This document shows positions 1 to 64,000 of a stretch of DNA of 64,000 nucleotides, piece after piece. The stretch is from Octopus sinensis (lineage: Eukaryota): the NCBI RefSeq assembly GCF_006345805.1, contig NC_043002.1, forward strand, positions 28,582,001 to 28,646,000, given 5' to 3'. Under the pieces are notes generated by a model. It was not told the origin of the DNA and made no database searches. It saw only the letters and a list, made by a program, of their open reading frames with translations. Position 1 is the stretch's first letter, and each line of letters begins with the position of its first letter. A program made the translations under genes and the position numbers.

Positions 1-480
1 AAGAATTCCCTACCTATATTTGTTTTTACGGCCACATTTGAAAGCTGGGTTAAACCATAAAATCTTCCTGGTCCTAGTTTTACGTGTAGCATTACTGCTA
101 GCGTTAAGTTGGTTATACTAGATCTCAGAGAATCCACTATTCCTTAATGCGCTATTGTAATAAGGTGCGGCATTTTGGAATGCTGCCTCATCCGAAGAAA
201 TTGACGATATTCGTCTATCTACATTACTGACAAAGTTCCTAAAAATAACTGGCGGATGATTGGATTCTTTGCTAATATAAGATAGTTTATCATTAGGCTT
301 AAGGTAAGGTTTGAATTTATTCGACTGTAAATCTAAATTTACATCTCAAAAATCTACACTTTTAAGGTTAGAATCTATCGTAATCCGTAAGCCCATCCTT
401 TGGAAGAAAGCCATTAGATCCTTCCTAATCTTGTCTAATTTATGGCCATTTAAATTATGGATAACTATAAGGCCCTTACT
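1..480 (-). mobile_element. Penelope-like retroelement RT fragment (decayed)
   Basis: Reverse translation gives GLIVIHNLNGHKLDKIRKDLMAFFQRMGLRITIDSNLKSVDF*DVNLDLQSNKFKPYLKPNDKLSYISKESNHPPVIF...FQNAAPYYNSALRNSGF...ILWFNP. These are typical PLE RT C-terminal/thumb motifs (FLD, SNHPP, WFNP). One in-frame stop. Confidence 0.85.
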
Positions 481-1051
481 TGTTTCCTTCACCAACTGTT
501 ACGTTTAAGATCCTTCCTTTCCTTTTTCTTTACCCCTCCCTACGTTTAAAAGATACTTCTCATCTAGCTTGCCTGTTATAACTTCTTTATGTATAAACCA
601 AGAGATGTTCGTATGCGAGCATGATTGCGTACATATATATATATATATACATCTGTATATGTGTATTTGTGCGTATATTTGTCTTACATATATATGCCTG
701 TATATGTATGTGGTCTGTGTGCATGCGTATGTATATTTTGATCTATATATATAGATGGTCTAGTATGTGTATAAACTGTTCTAAAATATTTATGTAACGC
801 AGCGTGAAAATTTTAATTTTAATGTGTTAATTGAATTATATTTCGTATATAATTATTTCCAATATATATTTTGAATCCACTCTTCGATTTAAGGTTTTCT
901 TCGATTTTTATAATAGGATGAATTTATATTCCATTTATTTTGTTTATTTTGTTCATTGCATGGACCAATTGAAAGGACCAATGAAACAAATCCATTTTTA
1001 AAGGTGTATCCTTTAACTAGTTTGGATCATATCGTTGTTTCTGTTCTATTT

Positions 1052-1106
1052 TAACAAAACTGTCCGACGAGCGAGAACGTGAAACTCTGAGTAACAGCTT
1101 TTGTTA
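1052..1106 (+). ncRNA. Type I hammerhead ribozyme motif (U4>C variant)
   Basis: taacaaaactgt-CCGACGA-gcg agaa cgt-GAAA-ctc t gag-TA-acagcttttgtta. Long stem I, short stem II, near-palindromic stem III; core differs from CUGANGA at one base. Confidence 0.75.
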
Positions 1107-1218
1107 TATTTCAGCTGCTTTTAAATGAAGCATATTACTTTACCTCTGGTATTTGAGTACTCTTCTTTCCACCTTGTTTCACATTTATGTGCTTACTCCG
1201 GTATATATATATACCAAA

Positions 1219-1460
1219 ATGACACACGAGTTTCAGTTGCACAAGATCTCCTTGAATGGGTTGAGAACGATGAAAACTTTTTGAAAACTTTGCAGATACC
1301 GCCAAGCTTTTGGCAAAATTTGATGCAGATTCTCTGCTCGACATTCTTCGTCATAGTCAATGCAACGATCACACGCTACACACGTTCCTTCCAAGCACTG
1401 TTGTAAGCAGCAGACGTGAGCTAGAATGTTAAAACTTTGTGCGCAGGCACAGCAGAGATA
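1219..1460. mobile_element. Rearranged mariner fragments (internal piece on +, 5' end on -)
   Basis: + strand DTRVSVAQDLLEWVENDENFLKT is followed by the reverse complement of a mariner 5' region (MTKNVEQRICIKFCQKLG) that matches 16005-16170. Confidence 0.7.
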
Positions 1461-1579
1461 AAGATCAATCTTTGCTAAACGGCTTTACTCTCCATGCTTT
1501 AGCTTCGTTACTATGGCAACAAATCCATATACTTATGGATCAGACTTATGGATCAGACTTATGGATCAGACCACATATA

Positions 1580-1619
1580 TGCTTAAATATTCATATTCAT
1601 ATATATATATGTATATATA

Positions 1620-1675
<56 letters not shown>

Positions 1676-1794
1676 CATATATATGTATATATACATATAT
1701 ATGTACATATACATACATATTCATATATACATATATTAATATATAAATACATATATATATATACATATTAATATACATGTATATTAATATATAA

Positions 1795-1839
<45 letters not shown>

Positions 1840-2559
1840 AGCATTATGTATGCAGTTATTTATGCATATATGTGTGTGTGTGTCTGTCTGTGTGCGTGTG
1901 TATATCAAGTGTTGAGCAGACACAACACAACAAAGAGAGAAAGTTAGACGAAAGCAGAACAAACAGGAAACTAGACATATGTGTGTGTGTGTGTATGAGC
2001 GAGCGTGTGTGTGTGTGTATGTGCGTGTGTGTGTGTGTCTGTGTCTGTGTGTCTGTGTGTGTGTCTATGTGAATGATACTTTCCTACATCAGTCAATTTT
2101 AGAAAAAGAAAAATACATAATTAAAAAATTTCATTCACTCAAAAAACTAAGGGATTACGGGAATTATTAGCTATAAATGGAACTCTGCTGTCTCTGGTAA
2201 TCTTTCATTGTGCCTTATTCTTATCGTCTTCCTTATTCTATTTATCTTCGGGTTTACTTATTGTCTCATTATGAACATCACTTTTAGTTCTTATATATTA
2301 TTAATGTTGCTGCGTTACGCTTGTTGTTGTTGTTGTTGTTGTTACTGCAGCTGTAGATATTTTAATAGAATATACTTGATGGGTTTGGCGTGCCAGCAAT
2401 AATTATGGCGAGGCGAATAAGTGTTTGTGCAGGTAATAATGCTATTAACAGTTTGTGTTGTAATTAGTGAAAACGTGAAAACGTAGGTAAATCAACTCAC
2501 CAAGTCCCGGGAGTATTGTGACATTTTTAGTCATAGATTCTAAGAAAAGGTAATCAGAA

Positions 2560-2590
<31 letters not shown>

Positions 2591-2891
2591 GATACATACA
2601 TACATACAAACATGCATGCATGCATGCATACATTCATACATACATACATACATACATACATACATACATACATACATACATACGTACATAAATACATACA
2701 TGCATACATACATATATACATGCATGGATACATACATACACGGATATTTATGCATGCAAAATATACATGTATATGAACATATACATACATATGTGCGAGT
2801 ACGCGTGCATGTGTGTATATGTGTGTGGAAGTGTATATATATATACATATATATATATAGATATACAAGTACGTATATATATGCATATACG

Positions 2892-2949
<58 letters not shown>

Positions 2950-2970
2950 TATATATATAATATATATATA

Positions 2971-3001
<31 letters not shown>

Positions 3002-3228
3002 CCATTCATATATGTACGAAGAAAAATGTAAAAATGTATACATATATATACATTCATACCTATGTATATAAAGGAACATGTGTATATATATATTTATTTA
3101 TATATATATATATATAATATATATATATATACATACACACACACGCACTCACAAACACACACACATACCACATATACATATATTTTGCACGTGGATCTTA
3201 GTGTATACATATTTATATGTACACATAA

Positions 3229-3280
<52 letters not shown>
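1580..3280. repeat. Microsatellite cluster (AT)n, (GT)n, (ATAC)n
   Basis: Directly visible; similar tracts occur throughout the window. Confidence 0.95.
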
Positions 3281-3282
<2 letters not shown>

Positions 3283-3484
3283 ATGTATATGTATATATAA
3301 AAGAGGTGAGGACTGAAATCCTTCAAAAGGATGTCAAACATCCAAGTCCGCCGGTGCAGTCCAAGTACATAATATATATAAAAATATATATTCAGTATTG
3401 CAAAAAGAATAAATGAAATATAAGAAAAGGAAAATTGTAGGTGCAGACGAACTTAAATTCATAATCTAGGTTGGTACAGAACAA

Positions 3485-3583
3485 ATGTACATTCTACATA
3501 TTGTTTCGGAGTCTAATTAATTCCAAAGACAAAAACGAAAAAATTTCATGAAGTAAAAGTAGATTCTTCGTCAGGAATTACAT
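3485..3583 (-). ncRNA. Type I hammerhead ribozyme with extended stem II (copy 1)
   Basis: Minus strand: atgtaattc-CTGACGA-agaatcta...tagactcc-GAAA-ca ata tg-TA-gaatgtacat. Core intact; two mismatches in stem II. Confidence 0.7.
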
Positions 3584-4003
3584 ACTGGTATGAATGATTA
3601 CGACCAACAAAAATATTCAAAGACCTTTTATAGCCCAGACGGAAACGAACAAACAATTTGTAGAATGTATATTGGTTTTGAACCAACTTGGATTGACAGT
3701 TTGATGACAGTGAGAAAATCGAAACTTCAAAGCCACAGTCAACCTTTGTTTTATAAAAATTAATGCGTATGTATTCTATTAAAAAGTAATAATAGTTCGA
3801 CTTAATGATGAGTTGTTTTCATATATAACATAAAAATAAATATTAGATTATATACATGTATACATATACACACATACTTATACTTAGTTGTCTTATATGC
3901 ATGCGGTATATATATGTAGGTGTGTATTTATATGTGTATATACATATACATACACACACACTACACACACACACACACACACACACACACCACACACACA
4001 CAC

Positions 4004-4050
<47 letters not shown>

Positions 4051-4254
4051 ATGTATATGTATATATAAAAGAGGTGAGGACTGAAATCCTTCAAAAGGAT
4101 GTCAAACATCCAAGTCCGCCGGTGCAGTCCAAGTACATAATATATATAAAAATATATATTCAGTATTTGCAAAAACAATAAATGAAATATAAGAAAAGGA
4201 AAAATTGTAGGTGCAGACGAACTTAAATTCATAATCTAGGTTGGTACAGAACAA

Positions 4255-4353
4255 ATGTACATTCTACATATTGTTTCGGAGTCTAATTAATTCCAAAGAC
4301 AAAAACGAAAAAATTTCATGAAGTAAAAGTAGATTCTTCGTCAGGAATTACAT
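4255..4353 (-). ncRNA. Type I hammerhead ribozyme with extended stem II (copy 2)
   Basis: Same motif in the second tandem unit. Confidence 0.7.
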
Positions 4354-4731
4354 ACTGGTATGAATGATTACGACCAACAAAAATATTCAAAGACCTTTTA
4401 TAGCCCAGACGGAAACGAACAAACAATTTGTAGAATGTATATTGGTTTTGAACCAACTTGGATTGACAGTTTGATGACAGTGAGAAAATCGAAACTTCAA
4501 CCACAGTCAACCTTTGTTTTATAAAAATTAATGCGTATGTATTCTATTAAAAAGTAATAATAGTTCGACTTAATGATGAGTTGTTTTCATATATAACATA
4601 AAAATAAATATTAGATTATATACATGTATATATACACACATACTTATACTTAGTTGTCTTATATGCATGCGGTATATATATGTAGGTGTGTATTTATATG
4701 TGTATATACATATACATACACACACACTTAA

Positions 4732-4816
<85 letters not shown>

Positions 4817-4820
<4 letters not shown>

Positions 4821-5969
4821 GCAGAAGGGCCCGGTTTCACTCGGGTTGTAAACTCATAGCCTTAACACAGTATTGCTTGTAGTGTAAGATTAGTGTATTT
4901 CTCAGAAATTAATACTTTTAACACTCAAATGGTTCATTTGACAGAGGTAGTAGAGAGCCAATCCGATGATAAATCTGCCGTTAGATCTTGAAAGTTTGCA
5001 TGAATCCTGGCTCAGTTATTTCTTTTGTGGCTCTGAATGATGTCATTTGCAGTGCAGCGTTGTATCGTTTGTTTTGGGAGTCCGTATAATCTTGGTCAGC
5101 TGATGACAACAATTTCTCCAATGGCTCTAGAGGCTGGAGCATTGCAGAGAGTTCAACCTTTCCACCGCAGCAGCACAGTTCAGGTATCTCTCCAGGCCAC
5201 TTCTTTGCTTTACAGTTGTAAACTTTAGTGCCATCTGCCTAATTAACTGCTGGATCATAGTTTAAAGCTGCTTCATAGAAGTTGCTTCTCTGAGCTGATG
5301 TAACTACTCTTCCTTCTGCAGTGGAGATCCTACGCCTTGTCAGGCGTGCATACCTCTATTCAGCACTTAGAGATGCCCGAGCAACATAATTTTTTTTTAT
5401 GCACAGCTCTAGCCTCATTCTCAGATGCTCTGGCTGTAGTAGTGCACAGTTCGTTTCTTTCTTTGTATGCTTTCCTTTTTTTTTCAGCTGTATCTCTTTC
5501 CATCGACAGAGACATTCCTTTGGCTGACCTTGACACTGGAGACAAATTTGACACGTTCCTTCTAGGCATGCTTATTTACTCATACACAAATATACCGATA
5601 CAGAAGATTGTAAACAATGAAAAATAGCTGTAATAATTTATTTGGTGCCAGAAATCGTTAAAACGGTAAACGCTAGCAAGAATGGTTGAGACAGAATAAA
5701 GAGAGAATGATAGAGTAAGAGATAGAAAGAGAGGAAGTACAATGAGAAGTTAAATAGGGAATGCGCTACCCAAATATTGAAAATAGATATTTGTAAAATC
5801 GAAAGAAGTTGAGTTAGTGATAGAGTAAGGAAGGAAGAGGGTGAGAGAGAGAGAGTGAATAAGAAAGAGGAGTGAAAGAGTGAAGAAGGAAAAGGAGAGA
5901 GAGTGAAGGAAGAGGTGTGAGAGAGTGAAGAAGGAAGAGTGAGAGAAAGTACATTTAGTAAAGAAGTAA

Positions 5970-6003
<34 letters not shown>

Positions 6004-6952
6004 TAATATTATTTATTTTTAATAAAAAATAAATCAAGACCACATTATTGAGTCTCAGATCAATTTATTCCTGCACCCCAAATATGGTACTAATTCGTGC
6101 AGCCATTTTCGCGTGAAAAATGAACACACACATGGCAAGGTAGCTGGCTAGGTAGGTAGGTAGGTAGGTAGGTAGGTAGGTAGGTAGGTAGGTAGGTAGG
6201 TAGGTAGGTAGGTAGGTAGGTAGGTAGGTAGGCAGGCAGATAGATAGAGATTTGAGAGAGGAGAGAGAAAAAAATTTAGATAGATAGTAACAGAAATCCT
6301 AAGAAGAAAGACATTAAAACGTAGTTCCAACACACACAAAATGTTTTATGAGGAACGTGAAGAGTAAGAGTTTCAAGCTAGAAATATAAAGGAGCTGTGA
6401 CATTCACGTATTTCCCCAGGAACCAAAAGAATAATGCGGCTGAAATGAAATAGAAACGGTTAAAATGTAAGTATTCATCAACGGTGTATTGTATACACAC
6501 CTGTGTGTGCGTAGCTAGCCACAGTTGCTACGTCAGACATACTTGTGATTGTCAAGCTAGCCGCAGTTGCTACGTCAGTACTAGAAGTTGACATGGAAGA
6601 ACCTTCTTAAAGAAGCCAATCTTATATAAAGCAATATTATTTATTTAAAAAAAAAATCAAAACCATATTATTGTATCTCAGGTTCATTTGACAGAGGTAG
6701 TAGTTAGCCAATCCGATGATAAATCTGCCCTTGGATCTTGAAAGTTTGCATGAATCCTGGCTCAGTTATTTCTTTTGTGGCTCCGAATGATGTCACCTGT
6801 AGTGAAGCATTGTATTGTTTTGGAAGTGTTTAGAATATTGGTCAGCTGATGACAACAGTTTCTTCAATTGCTCTGGAGGAACCAATTCGTGTAGCCGTTT
6901 TCGTGTGAAAAGCGAACACACACACAGAGGTCTATTTTATATATATATAAGA
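4817..6952 (-). mobile_element. Defective Helitron with duplicated internal modules
   Basis: 5' TC end near 6952 (tcttatatatatataaaatag); 3' hairpin cccgagtgaaaccggg near 4831-4846 with a degraded CTAG. Carries a RepHel N-terminal remnant; 4931-5135 is repeated at 6681-6878. Confidence 0.7.
4932..5569 (-). pseudogene. Helitron Rep/helicase N-terminal pseudogene
   Basis: MPRRNVSNLSPVSRSAK..., then NCKAKKWPGEIPELCCCGGKV and RYNAALQMTSFRATKEITEPGFMQTFKI*RQIYHRIGSLLP, matching Helitron N-terminal motifs (YNSAFQMTSFG, QGQVYHRIGSLLP). Frameshifts and stops present. Confidence 0.85.
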
Positions 6953-7321
6953 TATATGGCTTTTTCCAAACGAACGATACCGAAGATTATCCAAACGCTC
7001 AATACCAAATGATGATATTGGGTAAAAAGTTGTGATGAAAATATCCCAGAAGATCAAATATAAAGGTACTTGATCAATGGTTAATAAGGTGGAAGTGAGC
7101 TTACGCACTTTAAAAAGTTAGCGGTGTAGAAGTTGAAAGAAGTTGATAAGAAGCAAAGAGTGATACGAGAGTGCTGAAGAATGTATATAATATATACATA
7201 ACTTTATAAAACAAGAAGATTGAATGAAGAAGTTTTAATCACAAATAAAAACATATACTCACCTGATGACGTGCGAGTACACAGCTATTGCTGGATCATA
7301 TATATATATATGTATATATAA

Positions 7322-7720
7322 CTAGCGGTATCGCCCGGCGTTGCTCGGGTTTGTAAGGGAAATAACTATATAAGCATTTTTAGAGATGTAAATTATAATA
7401 GCCATCTCAATATGGCTAACCACCAAGGGAGGGGGGTGTTACTGTGGCTTTTTACGTTCTGAGATTTAATAATAAATTTTTAGAGAGTTACTTCCCTTAT
7501 ATATGCCAAAAATGCATTAAAAATGGGAAAAATTGATGGTAAATTATTTTTAAAATCGTAGACTCATCGTAGACGCGCACTAATACCCAGAAGGGCTCCA
7601 TATGAATCACGACTATAAGATACCCGGTTTTGGTTAAACTGCACCGCAAAATGTGGGAGTAGTTAGGAATCTAAATCGTAGGAGACAGACAGCACACAAC
7701 CTCACTTTTATATATAAAGA
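7322..7720 (-). mobile_element. Non-autonomous Helitron
   Basis: A|TC 5' end, 3' hairpin cccgagcaacgccggg followed by CTAG|T; homologous to 27818-28115. Confidence 0.85.
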
Positions 7721-7984
7721 TTTATAAAATAAAATGTACAATTTAAAAAACTCAACAACAAACGGCTGTTGCTAATGCACAGAAACAATTGCTGCGATTT
7801 GTGATTAAAGCCGGTTCATTGCATCCTCTTGTTTTATAAATTTTTATCCGAATCTGCATGTTTTAACGGATCTCAACGTTCATATACAGTAAAAGGAGTA
7901 TTCCTTCTGAATGACGGCACATAGCAGCCGTTATAAGATTATTACGCAAATGAAGTTATATATATATATATATATATATTGTAT

Positions 7985-8160
7985 CTTTTATCTTTTACTT
8001 CTTTCAGTCATTAGACTGTGGCCATGTTGGAGCACCACCTTGAAAAAAATTTAGTTGAATGAATCGACCCCAATACTTAAATTTCTTTTAAGTCCTGGAA
8101 CTTTATCGGGATGTTTTGCGGAACCTCCGATTTACGGGGACATAAGCACACCACCGTCGG
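7985..8160 (-). mobile_element. SINE family A, 3' part
   Basis: Reverse complement of the 3' half of 8577-8998 (ggtggtgctcca...tgactgaaa...agtaaaaga tail). Confidence 0.7.
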
Positions 8161-8201
8161 TTATACGCACACACACACACACACACACACGCACACATAT
8201 A

Positions 8202-8253
<52 letters not shown>

Positions 8254-8576
8254 GAATAAATATATATATAACAGCTAGGCGCAATGTAATATCATAAAGT
8301 AAAATTTAATTGTCACTAAGTGTGACTAAGGCTGCCGAATCACATACTTTGTTAGAAATAAGAGTTAAAATACTCTTACTGCTGTTAGAAGAATGCATAT
8401 ACTGACAGAGTATACAGACACACATGCATATAGATATACATATATATGTGCGTATCTGTGTGCATGTGAATGCGTGCGTGCATGCATTCGTGTGTGCATA
8501 TACACATGAGTGTGTATACATATATATAAACCAAAAGGTGCAACGGAAAGCGCAACATGTTATGAAAAGTTAGATG

Positions 8577-8737
8577 TAGGAGTGGCTGTGTGGTAAGTAG
8601 CTTGCCTACCAACCTCATGGTTCCTGGTTCAGTCCCACCGCGTGGCACCTTGAGCAAGCTTCTTCTACTATAGCCTCGGGCCGACCAAAGCCTTGTGAGA
8701 GGATTTGGTAGACGGTAACTGAAAGAAGCCCGTTGTA

Positions 8738-8778
<41 letters not shown>

Positions 8779-8998
8779 GTGTATATGTTTGTGTGTCTGT
8801 GTTTGTCCCCCCAACATCGCTTGACAACTGATCCTGGTATGTTTACATCCCCGTAACTTAGCGGTTCGGCGAAAGAGAATAAGTACTAGGCTTACATTCA
8901 ATAAGTCCTGGGGTAGATTTGCTCGACTAAAGGTGGTGCTCCAGCATGACCACACTCAAATGACTGAAACAAGTAAAAGAGTAAATGAGTAAAAGAGC
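8577..8998 (+). mobile_element. tRNA-derived SINE family A
   Basis: A box tggctgtgtggtaag, B box ggttcagtccc, internal microsatellite, (agtaaaag)n tail; further copies at 18848, 15690 and 53955. Confidence 0.85.
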
Positions 8999-9974
8999 AA
9001 GGCAGATCGGTTCCACAATCCACTCGTATTTCTGACGTGGTTTCACAATCTTTATAACGTCAGATAGTCTTGTGTACGAAGTAGTATGTTCTATTAAAAA
9101 AAAAAAAAGGAACAGAGAAAACATTATCGGTGTTATACATAATGCATACGTTTGTCAATAATGCAGGTGAAGAACGTTGGCTGCAGTTGTCATGCAACGG
9201 GGCATTTAAATTCTTCTAATTGATCTTTTGCCGATCTTCTGAAACACGTGAACATTATATAAGCATAAACTCTTATTACCTTTTCTGTGTTTCTTTACAC
9301 AAATACACACACACACACACACATACACAGCACCACCACCACCACCACCACCACCACACATGCATGCATATGAAATTATAACATCATTAATTAAAAAATC
9401 ATCATTATCTTTGAAAAGTGAAACCGATAGACAACATATAGATTGCATTTCATACATAAAGTTTTATTAGAAAAATTTCAGTGCATTTCTCCCCTATCGT
9501 ATGTGTGTAGGCATATATATATGTATACTTATATATATATATATATATGTTCATATATACATGAATATATACATATATATATATGTACATATAAACATGA
9601 ATATATATATATACATATGTACATACATACAAGCATATATACATACATATACACATACATACACACATAAATACATTCATACATACATACATACATACAT
9701 ACATACATACATACATACATACATCATACATACATATATACATACATATATACATACATACATACACGCTATGCTACGTCATTTTCAGTGATCCGTTATT
9801 ATTGACTTCTAGCAGCATTGAATTTTTTAAAAAGCAGAACGAAATTTTAAGACTGTGAAGATCAAAGGAATTTTTTTTTCTGGCGACAAACCCATCATTT
9901 ACTCGACCACACAATATTTTTTAGAAAATTAAACAGAGGAAAAATACTTAAAATTTCTATAAATGCTATATACA

Positions 9975-10034
<60 letters not shown>

Positions 10035-10166
10035 CATATATATATCTACACACACATACATACATACATACATACATACTATATATATATTATATATATA
10101 CTTATATATATATAAGTATATATGTAGATATATAGATAGAACAGACAGACAGACAGACAGACAGAC

Positions 10167-10233
<67 letters not shown>

Positions 10234-10864
10234 CAGACAGATAGATACTGAACAAAAAATTTGTTTCAAAACATTAATTAGCAAAAGAATGGGTTTTCGT
10301 ATGTTTTTTAAGTTTCTTTCTTTTTATTTTATTTCATTTTATTTATTTATTTTTCTTGCACTGGGTTAAGGATCAGTTTTTGTTTGTTTGTTCGTTTGTT
10401 TTGGGGTTGTTGTTTTTTAGGGTTTTTTTGTTTGTTTGTCCTTTTTTTGTTGCTTTTATGTTCTTTTATGTCTTGAAATTGCAAATGTTGTTTTCGCAAT
10501 TTTTGTCAACTTTCATCAAGAAAGCAAAATAGTGAAGGTGCTTGTTATTGTCATTTTCTCGTGTGTAACGTAGTTTTGTCTTTGTATGATGAATGACTGG
10601 AGGAAAACCCGAATGGTGGGTGTGGGTGCTGGAGAGATAGTCAAAGGGGTAGATAGGTGAGGAAGATCATGTGTGATATTCCTTCTATGGGATTGATGGA
10701 TAAGAGAGGATGGGAAAGAGGATAAGAAATGGTTGTGCGCTTGTGTTATAGATAGCAGTGGCGGCGGCGGCGGCCGTGTCCATGACAGCAGCTGTGGTAG
10801 TGTTGGTGATTAATAGGGGTGGTAGTGAAGGTGATAGTGAGGATAGTAGTTGTGCTTGTGGCAA

Positions 10865-11150
10865 AGGATGAAAGGCAAAGCCGACCTCGACGGAATTTGA
10901 ACTCAGAACGTAAAGACAGACGAAATAGCGCTAAGCATTTCGCCCGGCGTGCTAACGTTTCTGTTCTGTAGTAACAATAATGCTGCAATGTGTATTTCTA
11001 CCGATTGTGCACATTCTTAGTTCAGATACCGTCGAAGTCAATTTTGCCTTTCACTTTTCCACGGTTGATAAAACAGAGTACTAGGGTGTATAACCAACTA
11101 ACCCACTTCTTTCAAATTTGCTCTCCATTCAACTGAATTTGAAAATATTA
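10865..11150. mobile_element. SINE family C fragments (head-to-head)
   Basis: aaggatgaaaggcaaagccgacctcgacggaatttgaactcagaacg (-) and a decayed + copy at about 11010-11150. Confidence 0.7.
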
Positions 11151-11379
11151 TTTTGAGTTCTTCTTCAACTTTTCTACCAAGTAGCATCGTTTAATTTTTA
11201 CTTTTGGCTGATATTTTTTATTTCATTCATTCATCTTTCAACAAATATAAGAATACAATCAGAACTAAACAGAAGAATAACGAAGGCAGGATTCTTTCAA
11301 AACTTCCTCTTTTCATAATGACAGGGTTAAGTTTTCTTTAACTTTATCTTATTTGTATAATTTTCCATTTTGACATATA

Positions 11380-11558
11380 CCGTATTTTAATGTGTATAGG
11401 GAAATCTTCTTTGTCAAAAATTAAGTTTAAAAATATGGGAGTTTCTTATACATGGATAGTATTATAATCCCTTACAAAACCTTTTTTTCCAAATTCTAAG
11501 CCCCCAAAATTAGGGGGTACCTTATACACGTGGGTTCCTTATACACGTTAAAATATTG
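11380..11558. mobile_element. pogo/Tc2-type MITE
   Basis: TA|ccgtattttaatgtgtatagg ... ccttatacacgttaaaatattg|TA imperfect TIRs, with repeated cttatacac subterminal motifs. Confidence 0.65.
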
Positions 11559-11699
11559 TATATTTGTATTTACATTTTCCATTTTGATATAAAGTAGTTG
11601 ACTCACCGCCTTAATATTAGACCCACAGCTTTTGTTGACTTAATTATTATTCTGGATGCGCTTTCTCTCTTCCTAAACTACGAAGAGGGAAAATATTTT

Positions 11700-12800
11700 A
11701 TGATTTTTAATAAAATATCTCAATTTATAAAATGTTTAATTCTAAGTTGTAGATTATATCATACTGGCGATTTCTAAAAAGAATGAAATAGTGTTATACA
11801 TGTTTTCCACCGACTAGAAATTTTAAGAACTTCCTAATAAGTTGACATAAAAATGAAATATATGAATTCTTTGCATCGTTTTCTTAATGATTTTAAAAAT
11901 TTCAAATTCAAATTTCTAATCCACCTCATGTTATGCTGCAATGGTTATCTACCTTGTATTAGATGCGACCACTGGGAAACCATATGTGTTTGTTGATGGT
12001 GGGTAATAAAGAATTACAGCATATGTGCTTGTTGAGATAGTATCTCCGATATCGAGGAGTGTGATATACTGTCAATGTCTCTTCGGTAATCAATCTTTGT
12101 CAATAATTAATGTTTATGTACGCTTGATGTTTTTATTTTTCTGCTGCTATATTCAATAAATACTTGATTTAGCAACAGCTGTTGATTACTTCCATATATA
12201 TATTTCTCCGACATTCTTTCTATTTCTCAACTAAGATATTATTTTCCACATCACATACTCTTGTATTGGAATGTATAAACATCAAGGCTTTGTATATTGT
12301 TGGTAAAAAATTATTACACTGCAGTCCTTAGGATACATATTTTTATCTGGAAAAATTAATATTTTCTCCTATTAACCAATTATGCATTGAGACTGGTTTC
12401 TGCAGATATTTATTGAACGTTACTGTTCATTTATCTTCAGATGTTAATTGTGTATTGATGTTAGAATGTTTTAATGTTTGGTTATTATTAAAGAAATGCT
12501 CATGTTTTTCAAAGGTAGTTTATAATATGATTTCCCCAAGATCAGATATGCTGTTTGTTTGTCACTTCGTAGTACTCTTTTTTTTTCTTTTTTCCCTTCA
12601 TACTATATTTCTTTGATATTTTATTCCGGTTTTTCTTTCACATATGATTTCTTCACCGCTATTTCGTTGGACAACGATAATGATTTTTCTTTTATCAGTT
12701 TTCTTTAATATAATTATTTCCCATAGTGTTTGTAGATGCAGATGAGGGATTAAAATATGGTCCATTAAGCTAGTGGTTTGTCCCCAGGATTCCGTCTTCG
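11700..12800 (-). mobile_element. Possible highly decayed Penelope-like RT remnant
   Basis: Only weak motif echoes (GPYFNPS, MYPKDCSVIIFY, YGFPVVASN); many stops. Confidence 0.3.
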
Positions 12801-12939
12801 AGAATTCCAGAATCCATCTCCAAATCTCCACGAATAACAACGTTGTTGGTTATGTAACTAGTAAGACAAACGGAATGTAATAAAAACGATGATAGTCATA
12901 GAGGCAGTATGAGGGTGAAAATTGTTTCAGGCACAATGC

Positions 12940-14700
12940 TAATGATTATTGTAGTAGCAGCGACTGTGATAATGGTGGTGGTGGTGGTGGCGGCGGCGGC
13001 GGTCGTCGTCTTCGTCGTAGTCGTGGTCGTCGTGATATAATGTTGTTGAGGGTAGTGATGATGTGGATGAGGAGGAGAAGGAGGAGGGAGGGGAGAAAGA
13101 GGAAGAGGAGAAAGAAGAAGAGAAAGAGGAAGAGGAGGAGAAGTAGGAAGAGGAAAAAGAAAAATAAGAGGAAGAGGAGAAGTGGGAAGAGGAAAAAGAG
13201 AAATAGGAAGGGGAAAGAGAAATAGAAAGAGGAAGAGGAGAAATAAGGGAAAGAGAGGATGGGAGAGAATATGAGGAGTGGGAGAAGGAGATGAGGGGAG
13301 GAGGGGAGGGAATGAAGAAGAAGAGGAAGGGGGAGGAAGGATGAGGCAGAAGGGGATGAAGAGGAGGAGGAGGAGTAAGCGGAGGAAGGTTTGAGGGGAT
13401 ATGAGGGTGAGATGAGGAGGAGAGGGAACATGAGGGGAGAGGAGGGGGATAAAAGGGGAGGGGAGGGGAGGAGGGGAGGAGGTGAAGGTGGAGGAGGAGG
13501 AGGAAGATAACGACAACGACGGCCACGACATTGACGATAACGACGAAGGCGATCATGATGGTTATGATGATGATGAAGACGACGACAACGAGGACAAGGA
13601 CGACAGAGAAGTTGATCCTGATCATAACAACGACAAAGGCAATGATAATAATGATGCTGCTGATGATAGTTTGGTATTGGTCGTCGTGATGACAGTGGTG
13701 ACGTCAGCAGCGAGTAATGATAATTAAAGATTGTAATAGCAGTAGCTTTTATGACGACGACGACGACGATGATGATGACGATGATGATGACAATAATGAT
13801 GATGACGATGATGATGATGATTATGACGACGACGACGACGACGATGATGATGATGATTGTGTTACTGGTGGTGGTGGTGGTGATGGTAGTGGTGGTGATG
13901 GTTGCCAAAGATGGAATTAGGCAGAGTGGCGGAGTACACATCGAGGAATCCCGTAAAGATCTGGCCGCCTTCACATATCGCCTCTTGCTTCTCCAACTAA
14001 ACATGATGAATTGACAACCAACACCGCCTCGTTTGTAATTAATTTGCCGTTTTAGGAATTTAATTGCAAATGAAATATGATTTTTAAAAAAATAGCTAAT
14101 GAGAATATCATCAACACAAACAACTGCAACAACACCAGCATCAGCAATAGTACCAACAATAACAACAGCCACAGTAGCAGCAACAAGAACAACGACATCA
14201 ACAACAACAATAATATTGGTAATAATAATAATAATCTTTCCTACTTTTTAGTAGGACTAGGCCTGAAGTTTTGAGGAAGGGGACTAGTCGATTGCATCGA
14301 CCCCAGTACGCAACTGGTACATAATTTATCGACCCCGAAAGGATGACAGGTAAAGATGACCTTGGCGGAATTTGAATAATAATATATTTATAATTAGAAG
14401 AAGATAAGAAGAAGAAGAGAAGAAGAAAAGAAGAGAAGAAAGAAAGAAAGAAGAAGAAGAAGAAGAAGAAGAAGAAGAAAAGAAGGAAGAAGAAGAAAGA
14501 AGAAGAAGAAGAGAAGAAGAAGAAGAAGAAGAAGAAGAAGAGGAAGAGAGGAGAAGAGAAGAAAGGAGGAAGGAGGAGGAAGAGAAGAAGAAGAAGTGAA
14601 GAAGAAGAAGAAGAGAGAAGAAGATGAGGAGGAAGAGAGAGAAGAAGAGAGAAGAAGAAGAAGAGAGAAGAAGAGAAGAAGAAGAAGAAGAGGACGATAG
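12940..14700. repeat. Low-complexity purine-rich and trinucleotide tracts (GAG, GAA, GAT, GAC, AAC)
   Basis: Directly visible; accounts for the long poly-S/E/D/I ORFs in the track. Confidence 0.9.
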
Positions 14701-15150
14701 CACAGAGTCTCTGAAATTTGGTGGGAGGGGACCAGTCCATTTGATCCACCCCGATACGCAACTGGTACCCCGAAAGGATGAAAGGCAAAGTCGACCTCGG
14801 CGGAATTTGAATAATAACAATGATGATGATGATGATTTCAAATTTTTGTATCGAAATTTTGGCCTGAAATCTCGGGGTGAGGGTAAGTCGATATTTAGTA
14901 CTTATTTTGTCGACCCTGAAAGGATGAAAGGCAAAGTCGACTTCTGAGGAATTTGATTTCAGAACGCAAAGATGGATGAAATGCCGCTAAGCAAGTTGCC
15001 CGTCGCGCTAACGATTCTGCCAGCTCACCACCTAAGGCCAGAATTTTTGAGGTGGGGTTAGTCGAAATTATCAACCCCAGTACTTGACTAGTAATATATT
15101 TTATTGACTCTGGAATATATTTTACTAACTCGGCAGGAATTGAACTCAGA
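14240..15150 (-). mobile_element. Cluster of SINE family C fragments
   Basis: Repeated gaccccgaaaggatgaaaggcaaagtcgacctcggcggaatttga blocks at about 14330, 14768 and 14910. Confidence 0.8.
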
Positions 15151-15564
15151 CTATAAAGAACCAGAAGAAATAATCCAAAGAACTTTTCTCTGCGTTTGGT
15201 TTTTTTTCTAATTTTTTTCCTAACATTGCTGACAAGGTCAGCAAAGTTCAGGGTAATGAACATTAACCCCAACATTTGCAAGGAGGAGGAGGAACAGTCC
15301 AAAATCTTGTACAAGACACTATCAATTCAAAAGAATGAAACCACTGATGTACAGATGCTACAGACACATCCATTCTACATGGATGACTTGAAAATACTTA
15401 CATGCGATAATATGAAACTAAAACATATCGGGAATTGTTCATAAATGCTCTGAGACTACGAGTAATGGATTATATGGATGTGTCAAAGTTAACATAAGAA
15501 GCTCTTTAGCCAAGGTAAATAGCAAAAAAAGTGTATCATCTTGTGTATTATGAGACATCAAAAT

Positions 15565-15623
15565 GTTCCGTCAAAAGGTTCCGTCAAAAAGTTCCGTCAA
15601 AAGGTTCCGTCAAAAGTTTCCGT
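15565..15623. repeat. ~13-bp minisatellite (gttccgtcaaaag), about 4.5 copies
   Basis: Directly visible. Confidence 0.85.
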
Positions 15624-15689
15624 TGATTCACGTAGTCAGTTGAAAATGGGTCCCTAATGAGATTTTATAAGAAATTATCTTTTATTTGT

Positions 15690-15893
15690 TCGTTTCCTTT
15701 TTCTTTTATTGTTTATGTTTTAGTTGTTTCGGTTGGTTTGACTGTGGTCAGGCTGGGGCGCTACTGTGGAGAATTTTAGTCGAACGAATCGACCTCACTA
15801 CCTTTTCTTTTTTTTTTTTCTTATTCCAAGCTTGGAACTTATTCAATCAGTCTCTTTGGCTGAACCGCTATGTTACGGGAATGTAAACACACC
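15690..15893 (-). mobile_element. SINE family A, 3' part (decayed)
   Basis: gaaccgcta...gttacgggaatgtaaacacacca matches family A in reverse. Confidence 0.65.
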
Positions 15894-15999
15894 AAAACAA
15901 AGAGTCATGGAGACACATCATATTAGTGTGTCTGGTCGGATTGATACCAAAATAACGACGTTAAAGCACTCAGAGTAAAGCCACTTGGCACAGATTGAC

Positions 16000-16560
16000 C
16001 TGGAGCTCTGCTGTACATGTGCACTAGGTTTTAACGTTCTAGCTCACTTCTGTAAACAGCAGTGCTTGGAAGTAACGTGTGTAGCGCGTTATCATCGCAT
16101 TGAACATGACCTAAAAAATTGAGCAGAGAATCTGCATCAGATTTTGCCAAAAGATTGGTGATACCTGCTCAGAGGCTTACGCAAAGTTGCAGAAAATGTA
16201 TGGAGAGTTGTGTATGAGCCAAAACAAATGTAGATAGTGACGAAAGTTCTGGGAGACCCACAACCAGCAAAACTGAGAAAAAGATCGCAGATGTGCGTAC
16301 AACTGTAAGGGGAAATCGTCGAATCATCATCCGTAAGTTATCAGAGGATGTGCAGATGAGTTACGGTTCAGATCAATCCGTTACCACTGAAGATTTGGGT
16401 ATGAAACGCATGTCTGCCAACTTTGTGCAAAAACTGCTTTCAGCTGACAACGCACCTGCCCATTCAGCGCAGATTGTACAGCAGTTTTTGGTAGGCACAG
16501 CAATCTCCGAGTACGACAGCTACCGTATTCCCCAGATTTCGCCTCTTGCAACTTTCTCTT
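16000..16560 (+). mobile_element. Internally deleted mariner (irritans-like)
   Basis: IEQRICIRFCQKIGDTCSEAYAKLQKMYG; LGMKRMSANFVQKLL joined to DNAPAHSA and PYSPDFAS; stops and deletions. Confidence 0.8.
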
Positions 16561-16587
16561 CTTATATATATAAAATAACTGTATATA

Positions 16588-17857
16588 TTAGGTCGTCAAG
16601 TATGACATTTGTTGTAAGGTATATGGTAAACTTTGACAGCTGCTCATTTTGCACCATTATTATATTTTGACAATCCTTATTTTTTGCTAGAAAGCTGTCA
16701 CATCTATTTCTTTATTTTAACTCATTTTGCGCTTTATAAAGTATTTATAAATCGTTTTTTGCTATTTTTGTTTAGAGATGGGTAAGTCGGAAAGTCGTAC
16801 AGTTTTGAAATATGAGTTCTTTCTTGGAAATACAGCATCACAGACAGCTCGGAATATTCATGGAGTATTTCATTCAACAAAAAGTATCAAATTGGTTTGC
16901 AAAATTTCCTCCTGGTAACTTTGACCTCACAAATGTGCAGCCCGGTCGACCAGAAACAAAGGTGGATAATGACGAACTGAAAGCCACCTTCGAGTCAGAT
17001 TCATCTCAAAGTGCCCGTGAATTATCGTTTTTGTTTGGTGTTAGCAAGCAAACAATATTGACTCACCTAGTTCAAATCGGTAAAGTGAAAAAGTTGGATA
17101 AATGGGTTCCACATGAAATCAATGAAAATCATAAACAGCAACGTTTGGAAGCCTGCATTATGCTACTTTCTCGTCACAAAAATGAATAATTTTTTAATCG
17201 AATTGTAACATGTGATGAGAAATAGATCCAATACAACAACCGTAAACGTTCAGCGCAGTGGTTGAACAAAGACAAGCCACCAAAACACAATCCAAAACGC
17301 AAATTTCATCAAAAGAAGCTAATGGTGTGTGTTTGGTGGTCTGGCATAGGTGCGATTCATTATGATTTCATTAAACCTGACTCATCAATCACGGCCGAGG
17401 TATACTGCAGCCAACTGGACCAAATGATGCAGAAAAAAAAAAAAGCCTAAATTAGTCAACAGATCCATTCCTATTTTATTACAAGACGACGCCAGACCAC
17501 ACATCGCAAAAATAACACTGGCAAAACTACAGGAGTTAGGGTTGGAAGTTCTCCATCATCCATCATACTCACCTGAACTTGCCCCCACTGACTACCACTT
17601 CTTCCAGAATTTGGATAAATTTTTGATAGGAAAAAAAAAAAAAATTCTGACGATGCTGTAAAACAGGTCTTCAGAGATTTTATTGACTCTAGATTGCCAG
17701 GCTTTTACAGTTCCGGGCTGGACAAGCTACCGCTGAAATGGTAAAATTGTATTGACAATATGGGTGCATACTTTGATGAATAAAACTATTCCTTGTATTT
17801 CTAAAACACTAGTAAACTTTTTTTTCTTTCCTACAAATTTCATACTTGACGACCCAA
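16588..17857 (+). mobile_element. Full-length mariner transposon (cecropia-like), inactive
   Basis: TA-flanked TIRs ttaggtcgtcaagtatgacatttgt / acaaatttcatacttgacgacccaa; about 1270 bp. Confidence 0.92.
16778..17783 (+). pseudogene. Mariner D,D34D transposase pseudogene
   Basis: MGKSESRTVLKYEF..., WVPHEI, IVTCDEK, QDDARPH, YSPELAPTDYHFF, GAYFDE*; several stops and frameshifts. Confidence 0.92.
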
Positions 17858-17864
17858 TAATATA

Positions 17865-18030
17865 TATATCATAATAATTATTCTCCGATTTGAAGCGACA
17901 GTTTTTAAATATAAGCTTCGATTTGTGAGTTCGATTCTACCTGAGGTTAGCTCATCGTTTTTCAGTCATTTGTTAATATTTAAAAAAATTGTCGCTTCAA
18001 ATAGGAGAATATATATCATTATGATATATA
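17865..18030. repeat. Imperfect inverted repeat (~50-bp arms)
   Basis: attctccgatttgaagcgacagtttttaaatat / atatttaaaaaaattgtcgcttcaaataggagaat. Confidence 0.75.
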
Positions 18031-18150
18031 TTATATACAATTATTATACAGTTATGGGTCTTCCATTGTAGCTTTCTCTCCGTAACTCGCAAAGCCTTTC
18101 GGGTTTGTTTATAAAAATATTATTTATGTAGTGTGAGTGTGTATATATAT

Positions 18151-18596
18151 ATGAAAGATGGCGGAATCCCCAAGGACATACTCTACGGAGAGCTTGCTAG
18201 GGGTACTAGGTCTGTGGGTAGACCGTTCTTACGTTACAAGGATGTTTGCAAAAGGGACGTGAAGGCCTGCAACATCAATATTAGCGGTCGGGAGGCAGTT
18301 GCCGGCAACCGGGGAGACTGGCGACGTACCGTAAAGAGGGAATACAAAGGAGTGACAGAGAGAGAGAGAGGAGAGAAGGAAAGACAAGAAAAAGATGTCA
18401 ACAAGAAACTATGGCATTACAACCAGCCAGGAACAGTCTTCACTACATTTGCGGTACCTGCCAGAGGGAGTGTTTGTCCAGGATAGGACTACACAGCCAC
18501 AGCAGGAAATGTATCAGGACATGAAATGTAAAAGCCGGACTAGACTACTTTATGCGCAACTCCATTGTCTCCCGAGACAAAAAGGATGCCAACCAA
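18151..18596 (+). mobile_element. RTE-clade LINE 3' fragment
   Basis: MKDGGIPKDILYGELARGTRSVGRPFLRYKDVCKRD, C-terminal CxxC...SRIGLHSH zinc knuckle, and an RTE-like 3' tail. Confidence 0.85.
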
Positions 18597-18805
18597 TATA
18601 TATATATATATTATATATATATATATATATATATTCAACAACAATTGAGGAATGGCCTTAATAGGCCATTCGACCCACTAGAAAGAGCAGCCAGGACTCA
18701 AACCGCCAAGTAGTAGTAATTCAGAAATTAGAGAAAATTTAAAAACATTTACCCTAAATCATCTTTAGACAATGCATTGTTTCGGTGTTTTTAATGGCAA
18801 ACCAG

Positions 18806-18847
<42 letters not shown>

Positions 18848-18852
<5 letters not shown>

Positions 18853-19236
18853 TGTGTGGTAAGAAGCTTGGTTCCCAACCACATGATTCCGGGTTTAGTC
18901 CTACTACGTGGCTGGCCCCTTTGGGAAATTTCTTCTACTATAGTCTCGGGTCAATCGATGCTTTGTGAATGGGTTTGATAGGCAGAAACTGTAAGAAGCC
19001 CGTCATGTAAGTATGTGTGTGTGTGTGTGTAAATGTGTGTGTGTTTGTCTCCCCTTCACCACTTGACAACCGGTGTTGGTGTGTTTACGTTCCCGTAACC
19101 TAGCGGTTTAGCAAAAGGGACTGGGGGAATAGGTACTAGGCTTGAAAAATAAGTCATCGGGTCGATTTGCTTGACTGAAGGTGGTGCTCCAGTATGGTTG
19201 CAGTCAAGTGACTGAAAGAAGTAAAAGAGTAAAAGA

Positions 19237-19238
<2 letters not shown>
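18848..19238 (+). mobile_element. tRNA-derived SINE family A
   Basis: Homologous to 8577-8998. Confidence 0.85.
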
Positions 19239-19280
<42 letters not shown>

Positions 19281-19919
19281 GAACTAAATAGTTCTTAAAT
19301 TGACATAAACGGGGAGGCTAATTCGCTGGTGTAAAGGTAACACACTTAGTCGCGTTAACAAAGGGATGTTTGTTCGCGTCCCATGCAGATAGGAAATCCT
19401 TCTTTTTTTTTACTGTCGAGGGCTTATGTACCCCTTTATTAGACTATTTTCTTTAGTTTTTGCACGATGATCGTTTTAAGCTTATATAACAATACCATAT
19501 ATACATATATATTGTTGCTGTTGACACACCAGACCATCACTGACAAAGTAGGCTTACTAGGGTTGCTAGTTTAGTTGCTAATAGCCCGACTATGCGACAG
19601 TTTGTACTGAGTTAAACGTTACAAATAGCTTTAAAAATGACCCGAGATATATATATGTGTGTGTGTATGTGTGTGTGTGTATGTATGTATGTATGTATGT
19701 ATGTATGTATGTATGTATGTATGTATGTTACATGTACGTATGTACGGATGCACGTACATGTACAAGCCAATGACTGATGACATTATACAAACCATTGATC
19801 TTTCGATCGGTAGATCGATACATTATCTTCTTGACCAATTTGCGACTCTGACAAGAACTTTAAGGATTAATGATTTCTTATGACTAAGCATAAAGACCCT
19901 ACATTTATGACTTCCTCAA

Positions 19920-20395
19920 CTGATTAACAACGAAGACTAATTAGCATCAGAGACTGATCAGCATAATACACTGATTAGCATCAGAGATGATTAGCATAAT
20001 CGACTGATTAGTAAAATTGATTGATTACTACAATACATTGATTTGTAATTGTCGTTGTTGTTGTTGTTGATCCCTAGGTCAACTTTGATAAGGTAAACTT
20101 ATAGAAAGACATTCCAACCATGACTATCTCATCTCTGTAGCTTTATCTAAAACTACATGACTTACTCAGTGTTACTTTTCTCGTGTATGAAAATAGATTA
20201 TGACTTAAAGAAAATTTGGCTGCCATTTCTGGCAAGTCGAGTGATGTCGTAGAGGTTCTTGCTGTAGCTCGAAGACTGATTTGTAAAATAGACAAATTAC
20301 TATAATTATAATTGATATCATAGACAGCTTCATTACGAAAAGAAGCGAATTGATATAATAGACAGATTGATTAGCATAACAGATTGATTAGTAAG
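19920..20395. repeat. Degenerate ~17-bp minisatellite (gactgattagcataat) split by an interspersed repeat
   Basis: Units at 19935-20045 and 20273-20393; the insert at 20070-20258 is the reverse complement of 26747-26930. Confidence 0.65.
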
Positions 20396-20419
20396 AACAT
20401 GGGAAATTATAATCATTCA

Positions 20420-20950
20420 TTTTGAGTGAAGTATAGTAGTATAAGTGGAGTATAGCAGTGTGTGTAGAGTGGTGTAGAGTATCGTAAGTGGAGTGTAGTG
20501 GTGTGTGTGAAGTGGAGTAGAGTATCGGATGTGAAGTGGAGTATAGCACTGTGTGTGGAGTGAAGTAGAGTATTGTATGTGGAATGGAGTGGTGTATATG
20601 GAGTGGAGTGGTGCATATGGAGTAAAGTGGTGTATATGGAGTGGAGTGTAGCAGTGTGAGGGAGTAGAATATGTGGAGGGGAGTAGAGTAGAGTAGAGTA
20701 TGTAGAGTGTAGCACTGTTTATGGACTGGAGTGTAGCAGTGTGTGTGGAGTAGAGTATTGTGGGGATGTAAAGTGGAGTATGATGGCGTATGTGGAGTGT
20801 AGTATAGTGATGTATGTGGAGTGGAGACTAAAGTGGTCTATTGAGTGGAGTGTAGGAGAGTATGTTAGTAGTGTAAGCGGATGATGTGAAATGAGGGAGG
20901 TATAGCGAAGTATATGGAGTGAAATACATAAAGGAATATTGGAGTAAAGT
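20420..20950. repeat. Cryptic GTGGAGTGTAG-type minisatellite
   Basis: Recurring gtggagt(g/a)tag units spaced about 27 bp apart. Confidence 0.75.
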
Positions 20951-21029
20951 AGCTTCAACTTCAGTATGAAACCGGATCATTGCAGATTCAGTTCGCTTGC
21001 AGCTTGGTGGTAGCGGTGGCGGTGGAGAC

Positions 21030-21545
21030 GGTGGTGGTGGCAATGACTCTTGGGGGAGGAGAAACGTTGTCACGGTGGTGGTGGTGGTGGTTGTAGTCGG
21101 CGTCGTCGTCGTCGTATCGGTGGTGGTGGTGGTGGTGGTGATGGTGAGTGTGATGATTGTTATTGGTGGCAGTGATGGTGGTGGAGGCGACGACGGTTGT
21201 GGTGGTGGTGATAGTGATGGTGGCGGTATCGGTGGTGGTGATGGAGCTATTGCTAGTAATGGTGGTGGTGGTGGTGGTGGCAATGACTCTTGGGGAGGAG
21301 AAACCTTGTCACGGTGGTGGTGGTGGTGGTTGTAGTCGTCGTCGTCGTCGTAGTATCGGTGGTCGTGGTGGTAGCGGTGATGGTGGTGGTGGTGATGGTG
21401 AGTGTGATGATTGTTATTGGTGGCAGTGATGGTGGTGGAGGCGACGACGGTTGTGGTGGTGATGATAATGATGGTGGCGGTATCGGTGGTTGTAGTGTGG
21501 TGGTGGTGATGGAGCTTTTGCTAGTAATGGTGGTGGTGGTGGTGG
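21030..21545. repeat. ~240-bp tandem duplication of a GGT-rich unit
   Basis: gcaatgactcttggggga...gtcacggtggtg at about 21040 and 21280. Confidence 0.8.
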
Positions 21546-21977
21546 TGGTGGTGGCGATGATGAACGCACTACTGATATTTTTGGCAGTGTTGGCGGTAGT
21601 CCTGCTACTGTTACTGTTGATAGCGGTGTTCGATTTATCTTAGTCCAGCTGTCATCTCAAAATTTTCCAAACAGAAACTAGTTTGACTTAACCCCTACAA
21701 CCAGTTTTAGTAATTACCGTTAAATCTTTGTTGCTGGTGTCATTTTAACAACAGAATTTCCAAGTTTTAATCCATTTTCCGACTTAATCACTTCATTGGT
21801 TTGTGCGTGTATGTTTGTATGTATTTATGTGTGTACGTATGTATGTATGTATGTATGTATGTATGTATGTATGTATGTATGTATGTATGTATGTATGTAT
21901 AGATCGATAGATAGTGAGAGATATATAGACGTTTGTGTGCATGTGAATGTGTATATACGTATGAATATGGAGGTGTG

Positions 21978-22012
<35 letters not shown>

Positions 22013-22562
22013 GCAGAAACATATATATACATACATATTTATATGTGTGTTTTCTTGTCGAAATATAGCTCTAAAAACATCATTACCGACCAAAATATCG
22101 TTTTGCCATGGTAACGATGACATCTCTTCTTGCTTGCTCGATCTGCTTATAATAACAGACAAATCTCTTAAAAATCTCCCACCTAACCTCTTTCACAAAC
22201 AAAAGTGGACATGATACATTATCCAGTGGATTTCTAGATAAACAATACGATAGATTGATCACAGCTGAAGTCCGTTTAAATCCGTTTAGCCATCAGAATA
22301 TCAACAAACAGTACCAGTGAATTTTGTACGAAAACTTCCAACACTTCCAAAAATAAATGATTAATTTATTTTACTTTGTTGTTCCTTCTCTTGCAGCATG
22401 ACTAAATTGACTTAAATACAATTGAAACCGGTAGCCTATTTAAATGAAAATGTAGATATTTTCTCTCTTTATTCCTGATAAAATTCTTCCATTTGCTTTT
22501 AATATAAATTTACTTACGTGAAAACTCTCCCTGTCAATGCATAAGGGCTATAAGGGCTTTTA

Positions 22563-22662
22563 NNNNNNNNNNNNNNNNNNNNNNNNNNNNNNNNNNNNNN
22601 NNNNNNNNNNNNNNNNNNNNNNNNNNNNNNNNNNNNNNNNNNNNNNNNNNNNNNNNNNNNNN
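22563..22662. other. Assembly gap (100 N)
   Basis: Run of exactly 100 N. Confidence 0.99.
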
Positions 22663-23048
22663 AAATAGAGATAGAAGCAAAGGCAGGAAAATGGGATGAG
22701 AGATAGAGGGAGAGGGAGAGACGGAGTTAGAGAAAGAAAGGGAGAAGCGGAGGCCTTCCAGTGAGAATGGTAAGTCAGACAAAAAGAAAGAGTGTAAGAG
22801 AAGAGAGGGAAAAGAAGAGAAGAGAGCAAGTGAAGGAAATATCTAGGTGGTGGGGGATAGGAAATTGAAGAATATTTTGAGAGACTGGGAGGGGAAAGGG
22901 AGGAAGAAAAGGCAGGAAAACTGAAGAAAGAAGAAAAATAGTTAGAAAGAGAGAAAGAGAAAGAGGGAGAAACAGAGAGAGAAACAGATGGACAGAGACA
23001 AAATATCAGTTAGAGAGACAGACAGAAGAGAAAGAGAAAGACCCACAA

Positions 23049-23085
<37 letters not shown>

Positions 23086-24272
23086 AACACATCGTCATAC
23101 AAAGACAAAGTGACGGCAGACAAGCGAGAGAGAGAGAGAGAGAGAGAGAGAGGCAATGGCATGTAAGGATAGGAAAACTGAGGCATATATAGAAGCATAC
23201 AGAGAGAGAGAGAGGGAGAAAGAGAGGGATGAAGTGGGGTAAACATAAAAATATGGAAAAATAAGACAGACATGAAATGTAAAGATAGAGAAAAGAAGAG
23301 AAAGAGGGACGGTAAGAGAGAGACAGTAAAACATGCAATGGGGAGAGAGAGTGAGAGAGACAACCAAAGGGAGTATTAGAGAAAGGAGGAGTATGTGAGA
23401 CAGAGATATCTAGTGTGGAGATAAGAGAAAGCGACGGAGAGAGTAAGAGGGAGAACGAGAAAGCGAGATACGAGGTAGGAGAGAAAGTGACATGAAGTGA
23501 AGAAGTGAGAGAGAGAACCAAAGAGAGTGAAAGCGAGTAAAAGAAAGAGAAAAGGGGGAGTGAGACATGAGAGCTCGAAGTGAAAGACATTATCTGAAGG
23601 AGCAAGAGAGACTTGGATATGAAATGAAAGAGAAATTGTGAGAGATGGAGAAAGCTTAAGAAGAATGAGTTAAAGAAGAGGAAGTAACAGAGTAAGGATA
23701 AATAATGAAAGAGAGACATTCGAGAGAGAGCTTAAGTGAATCAGAGAGAGAGAGAGAGAGAGAGTGAAAGCGGGGGGGGGGCGCAAGAAAGACTGCGTCC
23801 AAGAAACGTGAAGTGGAATCGAAAGAAAGAAAGGGGAAGAGTAAGATTTCAGATAGGAAGGTAGGGAGAGACCGCAAGAGATGGAGATAAATAGAGAAAG
23901 AGAGCGAAAAAGAGATGAGAGAGATTAAGTGAATTAGAGAGAAGGAGATAGTGCAATGGGGATTATCTCAGAGACAGATAGCCAGACAGACAGACAGACT
24001 AAGAGATGTGACGTGAAATACAGAGAGCGATGAGGAGAGACCAAGGTTATCTTAAAGAGAAAGGTAGAGATGTAGAGATAAAGGAAAGAAAGGAAGGGAA
24101 ATAGTAAGAGATACAGAGAGAGAGAAATGCAGTTGAGTATCACATAGAAAGAAAAGGAGATCGTGAAAGAGAGACGGCGACGAATGGAAATAGAAAAAGA
24201 GTGAAGATGAAGAGAGAGGAAGCGAGAAGAGGGGGGGAAGTATTCGAAAGAGGAAAATGAAGAGAGAACTGC

Positions 24273-24325
<53 letters not shown>

Positions 24326-24440
24326 GCAGGCAGGCAGATACACAGACACGCACACACACAGACAGACAGATGGACAGGAAGAGAGAGAGGTTGAGAAAAG
24401 AAGAGAAGGAAGGAGAGGATCGGAGGAACAGGAGAGGGGA
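22663..24440. repeat. Long GA-rich low-complexity tract
   Basis: Strong purine strand asymmetry with (AG)n and (AGAT)n. Confidence 0.85.
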
Positions 24441-24719
24441 ACGAGTGAGGATGGTGTATCAGACGACGATGGAATGATGTATATAGAATGATTATGATGA
24501 GGTTATTTAGACAGGACTAAGGTGAAAATAAATTGACGAGGCGATGATGAGATATATTCATAGCAGCTTGCCTTAACAAATATTTCCTCTTTATTTCATC
24601 TGCAATTGTACATTAGGCAGCCATAACTGACAACATTGCACATGAAATGGGCAGCACACAATTGCACACAGATTTCTCGTGTGCAATATAACGTGAAACA
24701 GCAATTTCTGAAAAGGCTG

Positions 24720-26220
24720 CCATCATCACCGTCATCAGTTCCGCCACCTTCACCCCCCGCCGCCAATAACAGCCGCTGTCATCACCACTACCACTACATA
24801 ATAATTAATAACTACCACCACCATCATCACCATCATCACGCTCACTATTGTCAACATCGTTCCCTCCACAATCATCAGCTTCTCAGCCCCAGTACTACTA
24901 CCTCCACCACCATCACTACCAAATATACTGCCACTACCACCACCACCACCACCACCTCCGTCATCACCACCACCACCAATAAATCCACTGACACAACCAC
25001 CACTATCACCACCACCACCACTATCATCACCGCCATAACCTCCAACACCACCACCACCACCACCATCAGCACCACCATCACCATCACCACCACTATCACC
25101 ACCAACATCGTCAACATCACCACCACTGCAACTACTTCCTCCACTACTACTTCTGCGACAATCACCATCATGACCACTTGACTTCTACCTATACCACTTC
25201 AATCACCACCAAACTACCATTACCGCTACCACCACCACTACTTTCACTACCACCGCCTTGATCACCACTATTGCTACTCTTACTTCTACCACTACTCTCA
25301 CTATTACCATCACTACCACTGTTTTAACCGCCACCACCCAACTACTACCACCTATTTTAAAGCTAAACGGTGTCATGGAAGTGAGTAGACAATTTCAGGG
25401 ATAATTAGCAACGCATGAGCCATTACGGTGGAATGGATTTAAAGTTCAAGACCGTCAACTTCTTTCATTTTACCTTCCTCCTCGCAGGACCAAGAGTTCA
25501 AACACTGATACAGCTACTGAGTCACTGTACCACCACCATGTACCACCATCACCCATACCACCATCACTAATACTACCATCACCCATGCCACCAGCACCCA
25601 TACCACCATCACCAATACTACCATCACCCATGCCACCAGCAACCATACCACCATCACTCATACCACCATCACCCATACCACAACTACCACTATCAATACC
25701 AACAACTGCAATGCCACTACTACCAATATCACCGCCACCACCAATACCACACCAGCAAACAACAATACTACCCTCACTATCACCAATACCACCACCACCA
25801 CCACTACCACTATGATCACCATCACCACTACAACCACCACTGCCATCACCCACACCACCACCAGCATCACCACCAGCATCCACCAGTATTTACCACCGAC
25901 CCCATCGTCTTTACCGCCAAACCCAAAGACGCCACCATCTTTGTTCCTACCAACCACCATTAGTTCTACCACCACCAAGTTAATTCTTGTCCACCGACGC
26001 CACCACTACCACTACCATCACCACACTATCCGCTAACATCACAACCAATAACACCACCACCACCACCACCTCCGCCTATGCCACCGCCACTGCCATCATC
26101 GTCTTTGGATCTTTGGTCAATCTGAGTTGACAGAAACTGTATTTCGATCAGCTCGTTTCAATGGATATATCATCATCAGTAGCAGCAACAGCAACAGTAG
26201 TAGTAGTAGTAGTAGTAGTG

Positions 26221-26257
<37 letters not shown>

Positions 26258-26261
26258 CAAC

Positions 26262-26293
<32 letters not shown>

Positions 26294-26297
26294 CAAC

Positions 26298-26329
<32 letters not shown>

Positions 26330-26362
26330 CAACAGCAGCAACAGCAACAGTAGCAGTAGTAT

Positions 26363-26407
<45 letters not shown>

Positions 26408-26440
26408 CAACAGCAGCAACAGCAACAGTAGCAGTAGTAT

Positions 26441-26491
<51 letters not shown>

Positions 26492-27045
26492 CAACAGTAG
26501 TAGTTAGTAGTAGTGGTAGTAGCAGCAGCAGCAGGATCGTCGTATCGGCGGCGGCGACATCCTTATCATTATCATCATCATCATGAACAACACCATCGTC
26601 AACATCGCCACCAACATCATTCAACACCATTATCACCACCATCAGCATCATCGTCATCACCATTGTCGTCATCATCGTCGTCGTCGTCGTCATCATCATC
26701 ATAATCATCATTACCAACAAGTTGACTTCTAACAAGCGCCAGCGGGGAGAGTTTCAATGTGGTCGCTTCATTAGCTAGAAATAGTAATTAATCTCTCTGA
26801 AATTACATTCTGCCGTCGGTAAGAAAATGGAGTCCATATTGGATTATGTAGTCAGAAACTATGTGTTACAAGATGGGATGGTTACGGCTGGAATGTCTTT
26901 CGCCATAGGCTTACTTGAATAGGTCTGGTCTGCAGTTAAACATCAACATCAACCCCACCATCATCAGTATCATCAACAGGATCATAAGTTATGATCACAA
27001 TTATCGTCGTCGTCATCACTACATTGCCATTTCTATTATCACTAC

Positions 27046-27076
<31 letters not shown>

Positions 27077-27510
27077 GCAGCCACCACCACCACCACCATC
27101 AACATTGTCATGGGCACCATCAACACCATCATCATCAGCATCGTCGTCGTCGTCGTCGTTATCACCGCCGCCGTCGTCGTCATCACCGCCGCCGTCGTCA
27201 TAATCATAAGAAGAAGGAGGAGGAGGATGAGGGGGAGGAGAAAGAGGACGACGACGACGAGAAAAAGAAAGAAAGAAAGACTGAATGAATGAATGAATGA
27301 AGGAATGAAGCAGAAGACAAGAAGAAAAAGAAGACAAGAAGAAGAAGAAGAAGAAGAAGAAGAAGGAGAAGAAGAAGAAGAAGAAGAGGACCAGAAAAAG
27401 AAAGAAAGAATGACTGAATGAATGAATGAATGAAAGAGGCAGAGGACAAGGAGGAGGAAGAAAAAGAAGAGGGGAGAGGGAGGGAAGGTGGAGAAGAGAT
27501 GAAGAAGAAT
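24720..27510. repeat. Trinucleotide-derived low-complexity region (ACC, AGT, ATC, GAA), including a 15-bp ccatcacccatacca array
   Basis: Directly visible. Confidence 0.85.
26747..26930 (+). mobile_element. Unclassified short interspersed repeat
   Basis: Homologous to the reverse complement of 20070-20258 and to the partial copy at 18650-18695. Confidence 0.55.
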
Positions 27511-27817
27511 GTGTGTGTGCATATATGGCATGGTTACTATTTTGTAATCTGTAAGCAGAAACCGTGCATGTATCCATAGGCATATTTCTGTGTGCGCGCG
27601 CGGCCCTATGATCCTTACAGAGTGAGTGGTACTAACCGTATGTATACGAATAGCAGTGAAAAATCAGCAACGTGAAACTCAAAATAACGGTGTGGAATCT
27701 CAGTTTAATAATTAATTGCATGTCATGTATTGAGTATTTTTGCGTACTTTAAAGGGCACGCCTTTATTTGTCATATAGCGTCTATTTTTCACCTTAATTT
27801 CTCAACAAATGTGCATA

Positions 27818-28115
27818 TCTTTATATATAAAAGTGAAGTTGTGTGTCTGTCTCCTACGATTTAGATTCCTAACTACTCCCACATTTTGCGGTGCAGTTTA
27901 ACCAAAAGCGGGTATCTTATAGTCGTGATTCATATCGAGCCCTTCTAGGTATTAGCGCGCGTCTACGATGAGTCTACGATTTAAAAAAAATTACGATAAT
28001 TTTTCCGCACTTTTAATGCATTTTCGCTCGGTTTATATAAGGGAAGTAACTCTCTATAAATGCTTATATAGTTATTTCCCTTACAAACCCGTGCAACGCC
28101 GGGCGATACTGCTAG
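27818..28115 (+). mobile_element. Non-autonomous Helitron
   Basis: A|TCtttatatataaaagtg ... cccgtgcaacgccggg-cgatactg-CTAG|T. Confidence 0.88.
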
Positions 28116-29496
28116 TAGATAATAATTTAATTGGGTCTGGTCGTAATTGTTCCGCTTCAGATTGTTCTGTTTTGTGTACTATACTTCTCATCCAGCGTAA
28201 GAAAAAAAGACAGAGTCCCTCAATGTACTAACAGTAAATCGTTATTGGTTATGTGAAGTTGGATATAAAACTACCCGAAACGGACGAGTATTTCTAAAGC
28301 AGACACTTATACATTCAGTTGTGTCTCGGAATAATCAACATGGAAGTAATTTCTTAGAGGCTGAAGTGCATACCCTCTCGGAAATAAGATACTTACGTAT
28401 CTTAAAGGGGTAATTAATCTTAGAGAGGTGTATTTTGCTTGCCGAAAGTGCTGAATAATTATTCCTAGAAAGAGTGTAGAATACATGATGTGTGGATTGT
28501 GCAGGGTGATGATTGTATTCCGTACATAATGTATGGGTTGTGTTATAGTGTTGGGTGATGGCTGCGTTTCGTATATAACGCGTGAATCGTGTTTTGTGCG
28601 AGATGGTGAATGTTTTTCTTCTTTAATTGCTGAGTCTAGAGGAAGAGGTAAGGCAGTACCTATGACTTTTGCAGTACCCCGAGACTGGGGTACTTTATGT
28701 TGTTAATGCTTCGATTAAACTGTTGTAGGTCAACACCTGCAGAGAAGACATGAGCAAAGGTAGAGCGATGATGCACTGAGAATGAAAGCGTGGACATAGT
28801 GGTTAGTGCGGGGAAAGGGATGTTAGATGCAACAAGTATGGCGGGAGATGGAGAGACGAGTGGGTCGGGTTACCTGTGTAGAGGATGTGATGTGTGGGTC
28901 ATGTTATAATGTAGGGTGAGGATTCTGTACAATATATGTTATGTGAATTGTATTATTTAATTACGATTGAGCTAAGTATGCGCTGCGTGAATTGTGAAGT
29001 TAAATGTAATGCGAGTCGGACACGAACTGTGTCGAGCAGATCTATTTTACAGGGAAGAAAGTTTGTAGAGTTATATACACTGGTATGATTTGGTTTCAAG
29101 TTTAATAAACTTGTAATCGACTTATAACTGATACTGTTTCTACTTTCGTACTCTGCATCCTACTTATTTTTATTTCAAACTATTTCGATAGTTTCTCGAC
29201 CTCCTTCCGAGTGATGTTTTGGTAAGCAGGGATAGAAGAATGTTTAAGAGTGTAGAGGTTCTCTTTCTTATCCTTGTCAATTCACCTTTTTCTTTTCTTT
29301 TTTCTTGTTTATTTTTGTGGTGGAGGCATTCTGGACAGGTATGTCCTACATTGCTTTACCCTGCATAGGGCACTCGACTTATTATGGAGTTATGATTCTC
29401 TGTCGTGATATACGGTCTAGTTTGAGCGATTTAAATCTCTTGAAGCTCATCATATTTTAGGGTTTTTCTTTCTTTTTGTTTTTTTCATTTTTGTTT

Positions 29497-29529
<33 letters not shown>

Positions 29530-30069
29530 TTCTTTTTCTGTTTTGGCAACGCTTGTATCACATACATTTCTGGTGAAAAACATTAATTCATTCTCCTTCA
29601 GATAAACAGGCATGCCTTTAACTACACAAGGCTGTCGTAAGACAAAAATTGGTGCCCACTTCAATGTCAGAATATGAGGAAAAAAGTTGCATATCAAGAA
29701 CATCAATTGCTTCAACCACGTTCGTTTTTCAGTCACGAAGACCCCGGTTCGGCTCTACAGTAAGACATCTTAAGCAAATGTCATTCATTTTCTATCGTTT
29801 CAGTTAGATCCATACTCTGTGAGCGAAAATGAGTAGACGAGAACTGTATAGAAACTCATCGATTGAACTGTACCTGTAATTCAAAGATACAGCCTTAGGA
29901 CACGTGATCATGTTGATTATGTCTGAAAATTATATGTCAATGAAACGCACAGCTACTTGCAAGCAAACTAAAGAGCAAGTAATTCACTTGATGGAACAAA
30001 TGAATCCTCATTGTCGAAACCGACAGAAATCCATCCATAATATGTGCGTTTATACACCCCCACACACAC

Positions 30070-30124
<55 letters not shown>

Positions 30125-30344
30125 TGTTAAATAAGCAGACTTCTGTACGAAACATAGGGCTACAGATCTGTACGAAACATAGGGCTACAGATATAAAGCA
30201 AATTAATGTCTATATTTTGTATTTGCGTGTGTGCGTATGTATATGAGTGCATGCATGTGTGTGTGTGTCTATCTGTCTGTCCGTATGTGTACATGTCATT
30301 TTCCTTTTTGAAATAGTGGATCTCGAAGCAAACATGAAGCTATC

Positions 30345-30385
<41 letters not shown>

Positions 30386-30399
30386 CATACACACACACA

Positions 30400-30456
<57 letters not shown>

Positions 30457-30632
30457 TATATATACATATATACATACATATTCACACTCACACATGTGGC
30501 ATAAAAAATACAAACGAGTTCGTATATTCGTATATAGAACATATAGCCATAACGTTTGGTGTGTGTGCATGTGTGTGTAAAAGAGAGAGAGAGAGAATGA
30601 TAGAAAGTGAGTGAGTTACTGAGTGAGTGATT

Positions 30633-30681
<49 letters not shown>

Positions 30682-30702
30682 CGTGTGTGTGTCTGTGTGT
30701 GT

Positions 30703-30743
<41 letters not shown>

Positions 30744-31329
30744 GAGTGCATTTGCCTATGCATATGCGTGCCTGTGAACATACATAAATTAAGATATTTG
30801 CCTATGCTACCACTTACGCTATAAATATGCATGTTCATGCGATATGCATGCATGCACATGAATACTTATTAACACTTTAACAGCTAAAATAAACGATCAT
30901 GGTGGCTTTGTTTGCTTGCCTACAACACAGTAGCAATTTCTGCAGTAAGACGAATTGGATTGAGCGCTCGGAAAAAATAAATATAATGGCGGCTTAAAAT
31001 GATCAGATGCATGCCGTCTGGTGTCGGCCATTTTTAAACCATCCAGTCACCAAGTTTGCCACTCTAATCTCCCCAGGGCGGATTAAGCTGTGGAACCGAA
31101 TGAATGTTCAAATGAAGATGCTCCTAGAATGAGGAACAAATTCAAAATACTTGAGAAAGATCAGCGAAAAGGGGGAAGGATTAAGGAATGGATATTTTCG
31201 AAGGTGAGTATGAAGAATTGTCTGCCAATTATAGAATAAAACCATTATTATGATTAGTCCTTCTCTCTACTCTCTCTCACTCTCCCTCTCTTCTTTTGTT
31301 TCATCACATATCTCACCGTCTTTCTCCTC

Positions 31330-31437
<108 letters not shown>

Positions 31438-31975
31438 ATCTCTATCTAACTGTAACGATGTCTGTATCTATCAATCTATCGATCAATCACACTCTCTACC
31501 ACCATATATTTTATATTCGCTATTAAAGCAATCAATCTTTCAATATCTCAGCAGTACCATCTCTCTCTCCCCCTTTTTCTCTCCCTCTTTCTCTCTCTCT
31601 CTCGCTTATTTTAACGCTATTTTCTTTAACAATAACCCAAATAGGCAACTCTCTTCTTACTATGTTCCATCCAAATACTTTTGAATTAATTTTCCCTAAA
31701 TCTGACAACGCACACCAGGAGGCGTTGCACTCTCTAGGTTTATCACACACACTCTCTCTCACTCTCTCTCTCTCTCTCTCTTTCTCTCTTTTTCTCTTTC
31801 TATCAATATATATATGTATATGATAGAAAGATAGATAGATGTACACACACAAACACATACATACATATATACATATATAAATATATATTATATATATATA
31901 GCCATGATAAGATGGCTTCTATACTTTACATTATCGAGCAATACTGTTTCAATCTCATTCTGAGATTTAATTATG

Positions 31976-32029
<54 letters not shown>

Positions 32030-32183
32030 TGTCTGACTTAAAAAGCCACATCAGACTCCATGATGAATCTAAGATGTAAGTACAAGAGGTGGTCAGACTG
32101 TGCATAAGGAGAAGACAACCACCATATGTGTGTATGTGTGTGTGTGCGTGCGTGTGTATGTGTGTGTATATGTATGTGTAAAT

Positions 32184-32229
<46 letters not shown>

Positions 32230-32484
32230 GGATACATACATACATACATACATACATACATACATGCATGCATATATATGGATGTGTGTTCGTGAATGTA
32301 CTTGTATATGTATACATGCTTATGTATATGTGTGATATAGTGCGTACTAAGATATAAAATTGATGTTAGTGACCAACCTTTTCTCTTTTTTTCATTTTCA
32401 CTTTTATATTTTCTTATTTAGACATTTTTTTACCACATTATTTTTCTTAATATAATTGTAACATTATTATTTAATCAGCATAAG

Positions 32485-33200
32485 TCGGTAAGCCAGCAGA
32501 ATGGTTAGCACGCCGGGCGAAGTGCTTTAGCGTATTTCGTCTGCCGCTACGTTCTGAGTACAAATCCGCCGATGCCGACTTTGCCTTTCATCCTTTCAGG
32601 GTCGATTAAATAAGTACCAGTTACGCACTGGGTCGATAAAATCGACTTAATCCGTTTGTCTGTCCTTGTTTGTAATCTCTGTGTTTAGCCCCTTGTGGGT
32701 AGTAAAGAAATAGGTATTTCGTCTGTCTTTACGTTCTGAGTTCAAATTTCGCCGAGGTCGATCTAATCGACTGGCCCCCTCCCCCAAAATTTTCGGGCCT
32801 TGTGCCTAGAGTAGAAAAGAGTTTACGTTCTGAGTTCAAATTTCGCCGAGGTCGACATTGCCTTTCATCCTTTCGGGTCGAGAAATTAAGTACCCGTTCC
32901 GAACTGAGGTCGATCTAATCGACTGGCCCCCTCCCCAAAAATTTCAGTCCTTGTGCCTAGTGTAGAAAGGATTATTTAATCAGCATAAGTCAGTGAGTTA
33001 GCAGAATGGTTAGCACGCCGTGCAAAATGCTTAGCGGTGTTTCGTCCATCTTTACGTTATGAGTTCAAATTCCGCTGAGGTCGACTATGCCTTTCATCCT
33101 TTGGGGGTCGATAAAATAAGTACCACTTGAACACTGGGATCGATATAATCGATTACCCTCTCCTCCGGAACTTCTGGTCTTGTGCCAAAATTTTAAACCA
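32485..33200 (+). mobile_element. tRNA-derived SINE family C multimer (MetaSINE-like central domain)
   Basis: Head gcagaatggttagcacgcc / tgagttcaaattc and body gactttgcctttcatcctttcggggtcgataaa...agtacc, repeated in tandem modules. Confidence 0.8.
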
Positions 33201-33263
33201 ATATTATTTTATCCTTATTGGTACTATTTCACACACTTATTAATATTTTTTTTATTAATATTA

Positions 33264-33669
33264 TTTTATCTGATTTTACTTCTGAGGTCAAATTCTGCTG
33301 AGTTCAACTTTGCCTTCCACCCTTTCCGGTTCGATAAAGTAAATACCAATTGAGAACAAGGGGCAATCTGATCGACCTATCCCTCACCCGAGAATTGATG
33401 TATCAAAAGTAATATTATTTACTCATCCTTTTTTCCATTTCATTTCTTTAATTTCATTAAAAAATTTTATCTGATTTTACTTCTGAGGTCAAATTCTGCT
33501 GAGTTCAACTTTGCCTTCCACCCTTTCCGGTTCGATAAAGTAAATACCAATTGAGAACAAGGGGCAATCTGATCGACCTATCCCTCACCCGAGAATTGAT
33601 GTATCAAAAGTAATATTATTTACTCATCCTTTTTTCCATTTCATTTCTTTAATTTCATTAAAAAATTTT
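33264..33669. repeat. 201-bp tandem duplication containing a decayed SINE C
   Basis: ttttatctgattttacttctgaggtc at 33264 and 33465. Confidence 0.9.
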
Positions 33670-34045
33670 CTTTCTTTCTTATGTATACATATATATTTAA
33701 ACTTTATATTATTTTATCTTAGCATCCTCTTAAATTCGACAAAATATATTTCGTATCATTTTAGTGACTCTTAATTTTGACACATATTTCCGCTTTCCGT
33801 TGAATCAGCTTCCCATTGCAAAACATCCTATTTTTCATCCTGTACATGAATTAAGACAAAAATAAATGAAAGAAATAACAGTGAACCAAGCAGCTAAGTG
33901 AAGCCACTTTAAATATTCATTTCTCCCCTTTATTATCCATAACAATGAAATATTGACAGCAACAATACTTTTCTTTCGTACAAAATGTTTTTTTTTATTA
34001 CTTTATTCATACACACACACATATATGTATATGTATGCATGTATG

Positions 34046-34151
<106 letters not shown>

Positions 34152-34252
34152 ATGAATGTATTTATATAATTATATGTTTGTATTGTTCCATACATATATG
34201 TATTTATGTGTGTATATATATATGTATGGATATATATATATGTATATTTAAA

Positions 34253-34566
34253 GACTCCGCCGGTTACGACGACGAGGGTCCCAGCTGATACGATCAACGG
34301 AACAGCTTGCTCGTGAAATTAACGTGCAAATGGCTGAGCATTCCACAGACACGTGTACCCTTAACGTAGTTCTCGGGGATAATCAGCGTGACACAGAGAG
34401 TGACAAGGCTGACCCTTTGAAATACAAGTACAACTCATTTTTGCCAGCTGAGTGGACTGGAGCAACGTGAAATAAAGTGTCTTGCTCAAGGACACAACGC
34501 GTCGCCGGGAATCGAACTCACAACCTTACGATCATGAGCCGAATGCCCTAACCACTAAGCCACGCA
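34253..34566 (-). mobile_element. tRNA-derived SINE family B
   Basis: Minus-strand head gtggcttagtggttagggc...gagttcgattccc followed by gtgtccttgagcaagacactt; homologous to 49426-49735. Confidence 0.85.
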
Positions 34567-35351
34567 CACACACAAACACATACTCAATACCAACACACGC
34601 AAAACGCATATACACACATGCCACACATATACACCCAACAGACATGGACACACATACGAACAAACACATACACACTAAGGCACACGCAACACACTAATAA
34701 ACATTAACCACACACAAACGGGCACACATATACACACACCATCCTACTCCCCAAAATTCTTTAAATAACACACATCTATTCACACCACATCTATTTACAC
34801 CACCCTGAAACAAATCAAAAACAGCCCCCACACACACACACAAACACATGTATACATGTATATGCACACACACAAGGACACACACTCACATCAATCTCAC
34901 CTCCATACAGAACCACATATACACACGCAGCACCATGCCAAATGCCATCCACATACATACATACACACACAACACCAAGACAACCACACACGCGGTTGAC
35001 AAACGGACACACCATCCTACCAAATCTTACAGACACACAAACACCTCTATTCACACCACATATGTAAGTATACACACACACACACACACAAAGACACACA
35101 CACTCACCCCATCCTGACCCCTAAATCATTGATGCTTGAAGGAGAGACAAAATAAATGGTTAAATTCTCTTCAGTTCCACATTACTCCTCCTTTTACGCT
35201 ACCATAGCGGACAGGTCAGTTTTAGCTTCACTACTATTATAATGTAAACCTTTTTGAACTCATAATATTCTGTACGTGTATACTGAACTTTTTAAATAAT
35301 TTCTTCTGGAAATTATCTTGAGAATGTATAATATATTTGTTATAATATATT

Positions 35352-36735
35352 TGAATGAAAAGATTGTGTCACCAGCCCCTTCCCACCCGCGTGTAGCCAA
35401 AACAAGATGCTGTGGTCATCTACTGAGATAAAATATGGTTATCCGTAATAATGAAGGGTGAAATTAATTAATTTGGAATAATTATCAATTACACCAAGTA
35501 GTCATCGGCTTGTAAAAACCTCATTCGAGGAACATTTAAGTAATACTAAGCAATAAAGGGTTTAGCAACGAATTGCCTTACCACATACCGAATTTAGAAA
35601 TAGCAGTCAAAGAGTTATAGCTATTTCTTCTACTAAAAAGGGAGATCTCAGTAAAAACAGCAATTGGAAGGCAGACACAAACAGGTAAGAGAGAATGAAT
35701 TGACGGCAATCTATCATACAATTTTAAGTTATCTACGGACGTACGTTTCGAAATCAAGTCTTTAGGAAAGCATAAGAATTAAATATTAAATAATTCTATC
35801 TTACCAAAAACTTCTTTTCTCTTCAGCGTAGAATACTATAATCATAAATGTTATATATTGAATTTTGAGATACTAGAAGGCACCAACTCAACTCAGTATC
35901 AGAGCGAGCTAGAATCCGCAACTAGTATCACCAAATTCAATGCGTGAATGAAAAGATTGTGTCACCAGCCCCTTCCCACCCGCGTGTAGCCAAAACAAGA
36001 TGCTGTGGTCATCTACTGAGATAAAATATGGTTATCCGTAATAATGAAGGGTGAAATTAATTAATTTGGAATAATTATCATTACACCAAGTAGTCATCGG
36101 CATGTAAAAGCCTCATTCGAGGAACATTTAAGTAATACTAAGCAATAAAGGGTTTAGCAACGAATTGCCTTACACATACCGAATTTAGAAATAGCAGTCA
36201 AAGAGTTATAGCTATTTCTTCTACTAAAAAGGGAGATCTCAGTAAAAACAGCAATTGGAAGGCAGACACAAACAGGTAAGAGAGAATGAATTGACGGCAA
36301 TCTATCATACAATTTTAAGTTATCTACGGACGTACATTTCGAAATCAAGTCTTTAGGAAAGCATAAGAATTAAATATTAAATAATTAATATTTAATTCTT
36401 ATGCTTTCCTAAAGACTTGATTTCGAAACGTACGTCCGTAGATAACTTAAAATTGTATGATAGATTGCCGTCAATTCATTCTCTCTTACCTGTTTGTGTC
36501 TGCCTTCCAATTGCTGTTTTTACTGAGATCTCCCTTTTTAGTAGAAGAAATAGCTATACTCTTTGACTGCTATTTCTAAATTCGGTATGTGGTAAGGCAA
36601 TTCGTTGCTAAACCCTTTATTGCTTAGTATTACTTAAATTTTCCTCGAATGAGGCTTTTACATGCCGATGACTACTTGGTGTAATTGATAATTATTCCAA
36701 ATTAATTAATTTCACCCTTCATTATTACGGATAAC
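35352..36735. mobile_element. PLE terminal-repeat array: two direct copies (593-bp period) plus an inverted copy
   Basis: tgaatgaaaagattgtgtcacc at 35352 and 35945; palindrome arms 36031-36380 and 36385-36735. Confidence 0.85.
35731..35833 (-). ncRNA. Intact type I hammerhead ribozyme, GUC site, palindromic stem III
   Basis: tctacg-CTGAAGA-gaaa[long hairpin]tttc-GAAA-cgtacg-TC-cgtaga. Full core, 6-bp stem I; predicted cleavage between 35738 and 35737. Confidence 0.88.
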
Positions 36736-36746
36736 TATATTTATAT

Positions 36747-36778
<32 letters not shown>

Positions 36779-37010
36779 ATATATTTATATATATATGTGT
36801 ATATATATATATATATTTATATATGTATATATTATATATATATATTTATATGTATATGTATTTATTTATATATATTTATATATATAGTCATATATATATA
36901 TTTATATATGTATATATTTATATATATTCATATATATATTTATATATTCATATATATATTTATATATCCATATATATATTTATATATATTATTCTTATAT
37001 ATATATATAT

Positions 37011-37041
<31 letters not shown>

Positions 37042-37087
37042 ATATATATTTATATTTATATATATTCATAATAATATGCAGTTTAAA

Positions 37088-37561
37088 GTAGTTGTATACT
37101 GTCAACTTAATGTGACAGTCCCATGACGGTAATCATACTACTGCTATTTAGCCCTAGGAAGCAGCAACGCTTCCTGCTGGCCTTTACACATTTCCTGTGA
37201 TATTATGTTTACAAGGGGGAGATAAGCACCTCCATCCAGCTAAGCCTGCAATCAGAGACAAGTTTCTGAGTCTTTGCTCGTTATCAGTCTGGAGTAGCAT
37301 GGCCTGCTAGTTGGAGCTGCCTATCTAGCTCTTGTAAACATATAAGAATTCTAGTGAAATAAATTATAAAAATACAAATAATACATTTCTAAATATCTCT
37401 GAGAAATTTATGCAGTAGTGGTACGATAAATTAGTTGTATACTGTCGACTTAATATGACAGTCCCATGAAGGGAATCATACTACTGCTATTTAGCCCAAG
37501 GAAGCAGCAACGCTTCCTGTCGGCCTTGACACATTTCCTATGTCCTTATGTTTACAAGGGG
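37088..37561. repeat. ~345-bp-period direct repeat (PLE terminal-repeat-like)
   Basis: tagttgtatactgtc...atgtttacaagggg at about 37089 and 37431, with a decayed hammerhead in between. Confidence 0.75.
37253..37291 (-). ncRNA. Decayed minimal hammerhead motif
   Basis: caga-CTGATAA-cgagc aaa gactca-GAAA-cttg-TC-tctg; G8>A in the core. Confidence 0.55.
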
Positions 37562-37574
37562 CAACAATTCCAAG

Positions 37575-38400
37575 TCCTGCGCTATCAGCATTCAAACTGA
37601 ATATGAAACTTACAGGGTTCACTGATCCACAGGAAATTTCAATCCCAGGGCCGAAATCAGTGAGGGACCTGGTTTTCGACATGAGTGATGATACCTCTTT
37701 CCAAGTGCACATTACCAGGTTGACAGCAAAGTGCAGACGACTGGCTGGCTCGATCCTGAGATCATTCAAATCCAGAGATAAGGAAACCATGATGGTCTTC
37801 TGGCGTACATTCGTCCTCGGCCACCTGGATTACTGCTCACAGCTATTGTCACCCACCAGTGTGAAATTAACAGCTGGCCTTAAAGCAATCCAGAGAAGAT
37901 GCACAAAGAATATCGTCCCGTTGCAATTGCTCAGCTACTGGGTAAGGCTGAACAGCTAAGACTACTCCTTGGAGATAAGGCGGGAGAGGTATGCAGTAAT
38001 ACACATCTGGAAGATCCTGGTAGGAATTGTGCCAAATTTTGGGATTGGAAGCTACACCAATGCCAGAACTAGACGACACAGCATAGCGCCATAGATCCCA
38101 GCAACCCCATCGCGCTACAGGACAGGTTACTGCAACAGCCTGGGTTTCAGGGGCCCACAGCTTTTTAATATTCTTCTAAAGAGCCTGAGGAATCTGCGCA
38201 AAGTATATGTAGGTGTTTTTAAATCAAAGCTGGACCTCTTCCTGTCGAGAGTCCCAGATGAACCTACTTCACGGCAGATGTGTAAATGAGGGTAGCACAT
38301 CAAATTCCATTCTTCACCCACATATTGGAGGAAGCTCTCAGTAATAACAGTGTAGCAAAACGGCGGTGCATTAGCATGGCCGCAGCACTGAGCTGAAAAT
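37575..38400 (+). mobile_element. CR1-clade LINE 3' fragment
   Basis: VRDLVFDMSDDTSFQVHI...ILRSFKSRD...LDYCSQLLSP...AIQRRCTKNI...YWVRL, then FKSKLDLFLSRVPDEP. Confidence 0.85.
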
Positions 38401-38689
38401 ATAGAAAGTTAGAGGTTGTGAATCCAACCAACTAAGGGATAATATATATCTAATATACTGCTGGTAGAATACCCAATTATTTATACACAAGTGCATTTTT
38501 GCATTTTAATTACATTGCCTAGTGTACTAAATGGATGAAGGTAAAGAGATATCTTACCATTTATTTATAGACCAATATTATATCTAATATGAATAATAGA
38601 ATGAATCTAATATTAATAATATTAGTAATAATTGATTATTGTGTATGCTTATAAATGTAAATATGTATGTACATTTAAGTATATATTAA

Positions 38690-38748
<59 letters not shown>

Positions 38749-38778
38749 TATTTATGTATATTTATATATGTGTGTATA

Positions 38779-40052
38779 CAGGGTAAGGAAGCAAAACTTG
38801 GAAAATAATAGATAATTTACCAAATTGTTTATTTTACGACAACCAGCAACCTAATATAAATATATTTTTAACACAAATTTACAGGAGTATAAAAAACAAT
38901 TTATTCAAGTTGTCTGCCTTCATTGTCTACCACAGCCTTCGCATTCCACCTGAAGGCGTCACAACTCTTAATGATGAAGTACTTGTCCTTCTCTTGTCCT
39001 TCTCTTCCCTCAGGACTTGTTTAAGATGATCAACACTTGGATGTAAAGTTCTGTTGGTAGAATGCTCCGATTTGCCCCATATGGCATAGTCCAAGGAGCT
39101 CAAATCTGGCCTGGAAGAAGGCCAGAAGTTAGCAGGCCAAACGTTGGTGAAGTTGTCTTCGCAGAATGTCTGCACTTTCTTCGCCGTATCAGCAGGAGCA
39201 CCACCTTGGATCTACACATAATTATCGTTGGGGTAATGAGACGTCAGCCAAAGTAAAACCTTGTACCGCAGGACCTTTAATAAAATTCAGCCCTCAACTT
39301 TTCCCCAGACTTGAAAAAATAGAGAGGCATCTTTTTTCCGTCAGACGCCACGACTCCGAATAACATGACTTGAGCTGGGTGCTTGATCCTAAAGACGCCC
39401 TTTACTTCAGAAGGTGACTTTGCAATGTATCGATTATTGCTACGGTTTAAAACAGCATCAACAGTAAAGATTGTTAGATGTGGATAAATTTTGACGGTGT
39501 GTCCATTGTGCTTCAGATATCGCAACACTTTTTTGGCACTTTCATGCCTTCTGGCTTTCATTGCATGGATCAATAGGTGTATCGGGGTCCTTACATATGA
39601 CTCCAACTGTAAATTAATGTGCGCAGCGGTTCTGATGGTCTTTGGATCAACTTTGATGTCCATGGACAGTTTTCTCGTGGATGTTGCTGGATCTTTTGAA
39701 CTTTCGGCTTCGAGAGATTTAAGAAATGCATTATCCCGCTTTTTATTTATGCCTCCACTTCCTCATTTTCTCTTGATGCTTCCTATATCCTGCATTCGGT
39801 TCTTAACGCTGGAGACACTGCTCATAGCAGCCCCGACAGTCTCAGCAATAAGTCTAATTGCAACCCCGACACGAAGCAAATCTGCAGTGCGTTGTCGCTT
39901 GAATTCTTGAATGGACATGCTAGATCGTATTAATGGGAACTTCTGCTTAAATTAACTCTATATACCTCCACCCTAAATAGAAAATAACATTTTAGTATTT
40001 ACGCTCAGGAATATATGAAAAATAAAGCTTCCAAAATATTCCAAGTTTTGCT
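38779..40052 (-). mobile_element. DD37D/maT-like Tc1-mariner transposon with decayed transposase
   Basis: TIR remnants agcaaaacttggaa / ttccaagttttgct. Transposase from 39918: MSIQEFKRQRTADLLR..., KHPAQVMLFGVVASDGKKMP, QGGAPA, WPSSRPDLSSLDYAIW. Confidence 0.88.
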
Positions 40053-40141
40053 GTATGTATATCTATATAAGTATTTAAATGTGTGTGTATTTTTATTCAT
40101 TTTATATTTATATTTATTTATAAGTTAACATTATGTACTTT

Positions 40142-40270
40142 ATAATCACTGACGAAGCCTATAGAAACAGTCAATTACCTCAATTTAATCTAATTATTAC
40201 TTCAGTCTACTCGAGTAATAAAGGCAGAATGAGGTATTTTTGCCTCTTGGCTGAAACAGCTGTAAGTTAT
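40142..40270 (+). ncRNA. Type I hammerhead motif with very long stem II insert
   Basis: ataatca-CTGACGA-agcc...tacctca..ttattact/agtaataa..tgaggta...ggct-GAAA-cagctg-TA-agttat. Core intact; stem I imperfect next to the core. Confidence 0.72.
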
Positions 40271-40444
40271 TTTCCCAATTTATATTCATGTATGTTATAT
40301 TGTAATAATTACTGGTATCTTTATATATTAATATAATTTATATCTTAAAATAATAAGATGTTATACAGGTTAAAAAATATATTTAAGTCATTATGTCAGA
40401 AGAATGTTATAAAATTTTTTCATACAGTGACATAGTTTTTGAAG

Positions 40445-40482
40445 AAATTACCGGTTTCGTGTTAACTTTTCAAATTTCTCAA
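40445..40482 (-). ncRNA. Decayed minimal hammerhead in the PLE 3' repeat
   Basis: gaaat-TTGAAAA-gt taac ac-GAAA-ccgg-TA-atttc; two core substitutions. Confidence 0.45.
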
Positions 40483-40578
40483 AACATCGTGTTATGACTT
40501 CGTTATGAAGTGTCAAGAAGAGTTCCAGGTAAGGGGAGGTAATAAGTGATTTCTTCCGGTATAAGGGAGATAATCGCT

Positions 40579-41826
40579 TTATATTTCTTGCCTTCTTTGG
40601 GGTGAGTTTCTCTGTATAAGGATGTTAGAGTGGTTAAGTTTGGGCTTATATTTTTCAATGAAGAATGTTTCCTTGTTTAGTCTAATTTGTGTTGGTGTTC
40701 CAATAGCACATTGATAAAATGGAAAGATTAAAAATTGTGGTAGTAGTTGCTTTGCGCATTTCTCAATATGCTCACTAAAGGGTATCATTCTGTATTCTGA
40801 GAATGCAATCTGTTGTCGATGCAGTGTGCATCTACGTCTGAGTGATAGTCCCGTGGACCCCACGTAGTTTTGGTGGCAGCACGAGCATCTTATGACATAA
40901 ATTATGTTTTCAGAAGCACAAGTAAAATTAGATTTGATCTTGAATTTTTGTCCCTCTTTGAAGAAGAATTCTGATCCTTCTAGAAGATTTGGGCATGTTG
41001 CGCAGTTTGTTCTACCACATTTTTTAACTTTTGCATCCGTAATTTCAGAAAGCAATTTTGCCTTTGTGAGAAACTTTTTAAGTGATTTAGGTTGTTTGTA
41101 GCTTTTAATGATTTTATGTATGTTTAGAATTTCCTTTAATTTGGGGTCCTTATGAAGTATTGGTAAATTCTGGGTGATGATCGTGAAGGCTTCTTTGTTT
41201 CTGGGGTTGTATGTGGATATGTAAGGCAGTATTTTCGGGGAAGGTGTGTTGTTGTGTTGAACTTTTCTCAAAGTTTCTATGTCGATTTCTGTTGCACGTC
41301 TGATCCCATCTTCTATGAGTTGAGTTGGGTAGTGTCTGACAATTAGGGTGTTTTTGAGTTCTTGTAGTCTAAAGTTCCTGGTATTTTGTTCTGACACTAT
41401 TGTGCATATCCTTCTTGCAAGGTTGAAAGGGATGTTTGTTTTAGTGTGTCTTGGGTGGCATGAATCAAAAAGTAGGTATTGTTTGGCGTCTGTGGCTTTG
41501 TAAAAAATGTCTGTTTCTATTTTAAGGTTAATTTTTTTAATTAGTATATCTAAGAATGGAAGCTCCTTTTGGTTGTATTCCATTGTGAACTGTATATTTG
41601 GGTTGATACTGTTCAATAGGTTTTTGAATTTTAGGAGTTTATCTGTGTTTTCATTCCAGAGTATAAAACAATCGTCCAGGAATCGTTTCCAATTCTCTTT
41701 TATGTATTGAGAGATGGGATTTCCAAAGGTTGATAAAGATTCCTGGTAAACAATTATTTCCAGGTAGCCCATTGTTAGGTTCGCAATGACTGGTGCTGCC
41801 CTTGTACCTATAGCAATTCCCATCAA
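40579..41826 (-). CDS. PLE reverse transcriptase C-terminal half plus GIY-YIG endonuclease (415 aa open)
   Basis: GIAIGTRAAPVIANLTMG, WKRFLDD, LPFLD, SCHPRH, CGRTNCATC, IIYVIRCSCCHQNYVG, EH. N-terminal RT motifs are missing. Confidence 0.92.
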   Translation of the reverse strand: MMGIAIGTRAAPVIANLTMGYLEIIVYQESLSTFGNPISQYIKENWKRFLDDCFILWNENTDKLLKFKNLLNSINPNIQFTMEYNQKELPFLDILIKKINLKIETDIFYKATDAKQYLLFDSCHPRHTKTNIPFNLARRICTIVSEQNTRNFRLQELKNTLIVRHYPTQLIEDGIRRATEIDIETLRKVQHNNTPSPKILPYISTYNPRNKEAFTIITQNLPILHKDPKLKEILNIHKIIKSYKQPKSLKKFLTKAKLLSEITDAKVKKCGRTNCATCPNLLEGSEFFFKEGQKFKIKSNFTCASENIIYVIRCSCCHQNYVGSTGLSLRRRCTLHRQQIAFSEYRMIPFSEHIEKCAKQLLPQFLIFPFYQCAIGTPTQIRLNKETFFIEKYKPKLNHSNILIQRNSPQRRQEI

Positions 41827-42328
41827 GCAAGGAAATTACAAGATTTCTATAGTATGATGTATTCATTATTACAACTTCACTTCCTTTGTCTGCTTCCTTA
41901 ATGGTTATATCTTCATCATTTTCAAGTTCTATCAGTTCCTTCCATTGTGTAGTGTAAAATTTGAGTTAACTGTCTGTTTATGTATAGTATGGTAGGGAAA
42001 GTTCTCAATGTGGCTGCAGAACTCGTCAAGATCTTTATTTCTTCCTCTGTGGGGGATGTGTTCACTTTTGTTCTTGACTAGTGATTTATCTTCAGTATTG
42101 AAACTGGTTGATGCTTCTGCTAGTCTTAATTTTCTGCAGAATTTATAACATTCTTCTGACATAATGACTTAAATATATTTTTTAACCTTTTAAAACAAGC
42201 CTTCTGTAGTTTTTTCACTTTTTACTATTTTCTATATATTCAACCACGTGCTTTCACACACCAACTTTCTCACCTATATATATATATATATATAACGCAC
42301 ACTTACATACTTTAATATAATTCTTAAT

Positions 42329-42363
42329 ATATCGACCGGTTTCGCAATCGCTATTCATGATAT
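42329..42363 (-). ncRNA. Decayed minimal hammerhead motif
   Basis: atatc-ATGAATA-gc gatt gc-GAAA-ccgg-TC-gatat; lies downstream of the second GIY-YIG fragment. Confidence 0.5.
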
Positions 42364-42679
42364 TATGTTTTACATATTTGAATATGTATTTTTTCTTAAG
42401 AAGAAATTTTATCCATGTTGTGTGTGAATGGCTTCACAAGTAGATAAATAAGGGGAGGTAATTGGTTATCGTTATTTTTGTTATTGCTGTGGCTAAGGGA
42501 GATAAATGCTCAGTTTTCGTTAAAGGGAGGGGAATATATATATATATATATATGTACAGACAAAAACAAGTTTCGAAAACCTTGTTTAGTGAGGGGATTT
42601 ATATACAGTGATGTAATCGTGAATTGAAATATGTAAAAAGATAGAAGTTGGTTATGCGTGCATATGAAGACGTTTTCTG

Positions 42680-42984
42680 TATTTGTCAATGAAAAAAGTT
42701 TCTTTATATAAACGTTCTTGTGGAGATAGTGTGTCTTTCACTATTAGAAGAGGAGGATTGTGAAATTCGGTTTGATGTTATGTGCACATTTTTCTATATA
42801 TTCATTGACAGGAATTTGCCTGTATTGCGGGAAACGGATTTGCTCTTTAGGTAGAGTGGTTCTCTTTCTCAGGGTCATACTCGTTTGTCCAATATAGTTG
42901 TGTCCGCAACCCAATGCAGGTTATTACATAAATTAGGTTCTCAGAGGCACAAGTGAAACTAGTTTTAATTGTGATCCTCTGTTC
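42680..42984 (-). pseudogene. Second PLE GIY-YIG fragment
   Basis: IKTSFTCASENLIYVITC / CGHNYIGQTSMTLRKR...EQIRFPQYRQIPVNEYIEKCA; paralogous to the end of the 415-aa ORF; frameshifted. Confidence 0.85.
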
Positions 42985-42996
42985 ACACACACAGAG

Positions 42997-44384
<1,388 letters not shown>

Positions 44385-47300
44385 TGTATGTATGTATGTA
44401 TGTATGTATGTATGCATGCATGCATGCATGTATGTATGTGTGTGGACATGCAATATCTACAAACATATTATATTGGTATTTTATCAAAGACTTTCGGATC
44501 TACTGGCAACCCACTATGTGACAATAATACGATACTCTACATCTTGTGGTCACTAAACCCTAAATCATCAAATGCAAATGCTATGGAGTACAGTCCTTTT
44601 GCTTTGGACGTTTCAGTGTTTAGTGACATTAGGATCTAGAATATAGAGTTGTAATTAATCAGGTCGTCAGCTGATATGAAAGCGTTTGATAAAGTTTAGC
44701 AATGATATATTTCTATGTATTACAAATGTCTCGTTTTAATAAACATGTATCAATTTAACAATCGGAATATATTCCTAAAAAGCGAGAATATTTTTTCCAT
44801 ACAAAAATATTTAGTATTCTCATTAAACATACCCCTACTGTGTTAAAACATGCAGTTTTTCAATAAGCACTTCAAAAGTTAGTAATAGTTGTACAGCAAA
44901 CACTGCCCTGCTGTCAACGAATTATAATAGAAACAACCACCACATTACTCGACCAATGACGTCTTACAGTTTAACATATCTATTACTGTGTCTTTGAAAT
45001 ATAGCAACTGTAGTCGGTACAGAACAGTGTGTTATTGAATTTAACGACTAGCGCCAGCATAATTTAGCCCGTGCATTATGTATATCTGAAATCCTTCAAT
45101 CTACAAACGTTGACCTCGACTTCCACCGAAATACTGCAAAATCAAATAATGATGCATTGTTTTGTAACTACCTCTATTTGAGAAAACTGTAAAATAACAG
45201 ATACACTAAGAATTATTTCAAAACCCAATTTTATTTTATATAAATTTTAAAAATGTGCAATAATCACAGCTTCAGGATTCATTGCTAATTGGAGTCTGCC
45301 CTGTAAAGAAAACCGAAAAAATATATCTTTAAATATTTCTTTAGAATTTTAAACAGGCATATTGAAGAAACATTAGCTATACATCACATGCCGCCCACTC
45401 TAAACACAAGTAGAAATCAGCAAGTGCCATCATAGTCACTCCAAATGCTACAAGGTTACATAATCGCCGGGGATATCTCTTGATGAAAGCAGAATTTTAA
45501 CATAATTTGACACGTTTCTCAGAGACTGGCGCTTCCACAATCACGGTAAACTAAAGTGAGGACCACAGTGGTGTAATAACTGCATGTCTTGGATACTGTA
45601 AGGCTTGTGTACTCAGACATACTCGATCGCATCTAGTAAATGGACACTCGACTGATTGTTATGAAATCGTTTACAGGCACACTCCAGGCTCAAGCATGCT
45701 CTCTTCTGCCTCTGTCCCTTCTAAAGCTGGTATAAGAGCTTCAGTGCATCGGAGCTGGTTAGTCTCGTACGCCTTCCACTCTGGTATCGTCGGCTCTCTT
45801 GTGTCTCAATCTCTCATCACTCTTATATATAGCTCACAAAGCTGCATCATGCCCGAACCTACCTCTCCGTAATCTGATCCATTTTCAATCTCCTCTCTGC
45901 CCACGTGTTTCCCGCAGGAATCGAACATCAACCGTTTAAATACGACCTTAACTGTATCACACTCACTTTTTATGAAGGGCCCGCAAATCTCATGTTATCT
46001 ACACCCAGCAATTAAGTTATTCCAGCGGAATTATGATGTTGTACAAGCGATATTTAATTGGTATTACAATGATGACAGTGTTAGAAATATAATATTTACC
46101 TCAGTAGTGTTACATCCAGTGTTTTCGACCTTCTGATATGTGTTAAACTGAAAATACAATTATTCGACAGCGAAAGTGAAAGCTATATAAACCTAATGTA
46201 TCTTGTATGAATATACCCATATCAAATATGTCTTCAGCAAATGAATCTGAATTCAATCAATTCGATAGAACAAGAACAATATTTGGAAGATGGTGAAGCA
46301 GGTGAAAGCCATGCTCTTAGCTCTCATGATTGGTTTAGATATAAGGAATAATTATAATAATTATATTTTTGCTTGACACTATACAAAGTAATTCATGTTT
46401 GAAATTATTTTAATATTATTTTGTTTGATATTTTACAAATTAATAGGGTTTAACTTTGAGAATCAAATCCAGTTTATTTCCAATTCTTTGAGAACACAGG
46501 ACCATTATATTCTGAGGATGGTTCATAGTTTCGCATTTTCAATTTTCTTTTAACTTTTATCATGTGGATTAATAAATTTTTCTACTTTATAAAATTGCGA
46601 ATGTCATTTATGTTAACTTAATAACATCGATATTAAATGGGAGGATATCTACTAACGATTAATTAGAAAATAAACAGAATCATAAAAACTCTAAGGATAT
46701 AACAAGCTAGGCTACTGCTGCAAGATGTGCAGTATTGTTTATTAAAATATTGATTTCAGAAATGATGGAAACAATTTCTTAGAATATAAGGTTGCCCTTG
46801 ATCAAGGTAGCATCTTTGATAGATGGCATACTGCTCCCCAATTTAGAATAAAGGATGGTTATCTCTGGTAGTCAACTAACACCAAGATTTCTTTCTTAGC
46901 TGCCAGGTAAATCTAAATGAGGAGGTGCTCCTAACAGCGCCAGTGGAAATGTCATTTCCATAATAAAATTACCGGCTTGAAGAGAAAATATTTCCTGATG
47001 AATTGTAATAGCTTCGTGTTCACGAATAAGAATCCATCTCGTCCGTAGAAATCTGCTGCGATTGAGCGGGAAGAATGGTAAACTCACTACCCCCACCCCA
47101 AAGTAACTCTATACCCTAACTGTATCAACATGGATTTAAAAATTTCTACCCTATTCGTCTACATGTGAGAATATCATGTTGATGGTGCGACAGGACTGGT
47201 TCCTGGAAGACTGAGCAATTGCCATATGGAATGCAAGAACACTAGAAAAGTACAGATCAAGAAAGTGCTGGCACTCTACTTTAGTAGAACATGAGATGGT

Positions 47301-47639
47301 ATACAAGTTCGACAGGGTCCATAATCAAGAATTCTACATCATTGTACTAGGATCTCAACGAGTTCTGCGTATTAAGATTCTTTGTTTCGTATGGATATTT
47401 CCTACATCTTTCTGTGTATATATATATACAAAACCCAAATATCTTCGATGGTTGTGCGCACAACTAACTGTTGAGGAATATAATTTCAGAGTGGAACGTA
47501 AGAGTAGCTAGGGAGTAAATCTTGCAATAAGGTTAAAATTTTCATTATAACTCATTTTCTACACACTCAGACACACACGTATACATACACACACGTATAC
47601 ATACGGACATATATGCATATTTAACAATATAATATAATG

Positions 47640-47681
<42 letters not shown>

Positions 47682-47682
<1 letters not shown>

Positions 47683-48854
47683 TAGCATTAGAGACCCGTC
47701 GTTGCCGGGTCAAAGTGCTAGTGCATGTATATATGTGTATATATATGTGTACATATTACATGTACATCTATATATATATACATCTACACATACAATACAA
47801 AATACAAAGTTATATCTTGATATCGCTAGTGATAACAATACTCAAAATATATAACAGACTGGAATTGTTAGCCTCTTGTAATTTCGATCAATTGTATCTT
47901 GTCCTCCCTCTTGTATAGAAGTGTGGCTAGAATCCAGCCTACCTCTACTTCTGGGAGGACATTTTAAATTTTTATCCGGGACGTCCTACGTCCCAGAGAG
48001 AAAGGTAAAAATAAAATATTTCCACTTTGCAAGTTCGAGTCGAGTACTCCCTTGCACGCTCCGTTGACTTGAACATTGCTTCTATTGTGGGGAATTTACC
48101 GCCTCTGATTAGATACCTTTCATAGTCGCACCAAGACAATTTTCGAAGATGCTTTCCTCCATGTGTTCAAATCTTCTTTTTTCTCTACATTGTATACTTT
48201 ATAGACAATAGTCTTTTCTTTAATTTAATTTTTTATTATCAATCTGGACTATTACATTTCTGCACGCTAATTTTATTTTTAATTTATTCCCATTCATGTG
48301 AAACCACTTATTCAAGTTCAAATCATTGACGCAATTTTATACCAATTGCTATTTTTAATTTTGTTATGTTACGATTATATTATACTTTAGTTTGATTTTA
48401 ATTATTACTTACTACATATAATTCAATTGTTATTATTATTTTTATTGTTAAAGTGAAAGTATCTGACATAAAATAGAGAAACGTTTTTGTTTCACTTTTA
48501 ACACGTAATACTGAAATAGTGGAGAAGATATGATATTGCTATGGGCTCGCTCTAGGCAAGAAGTTGAACATTTTTGTTTTTGCCCATGAAAGTACATGGA
48601 CCCTAAGTAAGGCATGCGTAAAATTTGAATGGAATTGGTTGTGTAGTTCTCAAGTTTTAGGGAATCGTAGTGGAGAAGATATGATATTGCTGTGGGCTCG
48701 CCCTAGGCAAAAAGTTCCAAATTTTTTTGCCGATGACACTCCCCGGACCCTAAGTAAGGCATGCGTAAAATTTGAATGAAATCGGTTGTGTAGTTCTCAA
48801 GTTTTAGGGAAACAGACAGACAGACACACATTCTCAGTTTTATGTATATAAAGA
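47682..48854 (-). mobile_element. Non-autonomous Helitron with ~150-bp internal duplication
   Basis: A|TCtttatatac 5' end; hairpin gacccggcaacgacgggtc followed by CTAG|T; 48518-48665 is repeated at 48668-48810. Confidence 0.82.
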
Positions 48855-48864
48855 TATATATATT

Positions 48865-49216
48865 AATAGTTATCGCCAAGCTAATATGGCAGTCCAGGAA
48901 TATAGGACGAATGCTGCCGTTGATTAGCTCCAAGAGGTCATCGCTTCTAGCTAGCTATGTGACACACGAACCTGTGTTCATTATAACCTTCGAACAGGGG
49001 CGATCAGCCGCTTCCCCTTGCTGGTCAGGCATCTGCAGACTAGTTTCAGAGTATTTGCCCCTTATCAATGTACAGAAGCCGAACCCAGCAGGCGTCGCTA
49101 CTAACCGTCTGTTCGAAGGTTATAATGAATACAGAGGCGATGACATCTTGGAGCTAATCAACGGCAGCATTCGTCCTATATTTCTGGATTACCATATTAG
49201 CTTGGCGAAAACTATT
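48865..49216. repeat. Inverted repeat enclosing a decayed hammerhead (49033-49075, minus strand)
   Basis: Arms aatagttatcgccaagctaatatgg.../...ccatattagcttggcgaaaactatt; spacer on minus: ctgtaca-TTGATAA-ggggc aaat actct-GAAA-ctag-TC-tgcag. Confidence 0.75.
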
Positions 49217-49261
49217 CATATCCGGTACCGCTGCCGTTGTCTCCTTTAGAGAAACTTAGAA

Positions 49262-49318
<57 letters not shown>

Positions 49319-49425
49319 ATATACTTAGTCCGTACATAATGGAGTGTGTTTTTATAGAAACTAAAGTGTCGGATAGGATAAAAAGGTGTGTAACACTGTT
49401 TTAAACCTCATACAATGCTTCATAA

Positions 49426-49735
49426 AGGCACGTGTCTTAGTGGTTAGGGTATTCGGCTTATGATCACAAGATTGTGAATTCGATTCCCGGCGGAACGTAG
49501 TGTCCTTGGGTAAACACTTTATTTCAGGTTGTTGTAGTCCACCTACCTGGCAAATATGAGTTGTTCCGTAACTGAAAAGGCCAGCTTTTTCAAACTCCGT
49601 GTCATGCTGAAACACCCCGAGGACCACGATAATGTCACACGAGTTTGTGGAGTGATCAGGTACTTTTGAAGAGTAGACACTTCCGTTGATCGGAACAACC
49701 AGAGCACTCGTCGTCGTAACACTTAGAATGCCAAG
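49426..49735 (+). mobile_element. tRNA-derived SINE family B
   Basis: Homologous to 34253-34566. Confidence 0.8.
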
Positions 49736-50279
49736 TGTGAAAAATAAAATGCTCAAATGAAACATCCGTCCAATTTCTTTACAGATAGAGTGCAAGATGG
49801 TCTACCTACAGTAAGGATATCTAATTATCTAATATGATATGATATAGGGGAATTTACGATACTCCGTATAGGCATATTAGCCGTTTTTCTGTGAAATAGA
49901 ACTTCAGTCTGTTTATATATCTCCACTAACTCCTGGTTAGACAATAAAAAGCAGTCAGTGAATCAGTGTGATATTCGACTAGGACGTCACTGATGGAAGG
50001 ATATTTCCTTCACTTGTCCACTCAGTATACCTTAATATTGAAGTTATCTTGTACCGAATTCTATATTTCAGTAACAACAACTGTATCTAAATGTTTATCT
50101 TTTCGACAAGACGATTCTTGCAAGCAACGTAGCACTCAGAATAGAAAACAATTAAGAACTCTGAAAGTTAACATAATAGAAGAAGGATAAGGAGAATCCA
50201 CTAAGTGAAAAAATAACACTAATCAGATCTGCAACTCAGCTTTCTCAACGTGAAATACCGTCAATAAAGAAGACAATTT

Positions 50280-51000
50280 TAGGATGTCTTCATGGACTTC
50301 AGATATGTGTTTTATGAAATATCATGAAAACTTTTATAAGTGGGAATACACTGCCTCATTCTCAAAACACGTTTACATTAAGGCACCAAAGAAAAGTGAG
50401 ATCTGTGCCACATTAGGAATGAGTGGATCGCCTATTCCGCTCTCTATGGCAGGTCGTTTCTCCAATATATTTGAATAAAAACTTCACAAAATATCCTCAG
50501 AGCAAATTCCACAGGTTTTGTCAGAACAGACACCAATGTCCAAAGTAACTCATATAACTGGATGTAATACTATTGAGCAAGTATCAAGTCCAAGATCCTT
50601 CTAAAATGTATTCTGTAAAACAAAAACTGAGCCAATAAGAAAGATCAGAAACACCGCCATAAAGAATAAGGTAAAATTAAGTACAGGTATCGTACAGCAG
50701 AGGTATCCAACAATCTCCACATGCATGCGAAATATGGACCTTATAACTTAGACACAGAGGAAAATACACGCAATCGAAATGAGACGGAAACTACAAGGAA
50801 CTTCATACTTCGACCAGATAATCAATAAAGAGGTACGCAGAACCATCTACGAAAATGTAACACCGAAGACTGTATCGCAAATCTGTAGAAAGGAAATCTG
50901 AGATGTGTAAATTTAAGAATATCTAGTAATCTGCCACAGGTCATTATTTAGGAAGCTGTCTATGGAAAAAGGAGAGCTTGGGAGAGGAAATGTGGCCATG
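50280..51000 (+). mobile_element. Decayed RTE-like LINE fragment
   Basis: HACEIWTL and KIHAIEMRRKLQGTSYFDQIINKEVRRTI resemble the RTE C-terminal YACESWTL...AFEM...TNEEVR. Confidence 0.6.
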
Positions 51001-51284
51001 TACAGAAGTTATTGGAGGTAAAGTGATATTTGGTGCATTCCTCTAACTGATGGAATAACTTAGTACTCAGCATATCGCAGCGCTTCTATGATTCTATCAT
51101 GAAGTGATATCTAAAAGCAAATATGTACATACTAATATTAGCAAAAGTAATATTTCATTCTCAAACATTATTGTGAATTTTATGTGAAACGTAAATTGGC
51201 AAATATAATTTCTGTTTGGAATTAACGGTTATTACGCAGCCAGTTCTTCGATAATACAAAATTAATTATTAAAAAAGATCTTAC

Positions 51285-51373
51285 ATCGACATCGGATTAA
51301 ATGCAGATTATCGAAGTGCTGTGCACACTTGTGTTTCTTATTTAAAGCGCATTTTGAGTATGCGACCATACGT
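51285..51373 (-). CDS. Six-Cys repeat gene, 89-nt B-type exon
   Basis: ttcgtatttcAG|...|GTaaga; RMVAYSKCALNKKHKCAQHFDNLHLIRCR; phase 2/1. Confidence 0.85.
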
Positions 51374-52138
51374 CTGAAATACGAAAAGTTATTGAACAAA
51401 AGGGAAAATCTTTGGTAATATTTTGGATAATCGATGTACTTTGGTTTAAACTCACAACGTATGTAATAACTTAGAATATTTTGCAATACACATATTATTT
51501 AGCTTCTGAAACAAATTACTACTGTATGTAATTTTCATAGTTTGAAAAATATTTCCAATTTAAAAGAGGAAGTATTAATATATTTTAATATCTGATTTCT
51601 GACCCAGTGGCTCTCCGGTTATGAAGGTTAAATTATAAAAATTACTAGCGAATTCCGTATGGAAAATTGCAATGAAGTGATGTCTTAAGATTTACTATTA
51701 AAAAGAAGCAACCAAATATTTACTAATCATAGTTATACATAAACATGTGATTTACAAGTTTTTGGAAATGATCAAACATTAATATGGCTTTTCTAAAGTA
51801 TGAAATAATATTTTTAGAAACAAATAAGGATCGTTCAAAAACCATTCCCCTAATCGTACATTTGTGGAATTGTGCCTATATCGGAAATTGCCTATATATT
51901 TATTGATCTGCATAAATTTGGTTCACTGGTATGAGCCATTCCTAGATCGATATAGTTAGCACTAATCAAATGGTGTTTCCTATTGAACCTAGTACACATC
52001 AACTAAATAATTCTAATCTTGTACCAATGTAATAAACATTTAATTAACTGTTGATGGTACTGATGCATAAATAAATATATAAACGTGTATATGTTTGATG
52101 CAAAAATAATACAGAAGTTGGAAAAGAAGTATACGTAC

Positions 52139-52229
52139 TTGCAGTAATCCCTATCTGGTGTACCAGTGGGAAAATCTTTTTCTACTTGTGGACAATATCT
52201 TTTGAATTTCTCAAGGCAGCTGTCCATCT
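52139..52229 (-). CDS. Six-Cys repeat gene, 91-nt A-type exon
   Basis: atttttcAG|...|GTacgt; MDSCLEKFKRYCPQVEKDFPTGTPDRDYC; phase 1/2. Confidence 0.85.
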
Positions 52230-53121
52230 CTGAAAAATATACACATTTTAAATTTTATTTCTGTACCCCTTAAAATGCTGATGCAACATAAAACATTTTA
52301 TGTTGGTCTTAAGCCAAGTTATCATGTGTCATCTATTACGTCGTGTTTGAAAAGACGACAACGATAATTTTTGTGTGAATGTTTTCTGATTTTCTTTGTT
52401 GCAAATGATGAAGTACTTCATGCAGATTTAAAGAACAGCATACAGCCCCTTTTCAAACTTTAACTCATTTGAAGATTGTTCGTAGCCACTCTATGTTTTT
52501 GCAAATAGTTCATTATTAATAAAATAGAACTTACTAGGGCAATAAGTTTCAAATTTTTTTTCAAATGATACCAAACAATGTTTGTCTTCGAGATTTTCAG
52601 CACACGTTTTGTATACCACCAGGCGCCTGGGTGACGAAAATAAATTGATAACAATGATTTCCAAATTGAAAAAAGAAACAAACAAAAACAATCATTATTC
52701 TTAAATTTGGCAATATTTCGAATTTCTGGTTGAAAAAATATATGTACCACTTCAAAATATCTAGCCAGTTAATCATGTTTTACATTTTGAGGACAAAATA
52801 TTGCTATGTATAACGATCCTTTCATACTTCTGGAATTTACAAAATTATTCAGGAGTTATTTTTAACAGTTTGTTGTTTAGTCCCACAATTGTATACTTGT
52901 CTGTATAGTAAAAACCAGCGTTATATTTAGTAATCTGCTAAACTTGTGTTCAAATCTGAATGTAGTTGATATGCGTCCTTCTGGGGTAGATATATTTAGT
53001 AACAATCCGGTGAAATACCCTGGTTAACTATTCCATTCCAACCAATTATTTCTAATCCCTTATCAAAATATATCATTACTTACCTGCAGGTAATGAGACA
53101 TCGATGTTTTATTTTAGTGTG

Positions 53122-53686
53122 TTATTACCTCCGCCTTAGTAAAGGCGGAAGTATTGTTTCAGTCGTATTTGTTTGTTTGTCCGTGGATAAAATTTTCAGG
53201 GATGTTTAGCCTCGTGACTGGCACGAACTGATTAAATTTTGGGATCGATGCGGTGCCGGACAAGGATTCTGGGTTATGTTTTGTTGTATTTACTTTACAT
53301 GATTACGATCTAACATTAACCTTCAAGTCTTCCTCAATTATCTCCCTTTAGGCCGTAACTATTATGAATGGAGGATTTGTTAACTTTGGCTTGTATTAGA
53401 TAAGGACGAACTATTTATTACTGTTACTAAATTTTCTATAGCCACCTTTTCATTCCATGACTACCATTCGGATCGATCAGGTACCGGACAAAGATTCGGG
53501 ATTATTTTTCTTTTTTTTTTTTTACATAATTTTTAAGAGTGGTCGAGTTCGCTTTTAGTAATCTTGTTTGTGACAGCAGTTGAGTTTATTTCAAATATTC
53601 TCATTTTAAAAATCATCTCCGGTTAATCGTTGAGAGGACGTTGGTGTTGCCTTGGCGGAGGTTTGGGCTCTCTGAGTGCTCTTGTT
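53122..53686 (+). mobile_element. Helentron-associated (DINE-1/HINE-like) non-autonomous element
   Basis: Subterminal inverted repeats acctccgcc / ggcggaggt, 5' partial inverted repeat, (gttt)n, and 3' hairpin gggctctctgagtgct. Confidence 0.65.
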
Positions 53687-54159
53687 ATATTACAGCTTTC
53701 AGTTAATGGAATTGGGCCACTTTTAACCATTACGGTGGAGTGTTTTAAGTCTTCATATCGTCGCATTACTCCATCTAAATATGATTGGTATTGAGTTAAT
53801 GTTTTATTTGAAGAAACGCTATGTTACAACTATGTATGTAAACGACTCTAGAAGTTGTCAAGTAGTGACAGACGAGCATATACACTTACACACTTATACA
53901 TCCACACACTCACACACATACACACAGATGGAAACTTATGCTCTTTATAACGTTTTCCCGTAAAGCTTCCGCTTAACACATTTAATCATAAGACTTTAGT
54001 GGCCCGGTGCAATTGCCAAAGGGGGTGCGCAGTGAAATCTTATTCGAAACCATGTAGTTGTTAAACGATCTTCTTAACCATACGGCTATTAATTTACATA
54101 GATAAAGAAAAATTTACGTATAAGTTGTAGTAATGATAGAATGAGTAGTTATAAATATA

Positions 54160-55019
54160 CAGGGTGCGATGGGTAAATTGTCACCATTTTATATTTTCTA
54201 ATTTCACGCATGAACAAAATGTTTGTTTTTGATTTTCTTGATGTTACATCAGGGTCGGTTGGGCACCGTTTGTGAGAAATAGCATCATGCCGCCATTCAT
54301 TCTGTCACAACTTTGGAAACAGCATGCTGTACTGCATGGCATTCGCGCTTGAAGCTCCAATATGAACATTTCAGAGAGTCTGGATGTCAATCTCAGAACA
54401 TGTTCCGAGTAAAGAAGTCAAATATCCAGTCACATCATGGTGTTTGACGTGAACACTAGTGATGGCGACGTAACGCCTCCATTCATTTTCCCACACGGAC
54501 CCAGGCTCAACACGGAGGCCTACATCAAGTTCCTGGAGGAAGTAGTGCTGCTCTGGGTGAAGAGGGTGGCTATTGGAAGACCCTTTGTCTGGCAACAGGA
54601 CTTTGTACTATGCCACACAAACAGGAGAACCCAGTCATGGCTGTCAGACATTTTCTGTGACCATATCACCCCTAACATCTGGCCACATAACTCCCCAAAT
54701 TGCAACCTTGATTATTATGTGTGGGTACAGTTGAGCGAGGGACCAACAAAACTCCTTGTAACACCATCGATGAACTGAAGGCAAGGATTATGGCAGCATT
54801 CAGCAACTTAAACAAGGAAACCGTCCAGATGAGTTGCAGAAGATTCCGAAGTCGTCTGAAGGCCGTGGTTGTAGCTAATGGTGCGTTTATTGAATACATC
54901 TATTCTTTAGTATTTCAAGGTATTTTTATGTAATTTTGGAAAATATATTTGCTAAATGAGATGTTAGTGTTATTTTCATTTTTGTGCAATTTAGACGACA
55001 GTTTATTCATCGCGCCCTG
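54160..55019 (+). mobile_element. Internally deleted DD37D/maT-like transposon
   Basis: TA|cagggtgcgatgggtaaattgtc ... gacagtttattcatcgcgccctg|TA; MVFDVNTSDGDVTPPFIF, WQQD, WPHNSPNCNLDYYVW. Confidence 0.88.
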
Positions 55020-55479
55020 TATATGTACGTACAAGCAGAGGTTTGTATCCGGATTAGTGTATGGGTAGTCTCTTATGGCTTCATAGCAAGTTGATAAGTA
55101 CATTGGTTCGCAATCAGCAGCTTCTACATGTCCTGCAAAGTAGACATTTTGGATTTTCAGTTCATGAATATTCTTATAACGACGAAAAATTACACGGTAC
55201 TATAAATTCAAACAATTCTAATCTGCATTTCACTTATCTTTTGTCATCTACAATATGTGGGTTGAATATGGAACGGATGCTATAAAAGTTCTTTGATGTT
55301 GTGCAAAGAAAACCGTTTGGTTGGAGGTGTAATTTTAATGGTCGATTAAAAATAATACTTATATTCATTAAAATATAATATGCTTTCAGGATTTTGGTGT
55401 TTCAAAATATCTGTCATACTAAAGCTGATTTTCGGTTTCCCGTGACTATTTATATTTTCAACAATTTTCTTATACCGTG

Positions 55480-64000: not shown

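Follow-up and report, generated by a model that had tools for sequence, protein, structure and literature searches.

A palindrome at one end of a hammerhead-bearing repeat insertion in Octopus sinensis turns beside, and not through, the base pairs of ribozyme stem II

The 64-kb stretch of Octopus sinensis DNA analysed here (the window, for short) contains a nearly perfect palindrome. We conclude that it forms one end of a lone insertion, that of a small non-coding mobile element which has a high copy number and carries a hammerhead motif. The turn of this palindrome lies next to the loop of the hammerhead's stem II, not through the base pairs of that stem, and the known insertion pattern of the Penelope-like elements (PLEs) fits the locus better than would a new, ribozyme-primed mechanism.

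The insertion occupies positions 35353-36735 (1383 bp, non-coding) at the edge of a TA microsatellite and is composed of a 593-bp unit repeated head to tail for 1.74 copies, followed by a 351-bp copy that is inverted head to head; its orientation is set by the strand of the hammerhead. Copy 1 (35353-35945, minus strand) is a full non-coding unit of 593 bp with a GC content of 35%. Copy 2 (35946-36386, minus strand, 441 bp) is a direct, 5'-truncated copy that ends inside stem II at unit position 35795, and copy 3 (36385-36735, plus strand) is an inverted, head-to-head and likewise 5'-truncated copy that runs from unit position 35789 back to 35438, its outer end being 85 bp short of that of copy 1. 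The first two copies are 98.9% identical over 444 columns, with three substitutions and two one-base deletions in copy 2, which lacks CUGAAGA. At both borders stands the same 7-bp word, TATATTT (35346-35352 and 36736-36742, plus strand), in an exact match with no shift at either side; beyond the right-hand word the TA microsatellite continues to about 37070. Such matching words speak for a single insertion event and are a candidate target-site duplication, and a candidate they remain, because the word is frequent in these AT-rich and locally repeated surroundings (63 occurrences in 63,994 plus-strand positions, and 2 in the 213 bases to the left of the insertion) and could match by chance. The right border also displays a microhomology, in that 6 of the 7 bases of the right TATATTT match the unit just past the end of copy 3. 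The outer ends differ by 85 bp; the right end can be accounted for by this 6-bp microhomology, and no piled ends are listed for the family. The left flank (35140-35351) is itself repeated in all four of the short-read contig runs that we surveyed, at a depth below that of the unit.

The hammerhead motif lies on the minus strand of copy 1 at 35732-35832, where it was located by motif scan, by folding and by comparison with Rfam RF00163. It is of type I, with a predicted cut between 35738 and 35737, and comprises the conserved core (CUGANGA, GAAA and NUH), three helices and an open helix I; stem I has 6 bp, stem II is 70 nt long (35750-35819), stem III is palindromic and the G10.1-C11.1 pair is kept. 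The tip of stem II (35775-35797, minus strand) folds as a 7-bp A/U-rich stem closed by a 9-nt loop at 35782-35790. A scan for the type I core with pairing checks, on both strands of the 64-kb window, returned this one match. The end-to-end match to RF00163 includes all of the core positions and a long insertion in stem II and scores 21.0 bits, with E 0.0067 for a search space of 191 bases, short of the gathering score of 34; no Rfam family attains its gathering score anywhere in the window. MicroRNA-precursor models of Rfam also match over the palindrome, all below cut-off, and these we rejected as merely reflecting a long hairpin.

The 593-bp unit belongs to an abundant family. Part of the stretch is contained in 20 of the 24 short-read runs listed, the best of which contains 0.67 of the sampled words and none of which is on record as RNA, and the family itself was surveyed by comparing the contigs of four runs, which may come from other individuals or species, with 35140-35944 (the left flank plus copy 1). 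In all four the summed contig depth of the unit is mostly 1e5-1e6, with the lowest bins at 8e3-1e5. A head-to-tail joint, 35942>35352, is found in three of the runs and matching loose ends in the fourth; the unit is therefore joined head to tail in the family. Two bases that are common to all three copies at our locus are mostly absent from the family in the runs: at 35504 another base makes up about 100% of the depth in 4/4 runs, and at 35760 the other base, which turns a stem II G-U pair into A-U, makes up 79-95%. Each copy has, in addition, one or two private substitutions. That all three copies agree in their bases at 35504 and 35760 is what a common source molecule or subfamily would give; on the sequences, the shared and private bases together would reflect either such a single source some time ago or a difference between species.

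Folded as a minus-strand circle, the unit (GC 0.347, with stops in all six frames) reaches -149.8 kcal/mol compared with -120.0 +/- 6.5 for its shuffles (z -4.5; 0 of 40 shuffles as low), while the plus-strand circle has a z of -2.3. Four of five control stretches were unremarkable in this respect and one reached z -5.2. Within the insertion there is no RT and GIY-YIG reading frame such as an autonomous Penelope-like element has: a Pfam search of the six frames of the unit returned one sub-cut-off match (E 0.07) and no PLE protein, and among 15 of the window's 55 long frames it returned no match. Words on the plus strand of the unit that resemble what we take to be the GIY-YIG endonuclease motif had suggested, by eye, a remnant of that domain; this reading found no support, either from Pfam in six frames or from a phmmer search of one frame, which gave no match among 1.84 billion proteins. 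Related loci were likewise absent from metagenome contigs searched with a 26-nt pattern and from viral contigs; the sole match to a 19-nt pattern has just 20 bases in common with the unit and is attributed to chance.

By analogy, the unit appears to work like an animal non-LTR retrozyme that has been inserted with a PLE architecture, or else it may be the solo terminal repeat of an autonomous PLE; in either case its PLE membership rests on architecture and hammerhead, not on a PLE protein. What defines animal retrozymes, according to PMC7229834 (Cervera and de la Pena 2020) and the review PMC7761336, is a tandem, low-GC unit that pairs strongly with itself and contains a type I hammerhead. With the retrozymes of these papers and of a preprint (bioRxiv 10.64898/2026.07.22.740005) the unit shares the non-coding, low-GC tandem arrangement with one type I hammerhead per unit, the strongly self-paired predicted circle, the insertion of more than unit length and the high copy number. 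At 593 bp it is longer than the 150-450 bp first reported for animal retrozymes and falls inside the family range of 51-972 bp given in that preprint. By the rule of the preprint an 'active' copy has two consecutive complete hammerheads; this locus has one, the sole complete motif found in the 64-kb window, and so does not qualify as an 'active' dimer. The main text of PMC7229834, as available, does not contain the word 'inverted'. Like the PLE hammerheads described in PMC4209133 (Cervera and de la Pena 2014) and in RF00163, the motif has type I topology, a complete core, the G10.1-C11.1 pair, a 6-bp stem I and a palindromic stem III suited to the cleavage of dimers. It differs from them in its 70-nt stem II, compared with 4 bp in the canonical form and 6-8 bp in PLE forms, and in scoring under the Rfam cut-off.

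The architecture of the insertion, a partial tandem with an adjacent head-to-head, inverted and truncated copy, is of the PLE type. That PLE insertions often have inverted and truncated repeats had been asserted in the initial annotation, and the legend of Fig. 2 in PMC8557442 (Craig et al. 2021) does describe such an arrangement; the typical PLE insertion there consists of a partial tandem next to which lies a 5'-truncated copy in inverted orientation. Endonuclease-bearing PLEs with an inverted 5'-truncated pseudo-LTR, as described in passages of PMC3846280 and PMC8557442, resemble our locus in this layout and also in their junction palindromes, one-sided extensions, short target duplications (a candidate one at our locus) and AT-rich or microsatellite targets. 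There are differences as well. Those insertions carry an RT/GIY-YIG reading frame between their repeats and this one does not; the one-sided extension is 85 bp here and the PLE tails reported in part of that literature are 30-40 bp; the candidate target duplication is 7 bp here compared with 8-10 bp in the rotifer PLE examples of PMC3846280; and our junction lies within hammerhead stem II, a matter that the relevant passages of PMC3846280 and PMC8557442 do not address.

The 350-bp palindrome originally reported at 36031-36735 is present in the assembly. Its arms, at 36031-36380 (350 bp) and 36385-36735 (351 bp), are separated by a 4-nt spacer and differ by two substitutions, one of them a CpG-type transition, and three one-base indels; within stem III, position 36336 of the left arm has changed from G to A. 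A BLAST self-match extends from 36024 to 36742 (98.06% over 722 columns), the additional 7 bp on each side being due to the likeness of the right flank to the unit. As had been noted, both arms possess the GAAA...GUC half of the ribozyme and are devoid of CUGAAGA, and the direct copy breaks at the apex of stem II and then continues inverted: it follows copy 1 up to 36386, which is unit position 35795, and the inverted copy begins at 36385, which is unit position 35789, the two overlapping by TT. At the mirror axis lies the spacer ATAA (36381-36384), closed by a 2-bp microhomology (AA at 36379-36380 with TT at 36385-36386). The fold-back point had been placed in the stem II loop itself. It is indeed within a few bases of it, but the loop of copy 2 is at 36373-36381, with its centre at 36377, and the mirror axis at 36382.5 is 5.5 nt away. 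The spacer consists of the final loop base and three bases of the next stem arm, and the loop bases are found on both arms; the loop is, in other words, duplicated at the junction. Between the same anchors the observed junction is 54 nt long, 11 nt more than the 43 nt of a junction primed by stem II.

These details bear directly on the suggestion that the ribozyme hairpin itself had primed the turn, which the junction does not support: had the cDNA been extended from stem II, the spacer would be the 9-nt loop in a single copy, and instead the loop is duplicated and the junction is out of the stem II register. The observed register, with its 2-bp stem and 4-nt loop, has a computed stability of +1.4 kcal/mol and a pairing probability of 0.02; for the same cDNA end, the stem II register has values of -0.5 kcal/mol and 0.39. 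For a turn on 2 bp with a loop of 3-6 nt, 173 of the 593 unit positions would be suitable. A weaker role, in which stem II stops the cDNA, would remain compatible with the locus. Two related ideas were rejected. Stalling at the foot of stem II would not place the cDNA end where it is, beyond the loop, since by then, we reason, that arm of the RNA would already be unpaired; and the opening of a hairpin with palindromic additions should have mirrored the end perfectly, which the 11 extra bases do not. The more general part of the earlier proposal, that the palindrome originated by fold-back, is supported, and is not in itself new: the palindromes at inverted PLE junctions were interpreted as products of self-priming in 2013 (Arkhipova et al., in passages of PMC3846280).

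We find it somewhat more probable than otherwise that the locus is the result of one retrotransposition of a hammerhead-bearing, non-autonomous 593-nt unit by a Penelope-like RT/endonuclease, with a turn of the cDNA on the 2-bp microhomology, and we infer the following enzyme action, RNA template and order of steps. A target at the edge of the TA microsatellite would have been cut with a 7-nt stagger, and cDNA synthesis would have been primed by the left target 3' end, the template being minus-strand RNA, multimeric or circular, whose hammerhead site was uncut or religated. Synthesis would have stopped after 1.74 units, in the AT-rich tip of stem II; the 3' TT of the cDNA would then have folded onto an AA lying 4 nt upstream, from where the cDNA would have copied itself over 351 nt. 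Finally, the new cDNA end would have been joined to the right side of the target via the 6-bp microhomology. In the part of PMC11167929 that describes its cleavage, purified PLE protein cuts AT-rich DNA at ATT, and ATT is within the duplicated word, which counts for a PLE-type insertion. Several observations weigh against this mechanism. A hairpin of 2 bp closing a 4-nt loop is unstable, being about 20-fold less favoured than the stem II register, so that a protein-held or stepwise turn must be assumed; no PLE protein was found in or near the unit, in the frames searched; the 85-bp extension exceeds the 30-40 bp of PLE tails; the junction is not listed in any of the four runs; and in one of five control stretches the fold lay as far beneath that of the shuffles as in the unit. 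The argument in a passage of PMC3846280 that head-to-head self-priming requires an antisense template also differs from the cDNA turn that we propose.

The principal competitor, which we regard as unlikely, is a dual (or twin) priming of the target in which both cut strands prime cDNA on the unit RNA, the right one by annealing internally, and in which both cDNAs stop near the same place (the 5' end of the RNA or a pause at stem II) and are joined at the imperfectly self-complementary 8-mer at 36379-36386. Consistent with this, the unit agrees with the right target end in 6 of 7 bases at the point where copy 3 begins, and the 8-mer at 36379-36386 fits both copies at 6 of its 8 positions; the former is equally expected of a fold-back product rejoining its target, and with regard to the latter, 40 of 593 8-mers are as self-complementary as this one and eight are perfect. 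As reported in PMC11167929, both strands are cut and extended by purified PLE protein, a predicted dimer that also starts internally. The one strand-changing family joint among those listed, 35483/35740, is asymmetric, which also favours two cDNAs; it occurs in one contig of one of the four runs, with 34 letters on its short side, and its position 35740 lies not at stem II but 2-3 nt away from where the hammerhead is predicted to cut. LINE-1 inversions rearrange adjacent parts of one RNA. The twin priming and microhomology joining by which passages of PMC10760644 would explain them is a proposed, unvalidated model; those 5' inversions resemble our locus in having an inverted segment within one target duplication and microhomology at the joints, and differ from it in that at our locus the inverted segment is a second copy of the direct one, with 4 nt of spacer between them. 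Dual priming would require that cDNAs of 1034 and 351 nt end at most 6 nt from the same unit position. We prefer an intramolecular turn because it must give a near-zero spacer such as this one, whereas independent cDNAs could be joined at any two positions.

That the stem II hairpin did cause the turn, by self-priming at its tip, with the 11 extra bases resulting from slippage during priming or from a later template switch at the palindrome centre, we judge distinctly improbable. A perfect snap-back of at least 5 bp is available at 11 of 593 unit positions, and among these is 35795, where the direct copy ends after entering the second arm of the stem II tip by 5 nt; the unit's best snap-back site is 35795-35797, with the longest perfect pairing (7 bp) at 35797, and the 23-nt tip is just 3.9% of the unit. 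These odds were calculated after the site had been chosen and concern a single event, the junction is out of register and needs a second event to take its observed form, and the only family joint listed is elsewhere than stem II. An error of assembly or library preparation, in the form of a fold-back chimeric long read, appears very unlikely. In its favour are that the junction is not among the joints listed in the four runs, that the best run has 0.67 of the sampled words and that three of the five differences between the arms are one-base indels, and the assembly does carry errors of this kind, the window having a near-duplicate with 7 gap columns and 1 substitution per ~660 bp. A chimeric read would, however, be expected to run back through copies 2 and 1, and the inverted copy ends instead at 351 bp, at a matching 7-bp word followed by new flank; the arms differ by two substitutions, one a CpG-type transition; and the architecture is as described for PLEs. 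No strand-changing joint at 35795/35789 is among those listed in 4/4 runs, but contigs lose rare forms and the runs may derive from other individuals or species, and the unlisted junction is hence uninformative.

The window has other repeats. A second near-perfect palindrome at 62466-62818 (98.6% over 353 bp, spacer of about 7 nt), in which no hammerhead core was found, runs rightward into a TA microsatellite with a border much like the one at 36735. An imperfect palindromic element (82%) is located between microsatellites at 42984-43426 and, within 42984-44373, has been tandemly duplicated along with its flank (43043-43732 and 43701-44373, 96.7%); a degenerate palindrome at 48860-49221 (70%) stands beside a 148-bp tandem pair at 48517-48811. 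At 3222-4816 there is a near-identical tandem duplicate of ~800 bp (7 gap columns, mostly one-base indels, and 1 substitution in ~660 bp), which may be an uncollapsed duplicate of the assembly, and the assembly has a gap of 100 N at 22563-22662. The stretch 37084-37700 contains a 135-bp direct repeat (37084-37218 and 37427-37561, 90%), folds at z -5.2 and has weak Rfam matches; the repeat lies just upstream of a frame at 37495-37959 that looks by eye like a LINE reverse-transcriptase fragment and for which the Pfam search gave no match. Short related repeats are dispersed in clusters and in both orientations at 32465-33669, 61432-62068, 10862-10970 and 14230-15029.

Self-priming at inverted PLE junctions has, then, already been proposed (in the passages of PMC3846280 mentioned above), and this locus adds one further event. 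A search at the level of titles and abstracts, which left out most subscription papers, found no inverted junctions mapped to hammerhead stem II. There is a bolder reading, decidedly doubtful at present: the long stem II would fix the turn-point of the RT, in that cDNA that has passed the loop pairs with itself, leaves the RNA, slips its register and is extended, and junctions should then pile up genome-wide at the tip. If this were true, the structure of the ribozyme would help to form inverted ends of the PLE type, a role independent of cleavage, and the scars of their insertion would show that retrozymes use the PLE machinery; hammerhead cleavage is dispensable for PLE insertion in vitro, according to part of PMC11167929. 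The locus bears on how PLEs build their inverted ends and on the role of their hammerheads, subjects raised in sections of PMC8557442 and PMC11167929. As a single locus it settles neither, and its junction argues against the simplest model, that stem II primes. A genome-wide map of such junctions would be well served by a family like this one, high-copy, young and non-coding, whose copies carry inverted ends of the PLE type. The proposal that retrozymes are mobilised by PLEs agrees with the finding of a PLE-type scar on a retrozyme-like unit.
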